Assembly: GCA_045595285.1 (NCBI GenBank)
Contig: JAZOAC010000132.1
Span: forward strand, 456-64,455
Source of the DNA: Kiritimatiellia bacterium
Lineage (GTDB): Bacteria; Verrucomicrobiota; Kiritimatiellia; RFP12; UBA1067
Reading direction: 5' to 3'
Length of the DNA stretch: 64,000 nt
Made by a program: the position numbers and the translations under genes. The notes beneath the pieces are model-generated. The model saw nothing but the letters and a program-made list of their open reading frames with translations, was not told the origin of the DNA and searched no databases. Position 1 is the stretch's first letter. Each line of letters begins with the position of its first letter. Below, piece after piece: positions 1 to 64,000 of the stretch.

Positions 1-119
1 TTCACCGCCTTGCGTTCAAGACGCACACACTTGCGGAACGTATCCAGCTCCCGCAATTCATCGTTCTTCGATCGCCTCCATGCCCGTGCGCGGGCACACG
101 CAGTCTTAATCAGCCACAT
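1..119 (-). CDS. Possible partial CDS running off the window edge (MWLIKTACARARAWRRSKNDELRELD...)
   Basis: ATG at 119-117 overlaps the stop of 106..834. The frame is open to position 1. Not in the ORF track. Confidence 0.3.
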   Translation of the reverse strand, partial: MWLIKTACARARAWRRSKNDELRELDTFRKCVRLERKAV

Positions 120-834
120 AAGTTTCTTCATTTCTCAACTCCTTCAAATACTTTTCATTCATATTATCATGCCATTTCTTTGTTTCTTGCAACCGTTCCC
201 TTACGCGCTCATCGACTTTACCAAAATGAGGAAACAATTCCCAAACCAATGGATGATCATGACTACCATACTGATTATATACGGTATAGCTGTCGTCTGA
301 ATAATCCCATCCTAATTCCGTTATGTTTCCATATTCCTTTTTTGCCCGCTCAAGGCATGCTTGATAATCTTCCTCGGTGCAAGGGAACCCGTCAATCAAC
401 ACCGGTTCTGCGGAAACTGATGAGACTTCAAAAGCCACGTCCCCTGGTTTAAGCTTCAGCGTTTTTGGATCTCTACCCTTAAATGTCTTCCTACAGGCAG
501 CGTCAAGCAGACTCTCGCATAGGAGTGTGCCATCCGCCAAGTACGCCCTGACCGAATCATATTCGCAGATCATCTTCCCGAAAGAACAGCGGTCAGACTC
601 GACATATCCACCATCAACCGTATGTTCATACAACCAGTATCCGATCGTACGCATTACGCCATCCTTTGCAACTATTCTGCGGATAAACCGCTCCGCTTTC
701 TGGAGCGAACTGTATAAACCCATCGGGTGCTCGGAAACATCATACGTACCGTTTTGACGCTTCGCATACCCATGCTCTAACATTACCAGACGGAACACTT
801 TCATGGCATATCCTTTCACCTTATTATACTGCAC
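106..834 (-). CDS. Hypothetical protein, paralog 2 of a tandem pair
   Basis: Shares IGYWLYEHTVD.GYVESD.CS.GKM.CEYDSVRAYLADG.LLCES and WDY.DDSY.VY...H.HPL.W..FPHFG with 841..1518. Likely start is MKVFRL. Confidence 0.75.
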   Translation of the reverse strand: MQYNKVKGYAMKVFRLVMLEHGYAKRQNGTYDVSEHPMGLYSSLQKAERFIRRIVAKDGVMRTIGYWLYEHTVDGGYVESDRCSFGKMICEYDSVRAYLADGTLLCESLLDAACRKTFKGRDPKTLKLKPGDVAFEVSSVSAEPVLIDGFPCTEEDYQACLERAKKEYGNITELGWDYSDDSYTVYNQYGSHDHPLVWELFPHFGKVDERVRERLQETKKWHDNMNEKYLKELRNEETYVAD

Positions 835-840
835 ACAAAG

Positions 841-1518
841 TCACACTTCGCTTTCCTGTTTCTCGACACATTTTTCCATGCAATCATATTCCGCCTTTAT
901 CTTCTGCAAACGCTTCAGCACCCGCTTGTTGACATTTCCAAAATGCGGAAAGACCGTCCAAGCCAATGGATGGGCATGTTCTCTGTCTTGCTTGTATACC
1001 AGATAGCTGTCATCCGTATAATCCCAAAACAGATTCTCAATCTCATATTCCTTTTTGGCGGCCACTTTCTCCTTTCGATAATCGTCTTTTGTTGGCGGAC
1101 ATTTTCCAACCAGAACGGGTTCTGCGCGTTCACGGCCAACCAAGAAGGCTACATCACCACATTTGAGCTTCAACGTTTCAGAATCGCGTCCTTTGAACGG
1201 CTTCACTCCGGCTTCATCAAACGAACTCTCGCACAAAAGACTTCCATCCGCCAAATACGCCCTGACCGAATCATATTCACAAACCATCTTCCCGGAAGAA
1301 CAGCTGTCAGACTCGACATACCCGTCATCAACCGTATGTTCATACAGCCAGTATCCGATCGTGTGTTTCATTCCTTCCTGCGCAATGATTTCGCGAATGA
1401 CCTTCTCCGCACTACTGACCGAACCATACATCCCGGCAAAATAGACTGAGACATCATACGAACCATCTTTATTCTTCGCGTACCAATTCCGTATATGTTT
1501 TAAACTGAACACTTTCAT
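841..1518 (-). CDS. Hypothetical protein, paralog 1 of a tandem pair
   Basis: Clear paralog of 106..834 with tight spacing in the operon. Confidence 0.75.
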   Translation of the reverse strand: MKVFSLKHIRNWYAKNKDGSYDVSVYFAGMYGSVSSAEKVIREIIAQEGMKHTIGYWLYEHTVDDGYVESDSCSSGKMVCEYDSVRAYLADGSLLCESSFDEAGVKPFKGRDSETLKLKCGDVAFLVGRERAEPVLVGKCPPTKDDYRKEKVAAKKEYEIENLFWDYTDDSYLVYKQDREHAHPLAWTVFPHFGNVNKRVLKRLQKIKAEYDCMEKCVEKQESEV

Positions 1519-1521
1519 ATC

Positions 1522-2151
1522 TCAATCTCTTACGTCATGTCTTTCATTATTTTCAGCTTGGTACCAGCAACAATCTTTTGTATCGACTAAAAAACCAGTC
1601 CCGTCTTTCAATAAAGTTTCTATATTTTCTATCTTCCATTTATTATCGCAGAAGTTTGCGATAACAACCTGTACCTTTCCACTACATAAATTTTCCTCTT
1701 TACACAAGGAATATAAAAACTCAACAGCTTCCTTGTAATATTTTGTCAATCTGGAGATAATCAATAGCACGCCATTAGAAACATCATACAAATTCATATA
1801 CTCCCGAAGTTGCACAACGCCATTAAATATTTCGTAATCATTGTTCTTATGTAATATTTTCACCTCTATCAATGACGCTATTTTATCGTTCTTAACAAAA
1901 AAAAAACCATCAGGACGTGCATATGACTTTCTTGCATGTTTGGGGTAATTATGACATAGATGAAGCCGAGGCTTTAAAATAATCTCTTTAGCGTCTTTAA
2001 ATTGTTTTTCTCCTTTGATACATCCATTCCTTAAATGCCCCTTCTTAAAGATTACGTCCTTAATATCCTCTTCTTCCTCAGATGAACAATATTGATTCTT
2101 AAAATTAGGGTGATTAGTTAAATAATCTATAAGGCTTTCAGCAAAATTCAT
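1522..2151 (-). CDS. PD-(D/E)xK restriction-endonuclease-like protein
   Basis: Motifs RPDG...LIEVK...GVVQLREYM (PD, ExK, QxxxY). AT-rich. Confidence 0.65.
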   Translation of the reverse strand: MNFAESLIDYLTNHPNFKNQYCSSEEEEDIKDVIFKKGHLRNGCIKGEKQFKDAKEIILKPRLHLCHNYPKHARKSYARPDGFFFVKNDKIASLIEVKILHKNNDYEIFNGVVQLREYMNLYDVSNGVLLIISRLTKYYKEAVEFLYSLCKEENLCSGKVQVVIANFCDNKWKIENIETLLKDGTGFLVDTKDCCWYQAENNERHDVRD

Positions 2152-2152
2152 T

Positions 2153-2944
2153 TTATACCTCCCCTATTTTCAATTTAAATTCCTTTATAGCCTCGATTGC
2201 CGGTCCATATCCTTGATCCGCCGCTTTTTGCAACCATTTTCTTGCATATGTCACACTAAGCTTAAACCCATTTTCACCATAATAAAAATTCTTGCCCACT
2301 ACATATTGCGCATATGCAATCCCATCTTTTGCCAAATTAAGCATCTCTTGGGAGTCTCGACAAAACTCCAACCTATTGATTGGATTCCCTGTTCTCGATT
2401 TATTTAATTCCTCTAATTGCTCCAGAGCCTTCTCATATCCTTGTTCAGCCGATTGCTCAATCCACTTTCTTCTTTCATAAGCGTTTTCGCAACACATGCC
2501 ATAATTATACTGAGCCCTCATATCCCCAGATTCTGCGGCTTGCTTCCATTTCTCAAAATAAATTGAACGGTCTGGCACTTTGTCATAATCTGGAAGCGAC
2601 TCTCTTTCACGGACAGCTCTTTTGGCCTCGCGTTCAGCCTCCAGTTTCTCCATCTCCGCCTTTTGTGCAACCGCGCGCTCTGCGGCTATTCGATTTCTTG
2701 TATCCTCTATTTGTTTTCGGTCCAACCCCATAATCCCAATAATGGCGTCAATCAATTCATCATCAGAGGACTTTTTGTCAAGGGCCTTGATCCGATTGGC
2801 AACATCATCTTCACCCACTTCTTCAAGCCATTCGCTCAACGAATCGTCCCTGAATTGATCCAGAATCTCTGTGTCATTAAAATTCTGTTCTATCTTCTTA
2901 GGATTAAAATTATGGATTGAAATTCCGTTTAAAGCAAACCTCAT
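2153..2944 (-). CDS. Sel1-like repeat protein with helical N-terminal domain
   Basis: AAESGDMRAQYNYG, EQSAEQGYEKA, AQYVVGKNFYYGENG...WLQKAADQGYGPA. Confidence 0.8.
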   Translation of the reverse strand: MRFALNGISIHNFNPKKIEQNFNDTEILDQFRDDSLSEWLEEVGEDDVANRIKALDKKSSDDELIDAIIGIMGLDRKQIEDTRNRIAAERAVAQKAEMEKLEAEREAKRAVRERESLPDYDKVPDRSIYFEKWKQAAESGDMRAQYNYGMCCENAYERRKWIEQSAEQGYEKALEQLEELNKSRTGNPINRLEFCRDSQEMLNLAKDGIAYAQYVVGKNFYYGENGFKLSVTYARKWLQKAADQGYGPAIEAIKEFKLKIGEV

Positions 2945-2956
2945 AATAATTTCCTT

Positions 2957-4537
2957 TCACGAAGCGGATCTAGCATCCAACTCATTCAGTTTCTTCATCA
3001 TCTTATCAAGTTTCTCTTTTTGCGAATGATAACTTGAACGTGTATCTTTTATCACATCCATCAATATGGAAGCCGAAAGTTTTTCCCATTGCTCTTTTTT
3101 ATCCAACCCGTATTTACCAACATTGTAATTAAAAACCCGTTTCATCGCCTCCTTGACAATGCTTTCAATATCAGCACCAGAATAATTTTCCGTATTCTTC
3201 AGTTCGGACACAACCTTTCCCAATTCATCGGGAAGTTCATTGTTATTTCTTCGCCTGATATGAAGTTCTAAAATCTGGCGACGCTCTGCCGCATCCGGAT
3301 ATTTCACTTGGAATATCTCATCAAATCTCCCACGACGCAAGAATTCGGGCGGCAGCTTATCAATGTTGTTGGCCGTCGCAACGACATATATGTTTGACGT
3401 TTTCTCCTGCATCCATGTAAGGAAAATACCGAACATCCTCGTCATTGAACTGCCGCCTCCGCCTTCGTCACCAATGCCGGAAAACGCCTTTTCTATTTCA
3501 TCAATCCACAAAACACATGGGGCGGCCGCTTCGGCGACAGATATTGCACGATGAAGATTTCCCTCACTTTCTCCCACATACTTTCCCATCAGCCGTCCTA
3601 CGTCCAATTTCAAGAGAGGAATTTCGAATTCCTTGGCAATTGTCTTGGCCATTAAGCTTTTCCCGCAGCCCGGCATGCCGACTATCATGATTCCAGCCGG
3701 TGCATCCACTCCATACTCTCGCGCCAACCCGGGATTCTGAAATATTGTTTTATTCGCGGCTATAAAATCGCGGAGTTTTCCAAGACCCCCTACTTCCCCA
3801 ATCGCATCTGTTTCTATCAATTCCAACAAACCGCTCTTTGAAATCAGCTGACGTTTTTCTTCATGCACCAACGAAAGATCATTACGGTTGAGTTTTTTGT
3901 CTTCAAGTGCCAAATCAAGTATCTGCCGTATTTCAAACTCTGAAAGTCCCAACAACGCTGTCACAAGCTCCGTACGAGAATCTGGATCAACTTTTGCAGA
4001 TTCCGATGCCACCACCTCGTCAATAATCTTACCGATAGCCTCTCTGTCAGGAGATTTCATCTCGACAACCGTAATCAGTTTTTCGAGTTCTGGGGGGATT
4101 CTCAATTGGGAATCGACAATGACAATCTGTACCCGATATTTATTGCCCGACTGCTCCTGTGCGACTTTCAATCGCCATGCTATTGTCTGAAGCAATGAGC
4201 AGACTCGTGGATTTGAAAGCGACTCATGAACTTCTCGCAATATCAGCAAATAATTATTCCTGTCATCATTCAGTTGCGACGTATTGAATTTCTCAAGAAA
4301 CTCCTCCAAAGTACATCTGCATCTTGGGTTTCGCGGTGATTTGGTCTTGAAAGATATCCAGCCTCCCGCCTCTGAATATTCTTCTATGCGACATACCTTA
4401 TCACCGCCCATACCAGGCACGCCAGACTTAGACAACAAAACATCAACTGATTTGAAGTCAAAATTTGGGATATAGATTATCGGCCGACGAGCCGCAAGAT
4501 AATCCTCTAAACACATTCCTGATGATTTGCTATTCAT
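2957..4537 (-). CDS. AAA+ ATPase, Ycf46-like (degenerate N-terminal AAA-like domain plus active AAA domain)
   Basis: Walker A GMPGCGKS, Walker B LWIDEIEKAF, sensor/R-finger ATANNIDKLPPEFLRRGRFDEIF, LKLDVGRLMGKYVGESE. Confidence 0.9.
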   Translation of the reverse strand: MNSKSSGMCLEDYLAARRPIIYIPNFDFKSVDVLLSKSGVPGMGGDKVCRIEEYSEAGGWISFKTKSPRNPRCRCTLEEFLEKFNTSQLNDDRNNYLLILREVHESLSNPRVCSLLQTIAWRLKVAQEQSGNKYRVQIVIVDSQLRIPPELEKLITVVEMKSPDREAIGKIIDEVVASESAKVDPDSRTELVTALLGLSEFEIRQILDLALEDKKLNRNDLSLVHEEKRQLISKSGLLELIETDAIGEVGGLGKLRDFIAANKTIFQNPGLAREYGVDAPAGIMIVGMPGCGKSLMAKTIAKEFEIPLLKLDVGRLMGKYVGESEGNLHRAISVAEAAAPCVLWIDEIEKAFSGIGDEGGGGSSMTRMFGIFLTWMQEKTSNIYVVATANNIDKLPPEFLRRGRFDEIFQVKYPDAAERRQILELHIRRRNNNELPDELGKVVSELKNTENYSGADIESIVKEAMKRVFNYNVGKYGLDKKEQWEKLSASILMDVIKDTRSSYHSQKEKLDKMMKKLNELDARSAS

Positions 4538-4543
4538 TTCTTT

Positions 4544-5101
4544 TCACCCCAATGCAACTGCCTTTTTAAGAAGGCTTAGCCCTATCTCGCCAATTTTTCT
4601 TACTGCAGATTGATAAAATGCTCTCGCTTTAGATACTATCTTCCTTGTCCCTATTTTAATCGCTTTATGCACTGATGGATTCCTTACCATTCGCCTCCCT
4701 AATGCTTCACCCGTGCACTTCCCCAGTTCTACAATTTTCGGATTGCCATGACTGGTTAACGCCCCTAATGCTCCGCCAATTGCGCCGCATGTCTTTATGG
4801 CCACCTTTTCAATGATGGATACAAGGACAACGGCCTTCCTGTCAGAGACTTCATCAATAGCATCCTCTTCACTTATCTTCCCTTCTCCTACTTGATATTC
4901 CTTGTTTTTTTGAAAAAGAGCGTTGTCGGAGGAAATCGCCGCGTCTCGAGGATCTATTTCCTTATCAATCAGCAAAATCGCAAGAGACGCAATTTTTCGT
5001 GCGACATCAAACTTATCGGAAGAAGTAGGATCCGAAATGGCTTCAACCATAAAGTCTGTCATTTTAAGTGGTGATGGAGCAATAACAGTTTCCATGTTCA
5101 T
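4544..5101 (-). CDS. Hypothetical protein with a glycine-zipper-like hydrophobic segment
   Basis: CGAIGGALGALT...GEALG followed by a basic amphipathic C-terminal helix. Lies 2 nt from the upstream stop and 6 nt from the ATPase start. Confidence 0.65.
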   Translation of the reverse strand: MNMETVIAPSPLKMTDFMVEAISDPTSSDKFDVARKIASLAILLIDKEIDPRDAAISSDNALFQKNKEYQVGEGKISEEDAIDEVSDRKAVVLVSIIEKVAIKTCGAIGGALGALTSHGNPKIVELGKCTGEALGRRMVRNPSVHKAIKIGTRKIVSKARAFYQSAVRKIGEIGLSLLKKAVALG

Positions 5102-5103
5102 CT

Positions 5104-5541
5104 TTAAGCCTCCTCTTCTTCCATAAAGGATTTAATAGTTGAAACTTCCAAACCTTCGTTTAATGTCCTGATTATTTCAGAAGCTTCAATTCCGTCATAT
5201 GACATTGAGCCTGGATTTTCTGCGCCTAAAGCCTCTGCGGCCTGAACAAGAACTTCTCCGGTCGAATGTCGATCCTCGTTCAAACTTTGATTAGACTGAA
5301 CAACACAATCAATTCGTCTTCTTAACCACTCCTCGCGATTCCCATTCTTTTTCGCTTCCTGAAGGTTCTGATAATTCGTATCAATATCAGAAAGTGTTTG
5401 TACAATTTCGTCTGCGCACTTCTGCCCATCATCACGAGCTTCTGACAATTTTTTTGCCAAAAAGTCATTAATTTCGAGTCCAGAGTCTTTAAACTCATTC
5501 ATTAACTCGCTTATCTTGTTATCGAGTTCTATTGCCTGCAT
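5104..5541 (-). CDS. Hypothetical alpha-helical acidic protein
   Basis: Open 145-aa frame with an SD-like GGTGG upstream, operon-coupled. Confidence 0.65.
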   Translation of the reverse strand: MQAIELDNKISELMNEFKDSGLEINDFLAKKLSEARDDGQKCADEIVQTLSDIDTNYQNLQEAKKNGNREEWLRRRIDCVVQSNQSLNEDRHSTGEVLVQAAEALGAENPGSMSYDGIEASEIIRTLNEGLEVSTIKSFMEEEEA

Positions 5542-5559
5542 CTCCCACCACCTTTCTTT

Positions 5560-5763
5560 TTAAATCTTTTCCCAACGGGTCCATTTCGGGCAAGACGAAC
5601 CTGCGGATGCGGCACTACCGTTTTTGACATCACACCTTGCCATCATGTCGCCTACTTTGACATAGATCGGTCTGTTGCCGCCCGCAAAGTCAACCATCCG
5701 TACGCCATTCCACCATCTGCATGTCGCACAGCACCTCTGTTCAATTCTATAATTTGCCGCCAT
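5560..5763 (-). CDS. Small Cys-rich protein (possible metal-binding)
   Basis: CCATCRWW...C...CPKWTRW pattern. GAGGAGAGAGAA upstream. First gene of the operon. Confidence 0.6.
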   Translation of the reverse strand: MAANYRIEQRCCATCRWWNGVRMVDFAGGNRPIYVKVGDMMARCDVKNGSAASAGSSCPKWTRWEKI

Positions 5764-5894
5764 TTCTCTCTCCTCGTTCGCGCCGTTTGTTCAACGCAAT
5801 CTCATCGGCGCAAAGAATGAGATATGCGGTCATTTCTTCACTGCTCCGCAGTCAAACACGAATCAAGGGTAAAATAAATCCTCTCTTCGTATTC

Positions 5895-6000
5895 CGGTAG
5901 AGGTCGTGAGAATAACCCTGAAGGAAATACAAAGAGAGGAAAACGCACATGCGTTCCTCTGCCAAGTATCGCCCTTCTGAAATTTCTCACGTTTCTACCG
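5895..6000. other. Long imperfect rod-like hairpin (about 106 nt)
   Basis: Nested pairs: cggtaga 5895-5901/tctaccg 5994-6000; cgtgagaa 5905-5912/ttctcacg 5984-5991; gaagg/ccttc; atac/gtat; agagga 5935-5940/tcctct 5955-5960; acgca/tgcgt. Confidence 0.6.
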
Positions 6001-6018
6001 ACGATCGCTTTGCAGCTA

Positions 6019-6094
6019 TGCAAATTGTTATGGTGACGAAGTGGTTGCTCCGTCTATGTCCGTTTTACTGAGTTATTGAGTTCTTCCTTTCATT
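6019..6094. repeat. TA-cassette 3' repeat, copy 1 (block A plus partial block B)
   Basis: tgcaaattgttatggtgacgaagtggttgctccgtctatgtccgttt (6019-6065) is near-identical to 7664-7710. ttcttcctttcatt at 6081-6094 matches block B. Confidence 0.85.
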
Positions 6095-6117
6095 ATTCAG
6101 TTCTTCAGATTTTGAAA

Positions 6118-6486
6118 TCATCCTAACACTTTACGCGCTTGAATATACGCGTCTAAACTTTTCAATTTCGGCAATGTCTCTGGAATAAAATTGACGAAGA
6201 CATCCCAAACATTCGCAAGGTCGATTCCGAAATATTGATGAATCAACACATCCCTGAACCCTGCCATCCCCGTCCAATCGATTTCAGGATGCGACATACG
6301 GAAATCGTCAGACAGATTTTTTGTCGCCTCTCCGGCGATTTCAAAACTTCGAACCACCGCATTGATCAACAATTTACTTTCGACAAAATCAGAATAATCC
6401 TTGCCCGATAGAAAATCAACCACATCCTGTAGTGAATCTGCAATATGCAATATGTATATACCGTCTGTCCGCTCAGTCTTGCTCAT
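6118..6486 (-). CDS. hepT: HepT-like HEPN ribonuclease toxin (DUF86)
   Basis: RX4HXY motif FRDVLIHQYF; AVVRSFEIAGEA; HPEIDW. Overlaps the mntA stop. Confidence 0.9.
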   Translation of the reverse strand: MSKTERTDGIYILHIADSLQDVVDFLSGKDYSDFVESKLLINAVVRSFEIAGEATKNLSDDFRMSHPEIDWTGMAGFRDVLIHQYFGIDLANVWDVFVNFIPETLPKLKSLDAYIQARKVLG

Positions 6487-6773
6487 ATCGCCACCGACTC
6501 CAACAAAACCTGATTCTGTATATACGGATGTATTCCGCGAGTCGAAACAACATCCACCTTTCGACCCAAAAAATCCCGCAATGCATTCATCAAATGGACA
6601 TGAGAAAGAAGCGACGACCCTTCGCCAAATTCAACCAGAAAATCGACGTCGCTCTCCGGCGTTTCCTCTTTACGTGCACACGAACCGAACACCCAAAGCT
6701 TTTCGGCTTTGTGCGCCCTTGCGACAGCGTAAATCTCATCGCGCTTCGCACGTATCTCGTCAAGCATGCACAT
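6483..6773 (-). CDS. mntA: MntA-like minimal nucleotidyltransferase antitoxin
   Basis: FGSCARKEETPESDVDFLV (GSX10DXD) and GRKVDVV. Confidence 0.9.
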   Translation of the reverse strand: MCMLDEIRAKRDEIYAVARAHKAEKLWVFGSCARKEETPESDVDFLVEFGEGSSLLSHVHLMNALRDFLGRKVDVVSTRGIHPYIQNQVLLESVAI

Positions 6774-6829
6774 ACTGCTATTTCATCCTTAAAGCGCCGT
6801 TATTATACTCCTTTTGACTGCATAGCGCA

Positions 6830-6860
6830 ACTCACGCCCTCCGACTCACGCCCTCCGACT
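6830..6860. repeat. 14-bp tandem repeat x2 (actcacgccctccg)
   Basis: Seen directly at 6830-6843 and 6844-6857. Confidence 0.8.
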
Positions 6861-6948
6861 TATCTTTACATTTCGCTAAAATATCCGGGATATTGGACTT
6901 GTCAAGCGATGAAAAGGCGAAACACTTTTTGCCGAGATGGTTGTGTAA

Positions 6949-7030
6949 TGTTGCCAATGTGGTAATGTTGCCAATGTGGTAGTGTTGCCAATGTGGTAGT
7001 GTTGCCAATTGCCAATGTTGCCAATTGCCA
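6949..7030. repeat. 17-bp tandem repeat (tgttgccaatgtggtaR x3 plus tgccaat fragments), 3' flank of the four-helix-bundle gene
   Basis: Units at 6949, 6966 and 6983, with partial units from 7000 to 7030. Confidence 0.9.
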
Positions 7031-7032
7031 TT

Positions 7033-7386
7033 TTAGCCCCCAATCTTTTTCTTCGCCGTTGTCACGCTCGCTGACAGAATGCGGGACAACTCCTTGGATT
7101 CAGCTATTAAGTCACTCAGCCTCGTAATTTCAATATATCCTGATTCTCCAATTAACTTCAACCATATGCGAGTTTCCGATAATTCCTTCATTGCAATCTT
7201 CAGCTTATGCACAAAATCTTTTGAAGATTCTGCCTCACATGCCTCCGCATAATTTGCAGCGATACTTGTTGCAGAGCGAAACATCTGATCTGCAAAATTT
7301 GCACTTCCAACCAATTTGACAGGTAGCAACGCGCAAGTCTTGACGCACTGTGCCGCAAATTTAACAATTCTATCTTCAAGTAACAT
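7033..7386 (-). CDS. Four helix bundle protein (23S rRNA-IVS/bAvd-like family)
   Basis: DQMFRSATSIAANYAEA...ESSKDFVHKLKIAMKELSETRIWL is the canonical family pattern. Confidence 0.92.
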   Translation of the reverse strand: MLLEDRIVKFAAQCVKTCALLPVKLVGSANFADQMFRSATSIAANYAEACEAESSKDFVHKLKIAMKELSETRIWLKLIGESGYIEITRLSDLIAESKELSRILSASVTTAKKKIGG

Positions 7387-7547
7387 TATGCCGCCCTCCC
7401 CATTGGAAATTGGACTTGGGAAGTGGCAACACTATCACATTGGCAACATTTCACTTCATCAAGCATAACCTGAACGCCGCGAATCGTGAAGATTCGCGAA
7501 CGTATCAAATCTGAGTTTGATAATTCCTGTATGGTCAGCTCGTTCAT
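7386..7547 (-). pseudogene. Truncated ORF6N-domain gene (MNELTIQELSNSDLIRSRIFTIRGVQVMLD...)
   Basis: IRSRIFTIRGVQVMLD matches the start of ORF6N. The frame then runs into the inverted repeat and stops in a TAATG overlap with the four-helix-bundle start. TGATATAAT lies at about 7579-7587. Confidence 0.7.
7424..7450. repeat. 27-bp inverted copy of the 6964-6990 repeat
   Basis: The reverse complement aatgttgccaatgtgatagtgttgcca differs from 6964-6990 at one base. Confidence 0.9.
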
Positions 7548-7663
7548 ACCCTATAAGATTACCGCAAGAAACGCTTGAATTATATCATTTTTTGCCACGG
7601 CAATGATCGAGGTCTTAAGAGGTCTTAATAAAATCTGCTCGTGCCCGTACTTTTTATCTCTGT

Positions 7664-7751
7664 TGCAAATTGTTATGGTGACGAAGCGGTTGCTCCGCCT
7701 ATATTCGTTTCAATCAGTCCTCTTTTCTTCCTTTCATTGTCTGGCTGCTGA
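7664..7751. repeat. TA-cassette 3' repeat, copy 2 (blocks A+B)
   Basis: Block A at 7664-7710. Block B caatcagtcctcttttcttcctttcattgtctggctgctga at 7711-7751. Ends 1 nt from the HEPN stop. Confidence 0.9.
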
Positions 7752-7752
7752 C

Positions 7753-8148
7753 TTAAATGAATTCATCCATGTTATCTGGTAATAGAGGTTCTTTTGGCAA
7801 TAATTCAACAATCGGCTTAAGTAACTCATCCAATATTGGCAAATCATAGCTGATTGCATTCCACACAATATCAAGATCGATATTTGCATAGTCATGAACG
7901 AGACGATGTCTAAGCCCCGCCCATCCAGCAAAATCAATCTCAGGATGTTCTGCACAAAAGGCATCCGAAATATTGTTTGCCGCCTCCCCTAAAACCTGCA
8001 AGTTGTAAATAATCAATTCTGTGCAATCATCACCTTCACGCATCATTGAGCGCTCCAAGCCTTCCATTTTAGACTTGATTCGTTCAACTGTACGCATCAT
8101 ATGCAAAAGACGATCCTCGTCTCTATAATTAGCGCCGCCACTTCTCAT
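7753..8148 (-). CDS. hepT: HepT-like HEPN ribonuclease toxin (DUF86), second copy
   Basis: LRHRLVHDY (RX4HXY), LQVLGEAA, HPEIDF. The ATG at 8148 overlaps the mntA TGA. Confidence 0.9.
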   Translation of the reverse strand: MRSGGANYRDEDRLLHMMRTVERIKSKMEGLERSMMREGDDCTELIIYNLQVLGEAANNISDAFCAEHPEIDFAGWAGLRHRLVHDYANIDLDIVWNAISYDLPILDELLKPIVELLPKEPLLPDNMDEFI

Positions 8149-8441
8149 ACAGCAACCGCCTCCCGACAAACTCGATTGGCAAAACGAGGAGAACTGCGCA
8201 AAACACCGGTAGAAACAACATCTACGCTACGTCCGAGAAGCAAAGAACAAAAGTCCTCAATCGCAGCGTAATCTCTATGACTAACATCCTTACCGAACTT
8301 CACCAAAAAATCCACGTCGCTTTCAGGAGTTTCCTCTTTGCGTGCGCACGAACCGAACACCCAAAGCTTTTCGGCTTTGTGCGCCCTTGCGACAGCGTAA
8401 ATCTCATCGCGCTTCGCCCGTATCTCGTCAAGCATACACAT
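8145..8441 (-). CDS. mntA: MntA-like nucleotidyltransferase antitoxin, second copy
   Basis: First 47 aa identical to 6483..6773. C-terminal half divergent. Confidence 0.9.
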   Translation of the reverse strand: MCMLDEIRAKRDEIYAVARAHKAEKLWVFGSCARKEETPESDVDFLVKFGKDVSHRDYAAIEDFCSLLLGRSVDVVSTGVLRSSPRFANRVCREAVAV

Positions 8442-8636
8442 GATTTTTATCTGTAAAACGCCGTTATTATACTTCTTTTCCGCTCTCTACGCAACCGGAA
8501 CAGGCATTGCCAAGGCTGGGGCAGATAGGGCGGAGGCGCGGCGACTTTCGAGGTGGTGCGGCGCATTCTGTTCACCTCTGAAATGCTCAATGCGAGTTTT
8601 ACAGTGTAAATTGCCAATCTCGAGAACCAGACAAAT

Positions 8637-9698
8637 TCAGGAGGCGGTGGATTCGCGGACGATGAGCGTTGTATCCAGAAGAATCTGCCGCGGCGGCAGA
8701 TCGGGATTCTTTATGCGCTCCAGCAAGGTGCGAAACGCCGTGGTCGCCAGATCGAAGCAGGGTTGACGGATAGAGGTCAAGGCCGGCTTCATCCTGCCGG
8801 CTTCGACAACATCGTCGAAACCGGCAAGCTTGACATCCCGCGGAATGCGCACTTTCAGCCTGGCAAGCGTTCTAGAAAGTTTCAATGCCGCGAGATCGTT
8901 GGAACAGACGATCGCATCCGGGCGATACGCGGCCAATCCGGCAGCTATCAAACCGACATCGGCAGGCTTCGCCTCGATTATATCCACATGTCGGCCGGTG
9001 ACGCGGTAGACTTCCGCGTCCACGCCCGCAAAACGCGCATGAACGCTGTCGGCGCTGAGTTTGTAGAGCAGGCAGCATATCCTTTTCGCCCCCGCATCGA
9101 TCAGATGCGCCGCGACCTTGCGTCCGGCATTGAAGTTGTCGATCGCGACAAGATCGTACTTGCTTCGCGCAGGCGGAGGAAGGATATCGTAGTCTATCAG
9201 AACAACCGGTATGCCAGCTTTGTCGAGTATGTCGGCGATTACCTCGTTTACGCTCTGCGCCTCTTTCGAATAAGCGACCGGCTGCATGATCACGCCTGCC
9301 GCAGGAATCGAAACCAAATGTCGTGCAAGACGTTCCGCCTGTAGACCGCGAGGTTTGTGAGCTACCGGAAACACATCTCCGGCCACAAGATCCATCCCGT
9401 ATTGATTGCAGTTGCAGACTAGGCCTTCCATAACCGCGGAAAAGAACTCCGAATCCGCAGTTCCCGGAATCGCAAGCCCGATTGTGCGGTTCACCTTCGA
9501 CACAAAAGTGCCTGACCCCTTCCGCACCGTGACAAGGCCAAGACGCCTCAGCTCTGCAATGCTGCGCACCGCGCTTGGACGCGAAACACCAAAGCGCCGC
9601 ACTATCTTTGTAAGACTGGGAAACGCGTCGGAATCCGAATAGATACCGGCGTGAATCTCATCGCGCAAAACCTTCGCAATCTCGATATAGTCAATCAT
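8637..9698 (-). CDS. GntR-HTH / LacI-type sugar-binding transcriptional regulator (AraR-like)
   Basis: FPSLTKIVRRFGVSRPSA...RKGSGTFV; C-terminal PDAIVCSND...VRIPRDVKLAGFDD...LTSIRQP...LIVREST. Confidence 0.9.
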   Translation of the reverse strand: MIDYIEIAKVLRDEIHAGIYSDSDAFPSLTKIVRRFGVSRPSAVRSIAELRRLGLVTVRKGSGTFVSKVNRTIGLAIPGTADSEFFSAVMEGLVCNCNQYGMDLVAGDVFPVAHKPRGLQAERLARHLVSIPAAGVIMQPVAYSKEAQSVNEVIADILDKAGIPVVLIDYDILPPPARSKYDLVAIDNFNAGRKVAAHLIDAGAKRICCLLYKLSADSVHARFAGVDAEVYRVTGRHVDIIEAKPADVGLIAAGLAAYRPDAIVCSNDLAALKLSRTLARLKVRIPRDVKLAGFDDVVEAGRMKPALTSIRQPCFDLATTAFRTLLERIKNPDLPPRQILLDTTLIVRESTAS

Positions 9699-9736
9699 CG
9701 CATGAAAAGCACCTAAAACAGACTCTTTACCAATCT

Positions 9737-9808
9737 CAATCAGTCCTCTTTTCTTCCTTTCATTGTCTGGTTGCTGATATGAAAATCAAAAATATCATCT
9801 TACTTCGC
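9737..9808. repeat. TA-cassette 3' repeat, copy 3 (block B plus extension)
   Basis: 72 nt identical to 11033-11104. Confidence 0.92.
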
Positions 9809-9958
9809 AACCGCTCCTTGCATCTGCCCATTGGCAAATTCAGGATGTGTCAAGCGCTGTTCTTCGAGCAATGCATCAAAGAACTCCCTGAACGACTTAT
9901 ATTTAGCCGCTATCGCATCCTTGATCGCCCTCAATTCCTTTGTTGCTTCAGTTTCCAT
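9800..9958 (-). CDS. Small protein (52 aa), paralog of the PIN-associated partner at 11096..11260
   Basis: Manual translation METEATKELRAIKDAIAAKYKSFREFFDALLEEQRLTHPEFANGQMQGAVAK. Below the ORF-track cutoff. Confidence 0.65.
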   Translation of the reverse strand: METEATKELRAIKDAIAAKYKSFREFFDALLEEQRLTHPEFANGQMQGAVAK

Positions 9959-10424
9959 AATCATATTTCTCTATTATTTCCGCTTTCAAAAAACTTATGC
10001 ACTTTAACGCCTCATGCGTACAAAAGCAAATCTGATGCGTCGGATACTTGAATTTTACCAAAGCCCAGAACGCTTCGCGGGAGATTACGCCGCTTACGAA
10101 ATCATTGACGTAATTCCAGACCGTATCATTCGCCATCGGGCCTTCAACGATATCGAAGTTATGTTCTTTCCCGCTGCGGCATTCGGCGATAAAATCGAGC
10201 CATTCATCCGTCATCGCATTGAACTTCTTAACCGACAACCCCTCGATAGTTTCAAATTCGTAATGGTTTATCACCGCGACAAGATTACGGTCTCGCTTCG
10301 CCCAGCGCTCAGCCTGCGCATAATTCGCCGTGCAATAAAACCCGAAACCGAAATCTTTGGCATAAACCGCTTTACGGATTTCAGGCTTTTTAACCTCAAC
10401 ATCACTGGCGTGGTAAAGTATCAT
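9948..10424 (-). CDS. DUF3990 family protein (predicted ADP-ribosyltransferase-like fold, putative toxin)
   Basis: MILYHAS...KDFGFGFYCT...QAERWA...EWLDFIAECR...DIVEGPMAND...HQICF. Confidence 0.8.
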   Translation of the reverse strand: MILYHASDVEVKKPEIRKAVYAKDFGFGFYCTANYAQAERWAKRDRNLVAVINHYEFETIEGLSVKKFNAMTDEWLDFIAECRSGKEHNFDIVEGPMANDTVWNYVNDFVSGVISREAFWALVKFKYPTHQICFCTHEALKCISFLKAEIIEKYDYGN

Positions 10425-10900
10425 TGCAATAACCTCCCCGCCTTATATGATTCCCACTGATAACTCGGGTTTTCAAAATAGACGCCATTGGCGAAATCGG
10501 AGATTTCATCAATGATAAAAGAGCTAAAAACCTTCCGAAACGGAGAGAGCATATCTGCAACGGTGATAATTGGCGCATCAGAGCGCCCCATTTCACTCTC
10601 GATTAGCGTCGAATACACGCGCCCGATTGATGTCGCTGTTGGAATTGAATACTTGCAGTTCGTTATCGTATCATAATCGCCGTTTTTAATTCCACAATCG
10701 GCTATAAGTTCATCCGACACCCTTTCAAACGGCAGGCAGTGATTCAAATCGGCATATTCAAGGTGGTGTTTAAGACAATCGTCATCCATCGCGGCGACAA
10801 TATCGCCGCGCTTATTATTCGTTTTACGCCCGACATACTCTACTAGCGAACAGACATAAAACAAATCATTCTTTTTCTTTTCGTCCAACACAAAACACAT
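10421..10900 (-). CDS. Partner of DUF3990 (DUF3791-like, putative antitoxin)
   Basis: NDLFYVCSLVEYVGRKT...HCLPFERVSDE...IGRVY. 4-nt overlap with DUF3990. Confidence 0.6.
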   Translation of the reverse strand: MCFVLDEKKKNDLFYVCSLVEYVGRKTNNKRGDIVAAMDDDCLKHHLEYADLNHCLPFERVSDELIADCGIKNGDYDTITNCKYSIPTATSIGRVYSTLIESEMGRSDAPIITVADMLSPFRKVFSSFIIDEISDFANGVYFENPSYQWESYKAGRLLQ

Positions 10901-11032
10901 TATAGCACTTTTCTTATTATAATCCCACTATGTGATCCAAACACATTTAAGGAGCTTCTTCCTGCTACTTCCTGTGCGGAAAATCTGTTTTCGCTCCGCC
11001 AAAACGCCACACGCTTCAACGAAACCTTGTTT

Positions 11033-11104
11033 CAATCAGTCCTCTTTTCTTCCTTTCATTGTCTGGTTGCTGATATGAAAATCAAAAATATCATCTTACT
11101 TCGC
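11033..11104. repeat. TA-cassette 3' repeat, copy 4
   Basis: Identical to 9737-9808. Preceded by gttt, as in copy 2. Confidence 0.92.
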
Positions 11105-11260
11105 CGCCGCTTCCATCGTCGGTCCATTGGCAAATTCAGGATGATGTTCTGCCTGATACTTGAGAAGATCTTGAAAATAATCATGAAATGATTTATATCC
11201 AGATGAAAGTTCTTCCTTGATCTTCCAAAGTTCTTCCATTATTTCAGACTTCAATTCCAT
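11096..11260 (-). CDS. Small PIN-associated partner protein (54 aa, putative antitoxin)
   Basis: Manual translation MELKSEIMEELWKIKEELSSGYKSFHDYFQDLLKYQAEHHPEFANGPTMEAAAK. SD GGAGG upstream, 1 nt after the PIN stop. Confidence 0.7.
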   Translation of the reverse strand: MELKSEIMEELWKIKEELSSGYKSFHDYFQDLLKYQAEHHPEFANGPTMEAAAK

Positions 11261-11261
11261 T

Positions 11262-11747
11262 TCATACCTCCTTCATCAATTGTTCGGGCGTACAGATCAA
11301 TGGACACGCAAAACCATTAACCTTGCATGTTTCATATATCTTGGGCATCGTCTCACCATTTGCAATATGTCGACAATTCCATGTGACAAGAAAATCCATC
11401 CTGTTCACAGCCGCTATTGCAATATGAACAGCATCCTCATAACTTGTTCTCGGAACAGCCGTCGCTTCAAGCAATTTCTCTGCCAGATTCTCTGCTTCAG
11501 GTATAATAGGTAATTTCTCCAAACGAGCAACAGCCTCCATCCTTCGAGCGGCAGCATCCGCGTCACCTCTTTGTGCCTCACGCTCTACAAGAACAGAGGA
11601 AAAAAGCTCATAAGACGTCTCGGCATCATCCCACCATTGCTGCGTAGCGACTTGACGGGCAAGATCAACAATATTAAGCGACCGCCGCGCGGTCAGGTTG
11701 CTGACCACGCTCGTTTCGACATAAACTTTTTTCTTTGCTTCCGCCAT
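11262..11747 (-). CDS. PIN-domain (VapC-like) toxin
   Basis: KVYVETSVV...EDAVHIAIA...DFLVTWNCRHIAN...ICTPEQL. Start placed at MAEAKKK. TATAAT at 11773-11778. Confidence 0.88.
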   Translation of the reverse strand: MAEAKKKVYVETSVVSNLTARRSLNIVDLARQVATQQWWDDAETSYELFSSVLVEREAQRGDADAAARRMEAVARLEKLPIIPEAENLAEKLLEATAVPRTSYEDAVHIAIAAVNRMDFLVTWNCRHIANGETMPKIYETCKVNGFACPLICTPEQLMKEV

Positions 11748-12009
11748 ACAATCCTCTCGAAATATCGCTACTATTATACATCTTTTCATTGCCGCACGCA
11801 ACGACGCAGGCCCTCACCGCTCCCGAGGAAAGTTCTACAATGTCGTGAGTCAAATCGGAAAGCCGGATTGTCGAGGTGGAGACAAGAGGCGAAATGGGAA
11901 AACGATAGAGATCGAAAGAGGAGGGAGAAGAGAAAAAGGAAGGTATGCGCCCCCTCGGGGGCATCGCGCCAAAAAAAGGAGACTTGAAAAGGCGGCCTCG
12001 AAACCGGGG

Positions 12010-12910
12010 TTATCTTATCAGCACTTTAAACCCTGTTTCCTTGAACGTCACGGTCAATGTGGATGTGCCCGATCCGGCGTCATCAACAATATCCCGCGAC
12101 ATATGCACCGACACAAGCCCCTGCGGTTTCTTGATGTCTAGCTTGGCAAACACATCGTCTGCGATTTCCGATTTCACGGTCATCACCCCCATCGACAGAG
12201 CCTCCTTTGCACCGGTTGCACCGGACACCAACCGCACCGGAACTTTCGTCATGCCTCCGGCGAGCGACAGGGCAAGCGGCGAGGAAGTCCTGTCGTTTCT
12301 CAATCCGTATGTCTTGAGGGATGCATCATCTGTGTCCATATCAAGCTCAATTGCCACATCAACACCCGTTACGGAGTTGGAGAACACAAGATCAAGTCCA
12401 TTGAACGCATCGGCCGAAAGCGGTTTCAGGACACCGCCCTGAACATAGAGCGTGCGGTTGATGGCATCATCCGGCGGCAGATCCGCAAGCGCACCTTCCG
12501 CATCGAGAAACTTCAACTCGCCGCCCATGGCAAGCGTACCCGCCCCTTGCTTATAGACGCAGCCGTTTACGGTGACCGGCTGCAGAAGCGTCAGCGAATC
12601 TCCCGCTGCCGGCGTTTCAAGCTGAGCTATGCCGGAAAGGAACAACCCGCGGGTCCTATCGGTGAACTCAACCTTGTTTGTGGTGATGAGCCGCGGCATC
12701 TTCGCCCTTCCACCAGAATTTCACCTCGCCATAGCCGCCCTGCCTGTTCATCTGCAAGCGCGTCACCGTAGCCTTGCCGGAGGAAACCTTCATCACCGCC
12801 GCAACGATCTGGTTCGTCATTGCATATATGCCCGCATCAACTGTTGGATATACATTGCTTCCCATACCTCCGAGAATCCGCCGCGAGCCGCGCTCGACAA
12901 ACAGCTTCAC
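12010..12910 (-). pseudogene. 5'-truncated, frameshifted remnant of a large secreted beta-strand-repeat protein ending GFKVLIR
   Basis: 12010..12699 aligns with the C-terminal ~200 aa of 32195..34660 (RGL, KxGxGTL, ADxxxGL, YGxRNxxT, GVMTVxSxIA). 12668..12910 joins it through a frameshift near 12715. No signal peptide. Confidence 0.65.
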
Positions 12911-13093
12911 CCCGAATGCCGCCTACCCCATTGCATTCTTGCGTCCGCCCGATCACACCCATCCCGCCCTTCCAAATCCTCACTACCCAAACGATCAATC
13001 ACAGCAATCAATACCCCGCGCTTCTTCAACGATTCCTACCACCCATTTACCCGATAGGCGCGCCATCAAAAACCATTGCCGAAACACCCAGAT

Positions 13094-13135
13094 GTCATCA
13101 ATTCTCACAAATTATAATTTGTGAGAATTGATGAC
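13094..13135. repeat. Perfect 42-bp palindrome
   Basis: gtcatcaattctcacaaatta|taatttgtgagaattgatgac. Contains the TAA of the ArsR gene at its centre. Confidence 0.95.
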
Positions 13136-13684
13136 CGCAAATTTCAGGAATGCATTGGCGAACCTTTCTTCTTGGGGCACAGCCAAGACGGTTGCATTCA
13201 CCGATAATTTGGCAAAACCAAGGGCCGTCAATTCACCGACAATGCGGTAGCAGGTCTTTATCGGCATGAACGAGCGTTCCGCAAGGACTTCGACAGAAAT
13301 CTCGCCGTCTTTGTTCAGCACTGAAAGAATTGCCGTCTTACGGGCATTGGAGAATGCCGGCAAAACGGCAAGCACCCTATCCTTCCAAGCTGGCGCCTCT
13401 ATGATGCTCTCGAGCTCGTCGACAAGGCGCATAAACTCCCGAGCGCCGTCACGCCGCCGTTCATAGAATACATTCTTGCCGCGCCGCACCGCAACAATGA
13501 ACCCCTGCACATTGAGCATGCGCAGATATTGACTGGTGACCGATTCCTTCTCGTCAACGGCGGCACTTATGTCACTCACCGAAACAGGGTGACTGGAAAG
13601 CATCACCGTACGAAGCATCTCAAGGCGAATCGGATTGTCCAACGCTCGACTCACTCTCCATGGTATAGGTACATATTCTTGCAT
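13112..13684 (-). CDS. Tandem winged-HTH protein, ArsR-like
   Basis: ALDNPIRLEML...SQYLRML...GFIVAVRRGKNVFY, plus a second wHTH AFSNARKTAIL...ISVEVLAE. ATG at 13684. Confidence 0.8.
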   Translation of the reverse strand: MQEYVPIPWRVSRALDNPIRLEMLRTVMLSSHPVSVSDISAAVDEKESVTSQYLRMLNVQGFIVAVRRGKNVFYERRRDGAREFMRLVDELESIIEAPAWKDRVLAVLPAFSNARKTAILSVLNKDGEISVEVLAERSFMPIKTCYRIVGELTALGFAKLSVNATVLAVPQEERFANAFLKFAVINSHKL

Positions 13685-13720
13685 GAAAGAAATTAAACCA
13701 AAACACAGAACCAAACGCAA

Positions 13721-13758
13721 GCTCAATTCTCACAAATTATAATTTGTGAGAATTGAGC
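13721..13758. repeat. Perfect 38-bp palindrome sharing a 32-bp core with 13094-13135
   Basis: gctcaattctcacaaatta|taatttgtgagaattgagc. Confidence 0.95.
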
Positions 13759-14166
13759 ACAGAACGTGAGGGATGACCAGATCCCGAAAATGAGAATTCG
13801 ATTCGGAACAATTCTCTCGCTTCTAATGTAATGAGGCCGCGGGATGATGAGAATATGGTTTGGACTGATTCTCAAGATTACGGTTTCTGAGAGGATTAGC
13901 AAGATTACGGCTCGGACGAAATCTTATGTATCTCTAAAAAAAAAACGCTATTTCACAAAACCACCAGAATCACAAGCGAAATTACCACTCTTTTCAGGGT
14001 CCCACCCCAATTATTCGTTCCCGAATTTCAGGCGGAACGCAAGCGGTTCTTCTTCGGTCTTCCGGAAATCGGCGTCTGCATGTCTCGGACAGGGTGAAAT
14101 TGTCGAGAATGTCAGCGCCGAGCGGGACAAGAATCACCTGAATTGCACAAAAAGCCAACTTGAAAA

Positions 14167-15003
14167 TCACGGCTTCTTCGAGACCTCGACAAACTTACCG
14201 TCCCTCAATTCGAAGAAATCAAGGCGAACACGAGGAGGATTGTTGACAGGATCCTTGCGCCAGGCTCGCATGTTTCCTCCCAGAGCCCGGACTGCAAAAA
14301 ACACTTTTGCATCGGACTTGGCCACGGATTTCGGGAGCATGTCAAAACCTTCGAAGCAGGAGAACGCGACAGTCTCCACTTCCTTCAGATCCCCGGTCAC
14401 ACGAGCCGTGCCGCCATAGCACCCAAAGAAAAGATACTTTCCGTCCGTTGCCATGGTCTGGACGCCGTAACGAATGTCAAATCCAAGATCAAGGTCAACA
14501 TTGTCCTTCTCTGCAAGATCAAGACCCAGACGCTTTACGCAGCACATAGGATGTTTGCCTTTACCCCATCTGTCTACACCGACATAAATGGTGTCGCCAA
14601 GCACTGCTATCCCGTCCAACGCCTCAGGAAACCACCTCTCGTCCAAAACATTGAGGTTTTCATCCCATACACGTACCAGTCCCTGCATGCCGTCTTTGCG
14701 CAGCTTTTTATTGCGTATCACAAAAGCGCCGTATATCTTCCCGTTGGCATAGGCCGTGTCGCCAAGATGGGCAGGAGTCTCAATTGTCTTGATAAGCTTG
14801 CCGTCCCAGCCAATCTTCGCAATGCCAAGCTGATGCGAAAGATACACCCCCTGTTCTGAACAGCATGCCCCCTGGACGTGACCGGCCTTTATGAGCATAT
14901 CCAGTTCATGCGGTACGGTGTATACCGGAGCCATACTGAATCCAGAGAAAACCTGCAGATGCGCAAACAACAGGGTAAACACGACAGCAACTTTACTGTT
15001 CAT
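14167..15003 (-). CDS. Secreted hypothetical protein (possible beta-propeller)
   Basis: Signal peptide MNSKVAVVFTLLFAHLQVFS. Beta-rich repeats such as HLGD, LDGIAV and GVQTMATDG. Confidence 0.65.
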   Translation of the reverse strand: MNSKVAVVFTLLFAHLQVFSGFSMAPVYTVPHELDMLIKAGHVQGACCSEQGVYLSHQLGIAKIGWDGKLIKTIETPAHLGDTAYANGKIYGAFVIRNKKLRKDGMQGLVRVWDENLNVLDERWFPEALDGIAVLGDTIYVGVDRWGKGKHPMCCVKRLGLDLAEKDNVDLDLGFDIRYGVQTMATDGKYLFFGCYGGTARVTGDLKEVETVAFSCFEGFDMLPKSVAKSDAKVFFAVRALGGNMRAWRKDPVNNPPRVRLDFFELRDGKFVEVSKKP

Positions 15004-15055
15004 AATCGCGCGTCCTTCTTTATGGTACACCGCAACCCGATTGCGTATCCTGGAA

Positions 15056-17167
15056 TCATCTTAACACGATTACGGTACCCTTCACATTGATCTTCTCCGG
15101 ATTTCCGACCGTTGAAAACCCAGGATCGCTCTGCATCGCATAATCGGCTGAAACCCAGGCGACATCCGATGGAGCGGCGCGCAGACGCATCTCATCCATC
15201 CAGCCCGGGAATGGGGTGTTGCTGGCGTCGCCCTTGCCCAGAAAAAGAGCGTTCGCAGTATTTGTGGGGGCATAGTTTGCCGATTTGATATGCGTTCCGT
15301 TGATGTACAGAGCCACCCCGCCACCGGAATAGGTTGCTGAAAGATAGACAAAATCATTTGTGCTGTCAAACGCCGTGTTGGCGCACTTCATCTGCTTATT
15401 GCCACTCGGGGTGTGGGTGGCCACATTATACGACAACGGCGATTCCATCAAGGTCAGCTCGAAACTCTGCGCCACGGAAAAGACCCGCGGATTCTTTTCC
15501 CCAAACGGCAAGGCCTTAACCCATGCAGACATTGTGAAGTTGCTTATGTCAAAGGTTTCGTGGTTGATGGGCGTAGTCTCGATATAGTCATAGTCCTGCC
15601 AACGAATTTCCGTACCGTCGCTTTTGTGCGTACCATCTCCGAAAAACGCCGTTCCAATCTTCCCCGGATCGGAAAGTCTGGGTCCCGCCCCGTTCACAGT
15701 TCCATCCATGCCCGCGCCCGACGAGTCCGCCGCCGATCCGGAGAAGTGCCATACGCCTATGTAATTTGCCTGAGACCAAACGGACGTCTCCGGAAGCGCC
15801 TGCGCCGCCGAAGCGTTCGGCCTATAGTACATCCACAGCGTAGATGGCGACGGGACGAACGCATCCAACCGCACCCATACGGTAGATTCGCCTTCCGGAT
15901 TCCAGCAATCAACCTCATGCGGTAGCACAAAGCCGTTATCATCCGTAAAACGCAGATCGTTTTCTGCATCGGCGCATTCGCTGTACACCGGCGAACCTTG
16001 CGGAATGCGTATCAGAACCGGAAACGAATAAAGAATCTTATCTACACCGCTGCCCTTGATTGAAACACTGCATCTGCGGCGGAAATTCTCGGCGTCAATC
16101 AACTGAGTCCTGTCTATGTCCTCCAATTCGCCGACATCGGCAAAATTCGGATCGTTCTGGGTTGCATAGTCAGCCGCCACCCAATCCGCGTTTGACGCAA
16201 CAAATCTCAGACGCATTTCATCCATATAGCCTCTAAAGGAAGAGGCGTATCTGTTTGGATAGCTGCCGAGCCTCAAATCGTTTTCCGACGGCGTCACAGA
16301 GAAACCAGAAGCCTCACGGCCTTCATACTCGCCATTCACATACAGGTCGCAGCCTCCATCCCGGAAGACAGCCGTCAAATAAACATAGTCCACGGTGCAG
16401 TACTTAGTTGTCTCCTTTTTATACTGTTCAGTGGCGCCGACCGCCGTATAGGTATTGGCATTCTTCACCTGCAATCCGAAGCCCGTTGTCTGATTAGACG
16501 GATCGTTTTTGTTGCAAAATACATATCGGGCCCCTTCAATAACCTGGATACCTGATTTAACCCATGCGGACAAAGTGAAATTAGTTCCGTTGAAATCCCC
16601 TGAGTTTATGACTCCGGTTTTGACGCAATCGTTGCCGTCTCCGTAAAATGCAGTGCCGACCTTGCCTCCCGCACTGAAGGACGGCTCGCCCACATTGGTC
16701 GACGCCATTGCGCTGGGCGAGGAGTCCGCCGCCGATCCGGAGAAGTGCCATACGCCGGCATAATTCGATTTGCCCCACACTTCGGTAGATTGTGCAGAAG
16801 ACTGTCCAATGCCGCCGACATACATCACTATTCTGGACGACGCGCCGCCAAGAACCGGTACGTTCACCCAGACCGTCGACTCACCGTCCAGATTCCATAC
16901 GTCAATCTCATGGGGTAGGAGATTCCCGGATGCATCGGCGAAGCAGATGTTTGCGGAATCGCCGGCCGTTGCGGAATGGATGGCCGAATCCGACGGTATG
17001 CGCAACAGAACCGGAAAATCACGAAGCTCCGAACCGCCCGTGTAGCCCGGAAACGTTACATTGCATTTCCAGCGGAACAGCGTCGTATCGACCTTCTCCG
17101 CCTGCGCCTGACGGCAGATTCCCACCGCCGCCAATGCCATGAACACAGCTGCCAATGTTTTCTTCAT
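15056..17167 (-). CDS. Secreted protein with two DUF2341 + LamG/concanavalin-like modules, ending GTVIVLR
   Basis: Signal peptide. FPVLxRIP...LPHExDxWNxxGESTVWV occurs twice, as do GVWHFSGSAADSS and GxMDEMRLR...WVxADYAxQ. Confidence 0.85.
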   Translation of the reverse strand: MKKTLAAVFMALAAVGICRQAQAEKVDTTLFRWKCNVTFPGYTGGSELRDFPVLLRIPSDSAIHSATAGDSANICFADASGNLLPHEIDVWNLDGESTVWVNVPVLGGASSRIVMYVGGIGQSSAQSTEVWGKSNYAGVWHFSGSAADSSPSAMASTNVGEPSFSAGGKVGTAFYGDGNDCVKTGVINSGDFNGTNFTLSAWVKSGIQVIEGARYVFCNKNDPSNQTTGFGLQVKNANTYTAVGATEQYKKETTKYCTVDYVYLTAVFRDGGCDLYVNGEYEGREASGFSVTPSENDLRLGSYPNRYASSFRGYMDEMRLRFVASNADWVAADYATQNDPNFADVGELEDIDRTQLIDAENFRRRCSVSIKGSGVDKILYSFPVLIRIPQGSPVYSECADAENDLRFTDDNGFVLPHEVDCWNPEGESTVWVRLDAFVPSPSTLWMYYRPNASAAQALPETSVWSQANYIGVWHFSGSAADSSGAGMDGTVNGAGPRLSDPGKIGTAFFGDGTHKSDGTEIRWQDYDYIETTPINHETFDISNFTMSAWVKALPFGEKNPRVFSVAQSFELTLMESPLSYNVATHTPSGNKQMKCANTAFDSTNDFVYLSATYSGGGVALYINGTHIKSANYAPTNTANALFLGKGDASNTPFPGWMDEMRLRAAPSDVAWVSADYAMQSDPGFSTVGNPEKINVKGTVIVLR

Positions 17168-17209
17168 AATGATTCTCCGTTTTCATCAGTTCAGGTTGAC
17201 GATAAATAC

Positions 17210-20200
17210 CTAGTTCGATGCATCTGAAGAGCTCACGAAAAGGGTCCCCCACGTCGACGGAGTGTGCGGGACGCCATTTTGCCACCCAAACGCCCCGCAT
17301 TTCGCGTTCCTGTCGGGGAGTCCAAGCGAAACCCTTTCGAAAAAACGGAGCTGCGGATTGACGTTCGGCTCAAACTGCAGGGATGAGAACGGAATGACGA
17401 CAATGGCGCGCCAGCCTTCCTGGGTCTTTTCGACACGGCTCTCCCACTTGCAGTCCTTGCTCCCATCCGAAACGACCGCTTTGTTGCGGGTGCCGTCCGC
17501 CGCCAGCATGAAGTGCCGGTAGGAAGCCCGGTCCGCCTCGAAAAACAGTTCTATGAAATCCCCAGTCGAGCAGGCGTTGCGGTCCGAAGTGGAATGCGTC
17601 ACGACGGGCAGTCCGCCCTTCTTCACGTCAATGCCGAGGACGAGTTCCCGTTCGTTCGCATAGATGCGCGTATTGACGCCGGCGGTTTCAGGGATGGCGG
17701 CAGGGCGTATGCGGGTGAAGCCCGTCAACGACGTACCCCGCGACCACGGCTTCCCGTGGAACATGTCGAAATGCGGCTTTTTCGGCGTACCCGTGAAACG
17801 GACGCGCGTTTCGACCTGTTTGTATTTGGGCGATTCGTCGATCCACATCTCAAGGATGCGCTGCATGGATGCAATCCATTTTCTACGCTCTTCGCAATCC
17901 GCTTTCGCAAAGGCCGCTTTCAGCGCTTCCCGGCACTTGTCGGATATTCCGTTCTGGACTATGTAGATCGATGCCATTCGGAACGGATTGTCGCAGAAGC
18001 CTGACGAGATGCTGTTGGAGTACCATGACCTGCGCACCTCGCCATAGAAACGCCCTACATCACCGGCGGCAGGGCCGAACGTACGCGAAAGGAATTCCCT
18101 GCGCAATGCCGCCGGGTCAAGGGACGGATTCCAGAAGAGCCGCTCGACAACCCAAGCCTCCATCGCATTCATGTCGTAGAATTCGGATCTGGGGCGCATT
18201 ACTCCCTTTGCATTGGCCCCCTGCATCACTTCGTCATCGGATTCGACAATAGGCGCATATACGTATTTCCCTCCTTTTTCAAGGAAGTAGCGCAGGTCGA
18301 CTGCGGCGGTGTCGGCCATCGGCCTGGGGAAGAACAGGTTTCCGCACCAGTAGTACTCCCTGAGTCCGATCTCCGCACCGCTTGCAAGCCAGCCGTCGAG
18401 CTTTTCCCTCCAGCGGCGATTGGTCGAACCTTCCACAAACGATTCGCGCATGTTACGCGGATAGGGGCAGAAGCGGACTATGATGTTCTTCTCGAGCTTG
18501 ATGCGCGGAGCGTCGGTAAGGTGGTAGTATCCGTGGACTATGGCCTTCGCGCCTGGACGGACCGCCGCCACGCGCCGGGCGACCTGGTTGTAGAACCGGA
18601 AAAAGCGCGTCGAACGGTAGGCCGGATCGCCAGCCTCAAGGAACGTTCCGTCATCCAGGCGTATCGGCTTCTGGCACTCGTCGCACTGGCATGTAAGCAC
18701 ACGGTCCTCTATCGTGATGTTTATCAGCTTGATGTCGCGCGGCACGGATGGCATCTTCCGTTCGACGGCATCGCAGAACGCCTTGACGAATCCAGGATTG
18801 CTTTCGCAGAAATTCATCTTCCCGCCCGTCCAGCGCTTGCCGTCGATCATCATGCGGTATTCCGGATGGTCGGGACATTCCGTCTTCGGGAACCACACCT
18901 TCTGCATGTTGTGTCCGCGGCCGCCGCCCCAGTAATCCTTGTGACATCCGATCATGCCGTACCGCACCGCAAGGGTGCGATGCTCCAGACGGGTGCCGCG
19001 ATCATGCAGCGACGTATCGCCGTTGCGCACCCTGTAGCGCCAGATTTCCGGCAGTTTCGAGCCCGAACCCAATGTCCGCCTGAGGAATGCGGGAATGTCC
19101 ACATACTCGTCCTGAAGTCCCTTCCATCCGTCCGGCGCCGGACGCTTCGTGTAGAAGCAAAGGTCGCCGCCGGGCCTTGGCCAAATGATATCGGTATGCC
19201 GCTCCAGCCACTTGTGGACACCATTGACGAGTCCCTTGGGATTTGCCGCAACAAAGTTCAGCACGCCGTCCCTCCATCTTACGGCATATCCGTCAGTCCC
19301 TTCCAGACGATTCCAGTCGGCGGCGAACAGACCATTCTCCGAAGGCAGCCGGAAACGGACGGGCGGAGCGGAACCGAAAACCTTCGTCGCAAAGTTGGTG
19401 AACTCCTCATGCGCCCATTCGACGGCCGGATGGCTCGACATAGGATAATCGAACGACCAGAACTTCTCGGGAGAGAGAAACACGTGCCCGACAATCCCCG
19501 TAATGTCGAACATCCAATCTTCAAGAAGGCCTTTCTCCGCCTTTTTGAATACGGCCTTCCAGAGTCCGGCATCGGCCCCCGCCTGCTCGATATGCCCCTT
19601 CCAGGCAAACACGGACGGACAGTTGTATACGCTCCGGCCCGTCGAGGAGACCAGCTCGACTCCTATGGCTTCGCTGCCGTCACCCGAAACAAAGAATCCG
19701 AACTCCGGCGCATATTCCGGAACGGAGAAATACAACTCTCCCTGAGAGCCGATGGCCGCACACCAGTCAGACGTAAGATCGGCAGCAATGGGAGCAGCGC
19801 ACTCAAGAAGCGACAGCTGCAGGCCGATGCGCCTTGAGTCAAGGAAATAGAAGCCCGCCCTGGGCGCATCGAACTTCAGCGTCTCCACGTCCTTCCCCGG
19901 CAAAGGGACGGAAGCAATAATCTTGCCGTCAACATCGGAAAATTCCACTTCCCCGGATACGGCGCGGGAATATCTGCCGATGGGATTTTGCCTCCACTTG
20001 AACTTTATGGTTCTGGCGCGATCGGCATAGAATACAAACCGCAACTGATGACGGAAACGGATTGGCGAGAGCTTGACCATCTCGCCAGGACGGGAGTCTG
20101 AAACCCTGGCCCGGGAGAAATCCGGAGCAGGCTTAACGGTCGGAACCTTATTCTTCGCCGAAAGGAACGGAAGGTTTCTGACAACCCATTCGTCATCAAC

Positions 20201-21346
20201 CTTCGTCTCGACCACTCTTCCTCTCTTATTCCGCTCGACGATGCGACAACCGGTGAACTCGCAGGTGAACGGGCATCTCAGAGAGGCCTTTATCGAAAAG
20301 ACGTTGTTTCGCGGATGCTCGAACGAGCTGTCGCGGAATATGAGCCGTCCGCCGATTTCCGAGCGGTCGTCCCGCGTGTTGTGCACGGTGACAGCTGTTG
20401 CATTGCCAATGGTGCGGCAGCGTTCAAACACCATGTCAAAGGGCTGCGATTTTCCCGGAACCAACCTGCCCAGGGCAAGCTCTATGCCATGACTCTTGTT
20501 GTTCTCAAAGACACAGTCCCGCATCACAATGCCCCGCATCAGATCCTCCGGGGAATTCGGCTCGAAGTCTATCCCCGACTGCGGCGGCAATCCGCGTGTG
20601 TTCTTGAACGTGCAGCGTTCCACAATCAATCCATCGACACTTGTGACACTGATTCCCTGACGGACGCTTGTATCGACACATACGTCTTCGATGCGTATGC
20701 CGGTGGAGGCGCGCACGCCGTCTGTGATGCCGAAAGCCTTGCCCCGGCGCTTCTTGAGAGCGCCCACATAGATGCCGTCGCCTCCGGCGTTAAGTATCTT
20801 GAGTCCCCTGACTATGGCATTGTGCGTCCCCAGTATTGTTATGGCGTGACGCCATTCGGATTTCCGGTACGGAGGCTTCAGGTAATCATCGTGGTGCATA
20901 CGAAGAACGCCTTTGCCTCCTATCACGACATTGCTGCACCCCGGAAACGAGAATACGCAATCATCCTTTCCGAGATACGCGCCTTTCTTGGCCTCCACCA
21001 CCGCACCATCCTCGAAGAATATCTCCTGGTTAGAACGGCCCCGCAATGGCAGCACAATCCAGCGGCGGGCATCGACCACAACCTTTTTCGCTCCGGAATC
21101 GATTGCCGCCTGCATAAACCTGGTGGAATCTTCAGCGTCGAAGCCAAACTCCGAAACCCGCACCACATCCTTCGCCAATGAAGACGCGACGGCCAATGTC
21201 ACCACGACCGCAAGATTGAACTTATGTGTCATCCTGCAGAGCAGAGATCCATGCCCCGGCATTGCCGATGCTATTTTCCCCACGTCAAACCGTACATGCG
21301 GATTTCCCGCATACGGCTTTCCATTGATCGCTTCTCTCTTTGCCAC
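17210..21346 (-). CDS. Large secreted fusion: right-handed beta-helix + DUF4838-like GH domain + CBM9-like domain
   Basis: GGDGIYVG, RQGISVTS, PQSGIDFEPN (beta-helix); NGVHKWLE, HNM, MNFCESNP, VRFCP (DUF4838-like); GDFIELFF...GWRAIVVIPF (CBM9-like). The signal peptide starts at ATG 21232. An alternative GTG at 21346 has an SD. Confidence 0.8.
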   Translation of the reverse strand: MAKREAINGKPYAGNPHVRFDVGKIASAMPGHGSLLCRMTHKFNLAVVVTLAVASSLAKDVVRVSEFGFDAEDSTRFMQAAIDSGAKKVVVDARRWIVLPLRGRSNQEIFFEDGAVVEAKKGAYLGKDDCVFSFPGCSNVVIGGKGVLRMHHDDYLKPPYRKSEWRHAITILGTHNAIVRGLKILNAGGDGIYVGALKKRRGKAFGITDGVRASTGIRIEDVCVDTSVRQGISVTSVDGLIVERCTFKNTRGLPPQSGIDFEPNSPEDLMRGIVMRDCVFENNKSHGIELALGRLVPGKSQPFDMVFERCRTIGNATAVTVHNTRDDRSEIGGRLIFRDSSFEHPRNNVFSIKASLRCPFTCEFTGCRIVERNKRGRVVETKVDDEWVVRNLPFLSAKNKVPTVKPAPDFSRARVSDSRPGEMVKLSPIRFRHQLRFVFYADRARTIKFKWRQNPIGRYSRAVSGEVEFSDVDGKIIASVPLPGKDVETLKFDAPRAGFYFLDSRRIGLQLSLLECAAPIAADLTSDWCAAIGSQGELYFSVPEYAPEFGFFVSGDGSEAIGVELVSSTGRSVYNCPSVFAWKGHIEQAGADAGLWKAVFKKAEKGLLEDWMFDITGIVGHVFLSPEKFWSFDYPMSSHPAVEWAHEEFTNFATKVFGSAPPVRFRLPSENGLFAADWNRLEGTDGYAVRWRDGVLNFVAANPKGLVNGVHKWLERHTDIIWPRPGGDLCFYTKRPAPDGWKGLQDEYVDIPAFLRRTLGSGSKLPEIWRYRVRNGDTSLHDRGTRLEHRTLAVRYGMIGCHKDYWGGGRGHNMQKVWFPKTECPDHPEYRMMIDGKRWTGGKMNFCESNPGFVKAFCDAVERKMPSVPRDIKLINITIEDRVLTCQCDECQKPIRLDDGTFLEAGDPAYRSTRFFRFYNQVARRVAAVRPGAKAIVHGYYHLTDAPRIKLEKNIIVRFCPYPRNMRESFVEGSTNRRWREKLDGWLASGAEIGLREYYWCGNLFFPRPMADTAAVDLRYFLEKGGKYVYAPIVESDDEVMQGANAKGVMRPRSEFYDMNAMEAWVVERLFWNPSLDPAALRREFLSRTFGPAAGDVGRFYGEVRRSWYSNSISSGFCDNPFRMASIYIVQNGISDKCREALKAAFAKADCEERRKWIASMQRILEMWIDESPKYKQVETRVRFTGTPKKPHFDMFHGKPWSRGTSLTGFTRIRPAAIPETAGVNTRIYANERELVLGIDVKKGGLPVVTHSTSDRNACSTGDFIELFFEADRASYRHFMLAADGTRNKAVVSDGSKDCKWESRVEKTQEGWRAIVVIPFSSLQFEPNVNPQLRFFERVSLGLPDRNAKCGAFGWQNGVPHTPSTWGTLFVSSSDASN
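21236..21321 (-). ncRNA. Group II intron domain V + degenerate domain VI remnant
   Basis: GAAAGCCGTATGCGGGAAATCCGCATGTACGGTTTG has the AGC triad, stem, GAAA loop and bulge. It is followed by ACGTGGGG...CTCTGCTCTGC, which resembles a DVI end (canonical CTCTACTCTAC). No RT gene and no domains I-IV nearby. Confidence 0.85.
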
Positions 21347-21381
21347 AGCTTTCGTCCTTTCTTCGCTTTAAATGGCTGTGA

Positions 21382-21408
21382 ATTATATTTGTTTTTTTTT
21401 TCTGTCAA
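21382..21408 (-). promoter_or_regulatory. Consensus sigma70 promoter TTGACA-N15-TATAAT with an A10 tract in the spacer
   Basis: tgtcaa at 21403-21408, attata at 21382-21387, and t x10 at 21392-21401. Confidence 0.7.
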
Positions 21409-21418
21409 ATCCGCGTTT

Positions 21419-23464
21419 TCAACGCCCAAGATCACACGCACCCTCGTTGCGGTTTGCAAAACGGTAAAGGCGGATGGCATCGGGCGCGAGCGGAGCATCG
21501 GGCGCAACGGCTCCCGTCTGCGGCTCTGTTACGGATTGCGGTTTCCCCAATCCGTCCACATTCACTGCCGCCGGTTCTGCTGAAATGTTCCAGACGATGA
21601 CACCACTGCCTTTCTTGCCAATGAAACGCTTGGCTATACAGCCTTTGCCGGTAAATATGAATCCGTCCGTATCCACGAAGCGGCCTTCGAGAAGAATATC
21701 CGAGTTGGCGTGCTGGAAGTCTGAAACCGCTTTCATGTAGCCGGCAAGAGTCCCCTTCGGCCCCGACTTCAGTATGGCGAAGTTGGGCACTCTGATAACG
21801 GTCCCGTAGTTTGTGGTGACATTGCCGGTTTCCGCGTATATGCGGTCCGGTCCATACCGCAATTCAACATCGTGGCGCATGCCGAACACAACAGTATAGT
21901 TCACCATCGGCCTGTCCTCGATCGGCGTGGGCACGCGCACGGTGGTGGCGAGTTCCGGGAACGTGTAGCGGACAAGTTCCGGCCATTCATTGCCGGGATT
22001 CCGGCCGTTTCCGCGAGACTTCATGAACGATTCGCAAGAATCGCGGCTTGCGCAGTAAGAAATACCGTGCCAGAACGCAATGGAATCCATAATAGTGTCG
22101 TGGAAGCCCTCCGTCATAACCGCGAAATCGGGATCCACCGTACGCATTTCGGCTGCGACACGGTCAAGAAAACCGACACGCTCCTCCGCGTAGCTGTATG
22201 CCGGCACGAGATGGCCATGCCCTTTACCGTAGCAGGCGTACGGACCAGATACACCGAGCTGATCGTAGAGAATCGCGTCTGCCCCCAGATTCTTCGCATT
22301 GCGGGCGAGGGACAGCATCCTGTCGAACCACGGCTTGGAATGAAGACAAGCGAGCGCCTGATCGTAATTGGGAATGTCGCTATACTTGTGGTAATGCTGA
22401 ATAACCAGTCCGCCGTCTTTGCGGATAAGCGAATGATCTTTGCCGTACTCGTTCCAATACCTGGTTGCGCCGACATGCTGAAGCTGCCCGTTCGCGTACA
22501 GGCAGACCCGCTTGCCGCGCTTCTTGAGAAGTTTGATTCCTTCGACAAGCGCATCGCGTCCGCCCATCTTCGGACACGGTTCGTAGTCGGGATAAAGATG
22601 ATCGTGTCCGCCGACGGTCCAGCCGAAGAGCCCGATCATGTCGAGGCCGAGCGAATCCGCATAGTCCGCCAGTTTCCCGAAATCTCCATAGGGCCAGAAA
22701 ATCTCCTCGTTCTGCTGCTTGAGTATGACGAGAAGCCAGCCGTTCACCTGTTTCGTCCAGGCGGGGGAAGCAGTCGCTTTGTGAACCGTGTCATACCAGG
22801 CGCGATACTTCCGCGCCGCCGCATGCCAGTCGCCTTTGTAGCGGACGTATGACACCATAGGCAGCTTCCATATCTGCCCTGAAGCGATGAAGACTAAGTG
22901 CTTCGGCACAATTGCCGCCTTGTCACTCTCAGGCCGATAGCGAAGCGCGAAACTCTTCGCGTTCGCGCGGGAATCCAGCACCATCACCGACGCGCCGGAT
23001 ATTCCGTCGTCGAGCGCCACCCACGGCATGGTGAGCTTGCGGCTTGGATAGACATACGTCTCGAATGTAAATTCTCCTTCTGCCGCGGATTTCCATTCGA
23101 CCGCATCACAGGAATCGTTTATCTGCGCAAAATTCGACACGCGCCGCCCGAAACCTTCCGGCACGTAGAATCCAGAACGGGCCTTATCTACGGGCAGCCC
23201 TTTTATTATCGGACCTTCAAACGATGTCACAAGCCCTTTGCCGTTATTGGCGATGCGTCCGGTGAAATCCCATCCGTCCGCTGTTTTCACAGGCTCAAGC
23301 ACGACCTCGATGTCACCCCGCGGCGCCTCGCTCGTCACCACCGCGACACTTCCGTCGGGCTCCTCGACCGTCAGCCGCCATTCCCAGGACATGGCAGAAG
23401 CGTTTCTTGCGACCGCACAGGCCATGACCACAGCGGCAAACCGGCCGCATGCTCCAAGTTTCAT
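21419..23464 (-). CDS. Secreted TIM-barrel glycoside-hydrolase-like protein (DUF6259-like)
   Basis: Signal peptide. GLFGWTVGGHDHLYPDY...MGG...LYANG...ILYDQLG...MTEG. Confidence 0.65.
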   Translation of the reverse strand: MKLGACGRFAAVVMACAVARNASAMSWEWRLTVEEPDGSVAVVTSEAPRGDIEVVLEPVKTADGWDFTGRIANNGKGLVTSFEGPIIKGLPVDKARSGFYVPEGFGRRVSNFAQINDSCDAVEWKSAAEGEFTFETYVYPSRKLTMPWVALDDGISGASVMVLDSRANAKSFALRYRPESDKAAIVPKHLVFIASGQIWKLPMVSYVRYKGDWHAAARKYRAWYDTVHKATASPAWTKQVNGWLLVILKQQNEEIFWPYGDFGKLADYADSLGLDMIGLFGWTVGGHDHLYPDYEPCPKMGGRDALVEGIKLLKKRGKRVCLYANGQLQHVGATRYWNEYGKDHSLIRKDGGLVIQHYHKYSDIPNYDQALACLHSKPWFDRMLSLARNAKNLGADAILYDQLGVSGPYACYGKGHGHLVPAYSYAEERVGFLDRVAAEMRTVDPDFAVMTEGFHDTIMDSIAFWHGISYCASRDSCESFMKSRGNGRNPGNEWPELVRYTFPELATTVRVPTPIEDRPMVNYTVVFGMRHDVELRYGPDRIYAETGNVTTNYGTVIRVPNFAILKSGPKGTLAGYMKAVSDFQHANSDILLEGRFVDTDGFIFTGKGCIAKRFIGKKGSGVIVWNISAEPAAVNVDGLGKPQSVTEPQTGAVAPDAPLAPDAIRLYRFANRNEGACDLGR

Positions 23465-23544
23465 GCTAAATATTGATTCTCTCGTATCCATTGTCTGCAA
23501 GGCTCCGAATCTACCGTTGACCGGTGACACTCCATTGAACTTCT

Positions 23545-23910
23545 CTAGAACTCACGGCGTTCGCTGTTTGCCGCGCAGGTATCAACATTCTCGACGATGA
23601 GGCAGCGTGTCCCGGGTTTCGTTACGATCTGATGCCATGTTCCCTTGTGGACATTGTAGATCTTGCCGACAGACATCTTCACTTTCTGACCGCTCTCCCC
23701 GATAAGAAGCGTTGCTTCACCGGCAAGAAGAACAAACACCTCGTCCGTCTCATTATGCCGCTCCATGTATGTCGGCGCGGTGAAGCGGTCTCCATGATTG
23801 AGGAACGCCACGCACCACCCGCCATCCTCAACCGCACGGATGTAATTGCCGCCGTCATACGAAACGACATCAAGTCCACATACCGGACTTTCTCTGCGAA
23901 TTTCTTTCAT
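23545..23910 (-). CDS. Cupin-fold protein
   Basis: ERHNETDEVFVLLAGEATL...YNVHKGTWHQI. Confidence 0.75.
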   Translation of the reverse strand: MKEIRRESPVCGLDVVSYDGGNYIRAVEDGGWCVAFLNHGDRFTAPTYMERHNETDEVFVLLAGEATLLIGESGQKVKMSVGKIYNVHKGTWHQIVTKPGTRCLIVENVDTCAANSERREF

Positions 23911-23982
23911 GGCGCGGATTGTATCAAAACGGCATTCCATTCCTCAACGGGTAGAGTACATTAAACAGGCAACAGTTTTTAC

Positions 23983-25170
23983 ATGATTCAGGCAATTTGT
24001 GATATACTTCAACACATGAAAACCAAACGCACGAAGTCAATTCTTGTCGCAATCTCGTCATCAAATGCCGCCTCGCGCCAGAAACTGCGCGGAATCTACC
24101 GGTACGCCTTGCGCAAGGACGACTGGGACATAACCCTTGTACGCTCTCCTGCCGATCTCACGCCGCAGCTTTTGGAGGAATGCGCAAACGGCGATATCGA
24201 CGGCTTTATCCTGTCTTCGGATGAATGCTCAACAGAAATCGGCCGTGTCGTTCCCGCAGACAAACCCATCATCGCCATTGAGATATGGAAAAAAGTCCCC
24301 GCAAAGCGCAGCAGACGAAATACGCTTGTGCTCAAAACGGACAACGCCGCCATCGGAGACATGGCGGCCGCGCATTTCAGATCTCTCGGACGCTTCTCGT
24401 CGTTTGCATACATCCCGGACGAAAAAGGGCGGGATTGGTCGAAGATGCGCGGAGATGCATTCATGGATGCGATTGCATCGTCCGGCCGCCATGCCGAGAC
24501 CTACGATGCGACGCGGGAGACAATCCCTGAATTCCTCGCTCGCCAGGAGCTGCCGGTCGCCGTTTTTGCGGCGTGGGACTTTCTTGCCGCCAAGGTGATC
24601 AAAGACTGTCACCGAATAGACCTCAATGTTCCGTCGCAGGTTTCCGTTCTGGGAGTAGATGACGATGACCTGATATGCGAATCCGTGAGACCGCCCCTTT
24701 CCACGATTTTGGTTGACCGCATCAAACAGGGCTTTATGGCGGCCAAGACGCTTGATGCGATGATGAAGTTCCCGAAAGGTACCCATGCGCAGGATTACAT
24801 TGCTCTGCCGATCAAGGTTGTGCAGCGTGAATCAACCGCCTATCTCTCCACCGGCGCCGCCATCATTGAACGGGCGCGAAAGTTCATTGAAGACCACGCC
24901 ACCGAAGACATTGATGTAAACGACGTCGCAGGCGCACTTTGCATCTCTCGCCGGCTTCTTGATCTGCGCTTCGAGGAATCCGGGATGGGATCGGTTGCCG
25001 CCATGATCCGCGCGAAGCGACTTTCGGCGGTGAAGCGTCTGCTGAAGCAAACATCGCTGTCCGACTCCAGAATCGCCATGAGATGCGGATTCAAGAGCGT
25101 CGGCTCCCTTCGCAATCTCTTCCGCAACACCTTCGGCATGTCAATGCGCACCTACCGCATTCAACATTGA
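23983..25170 (+). CDS. XylR-type regulator (LacI-like sensor + AraC HTH)
   Basis: PVAVFAAWD...VSVLGVDDD...PPLSTI; ISRRLLDLRF...RLSAVKRLL...IAMRCGF. Confidence 0.88.
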   Translation: MIQAICDILQHMKTKRTKSILVAISSSNAASRQKLRGIYRYALRKDDWDITLVRSPADLTPQLLEECANGDIDGFILSSDECSTEIGRVVPADKPIIAIEIWKKVPAKRSRRNTLVLKTDNAAIGDMAAAHFRSLGRFSSFAYIPDEKGRDWSKMRGDAFMDAIASSGRHAETYDATRETIPEFLARQELPVAVFAAWDFLAAKVIKDCHRIDLNVPSQVSVLGVDDDDLICESVRPPLSTILVDRIKQGFMAAKTLDAMMKFPKGTHAQDYIALPIKVVQRESTAYLSTGAAIIERARKFIEDHATEDIDVNDVAGALCISRRLLDLRFEESGMGSVAAMIRAKRLSAVKRLLKQTSLSDSRIAMRCGFKSVGSLRNLFRNTFGMSMRTYRIQH

Positions 25171-25227
25171 ACCGCACAGGTAACACACCTGCACGCCGAA
25201 CATTCCACGGAAACAAGCGGAGACGGC

Positions 25228-26697
25228 TCAGACGTTAAGCTGCGCCGAATCGCGTTCGACCCGGGATTCGTCGAGATCAAGTTTTGAAACATCGACATCG
25301 ACAATGCCCAGAGGTTTCGCCTTGCGCCATCCGCCCTTGGTGAAATCCGGAATGTCGCATGAACCGGAGCGGCCGCGTACCGACCTGTCGGAAAGTTCGG
25401 CGATGCAGCACCAGCTCGCCAGATCATACACGTCCATATCCATGGGAAGTCCGTTCTGCAGACAGTACGCCCACCTCAGATCCATGAGGAAGTCCATGCC
25501 GCCATGCCCGCCGACCTTCCTGGCGATCTCGCCGACGGATTTCCAAAGCGGATGCCTGTAGGCTGCCGCAATCTCCGCCGTACGCCTTTCATCAAAAAAC
25601 CTGTGAAGTCCCGCCCCTGGCCGCTCCTCCCATCCGAATCTTGTCATGCCCGGATCGTCGCCGTATGTGCGCCACGGCATGCCGTGGAATATCCCCTTCG
25701 TTCCCGTGACCATGTTTATGCGCGAATACGGACGCGGGCTGGATATGTCGTGCTGGAGCATTATCGAACAGCCGTTCACGGTGCGGATGAGCGTGGTGTT
25801 CATGTCTCCCATGGCGACTTTCGCGTCAGCCTTCCACGTTCCGGGGAAAGCATGTTTCGCATAGGCGCGAAAGTTGGCCTGACGCGACTCGAGAGACACG
25901 AGATAGTCGAAACGGTCTCCGCGATTGATGTTCATGTACTGGCAGACCGGACCAAGCCCATGAGTGGTGTACTGATTGCCTTTATGCCTCTGATTCCAGC
26001 GCAGGCGCCAATAGTCCCAGCACCCCTTGACCCCGTCCGGTTCCTGGTCGTAATAACTGCTGACGCGAAGATCGTGGATGTACGCGCATTCACCATGGAC
26101 GATCTCGCCCAGCAATCCCTGCCGGCAGAGATTGAGGCCCAGCATCTCCATCTCGCCGTAGCAGCAGTTCTCGAGCTGCATGCAGTGAAGGCGCGTACGC
26201 TCTGCCGTTTCGACAAGTTCCCAGCACTCGTCGATCGTCATCGCCGCCGGAACTTCAATGAACGCATGCTTGCCGCAGTTCATCGCAAAAACCCCGATCG
26301 GAGCGTGCAGAGACCAGGGAGTCACATTGTAGACGCAGTCGATGCCGTCGTACCGGCACATGTCTTTCCAGGAATCCTCCCTTCCTGAAAACATCTTCGG
26401 CAGCGGCCTGCCGTTATCCTTAAGCCATTTGGCTTCGGCCTCGACCCGCACCCGACGGATGTCGCACAGCGCGGCGACTTCAACCCCGGGAATCATGGAT
26501 ATGCGATGGACGGCAGACGTTCCACGGCTCCCCAAACCGACCACCCCGACGCGCACCCTCTTCAGCGGAGCCGCCGCAAAACCCTGCATGGCTCCGCCGT
26601 CGCCGCCGAATCTGACCGCATTGGCGCATCCGCCCGCCATCGCCGCCGCGCCCATCCATGCAGTTCCCTTGATGAAGTCTCTTCTGTTCATGCTCAT
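25228..26697 (-). CDS. GH109 NAD-dependent alpha-N-acetylgalactosaminidase-like protein (Gfo/Idh/MocA), Tat signal
   Basis: NRRDFIK; VGVVGLGSRG; EVPAAMT; MQLENCCY; YTTHGLGPV; GGHGGMDF; DMDVYDLASW. Confidence 0.88.
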   Translation of the reverse strand: MSMNRRDFIKGTAWMGAAAMAGGCANAVRFGGDGGAMQGFAAAPLKRVRVGVVGLGSRGTSAVHRISMIPGVEVAALCDIRRVRVEAEAKWLKDNGRPLPKMFSGREDSWKDMCRYDGIDCVYNVTPWSLHAPIGVFAMNCGKHAFIEVPAAMTIDECWELVETAERTRLHCMQLENCCYGEMEMLGLNLCRQGLLGEIVHGECAYIHDLRVSSYYDQEPDGVKGCWDYWRLRWNQRHKGNQYTTHGLGPVCQYMNINRGDRFDYLVSLESRQANFRAYAKHAFPGTWKADAKVAMGDMNTTLIRTVNGCSIMLQHDISSPRPYSRINMVTGTKGIFHGMPWRTYGDDPGMTRFGWEERPGAGLHRFFDERRTAEIAAAYRHPLWKSVGEIARKVGGHGGMDFLMDLRWAYCLQNGLPMDMDVYDLASWCCIAELSDRSVRGRSGSCDIPDFTKGGWRKAKPLGIVDVDVSKLDLDESRVERDSAQLNV

Positions 26698-26751
26698 CGG
26701 ATATCTCCTTTCAATCGATTCCTGAAAACGGCACCGTCCGCCCGGAACTCC

Positions 26752-28803
26752 CTATCTGCGGATCCTTAACACCTTCACGCCGTAGCACGGCCATTCGCAG
26801 GGAATGCGGACAACGCCGTCCTCGAACGAGAAGCCGACCTCGCCCCATCCGCCGTCCGGATTCATCACCTCCACCGAAGCAGGTCTTGCGTTGCGCCGGA
26901 TCAGCAGTTCATCCTCCGTGTCATAGTTGAGGTTCCCGAAGAGGAGAATGTCCGAACCGTCCGCCGCATTGCGGCTCAGCGCGAGCACGTTCTGCGCGTT
27001 CATGCACACGTTCTCGAGCGGTGCGCCGTTAAGTTCGTCAAGCACATCGTTAAGGTATTGCCGACGCGCCTCGGAATAGAGCCATCCATACTTAATCCCA
27101 AGGTGAAAGGACATCACCGCCACCGTTCCGCCGAGCGCATTTCTGAACAGCACGGCCGCATCGGCCACCCGCTCCACGCTTTTGGACATTGAGCTCTCGC
27201 GCCATATCGCAGACCCAAGAACCTTCGCGCCGGGCAACGCCTCGAACAGCGGCGGATCGGAACTTTTGGGCAACTGAAGGATGTCGCCGTTCATCTCGCT
27301 GCGCTCCCCCGTGAAGAGTTTGACGCCGCACAGCTTCACCCCGATTTCAGGCCCAAAGCCCCTCGCAATGAGTTCGCGGGCCGCCAATCCGTCTATCAGC
27401 ACCTTTTTGGAGAGCATCCGCCTGAGATCGGCATCACTGGAATTGATGACGCAGTTTGTCCCCCCCAACGCATATATGCCGTCAACGGCAAAATCCTCCG
27501 TCGCCCGGTAAGGGATTCCGTACCAGCTGAACATCTTCTGCGCCCACCCGTCCTGGTCGAACGTGTCGCGGAACCCCGCGCCCGCCACGCCGAATCTGGG
27601 ATAATCCCGATGGCATGGGATCAGCAGACCGGCAAGCGACGTTCCGCGGACGGCTGCGGAAAGCGAAGGATAGAACCCTCTGTGGCGCTCAAGAATCCCG
27701 GTATAGTGACGGCTGACCGGATATCTGCCCTTGTGGGCGTTCACAAGCCAGAGCTTCGCCCCCTTCAAGCCGATGAAGGCGCTCATCGACAGCTTGGCGT
27801 GGAACGCAACGGACGACTTCGCCCACAGATTGTGCGGCCAGGTGTCCGCCTCGTCAAGAAGGAGAAGCCCCGTACCCTTCAGCCGCTCCGCGCTTGCCAT
27901 TGTCCGCAGCGCGAGTTCGCCCATTGTCTCTTTCGGCGCAGATTCATAGTACTGTCCGTTCGCAAGGCGCGCCCACGCCGTATGCCTCGGCCCCGCCATC
28001 GTGCGCGCATACTCCGCGATGTAGCGGCGCGCCCACGCCGCACCCGGCTCGCACACGCCGGACGGGATCGAGGGATCGACGGAATCTATGCCTTCGCGCA
28101 AGAGCCGGCATATGCCCTTCACCGTATCGCGCTGAAGCTCCGCGAACGCCATGTGCTCCGCGCTCTTCCTGTCCGCCTTCGCGAGAAGATCGCGCAGGCC
28201 CTCCGGCGTGAGGCGCTTCCCCGTCCTGCGGTTGTACTCGGCCGTGTGCAGCGGACACGTGCATTCCGCCAGCGGCGAAAACGCACGGACGTCGTCATCG
28301 CTGAGTATGAGCGCGGGACGGCATTCAGCAAGTTTGCGCGCCGTTTCCCGGATGTAGGCCCGATAGCCGGGATCGAGAGGGCAGAAGCGGGTGACGGTCC
28401 CCTTCCAGTTGACGGCCCTCTGCCAAGGCTCGGTTTCCTTCTCCGCCAGATCGCTCGTCCAATGTCCGACGACGGACTGCAGAAGAATCGCAGGCTTCAC
28501 CACGCTTCCTTCGAGAAGCTCGGCCCATCTGCGGTAGCTTGCAACCCCGGCCTCCACGGTCTTCATGGCCGGACGCCCCTGAGGATGCAGCGTAAGCGAA
28601 TAAAGGCAGTATGGATTCCCCGTCCGCTCCGCAAACTCCCTTGCATCCGCCGCCGCAACTTCCTCCCTGCCGGGGCTGGACGGTATGATGTTCAACATCG
28701 AGAACGAGTCCTCGGTTATCACCTCACGGAATCCGGTCGTCGCGGCAAGCGAAACCGTGACAATGGACATTGCAAAAGAAAGGAAACATGTTGACTTAAT
28801 CAT
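26752..28803 (-). CDS. Secreted hypothetical GH-like protein (TIM barrel + class I GATase-like domain)
   Basis: Signal peptide. FCPLDP...LILSDDD...DEADT...KVLIDG. Confidence 0.55.
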   Translation of the reverse strand: MIKSTCFLSFAMSIVTVSLAATTGFREVITEDSFSMLNIIPSSPGREEVAAADAREFAERTGNPYCLYSLTLHPQGRPAMKTVEAGVASYRRWAELLEGSVVKPAILLQSVVGHWTSDLAEKETEPWQRAVNWKGTVTRFCPLDPGYRAYIRETARKLAECRPALILSDDDVRAFSPLAECTCPLHTAEYNRRTGKRLTPEGLRDLLAKADRKSAEHMAFAELQRDTVKGICRLLREGIDSVDPSIPSGVCEPGAAWARRYIAEYARTMAGPRHTAWARLANGQYYESAPKETMGELALRTMASAERLKGTGLLLLDEADTWPHNLWAKSSVAFHAKLSMSAFIGLKGAKLWLVNAHKGRYPVSRHYTGILERHRGFYPSLSAAVRGTSLAGLLIPCHRDYPRFGVAGAGFRDTFDQDGWAQKMFSWYGIPYRATEDFAVDGIYALGGTNCVINSSDADLRRMLSKKVLIDGLAARELIARGFGPEIGVKLCGVKLFTGERSEMNGDILQLPKSSDPPLFEALPGAKVLGSAIWRESSMSKSVERVADAAVLFRNALGGTVAVMSFHLGIKYGWLYSEARRQYLNDVLDELNGAPLENVCMNAQNVLALSRNAADGSDILLFGNLNYDTEDELLIRRNARPASVEVMNPDGGWGEVGFSFEDGVVRIPCEWPCYGVKVLRIRR

Positions 28804-28855
28804 CGGAACCCCATTCCTTTTCCGGCACGCGCGGCGCCGACGCCATGCATGGCGA

Positions 28856-31360
28856 TCAATACCTCAAAAACGTGAAATGCCTCGCGTCCCACGGATCCAT
28901 CTTCGGCTTGGGGCCATACGACGGATACCGCTTCGCGTTGAGGACGTTCAGCACACGACGGGCAAAATGCGACAGTTCCATACGATCCCCGCAGAAAACC
29001 TCAAGCTCTCCGATCCTGACGCCAAGCCGGGCGAACTCCCGGTTCTCCGCAATGCCGACAGCCGGACCGGACTTCTCGCCATCCTTTTTGCCGGCGGACC
29101 TGAAGAAAAAGCGGAACCTTTCGGCGATCTCCCGAGAATCCGCATCCGCCGAATGCTCCACGGCAAGTTTTGAAAGGTCCGAAAGGCAAAGTCTGCCGAT
29201 AGCGTCCGCCGCAGCCGCAAGGGAAGCGTCGCGATATGCAAGACGCACGGTCTCGCCGCCCTTGAAATCAAGCGCCGCCGGACCGGAGAGGCGGTATCCC
29301 TCTATCGCATCCCTGCAGACGACCTTTCCGCGGAATCCGCCGGACTTCAGCATGAGGGTCATTCTTCCGCAGCCATCCCCCTCCCATGACGCCGAGAGCA
29401 TTCCTTCGCCATCGACAGTCGCCACGGCCTCAAGCACGTTCGCGAGCAGGGCTCCGGCGGAAACGGACACCCGCATGCGTCCGTCGCCGAACGTGCTGTC
29501 GGCGGCGCCGCCGTAGAACGGCACGTAGAGGAAACCCTTGGCATCGGACTTCGCCCCGACAAGTCCGGTGGCGATTTCGTCCGGATACATGTCCATCACG
29601 ATCTTCCGCGTGAGATTCGTCAGGTTGCACACGGCGATGAACGATCTGTCGCCAAGCCCGTACCGGGCCAGCTCGCATTCACCGCATTCCGGTTTCGCGC
29701 CGATGACGGGCTTCCATCCCGCCGCGTTCAGGCGCACGAACGCATGCGACATTTTGGCGACATATTCGCTCGTGTAGCGCACCGGAAGCGATGCGCAGGC
29801 CGCAAGCGACCTGTGCACGGCAAAACGGCCGAGGTCGTTCTTGAGCATGTCCAGCCGCCCCGCCGGCCACTTCGCATAGTTCGGATCGAAGCTTTTCGGC
29901 GAATAGCCCTCCCACAGGGTAAGCGCCTTCTCGCCCAGGGCGAGTCTGCTGTGCATCGGGAACGGCAGCTGATGGTCCCACGGTGTCGTCTCGTGCATGA
30001 CGGTATCCGCGTACAGCATATCGCTGACATGCTGATACCTCGTATTCACGGCAGCACCGGCGCATCCGGGAAGTCTGCTATTCTTTAGAGTGTGCAGATA
30101 TTCGAATATCTTTGCGTTCGCCACTCCTCGGACTACGCCAGGTCCGAATTCATCCCAGCTGACGTTCTTCATCGCCTTGAGGCGTTCGCCGCGATAGACG
30201 CTTCTTGCGCTGGCCACGTCGAACGCCATGCCGCCAAGATCCCATCTCGGCATCAATTCGGCAAGCTGGCGGCGCAGCTCGACGCCCCAGGAGCATTCCG
30301 GGAACGCAAACACCTCTGTCGTGTAGTGGTAGGCGCTCAACCCGAATCCGTTGACGGTGGCATGGGAATCAGGATGCGGCGCGGCATGCTTCTTCGAGAT
30401 GTTCGCCAATGTCATCGTGTAGAATCCGTTCGCGACGCCGCAATAGTACCCGTTGGAGAAACGCGAACCCTGAATCCTGTCGAAGCGCTCCCTCGATATC
30501 TTCGCGCTGGCGACCTTGCGTATCTTGCCGCCGTTGCGGTTGTGGTATTTCAGGTCCACCCACTTGTAGTCCACCGAATTCTTCCCGGAGGGGTTCACGG
30601 AATTGAGAAGGTCTCCCCATGTGCGGTCCGCCCCGTAGCACCACTCCCACGTCGCGTTCATGAAACGGCACATGTCTGGATTCGGAGACTGCCAGCTGGC
30701 ATACTCCGCGCATATTCCGTAGTATCCGGGATACACATCGGGATTCTTGAAGAACCGCTCCGGATACAGTCGGTAGTAGCGGGCGTAGGCCTCGCGTATG
30801 CCGTACTTCGGGCTGAACGGAACGCGGTGGAAGCTGCAGACATATTCGGAGCCCTTCCCCGTCAATGTCGCATGCACCGATATCGAACGCATGTCGCCAT
30901 CGAGGATGCCGTCCACGTACGAGTTGAAATCCTCAGCTCCGGCGGCGAGCGCCACGCCGGCGCTTTCATTCCAGGAGGCCACCATGAGGAACCTGAAGTT
31001 CATGTACAGCGGAACCGAGATCCTCCTTCCCGACGGCTTGACCTCATCCTTTCCGTCCCACAGCACCGTCGCGCCCTTGAATTCGTCCGAGGCGACGATC
31101 CGCAGCATCTGGATTCGGTCGCACAGCGACACGACGCGGCAGCGTATGGTCTCCGCTCCGCAGACATCCTGCATGCGCTCCACCGTCAGCTCGACCTGAC
31201 CGTCCTGCCGGTACGGCGTGCCGTCCCGGTTCTGCAGAACAACGTCAAACGCCCTCGCCGACGACACCGCGAACAGCACGCTTGCCAACAGCAGACTTTT
31301 CATCATCGTTTCCTTCATCTTTCTTCTCTCCTTGATTCCCCGGTTGCCGTCCGACCTCAA
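28856..31360 (-). CDS. Secreted hypothetical GH-like protein
   Basis: Signal peptide from MKETMMKSLLLASV (ATG 31318). Aromatic-rich, with GGMAFDV. Confidence 0.55.
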   Translation of the reverse strand: MRSDGNRGIKERRKMKETMMKSLLLASVLFAVSSARAFDVVLQNRDGTPYRQDGQVELTVERMQDVCGAETIRCRVVSLCDRIQMLRIVASDEFKGATVLWDGKDEVKPSGRRISVPLYMNFRFLMVASWNESAGVALAAGAEDFNSYVDGILDGDMRSISVHATLTGKGSEYVCSFHRVPFSPKYGIREAYARYYRLYPERFFKNPDVYPGYYGICAEYASWQSPNPDMCRFMNATWEWCYGADRTWGDLLNSVNPSGKNSVDYKWVDLKYHNRNGGKIRKVASAKISRERFDRIQGSRFSNGYYCGVANGFYTMTLANISKKHAAPHPDSHATVNGFGLSAYHYTTEVFAFPECSWGVELRRQLAELMPRWDLGGMAFDVASARSVYRGERLKAMKNVSWDEFGPGVVRGVANAKIFEYLHTLKNSRLPGCAGAAVNTRYQHVSDMLYADTVMHETTPWDHQLPFPMHSRLALGEKALTLWEGYSPKSFDPNYAKWPAGRLDMLKNDLGRFAVHRSLAACASLPVRYTSEYVAKMSHAFVRLNAAGWKPVIGAKPECGECELARYGLGDRSFIAVCNLTNLTRKIVMDMYPDEIATGLVGAKSDAKGFLYVPFYGGAADSTFGDGRMRVSVSAGALLANVLEAVATVDGEGMLSASWEGDGCGRMTLMLKSGGFRGKVVCRDAIEGYRLSGPAALDFKGGETVRLAYRDASLAAAADAIGRLCLSDLSKLAVEHSADADSREIAERFRFFFRSAGKKDGEKSGPAVGIAENREFARLGVRIGELEVFCGDRMELSHFARRVLNVLNAKRYPSYGPKPKMDPWDARHFTFLRY

Positions 31361-32175
31361 TGGGTCAGCGATGCGCCCTCCTGAGGCGCGTAGACTCCGT
31401 CCATCATGCCGTCGGCATAGGTGACGGACAGCATGCTGCCATCAACGCGCTTGGTATTGTCGAATCCCCTCAACGCATCGGAGTCGGCGATTATTTCGCT
31501 ATACTCCGCCACGGGATCGGCAAAGCGCCTTTCCCACTGCAGATCCCGCAGCCCCACAAGTTCAAGCGCCAGCCGCTTCACCGGCGCGCCCTTGTGCTCA
31601 GCCACGAGCGGTATCCGGTCCATCTCCGTTATGTCTATCAGGAATGGATGCGCGATCTCCACCGACCCTGTCGACATGAATACGCCGAATTTGAACTGCA
31701 CCTTCCCGACAAGCTCCTCGGTCACGTCTATCGGGCGGTACAGAATACTCCACCTGTCTCCGCCGCCGCCAAGCTGCGCCTTTATCTCCGGCCTGAGATA
31801 CCCGTCGAGGCAGCTGTTGAAACCGCCAAGAAGATATACCCTATTGTTGTAAGGCTTGTCCTTTTTCGTACGTCCATAGCTCCACAGCAGCACAGGCGCC
31901 TTGTCCCGCCTGACCCATGCGCCGTAAAGATAGCGGTGCCCGGTCTTAAGCGACACTTCCTGCCGCCAGAACGCCGACAGTGGCACACGGGACGTGATCT
32001 TCCATACCGGCTCCTCGGCCGTGAACGGTCCGCCCTTCGACTTCTCCCATGTGAAGCCTCTGCGGTCGGAATTATCCACTCTGTTTTCCCATTTCCTGTC
32101 CTTGAACAGGTTCGCCTCCGTCTTCAGCACAGACGGATACAGCAGCGCCGCCAGCAACAACCAACTCATGATCAT
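31357..32175 (-). CDS. Secreted hypothetical protein (CBM-like beta sandwich)
   Basis: Signal peptide. WRQEVSLKTGHRYLYGAWVR. Confidence 0.55.
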   Translation of the reverse strand: MIMSWLLLAALLYPSVLKTEANLFKDRKWENRVDNSDRRGFTWEKSKGGPFTAEEPVWKITSRVPLSAFWRQEVSLKTGHRYLYGAWVRRDKAPVLLWSYGRTKKDKPYNNRVYLLGGFNSCLDGYLRPEIKAQLGGGGDRWSILYRPIDVTEELVGKVQFKFGVFMSTGSVEIAHPFLIDITEMDRIPLVAEHKGAPVKRLALELVGLRDLQWERRFADPVAEYSEIIADSDALRGFDNTKRVDGSMLSVTYADGMMDGVYAPQEGASLTH

Positions 32176-32194
32176 TTCCTTTCTGTTTTCCGTG

Positions 32195-34660
32195 TTATCG
32201 GATTATCACTTTTGTCCCATGATTGACGCCGATCTCCAGGGCGAAAGTCGTCCAACCGTTCACCTCATCGGAAATCTCAACCTTCCTCACGATCTTTTCG
32301 TCGATGCGACGCGGCATCTCCGGCAGTATGGCCTTGATCCGGGCGGCGATCGCACTGCGGACCGTCATAACGCCAAGAACCGCTCCTTCTTCCGGAATCG
32401 ACTGCGGATACAGAATTTCAAGCGGAAGGGTGGCAGACCCGGCAGGAAGGACGAACGGTGTATCCGTTTTCACGTTCCTGACTCCATAGCGCAGAGAATC
32501 GGCATCGAATGACGTTGCGTCGATGACAAACTTCGCCGAACTGCCGAAACGTATCTCAAGTCCGTCGATGCAGTCCGCCCCGCGCACCTTGAGCGTGCCT
32601 TCCGCAATGTTCAGGATGTTCGAATTCACCGACGGCATGTCACTTACGGCCCCCTCTCCGAATTTAACCGGAGCGGCAAGAGTGAGCGTACCGACTCCCT
32701 CCTTATTCAGTGTTCCGTTCATCGTAAGCAGGGTCTCCACCGCGAACTCCTTTCCGGAAATTACGAAAATTCGCCCCAGAAACGCCGTGCCTTCCACATC
32801 AGAGGTACTGTCGATGTAAAGTCCCCTGTTTGTGCCCTTGGCGAGTGCGGCATTCCCGGAGACATGTATCCGGCACATTCTTTTGAGGGTAATTCCATCC
32901 CATGCCATTTCGGAAATCACACCTCCAAGCTGATTGGTCGCGGCTACACTCAGCGTCTGCATATTAGTCGCGGTCGGGACATTTCCTTTGTAATTCACCT
33001 GCGATACAGAGAATCTGCCTTTGAACGCCGAATTATCCCCTGTAAATCTCGTAAACCCCTGCGGTGAAGAAGTTGCGCTGACACCTGGAATTGTTATCGT
33101 CGCCTCACCCGACAGATCGCCGGAAAACTCCGCCGTATATCCTGTGTATACACCGACCTGCACCGACCCCGATGGAGCAGCCAGCCTTTCGCCCTCTATT
33201 TTGACTATCCCGTCTTTCTCGGTGGAGAACTGCCCCAAGCGTACGCACGCACCATCCAGAAGACGCAGTTCCTTTACCTTGAAAAGCGACTGATACAACG
33301 TAAGCACGCACCCAGGACCTATCGTAAGCGACTCTCCCGGGAAATGACGCATTTCATACGCTACAGTTGCATTAGCACGCCCAGCGCCCATCGTATTCAG
33401 GTAACGGATGGCATCTCCGTTTTTCAGGACGACATAATGCGCCCCTTCGTGCGGAAGCTGCTTGTCCGACCAATGACTCTCATTGTCGTCCGCAAAAGAC
33501 GTTGTGGCCCTGCTGCAGGCTGTCTGTTCACTGTTGTCGGATATCACAAGACTCACGACAGGCTCAAACGTAAACACGAGCGAATCCCTGTCTTCTCCGC
33601 GTTCGACCTCAAGCTTGGCAAGGCGGCGCATATCCTCAGGGTATGTGCCCATATCTAAATCAAGGACGAAATCATCAACGTCCAGTTCAGCGGACTTTGG
33701 AGCCGTCAATACCACAAAGCGGTTTGTGAGTCCGTCAAACGCGATGTCCGACATTGAAAGCTTCACCTTCACCAATCCTTCTGTTGAAAGACTGTCTGTC
33801 ACATGGATCGTCGCGCCTGAAGCGTGCTCAACCCCATTGGCATCGACCGTCTTGGCTATCGTCACCCTGATTGCCGCATTTGTGTCGAGTGACAGCGTTG
33901 AAAGCGTCCAGTCGTCTGTCGCCGAAGCGGCGAATATCGTGCCGTTTGTCCCGACGGTCACTTTGGCCTGGGAAACGCCGCTCATGCCCAAGCTACTGTT
34001 ATACTCGCAAGCGACCGTACCTTTATATTGTGAAGCGTCAAGGAATCTGGCGGTGACTCTTTGAATCGAGAACTTGGATGACTCATCACCGACCAATGGC
34101 CCGTGGAAATTGACGACCTGATTAGTCAAGGTGCCATTCCGGGTTACACGGAAGGTTCCTTTGCCTGACCCGTCGGCAAGAACGGTAACCTTGCCATATA
34201 TCTCATAGTTGGCGTTGTTGTCGTTTAACAGCGTTATGCTTCCATAGCGAAGAAACAACCCGTCATTTGCAAATGTGGTTTTAATATTCTTCGCTGAAAG
34301 ATAAAGAATACCGTCGCCGTTGCTCCAGTAGTCATCGCCAATGGTTAAAGATCGTCCCGCAAAGACAATATCCCCCGTTTTGGAAGTGCGTATAACCTTG
34401 GAATATGTCTCTCCCCTATCTGGATACTTCCAGCTGACAAGATAATCGGCAGTGGAATCAAGCGTCGAGCTCTCTGCACATTGGCTGCCGGATTCATCCA
34501 GCCAATACACCGCATTCGTCAACGCGCCGCCCAAGGCAGTATTGCCGGATGCCGACAATCTGTAGACCGTAGGAACCGGCTCCTCCGCGCACAATGGCGA
34601 ATGTGCCGCAAAGGCAGCCAGACCCACCGCAATCAGGAAACGTTCAAGCATTGTTTTCAT
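32195..34660 (-). CDS. Secreted beta-strand-repeat (autotransporter-passenger-like) protein ending GTKVIIR
   Basis: Signal peptide. Two repeats of FAGRSLTIG/FPGESLTIG and KEGVGTLTL. No beta-barrel domain. Confidence 0.75.
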   Translation of the reverse strand: MKTMLERFLIAVGLAAFAAHSPLCAEEPVPTVYRLSASGNTALGGALTNAVYWLDESGSQCAESSTLDSTADYLVSWKYPDRGETYSKVIRTSKTGDIVFAGRSLTIGDDYWSNGDGILYLSAKNIKTTFANDGLFLRYGSITLLNDNNANYEIYGKVTVLADGSGKGTFRVTRNGTLTNQVVNFHGPLVGDESSKFSIQRVTARFLDASQYKGTVACEYNSSLGMSGVSQAKVTVGTNGTIFAASATDDWTLSTLSLDTNAAIRVTIAKTVDANGVEHASGATIHVTDSLSTEGLVKVKLSMSDIAFDGLTNRFVVLTAPKSAELDVDDFVLDLDMGTYPEDMRRLAKLEVERGEDRDSLVFTFEPVVSLVISDNSEQTACSRATTSFADDNESHWSDKQLPHEGAHYVVLKNGDAIRYLNTMGAGRANATVAYEMRHFPGESLTIGPGCVLTLYQSLFKVKELRLLDGACVRLGQFSTEKDGIVKIEGERLAAPSGSVQVGVYTGYTAEFSGDLSGEATITIPGVSATSSPQGFTRFTGDNSAFKGRFSVSQVNYKGNVPTATNMQTLSVAATNQLGGVISEMAWDGITLKRMCRIHVSGNAALAKGTNRGLYIDSTSDVEGTAFLGRIFVISGKEFAVETLLTMNGTLNKEGVGTLTLAAPVKFGEGAVSDMPSVNSNILNIAEGTLKVRGADCIDGLEIRFGSSAKFVIDATSFDADSLRYGVRNVKTDTPFVLPAGSATLPLEILYPQSIPEEGAVLGVMTVRSAIAARIKAILPEMPRRIDEKIVRKVEISDEVNGWTTFALEIGVNHGTKVIIR

Positions 34661-34693
34661 TTTTCACTCCTTGCTTAGGTTGGAAGATGGAGA

Positions 34694-35473
34694 TCACGTT
34701 CCGTACGGCGGAGGCAGACAGAGGTGTCCGCCGTCCGCGATGATGTTCACGCCGGTGACGAAGCCCGCGGAATCGCTGCACATGTACAGCACGACATCCA
34801 CCAGCTCGTCCGGCTCCGCGGCGCGTCCGAGAGTCGTGAGCATCGTCGACATGCCGGGGCGGGTCATCACCGGTCCGGGAGACACGCACACCGCGCGTAC
34901 GCCATGCGGTCCGCCCGACACGGCCAGCGATTTCACGAAATTGAACAGTCCGCATTTCGCCGCCCCGTACATTGCGCCGATGCCGTCCGCCTCGACGCCC
35001 ATCACGCTGCCGATGAGGCAGATCACCCCTTTCTTCGCCGCCACCATGTGCGGCATGCAGGCCCGGACGAAGTACACGGCGCCGCGCAGATTGACGTCGA
35101 TCCCCCAGTCGATCGCCTCCACCGGCTGTTCGTAGAAAGGCCGGCCTCTCGTTCCGCAGCATCTGGCCTCGTTGCCGCCCGCGAACGGGATGAGCAGGTC
35201 TATGCGTCCGAACCGCTCCATCGCGAGAGCGGCGGCCCGCTCCGCATCCGCGAACCTGCGCACGTCCGTCCGGCACGCCTCGACTGTTCCGCCCTCTGCG
35301 CGAACCGCCGCCGCCGCGCTTTCGAGCGCATCCGCCGCCACGTCGCACATCACGACCCTTGCGCCCTCTTTCGCGAGCCGCCGCGCGGCGCACAGCCCCA
35401 TACCGCTCGCCGCGCCGGTGATAACGGCCACCCTGTCCTTGAATCCGTATTCCTTCATGGGTTCAGTCTCCAT
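34694..35473 (-). CDS. SDR family oxidoreductase
   Basis: VITGAASGMG, YGAAK (YxxxK), VSPG, VTGVNIIADGG. Confidence 0.92.
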   Translation of the reverse strand: METEPMKEYGFKDRVAVITGAASGMGLCAARRLAKEGARVVMCDVAADALESAAAAVRAEGGTVEACRTDVRRFADAERAAALAMERFGRIDLLIPFAGGNEARCCGTRGRPFYEQPVEAIDWGIDVNLRGAVYFVRACMPHMVAAKKGVICLIGSVMGVEADGIGAMYGAAKCGLFNFVKSLAVSGGPHGVRAVCVSPGPVMTRPGMSTMLTTLGRAAEPDELVDVVLYMCSDSAGFVTGVNIIADGGHLCLPPPYGT

Positions 35474-36713
35474 AATCGCGTTTCAGAAAGCACACCCTCG
35501 CCACAAGAGTCACTGCGGCTCCGGCAAGATAGAACACGCCAAGCATCGACATTGCGACATTGAACGAGAATCTTCCGCCCATGAACCCCAGAATCGCCGG
35601 GGCGAACGAACCCATCACGAATGCTCCGCTGGCAAAAAGACCGTATGCCGAGGTGCGGTACCGTGGCGTGATCACCTCGTAGAACGACGCTATGAAGTTC
35701 GCGTCATAGAATGCGTTTATGAATCCGTACGCAAGGAGACCCGCCGCCGTCACCCACAGCGAACCGGTGCTGTTGGCGACAAAGACGACCGTCGGCGCGC
35801 ACAGGACAAGCCCGATGAGGTTGCAGTCCAGCCGGGCGCCGATGTTGCCCCTGCGCTTCCACGAGTCGGATATGCGGCTTGCGACAAGAAGGCCCGCAAA
35901 TCCGCCCGCATAAAACCAGAACACGGAATGGAACGCCGCCGATGCCGGAGATATCCCCTCAAACGTCCGCTGGAGACACGTCGGCATCCAGGTCCTGAAA
36001 CCGATGCTCCCGAAATTGGAAAGGCCGAAGGCGAGCGTCATCAGGATGGCGGACGGCTTGGAGAACATCGCGAGCAATGCTTCCTTGAGCGAGCGCAGCA
36101 GCGGCATGCGCCGGGCGGGCCCCTTCGCGTCTGAATCCTGCGGCGGAGTGTCCTTCAGCGCAAAGACGATCATGAGCGTCCACGCTATGCTCATGCCGCC
36201 GAACAGCATGAATGCGCTGCGCCAGCCGCCCGGTCCTAGAGAGCCGAGATAGCCGGACGCGACACTGCACAGGATCACGCCCGCATACAGCGCGATCTGA
36301 TAGACCGAAAGCGCCGTGGCCCGGGATTCGGAATGCAGCTGCTGTATTATCGAAGTGGAGGATACCGGCACAAGGCTCTGTCCAACTCCGTTGATGATGC
36401 CGTAGGTGACAAGCAGCAGACCGAGCGATGACGCGAACGAGGCGGAGAAGACGCCGATCGCGAACAATGCCGCCCCCGCCGCGATCACCCATTTCCGCCG
36501 GAACAGGTCGGCGATGAACCCTCCGAACGGCACCATGACCGCATACGCCATGAAGAATGCGGACGCCACCATTCCCATCTCAAGATCCGACGCCCCGATA
36601 TCGGCCTTGATCTGGGGGATCGTCACGCCGTATATCTGGCGCGTACCCTGCAGAAGAAAGTACGTCACCCACAGCAGTCCAAGCGCCGCCCATTTATACG
36701 GAACGCGGATCAC
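35463..36713 (-). CDS. MFS transporter
   Basis: 12 TM-like segments. GFIADLFRRK and ISDSWKRR loop motifs. Confidence 0.92.
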   Translation of the reverse strand: MIRVPYKWAALGLLWVTYFLLQGTRQIYGVTIPQIKADIGASDLEMGMVASAFFMAYAVMVPFGGFIADLFRRKWVIAAGAALFAIGVFSASFASSLGLLLVTYGIINGVGQSLVPVSSTSIIQQLHSESRATALSVYQIALYAGVILCSVASGYLGSLGPGGWRSAFMLFGGMSIAWTLMIVFALKDTPPQDSDAKGPARRMPLLRSLKEALLAMFSKPSAILMTLAFGLSNFGSIGFRTWMPTCLQRTFEGISPASAAFHSVFWFYAGGFAGLLVASRISDSWKRRGNIGARLDCNLIGLVLCAPTVVFVANSTGSLWVTAAGLLAYGFINAFYDANFIASFYEVITPRYRTSAYGLFASGAFVMGSFAPAILGFMGGRFSFNVAMSMLGVFYLAGAAVTLVARVCFLKRDYGD

Positions 36714-37747
36714 TTCACCACCTCTTCCAGCATTGAATGCCTCATCTCGATTTCCTTCACCTCATCAGGGGAGAACACCCTGCGGCCAAGCTTCCATTTT
36801 CCGGAGATGTCGTCCTTTTCAACATATTCGCGGCTTACGAAATTTTTGAAGATGCCGCACTTCTTCAGGACGTACAGGTTGAATCCGCGGAGGTGTCCGC
36901 CCGGGACCGTCTCCTTCAGGTTCATCATGAAGAGATATGCGGCGAAAAGGCTGTTCGCCCGCTTGTGGTCTCCGCATTCCAGCGCACTCCATATCTTGGC
37001 AAGGCACTCCGCGTATGCGGCGCGTTCGGATACGAGGCCGCCCGTTCCGAACCTCCTGTACTGGTCGAGCCACCCATAGCTTCCCCATGCGCTGAAGACC
37101 GTCTTGATCTCCGGCGCCGAGGTCTGCGCCGCCATTCTTGCGTTCGCGTCCTCGCCGCCGGTCTCTTCCTTTATCCATCCATAGACCGACGGGAATTCGC
37201 GGGAAAGGCCGATGAGAAGGGACGTATCGGGTATCGGCACCTTCTCGGAGGTGTACGTCTGGATTATGACCGGGCGCTTCGCTATCTTGGCAAGGGCGAC
37301 ATAATATCTGCGGATATCCTCCTGGGTACGGGCATCGTGCGGCGGGCGGGAGGCGATGGCAAGCTTCGTGCGCGGATATTTTCCGGCCAGCAGTTCGACA
37401 TGACGCGCCAGCGCCGCCATGTCCGCCGTGTCGCGCCCCTGGCAGCCAAGCACCACCGCCACGTCGCGTCCGGAAAACGCCTCGGCCAGAAACCCGAAAC
37501 TCTTCTTGCGCTCTTCGACGGACAGAAGATCGATGGCGTCGTTGGACTGAGCCCAGATGAACCCCTTGACTCCCTTCCCGACGACGAACTCCGCCTCGCG
37601 CACGACCGTCGCGCAGTCCACCGAACCGTCCTCATGGTACGGAACCGAGAGTATGGGAAACACGCCCCTGAGCAATCCGGGTTCCGGAGCACCGGGGAAC
37701 GCGGTGTTCGACAGAGCCAGCAGGACAAATGCAATCGTCTTTTTCAT
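36710..37747 (-). CDS. DHDPS/N-acetylneuraminate lyase family aldolase with an apparent signal peptide
   Basis: GVFPILSVPY...DGSVD...IIQTY...WIKEE. Start MKKTIAFVLLALS. Confidence 0.8.
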   Translation of the reverse strand: MKKTIAFVLLALSNTAFPGAPEPGLLRGVFPILSVPYHEDGSVDCATVVREAEFVVGKGVKGFIWAQSNDAIDLLSVEERKKSFGFLAEAFSGRDVAVVLGCQGRDTADMAALARHVELLAGKYPRTKLAIASRPPHDARTQEDIRRYYVALAKIAKRPVIIQTYTSEKVPIPDTSLLIGLSREFPSVYGWIKEETGGEDANARMAAQTSAPEIKTVFSAWGSYGWLDQYRRFGTGGLVSERAAYAECLAKIWSALECGDHKRANSLFAAYLFMMNLKETVPGGHLRGFNLYVLKKCGIFKNFVSREYVEKDDISGKWKLGRRVFSPDEVKEIEMRHSMLEEVVK

Positions 37748-37823
37748 GGCAGAGATAATACCATATCGGCCACACAAAAACATATCTTTTCAACCACAAA
37801 TAATATATCCTTTTACACGGATG

Positions 37824-37832
37824 TGATATAAT
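37824..37832 (+). promoter_or_regulatory. Extended -10 (TGnTATAAT) 8 nt before the xylR-like ATG
   Basis: tgatataatgttccgccATG. Confidence 0.6.
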
Positions 37833-37840
37833 GTTCCGCC

Positions 37841-39064
37841 ATGGACAGAAAACGTATTTTTGCGGCTTTCAGAATGGCCTATTCATCCAACCGCGAATTC
37901 ATCACCGGCATTTCACGGTTCATCCGGCGCAACCGGGGCTGGCATGTGACGCTGGCCGACAACTTCACGGATTTCGACGTCGACCTTCTCTCCAATGTGG
38001 AATCGAACTACGACGGGATAATAACGATCCGTCCGCATTCAAAGGAGGCGATGAACGCAATACTGAAGGCAAAGATCCCCATCGCCATGCTCGGAACATC
38101 CGGGAGCGACTTCAAACCGAAAAGGAACGGGATTGTCATGGTCCGCGGAAACGATATCGCCATAGGTCAGGCGGCCGCCGCGCACATCGACATGCTTGGC
38201 GCATTCCGCTCATACGCCTATGTCAGTACGATTGCGAAAACCTCATGGTCAAAAGCGCGTGAAAAGGGATTCACGAGCCGATTGCGCGAACGGGGCGAGG
38301 TTTCGTCCTTGAATTCACCGTTTCCGGAAGGATCTCCGATGGACATCAAGTACCTCACGGAAAAGATCTCCGCACTGCCGAAGCCCGCCGCGCTGATGGC
38401 CGCATACGACAACCGCGCCATTCAGGTGATTACCGCCTGCCGCACAGCGTCGATAGACATCCCCAGGGAGGTTTCGCTGATAGGGGTTGACAACGACTGT
38501 TTCCTTTGCGACTTCGCGACGCCATCGCTGACAAGCATCTCCACCAATGCCGCCCAAAAGGGTGAAGCGGCGGCGGCTGAACTCGACAGGATGATCAGAG
38601 GGCGGCAGCGCCGCAGCAAGATCATAATCATAAACGACACACGTGTCGTCGAACGTGAAACGACCGCACCAGTATCCCCTTCGAAGAACCTTGTCGAAAG
38701 AGCGCTTCTGTTCATACAGTCGAATGCATCGGCGGATATCCGCCCGCGAGACGTCGTGCGCCACCTGAAGGTGTCGAGATCCCTGGCGGACGAAAGATTC
38801 AGGAAGATGACGGGCCGATCGCTCGGAGAGGAGATAACGCGAGTCCGGCTTGATGCGGTAAAGAAGAAGCTGATCGACACCGACATTCCTATCGGGAGAA
38901 TAACCGAACTGTGCGGATTCACCGCCCCGAACTATCTCAAACGGCTTTTCAGGGATAATTTCGGCATGTCCATGAAACAGTTCAGGGAGGCGAGACGAGC
39001 TGAGGATGCTCATGGCGATGGACGATGCCAAGTGCGCGGATTCTCCGCACGTCGTTTTCCGTAA
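37841..39064 (+). CDS. XylR-type regulator (LacI-like sensor + AraC HTH)
   Basis: LPKPAALMAAYDNRA...IGVDND...PSLTSI; VSRSLADERF...RLDAVKKKL...ELCGF. Confidence 0.88.
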   Translation: MDRKRIFAAFRMAYSSNREFITGISRFIRRNRGWHVTLADNFTDFDVDLLSNVESNYDGIITIRPHSKEAMNAILKAKIPIAMLGTSGSDFKPKRNGIVMVRGNDIAIGQAAAAHIDMLGAFRSYAYVSTIAKTSWSKAREKGFTSRLRERGEVSSLNSPFPEGSPMDIKYLTEKISALPKPAALMAAYDNRAIQVITACRTASIDIPREVSLIGVDNDCFLCDFATPSLTSISTNAAQKGEAAAAELDRMIRGRQRRSKIIIINDTRVVERETTAPVSPSKNLVERALLFIQSNASADIRPRDVVRHLKVSRSLADERFRKMTGRSLGEEITRVRLDAVKKKLIDTDIPIGRITELCGFTAPNYLKRLFRDNFGMSMKQFREARRAEDAHGDGRCQVRGFSARRFP

Positions 39065-41921
39065 GGGGCTTTTTGACGGGATGGATGCTCGGACGCTCGT
39101 GCGCATCATCGGACTTGAAGTGATAGTATTCCTTTTCGCCGTTGCATCCGCCCGGATGGTAGAAAACGGGAGGCGGAACACCTCGTTCCATCATGGACTT
39201 GAGTTCGCCAAGATGCCTGGAGTATACCGCGCGCGGAGTGCAACCGTGTTTTCTGCAGATCGCCGCCGCCATGCCTGTGACTTCGCCGCATACGCCCAAT
39301 GTGCCCATTACGCGCGTCGCGGCGAAAGCGACGTGCGAACAGCTGATGTCGCGCCCGGCCAGAAAGAGATTGTCGCAGTCTCTCGCGTATAGACATCTGT
39401 ATGGAATGGCGTAGGGGCCGTTGTAATGACGATGGTAGGCACACGACCGGAACGGCTCCCTGAACTTCGCCTCATTGTCCGGATCGGGAAAGTGAAGGTC
39501 GATGTTCCATGTAACGGGCGCGGTCAGATCGGGATGCTCCACGTGATTTTCGATATCATTCTGCGTAAGAACATAATCTCCGACAACGCGATAGCTTTCC
39601 CTCTTGCCGCCGATGGGGGAAATCCAGGTGATCTCCCGTTTCGCCCATTCGGCCCGGCGCGGCGAACGGTTCTTGAGATAGCTCCAGTTCGAAAACACGG
39701 CATACAGGCCATAGTCCCGTATCGCCTCGGTGTCATCGGCCATGTCGCGATATTGACCCGCCTCCTGCTCCCATCCTCCTTCCGTGATGTGGTAGACGTT
39801 CGACTCACCCAGCGCAAAGCCCCAGTCAATGTCAGGGAACGGAACCGCCGCCGGAGCGATGCGGCTCGTCCACTGCGTAGAGTGCCCCATGACCTGGCGG
39901 CTCGCCGTCTCTGGCGCACACGATTCGTTGAAGCGGCCGCGTGGCTCCCGTCCGTACATGGTTTCGCATCCCGCCAGACGCGCAACCGTGGCATCTCCGG
40001 TTGCATCCGCAAAAAGCGTAGCGCGATGACGCGTGACCGCGCCCGTGTGCGTATTGCGGGAAAGTACGGCGACGATGCGCCTCCTGTCTGCAGGATCCGT
40101 CTCTACGGCGAAAACATGCTCACGGAAGAACACATCGCAGAATCTCCGTGACCGATGGAGGAAATTAGCCTTGCGAGCATCCTCGTAGAACTCCGGCGGA
40201 AGCGGACGGTTGTTGTTGAAGGCAGGGGCGAATTCGTCCAGGACGTTCCCGAGGTTCGGATATGGAGGCAAATGCCAGCGTCCGCCCAGTCCCACCCGCA
40301 CTTCGGACGAGTTGCATCCGCCGAGAACGTCACGGTCCTGCAGAAGCAGGACGGAAAGACTGTACCGGGCAGCGGTCTGCGCCATGCATATTCCGGCAAT
40401 GCCACCACCGACGACGATGAGATCGTATGACTTCGGATTGTCTGCGGCAACGGACCCGGGACGCGAGAACGGAGGCTTTGCGCAGATGTCGGAGGTGAAG
40501 AGCAGCGCATCGCAGCGTCCATTGAATCCGGTAAGATCATGAAGCGCGACCTTCGCCTTCCCCGACCCGAGATCGAGTTCGCCCGCCTTCTGCCAATGCC
40601 ACTCCCCGCCTTCGGCGCCAAGTTCCGCCCCAAGCATACTCCCGTTCACAAGCACACGGAACCGTCCGGGGGCAGAGCCGCGACCTTCGCGCCATTCGGC
40701 AGCCCAATCGCGCGTCCTCGCCCATACCGCATAGCGTCCGGAAGACGGAATCGTCACAACCGTCTCTGCGTCCGCGACAGGTCTGCCGACACCGTGCGCC
40801 ATCACGTATGACGAGCCCAGTCCCTTCATGGAATGCGGATCCACGACCCAGCCGCCGAGACTGTCGAACGACTCGCACTCAACATAAACCTGCTTTGCGC
40901 CTGCATCGGCAACCGTTGACGTCTCCACCGGCAATGCCGAATCAAGGACATCAATGCCGGAGATGGAGCCAAAACGGTCCGGATCATGGAGATGCCACAC
41001 GACATTGCCGTCCTTGTCGAACTCCACGACCTGCCAGCCGCGCGAAGAATCCGTCGCTCCGTGACCGGTCCAGTGCGCCATGTACACATGTCCGTCAGGC
41101 ATCGGCTTCGGCTGCGCATAGAACAGGCTGCGGCATCCGTCGCGTTCCGGCACAAACCAGGACGATACGGCCCTGCCGTCCTTCCCGAAACGGACAAGTC
41201 CGCCGCCATACCCGCATCCGGCAAGATAGCCTTCACCGGACGTAATCGGAACCACATCGAACAGATTGCGTCCCTTGGGCTGACGGAAATCCCCTACGAC
41301 CTCGCACTTGTCGCCGGATTCGGGGATACGGATCCTCGCGAATCCCTTCTCCCAGGAAAGAAGCAGCGTCCTGCCGTCACGATCCCATTGCAGTGAACGG
41401 GCATAGAAGAATCCCTCGCATCGATACGTCGCGACAAGCGCTCTGTCCTTCGAAAAGCGGCGCAGCAGCACGACCTTATTCTTGTCCGGTCCAGTGCGGG
41501 GATTGACGGACGCCACAAATCCGCCGTCCGGCATGTCACACACGGCGGTAAGCTGGTGAAGAAGCGGATGGCGAAATTCATCCACAACCTTGCGCTTGCG
41601 CAGGTCAAACACCTTGAAGCCCCTATTGCACACGACACGGTAGCGCAGGTCCCCCACTCTTTTCAGGTCCCACATTGGACGTTCCCCGGGGATCGAGAAG
41701 CAGGCCGAAGGATTCCCGGATTCCCAATAATGAAGCCGGGGACGGGATTCATCGGCCAGAACGAGTCTGCGTTCTGCGCCGTACGAAATCCCCGTCCCGG
41801 CTGCGATAAATGCCGCAAGCAGAACACCCGCTGCATTCAGCGGCCGTTCAATGCAGATTCCATTCAAACTCATGCCGGTATCCTTTCCCGCAAGGCCGCA
41901 TCGAAACGGCCTGTCCGTCAA
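38982..41921 (-). CDS. FAD-dependent oxidoreductase (pfam12831-like) with an N-terminal beta-propeller-like extension
   Basis: DLIVVGGGIAG, LGGCNSSE, FADATGD, KRESYR, PYRCLY...NLFLAGRDIS, RVMGT...GE. Confidence 0.85.
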   Translation of the reverse strand: MTDRPFRCGLAGKDTGMSLNGICIERPLNAAGVLLAAFIAAGTGISYGAERRLVLADESRPRLHYWESGNPSACFSIPGERPMWDLKRVGDLRYRVVCNRGFKVFDLRKRKVVDEFRHPLLHQLTAVCDMPDGGFVASVNPRTGPDKNKVVLLRRFSKDRALVATYRCEGFFYARSLQWDRDGRTLLLSWEKGFARIRIPESGDKCEVVGDFRQPKGRNLFDVVPITSGEGYLAGCGYGGGLVRFGKDGRAVSSWFVPERDGCRSLFYAQPKPMPDGHVYMAHWTGHGATDSSRGWQVVEFDKDGNVVWHLHDPDRFGSISGIDVLDSALPVETSTVADAGAKQVYVECESFDSLGGWVVDPHSMKGLGSSYVMAHGVGRPVADAETVVTIPSSGRYAVWARTRDWAAEWREGRGSAPGRFRVLVNGSMLGAELGAEGGEWHWQKAGELDLGSGKAKVALHDLTGFNGRCDALLFTSDICAKPPFSRPGSVAADNPKSYDLIVVGGGIAGICMAQTAARYSLSVLLLQDRDVLGGCNSSEVRVGLGGRWHLPPYPNLGNVLDEFAPAFNNNRPLPPEFYEDARKANFLHRSRRFCDVFFREHVFAVETDPADRRRIVAVLSRNTHTGAVTRHRATLFADATGDATVARLAGCETMYGREPRGRFNESCAPETASRQVMGHSTQWTSRIAPAAVPFPDIDWGFALGESNVYHITEGGWEQEAGQYRDMADDTEAIRDYGLYAVFSNWSYLKNRSPRRAEWAKREITWISPIGGKRESYRVVGDYVLTQNDIENHVEHPDLTAPVTWNIDLHFPDPDNEAKFREPFRSCAYHRHYNGPYAIPYRCLYARDCDNLFLAGRDISCSHVAFAATRVMGTLGVCGEVTGMAAAICRKHGCTPRAVYSRHLGELKSMMERGVPPPVFYHPGGCNGEKEYYHFKSDDAHERPSIHPVKKPLTENDVRRIRALGIVHRHEHPQLVSPP

Positions 41922-41924
41922 TCA

Positions 41925-42791
41925 TCAGAAACTCAGGGACATTCCCATGCCGAACACGGCAAGGTCGCGCTTTGATTCAGGCGCAGGCGAAGCCTTCACT
42001 GCGTCCCGTGCATCTTCGGAGACAATGTCAAACTGCCATGCGAACGCATAGAGTCCGAAACAATCCGTGACCTTGTAGTCCAGACGCAGAACCAGATTGA
42101 GCGCCTGCAATCCCCCATGATAGCGGGATCCCGGCTTGCCGGGCTTTGGTCCGTACTGGGCGGCAAAATGATGCGCGTCTCCAAGTTCACCGAAGAGGTC
42201 AACCGTGAACGAAAGATCCTCCGTCAGGCTGAACGACCTTCTCAGTCCGACATCCCAATAGTTCCAGGGAGATGGACGGCAGCAGTGACGCAACAGCCAA
42301 TACGGAGTGACCCATGGATTGTGCAGGGTTTGGGCGGCATGCCACTCGCAGAAGGTGCTCGCCTTTCCGCGATATCCCGGAAGCGTGACCCACTGGCGCG
42401 CAACCCGGTTCTCAAGCGTCCAATCCTCGGCCATCTCCCAATCGTAGATGTAGTGGAGGTTGTAGTCCACTTCATTGTACGCATTGCGCCTTGACGCCCC
42501 CTGTCCTGCACTGGAAAGCGCCGTCACACTCCAGGCATGTCCGCCCAGTCGGCCGAATCTGCCAAGCTTGACGTCCCCATTGACAAACTGCGCGGAGAAA
42601 GGGTCTGCATTCACAACCGTGCCGCGCGCAAGATATGCGGACTGAATCTCCGCGAATGCGCTTATGGACAGCCACTCGCGGGCATTGTCGATAAAGTTGG
42701 TGCGGGAAGCTGCATCCCCCGCCGCAGACGAATGAAAGGTCGCAAGAGCAAGAGAGCCTGCGACAACCAAGGAACGATGTACTGATCTCAT
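41925..42791 (-). CDS. Outer-membrane beta-barrel protein
   Basis: Signal peptide, alternating beta strands, terminal ...MGMSLSF. Confidence 0.75.
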   Translation of the reverse strand: MRSVHRSLVVAGSLALATFHSSAAGDAASRTNFIDNAREWLSISAFAEIQSAYLARGTVVNADPFSAQFVNGDVKLGRFGRLGGHAWSVTALSSAGQGASRRNAYNEVDYNLHYIYDWEMAEDWTLENRVARQWVTLPGYRGKASTFCEWHAAQTLHNPWVTPYWLLRHCCRPSPWNYWDVGLRRSFSLTEDLSFTVDLFGELGDAHHFAAQYGPKPGKPGSRYHGGLQALNLVLRLDYKVTDCFGLYAFAWQFDIVSEDARDAVKASPAPESKRDLAVFGMGMSLSF

Positions 42792-43936
42792 ATCTCTTTT
42801 CCCCTGCCCTTCTTGGGCTTTACGCGCTTTGTTTTCCCAGAGGTGGATTCGCGCACGACAAGCGGCGCGGACAGGAAAAGCGCCCGTGGCGGGATGTCAG
42901 GGGCGGCAATGCGCGCAATCAGCATTTCCACCGCATGACGGGCGATCTGCGCGCAAGGCTGGCGCAAGGTCGTAAGCTGCGGACTGACCAATGTCGCGCA
43001 ATTGACATCGTCGAATCCGGCAACCATGATGTCGTCGGGCACCCTGTGCTTAAGGTCTGACAGCGTCTTTATCAGCGCCGCAGCCTGAAGATCGTTGTAG
43101 CAGGCAATTGCATCCGGACGGTGACGGCGCAGGAAATTGCGGATTGACTGCGCATCGGAAGGATCGGAGAAGATGGGTTCTGCGGCGAGAAGGAGTGAAC
43201 CGCATCCAAACTTCATGCCCTGCCGACGTTCGTTGACGCACGGAGCGCGGTTCTGCTGCATCAGATATGCCACGCGTTTCGCTCCGGCCTCAATGAGGTG
43301 GGCGGCAAGACGCCGTCCCGCTGCAAAGTGGTCGATCCCGACAAGATCGTACCGGCTTCTGTTCGGAGCCGGAACAATATCACTGTCAAGCAGCACAAGC
43401 GGCACCCCGGCCTCGTCCAACATGGAGCACACGCGGGCATTTACGCTTTTCGCGTTTCTCAGCAGCTCCACAGGCTGAAAGATCACACCGTCCACACCCT
43501 GTTCAAGGCATTCGCGCACCAACGCCACCACCCGCTCGGCCCGTCCGCGGACGCTTGGCACATTCACATCCCCGAGAAGCAGTGAATACCCGTTCTCATG
43601 GCAGATGTGCGATATCTCACGCATGATCGGCGCAAATATCTCGCAGTAGTCGCTGCCATGGACGACAAGCGCAATTCTCCCTGTGCGTCCGGGCTGGCGA
43701 GACACGAACGTCCCCTTGCCTTGTCGCCGCACGACAAGCCCCTCCGCGCGCAGCTCCCATATTGCCCGGAGAATCGTATGACGGGCGACGCCGAAACGCC
43801 GCATGAGCGATACCTCGCTGGGGAAGGGCTTTTTCTTGCCGTACTTTCCGCCAACGATCTCAGCGCGCAGCGTTTCGCAGATCGACCGATATTTTACAGA
43901 AGTGTCTTTCATGTCCAACGCGCAACAGTATATCAC
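42788..43936 (-). CDS. GntR-HTH / LacI-type regulator (AraR-like), paralog of 8637..9698
   Basis: FPSEVSLMRRFGVAR...RQGKGTFV; PDAIACYND...VPDDIMVAGFDD...LTTLRQP. Confidence 0.9.
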   Translation of the reverse strand: MIYCCALDMKDTSVKYRSICETLRAEIVGGKYGKKKPFPSEVSLMRRFGVARHTILRAIWELRAEGLVVRRQGKGTFVSRQPGRTGRIALVVHGSDYCEIFAPIMREISHICHENGYSLLLGDVNVPSVRGRAERVVALVRECLEQGVDGVIFQPVELLRNAKSVNARVCSMLDEAGVPLVLLDSDIVPAPNRSRYDLVGIDHFAAGRRLAAHLIEAGAKRVAYLMQQNRAPCVNERRQGMKFGCGSLLLAAEPIFSDPSDAQSIRNFLRRHRPDAIACYNDLQAAALIKTLSDLKHRVPDDIMVAGFDDVNCATLVSPQLTTLRQPCAQIARHAVEMLIARIAAPDIPPRALFLSAPLVVRESTSGKTKRVKPKKGRGKEI

Positions 43937-44010
43937 GCGTCAAACATGTGCATTCAACTTGTCTAACCAAGTTTTTACAGGCGTTTTCCGATGTGGCATC
44001 CACGATGCCG

Positions 44011-45408
44011 TCAAAGGCTCCAGCCATTGGCGTATGGAGCCATAAGCAATCTATTGAGATCTTCGGAGTTCGGTCCGACGCATACCTCCCGCACAGGATC
44101 CCAACGAAGCCCGGAAAGGCCGAGTCTCACACACATGTTGGCGAGAAGGCTGATCGAAGTGGAACGATGGCCGATTTCACAGTCTGTCGCAATCGGACGG
44201 TTTTCGTATATGCCGTCTATGAAATCGCTCTCGTGGCTATGTCCGCCCGCCGCCTTGTACAGACGCACATCGCCGTCCTTGAGGTCCTTGCCCTCGCGCC
44301 ACTTTTTAAGATGCGCCGGCATGCCGAGTTTAACCGGCTGTCCACTGTACAGGCCTTCGACGAGATCGCCCTTGGAGCCATGATATATCGTCCCCCTGTA
44401 GACGCCTTTTTCCTTGGCGACGTTCGTGACATGCATGCGAAACCCGTTGGCATACACAACGTCGAAATCAAAGAAGCCCGCCCAGGTGAAGAGATCGCGG
44501 TTCTTCTGGAAGCCGGAAACCTTCATGTTCTCGATGGCAACCGGCCCTGTGCGTTCAGTCCCGAGCGCCCACTGCACAGTATCGAGCTCATGGGCTCCGA
44601 AATCCGGAATCATGCCTCCGCCATAGCGGCAGTTCCACCGCCATGCCATCGGCGCATGGATGCCGGGGATGAAAGCATTGCCGTCAAAATGGGCGGCAGG
44701 CCCCTGCCACATATCCCACCCTTCAGATGTGAAATATGGCGGCAACGGCGTTTTTTCGGTGATGACAGGAACTCCCCACAGTCCACCCGAACCTGAAGGA
44801 AGGGCCACACGGCAGCTCTTGCACTCCCCAAGCAGGCCGTTACGCACGATCTCTGCCGCTATGCGCTTGACGGAACTGTTGCGGCCCTGGTTGCCCACCT
44901 GGAACGTAACGCCGGTTTCCTTGGCCACACGCGCCATTTCCCGCCCTTCCGCGATGCTTATCGTGAGCGGCTTCTGGCAATACACATGCTTGCCGGCCTT
45001 CATGGCAGCAATGGCGATCGCCGCATGCCAGTGATCAGGCGTGGCTATGAGCACTGCATCAACCGAAGGATCCCCTGTGACGTCCCGCCAATCCGTGGTG
45101 ACACGGCAGGAATTGTCACCATAAAATCTGTCGATCCGCTCCTTGAAGGTTTCACAGCCGACTGGTTTCCTCCATGCGCCATTCCAGTCTCCGGCCTTCC
45201 GCACGGGATCGCAGCACACAGTGACGCGCACCCTCTTGTCCTGAAGGAAGATATTGGTATTGGACCATCCCATTCCACCGCAGCCTATGACGCCAAGATG
45301 AAGGGTTTCCGACGGCTTCAGGCGCCGCGGAGACACGGAACACCCAATGTTGAAAAATGGCACGGATGCGGCCGCGCCCATGAAGAACTGCCTTCGATTC
45401 AGTTTCAT
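44011..45408 (-). CDS. Gfo/Idh/MocA oxidoreductase with Tat signal
   Basis: NRRQFF; GVIGCGGMG; IATPDHWH; YCQKPLT; DFGAHELD. Confidence 0.92.
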   Translation of the reverse strand: MKLNRRQFFMGAAASVPFFNIGCSVSPRRLKPSETLHLGVIGCGGMGWSNTNIFLQDKRVRVTVCCDPVRKAGDWNGAWRKPVGCETFKERIDRFYGDNSCRVTTDWRDVTGDPSVDAVLIATPDHWHAAIAIAAMKAGKHVYCQKPLTISIAEGREMARVAKETGVTFQVGNQGRNSSVKRIAAEIVRNGLLGECKSCRVALPSGSGGLWGVPVITEKTPLPPYFTSEGWDMWQGPAAHFDGNAFIPGIHAPMAWRWNCRYGGGMIPDFGAHELDTVQWALGTERTGPVAIENMKVSGFQKNRDLFTWAGFFDFDVVYANGFRMHVTNVAKEKGVYRGTIYHGSKGDLVEGLYSGQPVKLGMPAHLKKWREGKDLKDGDVRLYKAAGGHSHESDFIDGIYENRPIATDCEIGHRSTSISLLANMCVRLGLSGLRWDPVREVCVGPNSEDLNRLLMAPYANGWSL

Positions 45409-45534
45409 TTCTGTTTCCTTCTGCTGATAGATGTCATTATTATAACCTTGTTGCGCAGTAGTCGAAAGCCACGAGAGCTTGTAGACCAAAATCTTGGCCC
45501 GTTCGGCAAGCGCAGCTCTTATACCATCCACTGC

Positions 45535-46644
45535 CTACGGACGCACTCCCGATTGTTCCGCTCGTGGAACGAAAGCGAAACATAGTGGATTCCATATTTC
45601 GATACGGGTGCCGACAGGCTCCAGAGTGCAGGCCGAACGGTCGAATCGGTACATGCACACCTCATTGGACCTCTTGTGTCCGACAATCATGTATTTCTCA
45701 TCGGGTGTCAGTTCAAAGTCGCGGGGAAACACGCCGTCGATTGCGGCGACATTGCGAAGCGACAACGTGCCTTTCTCTCTGTCGACAGAAAACAGCGCAA
45801 TGGAGTTCTTCTCGTATCCGCGGTTTGAGGCCATCAGCACCGAACCGTCTGCTGTGAGCTTTATTGCGGCGGCCTTCGACCATTCCGTGAAACCTTCAGG
45901 CAAGGTCGACCACTTGCCGATACGCGAGAAGCCCGTGCCGTCGAACGCAAAACTCATCACGCTGTTTCCGAGTTCGTTCACGACGAAAAGGAACCTGCCG
46001 TCCTTAGACCACACGGCATGGCGAGGTCCGTCGCCCGGATCGGTGCGCACCGTCATCGCCGGTACTGGCTTCATCGTCGCGGACTCGTAGAACAGGATGC
46101 TGTCCTTGCCGAGATCGACGATGCCGACATGCTTTCCGTCCCGGGTGAAGATTGAACAATGCGCATGGGCCTTGTCCTGACGCTTCCTGTCGGTGCCGAG
46201 ACCTTCATTGTCGTGGACGACGGTCACGAGTCCGCTTCCGTCCACGGCTACCGTCCCTGCCGTAGCCGACCCGTAGCAGGCGAAGCCCAGCCTGCCGCCG
46301 TCAGGGGAGATGGAAATGTGGCAAGGCGCTTCGCTCGGCAATGCAACAAGGCGAACCATGTTGCCAAGTTTGCCGTCCTTGAACAGGAACTTCACTATCG
46401 CGCCGCGCTTCTCGCCATCAACAACCTCGCCTACGTACGTATATAGATTTTCCTTGTTGCGGTCGAAACAGAAATAGTTCGTGCCCTGCACACCTTTCAC
46501 TGTCTGAACCAGCGCCATCTCGCCCGTGGACGTGTCGCATCTGAGCACATGAAGCGTCTGACCGTCGGTGGCGCCGACATTGCATCCAACCACGCAATGG
46601 ACTATTGCGGAAAACACAGGGTTCATCTCGTACTCCTCTATCAT
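45535..46644 (-). CDS. pgl: 6-phosphogluconolactonase-like 7-bladed lactonase
   Basis: PCHIS, RQDKAHAH, GDGPRH, VVNEL, SNRG, PRDF. Confidence 0.85.
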   Translation of the reverse strand: MIEEYEMNPVFSAIVHCVVGCNVGATDGQTLHVLRCDTSTGEMALVQTVKGVQGTNYFCFDRNKENLYTYVGEVVDGEKRGAIVKFLFKDGKLGNMVRLVALPSEAPCHISISPDGGRLGFACYGSATAGTVAVDGSGLVTVVHDNEGLGTDRKRQDKAHAHCSIFTRDGKHVGIVDLGKDSILFYESATMKPVPAMTVRTDPGDGPRHAVWSKDGRFLFVVNELGNSVMSFAFDGTGFSRIGKWSTLPEGFTEWSKAAAIKLTADGSVLMASNRGYEKNSIALFSVDREKGTLSLRNVAAIDGVFPRDFELTPDEKYMIVGHKRSNEVCMYRFDRSACTLEPVGTRIEIWNPLCFAFVPRAEQSGVRP

Positions 46645-46649
46645 GCCAA

Positions 46650-48515
46650 TCAGTTTTCGTTCGAGTGAAGTCCGCCGGAACCCGCCGTGAACACCACATT
46701 GGACTTGTCCGTCCCCGGCTGCAGCATTGCGCAGTTCCAGATGCACGCGCCGCAGTGGACGCACTTTTCGCGGTCGAACTTCGGCGGCTCACCGTCGTCG
46801 TCCGCAGGCATGAGAGCCTGGGCGCTGCAAATCTCGATGCACGTCTGCTTCGTGCACTTGCGGCAGAGGTCGGGATCTGCGAAACGGACATGGTCCGCGA
46901 ATCCCGGCGCCGCCTGTACCTTGCCGCCGATGAGCAGGGCGTCCTGATGCAGAAGCATAAGCTTTCCGTCGTACGGGATCTCAGGCCATCCGCATGCATC
47001 CATCACGGCGTCGTGAAGCGGCTTGCGCGCCTTCTTCGCTTCGCTCACGTTCTTCGCGAGCGCCTCTCGGTCGCACTTGCGTCCCTGCACGGCATCATAC
47101 AGTTCGGGGATGCGCTTCGCCGGCGGGACGGACTTGAAGATTCCGCCGAGGTGAAGGAGTCCTCCGGTCATTCCGCACAGGCCCTCGCCCACCATTCCCC
47201 AGAAGAACGACTTGTTGAACCCGGCACGGGCGTGCGTCGCCTTCTTGAGCCTGCGCCCAAGCCTGGACGAACGGCGTTCCGACACATATGTCGCCTCAAG
47301 ATTCTCCTTCGTGAAATCCTTGCCTTCGGAAAGGAGCTTGAGGACGTTCCTGGCGAGCATGGCACCCGACTCCCACGCCTCGTCGACACCGGCGTTCGCC
47401 AGACAGTCCGTCGTGCCAGAACCTTCTCCGATCCGCGCGAAACCGTCTCCGCAGAGGAACGGCTCTCCCTCCGTTCCTGACTCCTGAATCGACTTCGCGC
47501 CCCAGGAGACGAGCGTACCGCCCTCGATATGTCGCCAGATGTACGGGTGCATCATCCAATGCTGGAGATAGCGGTATGTCGTGCGGACAGGAGTATCCTG
47601 CCACGGGGCAACGAATATGCCCATTGACGCGGTGCGGTTCGGATGCACATAGAAGAAGCCGAAAATCTCAGGCTCGGGGAATCCAAGCGTGTGAATCACC
47701 GTTCCCGGCTCAAGAGTGCAGGATTCGGGAAGCTGTACGACGGCCTTCATGCCGACGCCCCAATCGTGGCGTGCATGGCCTTCAGGCAGGCCGAACCTCT
47801 CGTCAAGCACACGTCCCACCGCACCCACGGGGCCGTCGGCCACAACCGTCAGCGCCGCCTTCACGTCCATTCCGGGCATGTGGCAGTCGGTGGGCGTGCC
47901 ATCCTTCTCGACGCCTTGATCCGCCATGCGCACACCGACGACGCGGTCGCCATCGAAAAGAGGTTCGGCAACGGGGGAACCAGGCCAGATCTGCGCCATG
48001 CCGGTCTCCATCACCTTGCCTGCCGCCCAGCCCATGAAGGACCCCATGTTGAGCACGAGACCGCCGCGCTTGTCCATGAACGGCGGGGTGAAAGGAAGTT
48101 CGCGGGCGTTGAATTTGCCACCCTTCATGACAATACCGCCGGCCTTGAAGCAGGCATCGATGAACTTCGTGCCGACCGAACGCTTTGAGCATCCGAGATG
48201 GTCGAAGAGATATGCGGTCTCCTCACCGGAGACGTCGGCTGCGTTCGGAATCTCCTTTGCAAGATCTGCGCCGGGGAACGTGGCGCGGATGGCATCCGCC
48301 TTGGTCACGATTCCTGAAACGCCGAAACCCGTATCGTCGGCGCGTTCGTAGCACATCACCTGGAGAGGCATTCCCGGCATCACCTTCGACTCGTAGAGCG
48401 GAGTGCCGTCCTCCTTCGTCTTGGCAAGCTCAGGGGCGAGCGTGAGAAGAAATCCTGCGGAGGCAGGACCGAATCCCGTCACCACAATGTCTGTTTCCAT
48501 TACCTGACGGTCCAT
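46650..48515 (-). CDS. Electron-transfer flavoprotein:quinone oxidoreductase-like (FAD + 4Fe-4S)
   Basis: DIVVTGFGPAS; GMDVKAALTV; WGAKSIQE; C-terminal CxxC..CSAQA..CVHCGAC. Confidence 0.8.
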   Translation of the reverse strand: MDRQVMETDIVVTGFGPASAGFLLTLAPELAKTKEDGTPLYESKVMPGMPLQVMCYERADDTGFGVSGIVTKADAIRATFPGADLAKEIPNAADVSGEETAYLFDHLGCSKRSVGTKFIDACFKAGGIVMKGGKFNARELPFTPPFMDKRGGLVLNMGSFMGWAAGKVMETGMAQIWPGSPVAEPLFDGDRVVGVRMADQGVEKDGTPTDCHMPGMDVKAALTVVADGPVGAVGRVLDERFGLPEGHARHDWGVGMKAVVQLPESCTLEPGTVIHTLGFPEPEIFGFFYVHPNRTASMGIFVAPWQDTPVRTTYRYLQHWMMHPYIWRHIEGGTLVSWGAKSIQESGTEGEPFLCGDGFARIGEGSGTTDCLANAGVDEAWESGAMLARNVLKLLSEGKDFTKENLEATYVSERRSSRLGRRLKKATHARAGFNKSFFWGMVGEGLCGMTGGLLHLGGIFKSVPPAKRIPELYDAVQGRKCDREALAKNVSEAKKARKPLHDAVMDACGWPEIPYDGKLMLLHQDALLIGGKVQAAPGFADHVRFADPDLCRKCTKQTCIEICSAQALMPADDDGEPPKFDREKCVHCGACIWNCAMLQPGTDKSNVVFTAGSGGLHSNEN

Positions 48516-48541
48516 GTCCCGACCTCCTTCTGTGCAATCCG

Positions 48542-50038
48542 TTACGTACGGTAGTTAGGGGCTTCCTTGGTGATCGTGATGTCGTGCGGACGCGCCTCGC
48601 GCTGACCCGCCGCCGTCACGCGGTAGAACTTGCCGCGCTCCTGGAGCTCCTTGATCGTCTTCGTGCCGCAATAGCCGAGCGAAGCGCGGAGACCTCCGCA
48701 GAACTGCGTCATGATCGAACGGACATGGCCGGAATACGGCACCATTCCCTCGATGCCCTGCGGGACGAGATCATCCTCGGACTCGTTGTCCTGGAAATAG
48801 CGCGCGCGCGAGCCCTTGCCGTTCTTGAGAGCGGCCATGGAACCCATTCCGCGGTACACGACATACTGACGCCCGTTGGAGTAGATCTTCTCGCCCGGGC
48901 TTTCGTCCGTGCCGGCAAGGACGCTGCCGAGCATCACACTGTCCGCACCTGCCGCAATCGCCTTCGGAACGTCGCCGGAAAGCTTGATGCCGCCGTCCGC
49001 AATGACCGCCACCCCGGAACCGCGGAGGGCCTTGGCTGCCGAATAGACCGCAGTAAGCTGCGGAATACCCACGCCGCACACGACGCGCGTGGTGCAGATG
49101 GAACCGGGGCCTATGCCGACCTTGACGGCATGAGCGCCGGCCTTGGCGAGGGCGAGAGCCGCTTCGCCGGTGGCGATGTTGCCCGCAATCACATCCACCT
49201 TCGGGAAATGCTTCACGATGTACTTCGTCATTTCGACGATGCCCTTCGAGTGACCGTGCGCGGAATCGACCACAACGACATCAACGCCCGCCTCTGCAAG
49301 CTTCTCCATGCGGGAAAGGTCGCCCTTTCCGCCAGAGACGGAAGCGGATACGCGCAGACGGAACTGCTCGTCGCAGTTGTAGGTGGGGTTCTGATTCTCG
49401 ACCAGGCGCTGCACGTCCGTAAACGAGTAGAGCCCGACGATGCGCCCCTTCCTGTCGACGAGCGGGAGCTTGCCGATCTTGTTGGCGCGCATGATTTCAT
49501 AAGCCTTCTTGAGCGTGGTGCCGGGCTTTGCCGTGACCATGACCTTCTGCATGACATCGGAAAGCTTGCGGGCCTGCATCGGCGCGAAGCGCATGTCGGA
49601 CGCCGTTATCATTCCGACGAGACGATCCTCGTCATCAAGCACGGGGAAGCCGTTGAACTTCAGCCCCATGCGCTTCTTCTCGGAGCGGAGGAACGAAATA
49701 TCGTCGTTCGCATGGAAGCATACAGGGCTGGAAATGAGTCCGTTGAGATAGTTCTTGACCTTGGCCACCTCACGCGCCTGCTCTTCTTCCTCGAGATTCT
49801 TGTGGATGACGCCAATGCCGCCGGCGAGGGCCATGGCGATCGCCATCGGAGCCTCTGTGACCGTATCCATCGCCGCCGAGATGAACGGAATCTTCATCTT
49901 CTGGCGTGACGTGAGATTTGTTTCCAGGGATGCGTCGTCGGGAAGAAAATCGGCGTACTGGGTCACAAGCGTGACATCATCGTACGTAAGCCCCTCAAAC
50001 GGGAATGTCGCCATGAATTTATCAAGATATCTGTTCAT
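48542..50038 (-). CDS. guaB: IMP dehydrogenase
   Basis: [13 protein letters not shown] pair, [26 protein letters not shown] terminus. Confidence 0.97.
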
Positions 50039-50278
50039 TCTGCACCTTTTCCTTTTGCGTGCGCCCCACGGAACACACACGCCTTTAATCGAAATTGCGC
50101 CACATTATACCATAAAAAACGGCGCGATGCGAATCCTTCCGACACCAATCCTGTTTTATTGCATTTCCAAGGATCGTAATCCCGTTTTGACACCTATTGA
50201 TTCCAAATTACGCGCTCTGTCATTCTTTTCCGTCGCTGGTTTTCCACCAGCTTTTGAAACCGTGCCCGCCTTGATTGA

Positions 50279-51280
50279 TCAGCGGTCGCGCATCCCTTCG
50301 AACACGAGAGGGTTATGCGGAATTTGCGCAGGATCGAAAATGGCGGTCAGGGAATGAAGCTCAACCGGTTTTCGCTCAGGATTCACGCCAAGCGACCAGG
50401 CGAGATAGCCGACAATCTCCTCCGGGCGCATGCCCGCCTCCCTGAAAGACGAGATACGCGTATCGCCGTGACGTTTCGCCAGACGCCGCCCGTCAGCACC
50501 GACCACAAGCGGAACATGGAAGAATCTGGGTACCGGCAGACCAAGGGCACGGTAAAGAAGCATTTGCTGAGGTGTAGCCGGAAGCAGATCATCGCCGCGC
50601 ACGACCTCGGTGACCCCCATCGCCGCATCATCCACAACCACGGCTAGAGTATAGCCAGCGCCGTTCTCGTCCCGGGCGAGAGGGAAATCACCGAGTCTGG
50701 AGCTGACATCCATCTCATACCCGCCTGCGAACCCGTCATCAAACGACACCCTGGCATTTTCAGCCGCCCGAAACCTCCAGCACGGCAACCGTCGCGCTCC
50801 GTCCGCAGTCGGATCGGGATTGAGATGGGCATACGCCTCCTGCCAGGAAGCGAATCTATCCCGGCATGTTCCGGGATAATGGAGCTGGTCGCCTTCGTGC
50901 GGAGCGGATTGCGCCGCCTCCACATCTCTACGGGAACAGACGCAGGGATACGCGAGACCGTCCGTGTGGAGTTTGCGTATCGCCGCCGCATAGAGTTCCG
51001 TGCGGGAACTCTGCACATGCTCCTCGTCCCAGTCAAACCCCAGCCAACGCAGATCCTCAACTGCCTGAATCTCAGCGCCGGCCTTGTGTTTGGGATGATC
51101 GAGATCCTCCGTGCGGAGAATCAGTCTGCCGCCCGCCTGGCGCGCACGGAGCCATGCGACCATGAAGGTACGTACGTTACCAAGATGCAGCGCACCCGTA
51201 GGACTCGGCGCGAGCCGCCCAACATACGCGGATTTCGGTTCGCAAGAACAACCGCCTTCAACGGAGGCGATGCCGGACAT
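50279..51280 (-). CDS. gluQ: tRNA glutamyl-Q(34) synthetase GluQRS
   Basis: GRLAPSPTGALHLGN, LRTEDLD, CVCSRR, YPGTC, VVRGDDL, RLAKR. No anticodon domain. ATG overlaps the acrB stop. Confidence 0.9.
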   Translation of the reverse strand: MSGIASVEGGCSCEPKSAYVGRLAPSPTGALHLGNVRTFMVAWLRARQAGGRLILRTEDLDHPKHKAGAEIQAVEDLRWLGFDWDEEHVQSSRTELYAAAIRKLHTDGLAYPCVCSRRDVEAAQSAPHEGDQLHYPGTCRDRFASWQEAYAHLNPDPTADGARRLPCWRFRAAENARVSFDDGFAGGYEMDVSSRLGDFPLARDENGAGYTLAVVVDDAAMGVTEVVRGDDLLPATPQQMLLYRALGLPVPRFFHVPLVVGADGRRLAKRHGDTRISSFREAGMRPEEIVGYLAWSLGVNPERKPVELHSLTAIFDPAQIPHNPLVFEGMRDR

Positions 51281-54200
51281 CACTTTCTCCCGTCGCGCTT
51301 CACAAAATCGCGAAGACGCTGGAACACTGCATATAGAGACGGAACGAACACGATTCCCACGAACGTGGCGGCGAGCATTCCGCTGCATGTGCATATGCCA
51401 ATGGCCTTCATGGCGCCGGCACCAGCTCCGCTTGCGAATACGAGCGGAAGCACGCCGATTATGAAGCTCCATGCGGTCATCATCACAGCACGGAAGCGGA
51501 GATCGGCGCCTCGCACGGCGGCTTCGGTTACCGGGAGTCCGGATTCTCGCTCCTGCTTGGAGAACTCGACCATGAGAATGGCGTTCTTTGCAGCAAGGCC
51601 AATGAGCATCACGCATCCGAGCTGGGCATACACGGAAAGAGCGGTGCCGGTAAGCCACATGCCAAAGAATGCCCCGGCAAGGGCAAACATGACAGACAAC
51701 ATCACCGATACAGGCATAGTCCAGCTCTCATACTGCGCCACGAGGAACAGGTACGCAAAGATGAGCGCCGCCACCATAAGCCAGAAAAGACGGCCTTCGT
51801 TCTCCTTCTCCTGAAGCTGCACAGGACCCCATTCCACTATGTAACCTTTAGGCAGAGGCGTTTCTTCGATAAGCTTCATGATGACCGAGGACGGAACCCC
51901 CTCCTTAGGCATCACATCACACCATGCCGCCATCATCTTGTTGTAGCTCATCGTTTCGCGAGTGCCGCCGACGTACTCAACGGATCCTATGGACGAAAGC
52001 GGCACGGAACTGCCGTTCGAGGTCGGAATCCGGATGGAAAGGATGTCGTTCATGGACGTACGCTGATCGGGGTCGTTCTGCAGCTTAACCTCGTACACGC
52101 CGCCCTTGAGGTTAAAATCATTAACGTAATATGACGCAAGCTGGTTCTGTAGCGTGGAGAACACAACCTTCGGCGTAAGACCCAAAAGATCGGCCTTGCG
52201 CCTGTCCAGCTTCAGCTCAAGCTGCGGGGTAGAGGCGGTGAAGCCGTGCACCGCGCTTCGAACAAGGCTGTTCGTGCGCAAATGCTCGACGACCCCGTCG
52301 GCAACCTCAAGAAGCTCAAATGGCGTAACTCCGTCTATTGCGCAAAGGTTGAAGCCCACTCCGCTCGATCCTCCCAAGCCGCGAATCGCCGCCGGCTGAG
52401 TGAACACGTACTCTCCTGCATACAAGTCAGAAACCATGTCCTTGAGTTTGTCCATGATCCTGTCGATTCGCAGATCCGGAGAACTGCGCTTGTCCCAATG
52501 GTCAAGACGGAACCATATTACGGCCTGATTCTCGCCCGTGCCCCATAGGTTGCTTTTCCCGCAGGTGGAAGATGTAGAGGCGATTCCGGGCATGTTCGCC
52601 GCACGCTCGTGTATCTCATCCACGATGGCGATGATCCGCTCCATGGACTGGCCTTCCGATAGGCGGATGTTGAGTCCTATGTAGCCTCTGTCCTCCTTGG
52701 GGAGGAAGGCGGTAGGCACCTTTCCGGTCAGGCACCATAGTGCAGCCACGCAACCGGCAAAAAGCAGCAGAGTGAGAACTACGCGGCGCACGAAGAATCC
52801 GACAAACTTGAGGTATGTTTTTCGACTCGTCTCAAGAGTCCAGTTGAACGGCGCAAGAAGGATGCGGCGCCTGTCGGGATCGGGCTTTTTCAGCAGATAT
52901 GCGCACAGAACAGGCGAGAGCACGATTGCAACGACCGTGGAAAGGCAGAGCGACACGCACATCGTAACGGCGAACTGCACATACATCATGCCCACCATGC
53001 CGCCGTAGAACGCCAGCGGAAGGTAGCATGCGAGCGTCACAAGCGTCGTCGCTATAATGGCGCCTGTGATCTGCGACATGGATTTAGCCGCCGCCTCTTT
53101 TGCGGAAAGCCCTTCGCGCTCCATAAGGGCCTGGGTGTTTTCGACGACGACGATGGCGTCGTCCACAAGAGATCCGATAACCAGGATCAACCCGAACATC
53201 GTCAGGACGTTTATCGTAAAACCGAACATGTACATGAACGTAAACGTTCCGACGAGGGACACGGGAATGGCGATCGCGGGAACAAACGTCGCACGGACAT
53301 CCTGCATGAAGAGGTATGTGATGGCGACGACAAGCAGAAGCGCGACGATGAGAGTCACGAAGGTCTCCTTCAGGAACACCTTCGTGAACGCGGTGGTGTC
53401 GTCAGCCAGCACGCCGACGACGCCCGCAGGCATTCGCTTGATCCACTTGTCGATCTCCAGCTTCACGCGCTCTGCCGTCGCCACGGCATTCGCCTCGGGA
53501 GTCTTGTACACGGAAAGCGACACGGCGGGGTTTTCGTTGAACCGTGTGCGGACCGTGTATCCCTTGCAGCCAAGCTCCACGCGGGCGATGTCCTTGATCC
53601 GAACCTGCGCGCCGGTGTCGGGGTTCGTGCGCACGATGATGTTCTCGAACTCCTCCTTCGTGGCAAGGCGCCCCTTCACGTTCAGCTTGAAGGTAAGGTA
53701 CTTGTTGGCGTATTCTCCGCCGATCATTCCGGCGGCCGCCTGTATGTTCTGGGATTCGATCGCGGACTTGATCTCGGCAATGGAGACATTGAGTCCGGCA
53801 AGCCTTATCGGATCGAGCCAGATGCGCATGGAGTAGGTACGCCCGCCCGTCTCGACAAGCGCAACGCCGTCCATTCGCGCAATGGCATCCGCCAGCTGCT
53901 TTTCGACGAAATTGGACAGGCCCATTATGTCTATCTCGCGCCCGTCGGTCATGAACATGTACATGACCATTCGGTCCTCCGGACGCTTTTTCACGGTGAC
54001 GCCGCTCTGGGTCACCTCCATCGGCAGTTTCGGCTCGGCGCGCTTGACTGCGTTCTGCACGTTCACAAGCGCGATGTTGGACTGCACACCCGGTCTGAAC
54101 ACGCAGTAGCAGTTGTACAGCCCCTTGTCGTTGCAGTTCGATTTATAGTACCAGATGTCCTCCACACCGTTCAGCTGATCCTCTAGAACCTGCGCGACCG

Positions 54201-54417
54201 AATCGTTCAGCACCTTCGTGCTGGCACCGGTGTAGTTGGCGGTCACCGTGATGGTGACCGGCGTGACGTTCGGATACTCCGCGACCGCAAGGCGCATAAG
54301 ACTTATCGCGCCTATGAGCGTTATCACGATGGAAACCACCCATGCAAAGCGCGGGTGCGTAATGAAGAACCGGGACAGACTCGGATACTTCGCGGTCACA
54401 TCTTCAGCCGTGCTCAT
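51280..54417 (-). CDS. RND efflux permease (AcrB/HAE1 family)
   Basis: GSLVDDAIVVVEN, GLAAKNAILMVEF, LRFRAVMMT. Confidence 0.95.
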   Translation of the reverse strand: MSTAEDVTAKYPSLSRFFITHPRFAWVVSIVITLIGAISLMRLAVAEYPNVTPVTITVTANYTGASTKVLNDSVAQVLEDQLNGVEDIWYYKSNCNDKGLYNCYCVFRPGVQSNIALVNVQNAVKRAEPKLPMEVTQSGVTVKKRPEDRMVMYMFMTDGREIDIMGLSNFVEKQLADAIARMDGVALVETGGRTYSMRIWLDPIRLAGLNVSIAEIKSAIESQNIQAAAGMIGGEYANKYLTFKLNVKGRLATKEEFENIIVRTNPDTGAQVRIKDIARVELGCKGYTVRTRFNENPAVSLSVYKTPEANAVATAERVKLEIDKWIKRMPAGVVGVLADDTTAFTKVFLKETFVTLIVALLLVVAITYLFMQDVRATFVPAIAIPVSLVGTFTFMYMFGFTINVLTMFGLILVIGSLVDDAIVVVENTQALMEREGLSAKEAAAKSMSQITGAIIATTLVTLACYLPLAFYGGMVGMMYVQFAVTMCVSLCLSTVVAIVLSPVLCAYLLKKPDPDRRRILLAPFNWTLETSRKTYLKFVGFFVRRVVLTLLLFAGCVAALWCLTGKVPTAFLPKEDRGYIGLNIRLSEGQSMERIIAIVDEIHERAANMPGIASTSSTCGKSNLWGTGENQAVIWFRLDHWDKRSSPDLRIDRIMDKLKDMVSDLYAGEYVFTQPAAIRGLGGSSGVGFNLCAIDGVTPFELLEVADGVVEHLRTNSLVRSAVHGFTASTPQLELKLDRRKADLLGLTPKVVFSTLQNQLASYYVNDFNLKGGVYEVKLQNDPDQRTSMNDILSIRIPTSNGSSVPLSSIGSVEYVGGTRETMSYNKMMAAWCDVMPKEGVPSSVIMKLIEETPLPKGYIVEWGPVQLQEKENEGRLFWLMVAALIFAYLFLVAQYESWTMPVSVMLSVMFALAGAFFGMWLTGTALSVYAQLGCVMLIGLAAKNAILMVEFSKQERESGLPVTEAAVRGADLRFRAVMMTAWSFIIGVLPLVFASGAGAGAMKAIGICTCSGMLAATFVGIVFVPSLYAVFQRLRDFVKRDGRK

Positions 54418-55451
54418 TTCACCGCCTCAATCGTCATTCCGCGCTTGGCCTTGTGGGCGCCGTCCGCGACGATTCGCTCGCCAACCTTGACGCCCTTCTC
54501 GATCATGACCCAATCGCCCGAAAGGTCGCCACGGGCGACAGAGCGGCGCTCGGCGCGGTTCTCCCTGTCGAGAACCCATACGTATGGGCCCTGAATGTCC
54601 TGAAGAATGGCGGTGGGCGGCACGGCGGGACGCATCGCCCCCCTCTTGGACGCGAGGGTGACGCTTACCGTGCCCGCCGGACGGAGCAACCCCTCCTTGT
54701 TCTCGTACTGATAGTACACCTGAATCGTATCCGTCAACTGGTCCGCCGTGTTCTCCACATAGTCAAAGCTCCCATTCCCCGCATACTGAGTGCCGTTGGC
54801 AAGAAACACGGATGCGATGGACTCTTCGCGCAGGCGTCGACTCAATCCGCTGAACAGGTCGAGGAACTGACGGTTGGACACGGAAAAGCACACGCGGATC
54901 GGAGATATCTGGACGATTGTGACAAGCATGTTCTCACCAGCCCTCGCGTAGTTGCCGCGCGTCATGGTCGTGGAACCGATCTTTCCGGAGATTGGAGCGA
55001 CAATCGTGCAGTGGGCGAGGTTGTCCTTCGCCGATATCAAACTCGCCTGGGCCGCCGCATACGCAGCCCGCGAAGAGTCGCGCTGGGAAAGCGCGTTGTC
55101 GACGGCGTCAAGCGACACGGCACGCGTCTCAAGAAGCTTCTTGTGGCGGGCATACGAAAGCTCGGCGTACGAGAGGTTCGCCTTGCATTCGGCGAGCTTT
55201 GCCTCCGCGTTCTTGACGGCGGCGGAATACTTAATCGGATCCAGACGGTACAGGACATCACCCTCCTTCACCATCGCACCGTTCTCGAAACAGACCTCCA
55301 GAATCTCGCCCGAAACCTGCGGAACAACATTCACCTGAGCAATGGGAACGACACGCCCCGGATATGTGGAGACACTCATGTCCGGTCTCTCGACAACCTC
55401 ACATACAGGCAATGTAATCGATGCCGCCAACAATAAAAAAGAATGTATCAT
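54414..55451 (-). CDS. RND membrane fusion protein (AcrA family)
   Basis: PQVSGEI...VKEGDVLYRLD, TIVAPISG, GVKVGERIV. Confidence 0.92.
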   Translation of the reverse strand: MIHSFLLLAASITLPVCEVVERPDMSVSTYPGRVVPIAQVNVVPQVSGEILEVCFENGAMVKEGDVLYRLDPIKYSAAVKNAEAKLAECKANLSYAELSYARHKKLLETRAVSLDAVDNALSQRDSSRAAYAAAQASLISAKDNLAHCTIVAPISGKIGSTTMTRGNYARAGENMLVTIVQISPIRVCFSVSNRQFLDLFSGLSRRLREESIASVFLANGTQYAGNGSFDYVENTADQLTDTIQVYYQYENKEGLLRPAGTVSVTLASKRGAMRPAVPPTAILQDIQGPYVWVLDRENRAERRSVARGDLSGDWVMIEKGVKVGERIVADGAHKAKRGMTIEAVK

Positions 55452-55552
55452 TTTAACTCCTTAATTGACCCAAAATTATACCACATTCCGTAATCCATGG
55501 GCATTAAACGGAACAACCCCCTTTTCCCCCAGACAATCAATGCGAACTCATG

Positions 55553-56563
55553 TCATTTGACTGGCTTGGGAATATTGGCAAGAAGTCTTTTGAGATCCTG
55601 AACACGGTCTTTCGTGGCCACAAGCACTGAATCTTTCGTGGTGACGATAACAATGTCCTTCACACCTAGCGCCGCTATGTTCGCGCCTTCGGCGACGGCA
55701 ACAGAGTTCTCGCAGTCGAGGAGCGTGACCTCTCCGCGTATTGCATTCCTGCGCCCATCGGTCTTCAGGTGACGGTCTGCCGCCGTCCAAGTGCCGACAT
55801 CGTCCCAGCCGAAATCGCCTGACGTCACAAGCACATTGTCCGCCTTTTCCATCACAGCGTAGTCGAACGATATCTTCGGGAGATTCTCGTAGTCCTTTGG
55901 CGTGATGCCGACAAGCTGCGGCGCAAACCTCCGCAAGGCGGCATTCATCGTGGACACCTTCCACACGAACATTCCCGCGTTCCATACATACCTGCCGCTT
56001 TTGAGATACCTTTTCGCCGTCGCTTCATTCGGTTTCTCCACGAACCTTTCGGCGCGGGACACCTTCCCAAACGGTGACCCTACCTTTATGTATCCGAATC
56101 CCGTGGCTGGATACGTCGGCTTCACGCCCATCGTGACGATGTCGTTGGACGTTGCCGCCGCATCGGCCGCGAGCGAAAGTATCTTGCGGAACGCCTTTTC
56201 GTTCTTCATCAGATGGTCTGCGGTCAATATCGCAGCAACCGCGCTTTCGCCGCCCCGTCTGCCAATCTCGGTGCACGCCGTGGCGACCGCCGCCGCCGTG
56301 TCGCGCCTGCACGGTTCAAGAAGAACGTTCTTTCGCGGGATTTCGGGCAGTTCCCTGTATGTCGCCTTCGCAAGCGTCTTCGCCGTGACGATCAGGATGT
56401 TCTCCGCAGGAACGACACCCTTCAGGCGGTCCACGCTCTGCCGGATCAGCGACTTGCCGCCGAACACGGAAAGGAACTGCTTGGGATGCTCGGGCGTGGA
56501 AAGCGGCCAGAATCGTTCTCCGCTCCCGCCAGAAAGTATGGCGGCGTAAAAGTTTTTCTTCAT
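55553..56563 (-). CDS. manC: Mannose-1-phosphate guanylyltransferase (no PMI domain)
   Basis: ILSGGSGERFWPLS...PKQFL, EPCRRDTA, FVEKP, WNAGMF, ISFDYAVMEK, WDDVG. Confidence 0.92.
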   Translation of the reverse strand: MKKNFYAAILSGGSGERFWPLSTPEHPKQFLSVFGGKSLIRQSVDRLKGVVPAENILIVTAKTLAKATYRELPEIPRKNVLLEPCRRDTAAAVATACTEIGRRGGESAVAAILTADHLMKNEKAFRKILSLAADAAATSNDIVTMGVKPTYPATGFGYIKVGSPFGKVSRAERFVEKPNEATAKRYLKSGRYVWNAGMFVWKVSTMNAALRRFAPQLVGITPKDYENLPKISFDYAVMEKADNVLVTSGDFGWDDVGTWTAADRHLKTDGRRNAIRGEVTLLDCENSVAVAEGANIAALGVKDIVIVTTKDSVLVATKDRVQDLKRLLANIPKPVK

Positions 56564-56569
56564 GCCGAC

Positions 56570-56605
56570 ATTATACCACAACGCAGAGAATCACTATGGT
56601 ATAAT
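56570..56605. promoter_or_regulatory. Back-to-back TGGTATAAT elements for divergent manC and vsr
   Basis: Minus-strand TATAAT at 56570-56575, 6 nt before the manC ATG. Plus-strand TATAAT at 56600-56605. Confidence 0.6.
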
Positions 56606-56616
56606 CTGCGGTAATT

Positions 56617-57096
56617 GTGGACAGGATAACCCCAGAGCAGAGAAGCAGGATAATGAGTCGGATCAGAGGCAGGGACACCACGCCCGAAATTCTGGTGCGA
56701 CAACGCATCTTTGCCGCCGGTTGGCGGTTCAGGGTCTGCGACAAACGCTTTCTGGGCAAGCCGGACATCGTCGTCCCGAAGGCCCGAACAATCATCGATG
56801 TGCGCGGATGCTTTTGGCACCGTCACGGATGCGCAGACTCTACAATGCCGAGAAGCAACGTCAAGTTCTGGATGGAGAAATGGTCCAAAAATGTCAAGCG
56901 CGACAGGCGAAACGAGAAATCCTGGCAGGATGCGGGCTGGAACATCATCACAGTATGGGGCTGCGCGCTGGACGGTTTGAAACGCGAGCGCACACTTCTG
57001 CGGATATGCGAATGCCTGAACGCATGGGCGGAAGAAACTGCCGACGGTACGAAACGCATCCGACCACATCGGCTCACTCTGCCGCGCCTGCCGTGA
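56617..57096 (+). CDS. vsr: Very short patch repair endonuclease
   Basis: MDRITPEQRSRIMSRIRGRDTTPE, GKPDIV, GCFWHRH, FWMEK...NVKRD, VWGC. Confidence 0.92.
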   Translation: MDRITPEQRSRIMSRIRGRDTTPEILVRQRIFAAGWRFRVCDKRFLGKPDIVVPKARTIIDVRGCFWHRHGCADSTMPRSNVKFWMEKWSKNVKRDRRNEKSWQDAGWNIITVWGCALDGLKRERTLLRICECLNAWAEETADGTKRIRPHRLTLPRLP

Positions 57097-57571
57097 GTAA
57101 ATCCCGTTCACCCCTTCAGGAAACACGTTGGAACCGGGGTCTCCTTCAGCGCTGCACTCTTTGCCGCCGCACATTAGAGGGCCCGCACTCGATCGCCGCA
57201 ATAAATGGCGACCATCAGTTAAGACAAGACGGACAATAAATAGAAGTGTCAGCGAATAATGCAGTTGCGCCCAGTACCCAACGCCGCAAGCTGTCGATAT
57301 ATCCGGAATTCATAGCGCACCCATTCATTTAATTTTTTGTTATTAGCAAATAAGTTACAAAAAGATGCTGCCTGAATCCATTAATCATGAAACACGCAAA
57401 TGCCGAAAGGCGATTTGGCGACGCCCACCCCGACACTTGCTCCGAGGTGCAGTCGAAGACAAGATATGTCCAGCCCAAGATGCGGAATCTACAGACCACA
57501 CCATACCACGACAACGAAAGTCTCACGAAGTATGGTATAATTATCCGCAATATTCAGAGAAGGTGGTGAGG

Positions 57572-57895
57572 ATGAAGAAGAAAAACTCCATGACAAGAAA
57601 CGTCCGTGCGGTGATCGAACTCAAGATCACCCCTCAGCGCAACATCGGATTCGGGAAAATCGCGAGCAAGGTTTCGAAATACGCACAGGTCGATGCCTGT
57701 TTTCTCATGAGCGGCGCGTATGACCTCCTCGTATTCGCGAGCGGAGACTCGCTTCAGGATGTAGCCGAGTTCGTCTCGTCCGAGCTCTCCACGATCGATG
57801 GAGTACTCTCCACCTCCACGCATTTCATGCTCAAGACGTACAAGGCGAACGGAGAATACGCCTTTGAGGAAGACAAGCGTCTCCCGGTGGTCTGA
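57572..57895 (+). CDS. Lrp/AsnC ligand-binding domain protein lacking the HTH
   Basis: VIELKITPQRNIGF..IA...LMSGAYDL...VSSELSTIDGVLSTSTHFMLKTYK. TGGTATAAT at 57533-57541, with an SD before ATG 57572. Confidence 0.8.
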   Translation: MKKKNSMTRNVRAVIELKITPQRNIGFGKIASKVSKYAQVDACFLMSGAYDLLVFASGDSLQDVAEFVSSELSTIDGVLSTSTHFMLKTYKANGEYAFEEDKRLPVV

Positions 57896-59070
57896 TGGCT
57901 CGCGATTTTACAGCCAGACACATTGCGGAACTGCCGAGAAGCGGTATTCGCAAATTCTTCGATATCGTCGCACAGCGCAAGGATGTCATATCGCTTGGTG
58001 TTGGCGAACCGGACTTTGACACCCCCTGGCATATATCGCGAGCGGCGGTAACCTGTCTTGAGGACGGCGGCACGCACTACACCTCAAACCTTGGCACCCC
58101 GGAACTGCGTAAGGCGATATGCCGCTATCTGAAGCGGCGGTTCAAGGCATCTTTCGCATGGGAGAACGAAGCGCTTGTAACGGTTGGCGTATCCGAGGCT
58201 ATAGATCTTGCGATCCGTGCAATCACCGAACCAGAAGACGAGATAATCTACCATGAACCGTGCTTTGTCTCCTATGCACCCACGATCCGCATGGCACATG
58301 GCGTCCCGGTATGCGTCGAAACCTATGCGCGCGACGGATTCAGACTCACAGTTAAGTCACTCGAGAAAATCATAACGCCGAAGACGAAAGCACTTCTCAT
58401 AAATTTTCCGTGCAACCCCACAGGCGCGGCACTCTCGCTTCAAGACATGAAGGACATTGCCAACTTCGTCCTAAAGCACGATATTCTCCTCTTGTCTGAT
58501 GAGGTGTACTCAGAACTCGTATACGACCGAAAGCCCGCAAGCTTTGCGTCATTTCCGGAACTCAAGGACAATCTCATCCTTCTGAACGGGTTTTCAAAGA
58601 GCTGGGCAATGACCGGGTTCCGTCTCGGCTATGCATGCGGTCCCGCGCCGCTGATCGGCACAATGATGAAGATCCATCAATACGGCATCATGAGCGCACC
58701 GACGCTCAGCCAGGCGGCAGGTGCCGAGGCTATGGACAACGGGGACGTAGATGTTGCACGCATGAGGGCAGAATATAAACGCCGCCGTGACTTTCTTGTG
58801 GCCGCACTCAACAGGATGGGATTGAAAACCATCCTTCCAAAGGGTGCGTTCTATGTATTCGCGGACATTTCCAAAACTGGCCTCAAGGACGAGGAATTCT
58901 GCCTGCGGCTTCTAGAGGAGCAGGATGTCGCCTGCGTCCCCGGATCTGCATTCGGTGCATGCGGAGAAGGCTTTGTGCGCATGAGCTATGCAACCTCACT
59001 CGAGAAGATACATGCCGCCGCCGAACGTCTGTCCGCATTTCTCCGCAATACAGGCAAACTTCAACAATAG
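57895..59070 (+). CDS. Class I/II PLP aminotransferase (AlaT/YugH-like)
   Basis: LGVGEPDF, NFPCNPTG, DEVY, NGFSKSWAMTGFRLGY, GAFY, PGSAFG. Confidence 0.93.
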   Translation: MARDFTARHIAELPRSGIRKFFDIVAQRKDVISLGVGEPDFDTPWHISRAAVTCLEDGGTHYTSNLGTPELRKAICRYLKRRFKASFAWENEALVTVGVSEAIDLAIRAITEPEDEIIYHEPCFVSYAPTIRMAHGVPVCVETYARDGFRLTVKSLEKIITPKTKALLINFPCNPTGAALSLQDMKDIANFVLKHDILLLSDEVYSELVYDRKPASFASFPELKDNLILLNGFSKSWAMTGFRLGYACGPAPLIGTMMKIHQYGIMSAPTLSQAAGAEAMDNGDVDVARMRAEYKRRRDFLVAALNRMGLKTILPKGAFYVFADISKTGLKDEEFCLRLLEEQDVACVPGSAFGACGEGFVRMSYATSLEKIHAAAERLSAFLRNTGKLQQ

Positions 59071-59131
59071 AGACCGCACGCACGCAGGGAGGCTACGTCA
59101 AGAGCCCCCATGAAGTCCGGTTCGGTGCTCA

Positions 59132-60184
59132 TTACTGCGCCGCAAACCTCTCAAGGTCGGCCTTTTGCATGAAACCGACAGCCTGCGCCGCCACCTTGCC
59201 GTCCTTGAAGAGAAAGAGTGCTGGAATGCTGCTGATGCCATACTTGGCGGCAAGATCGGCTGCCTCATCAACATTCACCTTGCCGACTTTCAGCACATCG
59301 GCCTTCTCCACCGCAATCTGCTCCAGAATTGGAGCAAGCATGCGGCATGGTCCGCACCACGGCGCCCAGAAATCCACGAGTACAGGCTTATCGGATTTCA
59401 AGACCTCTGCCTCGAAATTTGCCGAAGTCAGTTCTATTTCCATTTTCTTCTCCTTCGTGTTGTCTTTTGGTTTTAATATTGTCGCATTTTCCTGTGTAGA
59501 TACCTCTGCTGCCTTTTGAACCGCATCCGAACCGGCATTCTCCGCCGCAACTGCTTTCACCCACGGTCCGGCGATCATCCATGCCCCGAACGCCATAAGC
59601 AACGCTCCACATATCGGATTGATGATGTTGTAGCGTCTTTTTATGAATCCGAAAGCAGTCTGAAAGCATCCCAGAAGCGCGGCCGACACCACGAAAGGAA
59701 CACCAAGCCCAAGCGAATACGCAAGAAGGAGCACGGCGCCCTGCAGTGCTCCTCCCTCCGAGGCGGCCTGCATGAGTGCAGCACCAAGAAAAGCTCCTAC
59801 GCACGGGGTGAGGCTCACCGAGTAGATGAGACCGAAAACGAATGCCGAAACAACGCCATTAGGCGTTCGCCCGCTTTTCATTCCGGAAAACGGCAGACGA
59901 AACAAGCCGAGATAGCCAAGTCCAAATGCAAACACTATGATTCCGCACACCACGTTGACGGCTGTTCTATGCGCAGCCAAAGCAGCTCCAAGTGTCCCCG
60001 CAAAAACTCCTAGCGCAACGAATACAACCGTAAATCCAAGCATGAACGCAAATGCACGGGCGAACATTTTGCCTTTGCCGACGTCACCAGCGGCAAAGTA
60101 CGTAGCGTATACCGGAAGCAACGGAAGCATACAGGGGGAAATAAAAGAAATCACCCCTTCCGTAAATGTGAGCAGGACATTCAT
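59132..60184 (-). CDS. CcdA/DsbD transmembrane domain fused to thioredoxin
   Basis: SPCMLP and LTPCVG cysteines; C-terminal [10 protein letters not shown]...SIPAL. Confidence 0.9.
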
Positions 60185-60293
60185 GAGACACCTCCTATTT
60201 TACTTATTACGGGCAACATTATACACGATTGCGCATTTCAAAACAATCACCGACAAAAGATATCCTAAAATGCTATCGCATTCCCACCCATCC

Positions 60294-61820
60294 CTAACGG
60301 CGGCGGTTCCACTTCATCCCCATCGCTGCCATGGATATGAAATACACCGCACCGCCAACCGCGATGGAGGCCGCCAACAGAAACAACGGCGGCAGATAAA
60401 CGAATCGTTTCAGCAGAAGGATTGCAGCCGACATCAATACCGAACCGGTCAGCATCTTTGCGACCGGCACCACCAGCCTACGCATTCCAAGCGAACCATT
60501 CCGGCGTCGTGCGGCCTCAATGAGAAACACAATGCCGCATCCAGAGCAGAGCACCGTCGATGCTGCAAGCCCCACATGGCGCCATTCTACCGGAAGGCAG
60601 AATACCGCCATAACGTTCAATGCCGCATTCAAGCAGACCGTCCATACAGAAACGCGCAACGGTGTCTTCATATCGTTCTGCGCCTGAAACCACGGAACGA
60701 GCGACTTATGGAGTCCAAAGAATCCCAGTCCAACAGCATACACCGCTACAGCCCTGGAAACGCGCACAACAGCCAAATCATCGAATGCGCCGCCCCGATA
60801 GATCACGGTTGTAACATCACCGGCCAGCACACCTAAGCCGACAGCTGCAGGCACCATCACAAAAAGCATCTGTCCGGATGACGAAACAAATGCCTCTCGC
60901 GCCCCTTCTACATCGCCCTTCGAAAAGAAACCGGCAAACGTCGGCAGCAGAACAGTGCCGAAGGCAACGCCGATGACGCCAAGAGGAAGGTCCATCAGGC
61001 GTTCGGCGTAGCCAATCACGCCTGCCGCCCATGGCGCGGCGAGCTGCCCTAGAACCTGATCAAGCATATAATTTATCTGAACCGCTCCTGCTCCCATGGC
61101 GGCAATTGCGGTGTTTTTCCATACAAGACGCACCTTCGTGTCGCGCCAGCCATTGAATGTGACACCTGGAGTGACACCTGCGCGGTGCATGCACCAGAGC
61201 ATGAAAGCCATCTGGAACGCACCCGCCACAAGAATCGCCATCGCAACACGGTGGATGCGCTGATCAAGTTCCAATTCGGGATGGAAGCATATCCAAAGAA
61301 GGATTCCTATCCAGAACACATTGAGCAGACACGGCATCGCGCTTGACGCCTTGAAGCGTCCCATCGCGTTCAACACACCCATGCCGAACGCCGCACCGCA
61401 TATGAAAATCATGTACGGGATGAGCGTCTTCACAAGACGAATGGTGAGCAACGCCCGGTCAGAAAGTTCAAAATCAAATCTGAAATGGACGACTGCCTCT
61501 AGACCTATTAAGGCGACCGCTACAATCGACACAAGCATAAGCATCGCCATCGTCATTACGGACCTGGCAAGGCGTCTCGCGCTGTCCATCGCCTGAGCCT
61601 CGACCTCACCCTTGAATACCGGTACAAACGCAGCGGTCAGCGCACCCTCGCCAAAAAGCTTGCGCGCCATGTTCGGAAGCGCGAACGCAAGCGTGAACGC
61701 ACTCTGCTCCACACCTGCGCCGATGAAGCGGCTCTGAAGCATTTCGCGAACCAGCCCCAAGACCCGGGACAGCGCGGTGAACGCCCCGACGGTAAACGTA
61801 TTCTTCAATATGCGGTTCAT
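60294..61820 (-). CDS. murJ: Lipid II flippase
   Basis: LSRVLGLVRE, LFGEGALTAAFVP, YAERLMDLPLG, HVGLAAST. Confidence 0.93.
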   Translation of the reverse strand: MNRILKNTFTVGAFTALSRVLGLVREMLQSRFIGAGVEQSAFTLAFALPNMARKLFGEGALTAAFVPVFKGEVEAQAMDSARRLARSVMTMAMLMLVSIVAVALIGLEAVVHFRFDFELSDRALLTIRLVKTLIPYMIFICGAAFGMGVLNAMGRFKASSAMPCLLNVFWIGILLWICFHPELELDQRIHRVAMAILVAGAFQMAFMLWCMHRAGVTPGVTFNGWRDTKVRLVWKNTAIAAMGAGAVQINYMLDQVLGQLAAPWAAGVIGYAERLMDLPLGVIGVAFGTVLLPTFAGFFSKGDVEGAREAFVSSSGQMLFVMVPAAVGLGVLAGDVTTVIYRGGAFDDLAVVRVSRAVAVYAVGLGFFGLHKSLVPWFQAQNDMKTPLRVSVWTVCLNAALNVMAVFCLPVEWRHVGLAASTVLCSGCGIVFLIEAARRRNGSLGMRRLVVPVAKMLTGSVLMSAAILLLKRFVYLPPLFLLAASIAVGGAVYFISMAAMGMKWNRRR

Positions 61821-61960
61821 TCTCGGTATATCGCAACTTTCCTTAAAATACCGGTGCAGTATACCACATGACTGTTTTGCGGGTCAATTTTTCACCAGTT
61901 CTTCAAGAAGATTTCCCACACTTTATCGGGATTCAACATCGATACCTTCACGGTCTGGAG

Positions 61961-62017
61961 GGGCAATTGTAAAACCACCCGTGGCGCAAGCCTGATCCAG
62001 GGGCTTTGCAATTGCCC
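61961..62017. other. Stem with two internal hairpins (three-way-junction-like)
   Basis: gggcaattgtaaa 61961-61973 pairs with tttgcaattgccc 62005-62017 (1 mismatch). Inner pairs ccac/gtgg and agcc/ggct. Confidence 0.45.
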
Positions 62018-62032
62018 AACCGTTATCCTCAT

Positions 62033-63434
62033 TTACATTTCAGTTGGAGGTGTGATTGCACCGCTTACCGGTATCTCATGAGTATTGACAATCACTTTGA
62101 AAAATGCGGTCCCGCTTTCCGGTTTCGGAATCGTCAGCGTAACGCCGTCCCACGAAGCACGGGCGGCATCGGCGGCTCCGGCAGTCTGCAGATCTGCAAG
62201 ATTGTCCGCAACCGCAACGCCGTAAACTTTGTACGCATCGACGGGAATATTCTCACCGACGCTTCCGGGTTGAAGACCGTAAACTCCGGCAGGTACAGCG
62301 CATAGCCGATTCCCACGGACAATTCGGTACGGTATAGCTTCATGCCGTTCCAGGTATTTCCGGGATCCGCCCCCCCCCCATGCAAACGAAGGAATGAACA
62401 CTTTGGCTGTCTCAGGACAGTAATAGAACGCATACTTGCCCACAGCCGGCTCATTGCCGGTGAATGTCGCCGATTCAAGTGATGTGCAGCCGCAAAACGC
62501 GTAATCGCCCAAAATAAGCACGTCTCCCTTGAATGTTATGCGTTTTAACGACGAACAGTTATAAAACGAATAATCACCGACCGCAATCATCGAAGAAGGA
62601 AAGACAGCCGTCCTGAGCGACGAACAGCCTTCAAACGCGGAAAGCCCTATGCTTGTCACCCCTTCCAGAATCGACACCGAAGTCAATTTGTCGCAATACC
62701 GGAACGCTCACTCTCCAATGGCCAAGACTTCACAATTCCCAAGTTTGGAAGGTATTGCGATATCACCGGCGACAGAACGGGGGATAGAGGGCGAACCGAA
62801 CGTTCTGCTGCCCACCGTGGCCATTCCATTTGACACGGTGAATGTCCACGTCACGCCATCTACCATCTCGTTGTACGGTCCACCATCGGCTCTTGCCGCG
62901 ATTACGATCATGCCGTACCACGTATCGCCGATTCCCGCCCAACCTTCCAGCTCTGCAGGCAGCGTCACTTGCGCATTCTCAGGAGGAGTGGTGAACAGCT
63001 CTTTTCCCATAACCGGCGCATCGCCGACAAACCGCACGGAAGCCAACGCCGGACATCGTTCGAAAGCGTTTTTCCCGATGCCCGTCACGGTGGACGGAAT
63101 CCGCACAGACGAAAGACCGCTGCTGCAGGCAAATGCGTACTCCCCGACATTTGTCACGCCGAACGGGATCTCAAGCTTTTCAAGCGACGCACAGCTGCTG
63201 AACGCAGATGAACCTATGCGCTTAAGATTTGCCGGATATTTTACGCTTTTAAGCGAACTGCATGCCACAAAAAATGCATCCTCTATTTCTGTCATCTGAT
63301 TCGGGAGCGATATGCTTTCGAGAAGTTCGCATTGGTAGAACGAGCGCTCCCCCATGCGCATGACACTCGACGGAAGCGATACCCCCCTTCAGGCTCGAGC
63401 ATTCAGCAAATGCGTTGTTGCCGCTCACATAGAT
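62033..63434 (-). pseudogene. Disrupted BspA-type (LRR_5) surface protein
   Basis: Repeats such as AFxxCSSLxSVxIPxxVTxIGxx. In-frame TGA at 62708-62710, +1 G in a G6 run at 63382-63387, a G10 run at 62370-62379, and no 5' end. Confidence 0.8.
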
Positions 63435-63513
63435 TCAGTGGCGCAAATATCCTGCACAGCGGGAAATGTAGAAAAATGGCATGGACAATGCACATCCCGG
63501 GCCGTGCCATGAC

Positions 63514-63870
63514 TGCGAACTCCCGCACATCATGAAAATGCGGCCCTGACACCGGCATCGGGCATGCCATCCACTGGAAGCTCTCTCACGTCATGAAATA
63601 CAATCAAAAAAAAACTCCGTATAGTCAGCACCTCCCTTACATGGGAACTCGCGCGCTTAATGAAATGCAATACGCGGCGACTGGCGCATACCCGTGCTCT
63701 GACCTGGAAACTCACGCGGCGTATCATGAAATGCAATTCGGCGGAACACTCATCCCCGCACTGTTTGTCTGCAGGAAACTCGCACGTAAATTGCGAAATA
63801 CAATCTAATCCGAACGGACGACGAGCCCAAAAACTTGCTGTAACCTCGTGTGCGAGTTGTGAAATAGCGG
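63514..63870. repeat. Degenerate regularly spaced repeat array, 6 units (consensus about TGGAAACTCGCGCAC..CATGAAATRCAAT)
   Basis: Unit starts at 63514, 63575, 63642, 63705, 63773 and 63839 (spacing 61-68 nt), with unrelated intervening sequence. Confidence 0.6.
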
Positions 63871-64000
63871 ACTTGCCGACAATCCCCTTTGCAGAACCGC
63901 CCGGCACACGCCTCCTCTCATGCATCAAGCTCAGGCTTGGCGACAGCACCATTTGTAGAACCGAACTGACCCGACAAAAAATAGGCCTTCCCATATACAT

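Follow-up and report, generated by a model that had tools for sequence, protein, structure and literature searches.

A run of diverged repeats near one end of the stretch of DNA analysed here (64,000 nt, referred to below as the window) is, on balance, a real, species-private and non-coding tandem repeat: a degenerate "false-CRISPR" that is probably inert and drifting neutrally within gene debris. Nothing about this array, termed the R array, points to a function today, and ordinary genomic debris is the likeliest explanation. The reading draws on the anatomy of the locus, the uniqueness of the array, the absence of coding, RNA-structure and CRISPR signals, and a pattern of population variation that looks neutral. 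The window covers bases 456-64455 of a 64,788-base contig, which ends 333 bases past the window, and the assembly to which the contig belongs amounts to 3.8 Mb in 184 contigs with 55% G+C. Judging by the names that its homologues bear, the DNA comes from gut or rumen Kiritimatiellae.

Anatomy of the R array

The R array is composed of five clear units and one weak unit, with start-to-start distances of 67, 67, 66, 67, and 60 nt. A first-pass annotation of the same DNA had listed five clear copies and a weak sixth, and these were found again at the same positions when the plus strand was examined. The units are best read on the minus strand, which is also the strand of all neighbouring genes. 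In that orientation, a unit opens with ATTG(C/T)ATTTCATGA, passes through a short G+C-rich variable part to GAGTTTCC(A/T)G, and is completed by approximately 32-35 unrelated bases. The core motif of the repeat is ATTGCATTTCATGA...GAGTTTCC, also given as ATTGCATTTCATGA...GAGTTTCCAG.

The conserved halves are 29-34 nt long, contain internal indels, and include a TCATGA palindrome. Within them, ATTGCATTTCAT is identical in three of the units and free of wobble of the synonymous type, while the other half of the unit is unconstrained. The geometry had earlier been described as CRISPR-like, and the alternation of conserved stretches of 29-34 nt with unrelated stretches of 32-35 nt bears out that description. 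A further, eroded unit (R0) may adjoin the array; it would connect the R array with the first LRR unit of the neighbouring gene, which we consider doubtful. The positions of all features are collected in Table 1.

Table 1. Features of the R array and its surroundings, numbered from the first base of the window.
Feature	Position	Strand	Remarks
R1 conserved half	63513..63541	minus	GCATTTTCATGATGTGCGGGAGTTCGCAG on the minus strand; weak in leave-one-out search
R2 conserved half	63574..63604	minus	ATTGTATTTCATGACGTGAGAGAGCTTCCAG; marginal in leave-one-out search
R3 conserved half	63640..63671	minus	ATTGCATTTCATTAAGCGCGCGAGTTCCCATG; top non-training match genome-wide in leave-one-out search
R4 conserved half	63704..63737	minus	ATTGCATTTCATGATACGCCGCGTGAGTTTCCAG; top non-training match in leave-one-out search
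R5 conserved half	63772..63804	minus	ATTGTATTTCGCAATTTACGTGCGAGTTTCCTG; missed by leave-one-out search
R6, weak sixth copy	63838..63870	minus	61-68% identity to R1-R5
Whole R array	63477..63870	minus	Conserved and unrelated halves in turn, six of each; unrelated halves 32-35 nt long
Variable halves	63477-63512, 63542-63573, 63605-63639, 63672-63703, 63738-63771, 63805-63837	minus	
R0, possible eroded seventh unit	63407..63476	minus	31-69% identity to the other units; doubtful
U array, distal part	63871..64000	minus	Full array has six units of 58-64 nt and extends to window-equivalent 64217
Open frame of 156 codons through the R array	63530..64000	minus	Frames of the units shift; called by gene callers in metagenomes
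BspA-type LRR_5 pseudogene	62033..63434	minus	LRR_5 (PF13306), E = 4e-60; 5' end and signal peptide missing
Deletion polymorphism, 1.37 kb	61897..63265		Removes most of the LRR_5 pseudogene and keeps the R array

The repeats are genuine and confined to one species

The conserved halves of R1 to R5 had a mean pairwise identity of 79%, compared to 35 +/- 17% in shuffled sequences. Equally good alignments from shuffled controls had been named in advance as grounds for dismissing the array, and the shuffles gave much lower identity. The identity of the variable halves was 40% versus 31 +/- 19% in shuffles; these halves were not significantly alike (p = 0.13), and the R2/R1 pair was the only one to be so, at p ~0.05. 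R4 and R3 illustrate the disparity, with 88% identity between their conserved halves and no relationship between their variable ones.

Word counts and profile searches likewise set the array apart from the rest of the genome. The 12-mer ATGAAATRCAAT occurs five times on the two strands of the 3.8-Mb genome, and three of these occurrences are in the R array, spaced 66-67 nt apart. When up to two mismatches were allowed, the 14-mer TCATGAAATGCAAT had three matches in the window, all of them in the R array, where 0.86 were expected. Leave-one-out profile searches of the whole genome recovered R4 and R3 with E ~0.01, R2 with E 0.22, and R1 with E 1.5, and missed R5. Three units are strong, two are weaker yet in register, and the sixth is doubtful; R6 was not matched by the R profile. 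A general repeat search of the window picked up pieces of the array, which was not reported by Tandem Repeats Finder at a minimum score of 30.

The R array is private to one Kiritimatiellae species. Genome-wide, the R profile matched only its own five units. The first-pass annotation had proposed a genome-wide search with the consensus; this upheld the locus as unique and brought no further array to light. The profile also had no match in 146 loci obtained from pattern scans of metagenome and genome collections, and the scans themselves, run on metagenome and genome contigs, returned chance matches only, in AT-rich DNA. A DNA search of 40 related genomes found the multi-copy part of the locus alone and no R array, and tblastx of the array against the genome gave noise only, with no similarity to any paralogue.

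Gene remnants on either side of the array

Read on the minus strand, the locus is approximately 1.2 kb of debris in which a stub of a gene of the P0001 family is followed by six U units, the R units, and a truncated LRR_5 gene. The R array thus lies between two gene stubs, since the P0001 gene upstream is reduced to some 70 codons and the LRR_5 gene downstream is dead.

On the upstream side, a longer contig of the same species revealed that only the last ~70 codons of the P0001 gene are left at the locus and are joined to unrelated sequence. The stop codon of the stub is at window-equivalent 64179-64181 on the minus strand. From about 63871 to the end of the contig the DNA is multi-copy, matching a dozen other contigs nearly always at contig ends. 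Copies of P0001 were located at C122:8217-9950, C37:21630-22434, and C126:16255-16887, and on contigs C117, C160, C57, C8, C76, C155, C14, C179, and C181. The first U unit starts inside the last ten codons of the P0001 gene. A profile of the U units identified six of them at the window locus, from window-equivalent 64217 to 63871, and between two and seven behind the P0001 copies on C122, C37, C126, C117, C160, C57, and C8. A further and different repeat array, part of a multi-copy gene family, directly adjoins the R array; this was not visible in the first-pass annotation. No consensus RNA structure was found for the U units.

On the downstream side is the BspA-type LRR_5 pseudogene. Its frame opens immediately after a stop codon at 63435-63437 and has no start region, and no signal peptide was found; the earlier remark that the array sits where the 5' end of a BspA gene is missing was accurate. 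An in-frame TGA at 62708-62710 is common to all strains. In the C6/G6 run at 63382-63387, the present assembly alone carries an additional base, possibly an assembly error, where seven other strains have G5; the frameshift of the other strains is a different one, near 62390. With the TGA in all strains and these frameshifts (near 62390, or in the G6 run), the LRR_5 gene is a pseudogene throughout the species. The 1.37-kb deletion was present in 9 of the 17 contigs read at the locus (L176, L178, L180, and L185-L190). An exact look-up of the 217-residue LRR ORF found no record, and a protein search within the genus gave generic LRR matches only, at 32-47% identity.

The interval between the P0001 stub and MurJ is a hot spot of decay and deletion within one species. 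At the junction of the 1.37-kb deletion there is a filler of 4-6 nt, and long direct repeats are absent. Close species (L181-L184, MurJ 89-91% identical) also differ by rearrangement upstream of MurJ: genes for PTS_EIIA and CvpA lie beside MurJ in one sister species, an intact LRR_5/Flg_new surface protein of 1746 residues does so in another, and debris occupies this place in the species of the window.

Variation within the species

An exact look-up of MurJ, together with one variant of the ORF through the array, yielded 14 metagenome contigs of the same species with 96-99% identity. In each of the 11 other contigs that span the R array there are five R units, no more and no fewer, and their spacing is the same. 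Contigs spanning the U array have five or six U units. The loci of two sister species, in which MurJ is 89-91% identical, have neither the R nor the U array and carry different genes beside MurJ.

The proportion of segregating sites was 3.8% in the R array; it was lower in MurJ (1.0%) and the next two genes (0.3-0.5%), and higher, at 10.9%, in the multi-copy U array. Within the R array, 5.2% of sites segregated in the conserved halves (10/192) and 2.4% in the variable halves (5/209), a comparison of 12 sequences, seven of them distinct, that has little power. The variable halves also contain indels of 1 nt and 7 nt. In strains with the 1-nt deletion, the frame that is open through the R array changes upstream of 63830. 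Replacements in the array frame, counted by eye, were about six non-synonymous to three or four silent. There is no sign of present constraint on either half of the R unit.

Open reading frames through the array

The 156-codon frame that crosses the R array is probably not a gene. Among 5.8 billion proteins, relatives of this ORF were found in the same species only. Extra HMMER matches among 1.84 billion representatives (P0267-P0270) were rejected as fragments or artefacts, consisting of one weak 40-residue match of 30% identity summed over 11-18 identical repeats of unrelated proteins.

Alternative explanations of the repeats

The first-pass annotation was partly supported by these results, and none of the three functions that it proposed gained positive evidence. 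One of these was a decayed CRISPR array, in the present case the relic of an orphan array whose repeats diverged by point mutation after its cas genes were lost. The lengths of the repeats (29-34 nt) and spacers (32-35 nt) agree with this, as does the lack of significant likeness among the spacers; known orphan and degenerate arrays have such lengths too, and likewise no adjacent cas gene. An origin of this kind also predicts separate histories for the two halves of the unit. The repeats of those arrays are, however, near-identical, and CRISPR repeats are expected to be of constant length (23-47 nt), whereas here the identity is 79% and the length varies; the first-pass annotation had itself judged the repeats too divergent for an active array. 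Neither a consensus hairpin nor covariation was detected on either strand, and Rfam, CRISPR-DR models included, gave no match at E up to 10. The earlier statement that the window has no cas gene is in keeping with Pfam searches of 46 window ORFs, in which no Cas family was among the 25 families listed of the 40 matched. The search for cas genes beyond position 64000 was carried into contig L185 and found none in 3 kb on the far side of the array. A k-mer scan of the assembly disclosed no other CRISPR-like array. The spacers, which the annotation had proposed to compare with phage databases, had no match in phage or plasmid collections, and five spacer 22-mers had no exact match in IMG/VR. Finally, unit content was identical in 12 of 12 sequences of the species, all with the same five units, and there has thus been no spacer turnover between strains. 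We consider a CRISPR relic very unlikely. Array-encoded small RNAs processed to unit length, the second proposal, have the regular spacing and nothing else in their favour. The folding energy equalled that of shuffled sequences on both strands (z 0.07 and -0.27), no consensus structure or predicted pairs were found on either strand, Rfam again gave no match, and promoter and terminator matches were at chance level, making this reading scarcely credible. The third proposal, an array of candidate protein-binding sites that would be active now or was so until recently, either as an operator for the downstream gene or as the centromere-like or iteron-like site of a defunct mobile element, is better placed but still rather unlikely. 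It would explain the upkeep of the conserved half at the DNA level, with ATTGCATTTCAT the same in three units, as well as the regular 66-67 nt spacing and the TCATGA palindrome in the unit, and the neighbouring multi-copy element has other classes of repeat, such as heptamer runs on C37 and C126. Against it, the conserved halves show no less variation than the variable ones (10/192 versus 5/209, a small sample), the downstream gene is dead throughout the species and lost by deletion from many strains, the motif is found nowhere else in the genome, and no DNA-binding gene was recognised adjacent to the array, P0001 having no Pfam, PDB, or fold match. The sopC locus of F is a centromere-like array of 12 x 43 bp in which the whole unit is conserved and the gene of the partner binding protein is adjacent. 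The R array resembles such centromere-like and iteron arrays in its tandem units, short conserved core, and regular spacing. It differs in that one half of every unit is free to vary, in that a partner gene could not be recognised, and in the drift of its cores within the population.

The annotation had also held that the array is not a protein repeat, and had named a frameshifted coding repeat as the outcome that would overturn its reading. We weighed this as a decayed coding repeat, in which 21-22-residue repeats (IAFHDxxREFP...) once formed the N-terminal part of a BspA-type or other surface protein and were later frameshifted. The array adjoins the LRR_5 (PF13306) repeats on the same strand and has a similar period (60-67 versus 69 nt), and GCATTT, which encodes 'AF', can be followed into the LRR units at roughly the same phase. 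Two of the R units are multiples of three (66 and 60 nt), and the three 67-nt units each include a run of T that is 3, 5, or 9 bases long. The codon-usage score is least negative in the 'ATT GCA TTT' frame, 0.01 compared to -0.44 and -1.08; even so, 0.01 per codon is far below the 0.22-0.30 of real genes. Against the gene, an HMM built from its own 23-residue LRR units reached 27-32 bits; no frame of the R array gave more than 0.2 bits. Neither the 156-codon ORF, nor its fragments, nor the frame-corrected IAFHDxxREFP translation had a Pfam match. LRR_5 similarity ends at the first true LRR unit, and the 1746-residue LRR protein of the sister species, used as a tblastn query, matched the true LRR part only; the tblastx search against the genome described above offered no paralogue as a source. 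The identity of the conserved halves at the DNA level has no third-position pattern, most periods are not multiples of three, and the 'IAFHD' register meets stops and shifts frame, with stops and frame changes throughout the array. The R array is, moreover, far more decayed than the adjoining pseudogene, in which a single stop is shared among strains. A coding origin is thus distinctly unlikely, less so than a CRISPR one, and the statement that the array, in its present sequence, is not a protein repeat stands.

Probable origin of the array

The preferred reading, an inert and degenerate tandem repeat, has parallels among falsely predicted CRISPRs. In published surveys, false arrays made up approximately 27% of predicted CRISPRs, and tandem repeats accounted for half of these false arrays (Zhang & Ye 2017, BMC Bioinformatics 18:92; PMC5294841). 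Like the false-CRISPR tandem repeats of that study, the R array has a repeat-spacer layout, no companion cas genes, and no strain-to-strain diversity of spacers, and it lies in a hypervariable, repeat-rich region. It differs in that its units are too diverged for Tandem Repeats Finder, and in that its 'spacers' are not detectably alike, whereas most tandem-repeat false CRISPRs keep similar spacers (PMC5294841). The units are arranged head to tail, measure 60-67 nt, and share sequence, as expected of a tandem repeat; similarity over the whole unit was not found.

The inequality of the two halves argues against plain decay of a duplication, under which both halves should decay equally. A duplicated 66-nt unit that decayed evenly along its length could not give the 88% identity that R4 and R3 have in one half beside unrelated sequence in the other: the conserved half was once held constant, or the two halves differ in history. 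Possible reasons are past constraint on a site or peptide motif, homogenisation by conversion, and separate origins of the halves. The array may have arisen by slippage or unequal recombination of a unit of about 66 nt, and would probably continue the U trail at its older, distal end. One or both halves of the unit would once have been kept constant, by selection or by conversion between units, and the array would now be inert and decaying together with its neighbours. As the R array is far more decayed than the pseudogene beside it, it is older than the event that placed the truncated LRR gene there.

On its own the R array matters little. It illustrates in detail that a CRISPR-like layout need not be a CRISPR, which helps to keep such arrays out of annotation, and its surroundings are of more interest.

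Relation of the R array to the U units and the P0001 family

The similarity to the multi-copy element stops at approximately 63870-63871, inside the last U unit. The start of R6 coincides with the exact end of this similarity, and R6 occupies the slot of the second half of that unit. Since R6 fills this slot, the repeat period is unbroken across the junction of the two arrays, at 62, 66, 68, 64, 66, and 61 nt. By eye, the conserved half of the R unit looks like the second half of certain U units. The U profile matched no R unit, and a profile of the R conserved halves found nothing in U arrays. Alignments of R with rotated U units gave p = 0.05-0.13, for the three proximal units only and in a register picked after looking, and a circular profile-profile comparison gave p = 0.37. 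Because these tests of homology gave no statistical support, the continuity between the U and R arrays is one of position, strand, and period.

There is a slim chance that the two arrays are jointly the trace of a so far undescribed process of repeat generation linked to the Kiritimatiellae-specific P0001 family, with the R array as its old end. In that event, new units of about 60 nt would be added at the 3' end of P0001, starting within the final ten codons, and earlier units would be displaced distally and diverge, so that the R array would be part of a growing, gene-associated array and not random debris. We continue to favour inert debris for the R array itself, and regard the P0001 family and its repeat trails as the more promising lead.

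The full-length P0001 protein has approximately 460 residues and one predicted membrane helix. More than 600 homologues were found in Kiritimatiellae, all unnamed and mostly on short contigs. No sequence match to P0001 was found in Pfam, PHROG, or PDB, and the AlphaFold model, which is confident for residues ~20-135 only, had no match in Foldseek. This gut bacterium thus has at least 12 copies or fragments of a gene with no recognisable domain or fold, which break assemblies and trail variable repeats behind them.

Several further observations were made in and around the P0001 copies. The U units fall into position-specific subtypes that are common to different copies, and orthologous copies in other metagenomes (L027 and L028) have no U units. 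In contig L185, a gene encoding an AAA_14/DUF4143 ATPase (L185:424-1755) lies on the opposite strand approximately 1.4 kb beyond the R array, with small unassigned ORFs between. Elsewhere in the genome, C27:22786-23104 contains five near-perfect 80-nt tandem repeats (GACGCATGAATGCGCCCGCACAGGAC...) without spacers. Downstream of the U arrays in two copies are heptamer runs of the GTCCGAA / GACTTCG type with 10-27 repeats, which could be a slippage-prone or protein-binding tract. They are located at C37:21457-21526 (L003:1058-1127) and C126:15945-16137 (L004:1146-1338), and are followed by approximately 400 nt more of shared sequence.
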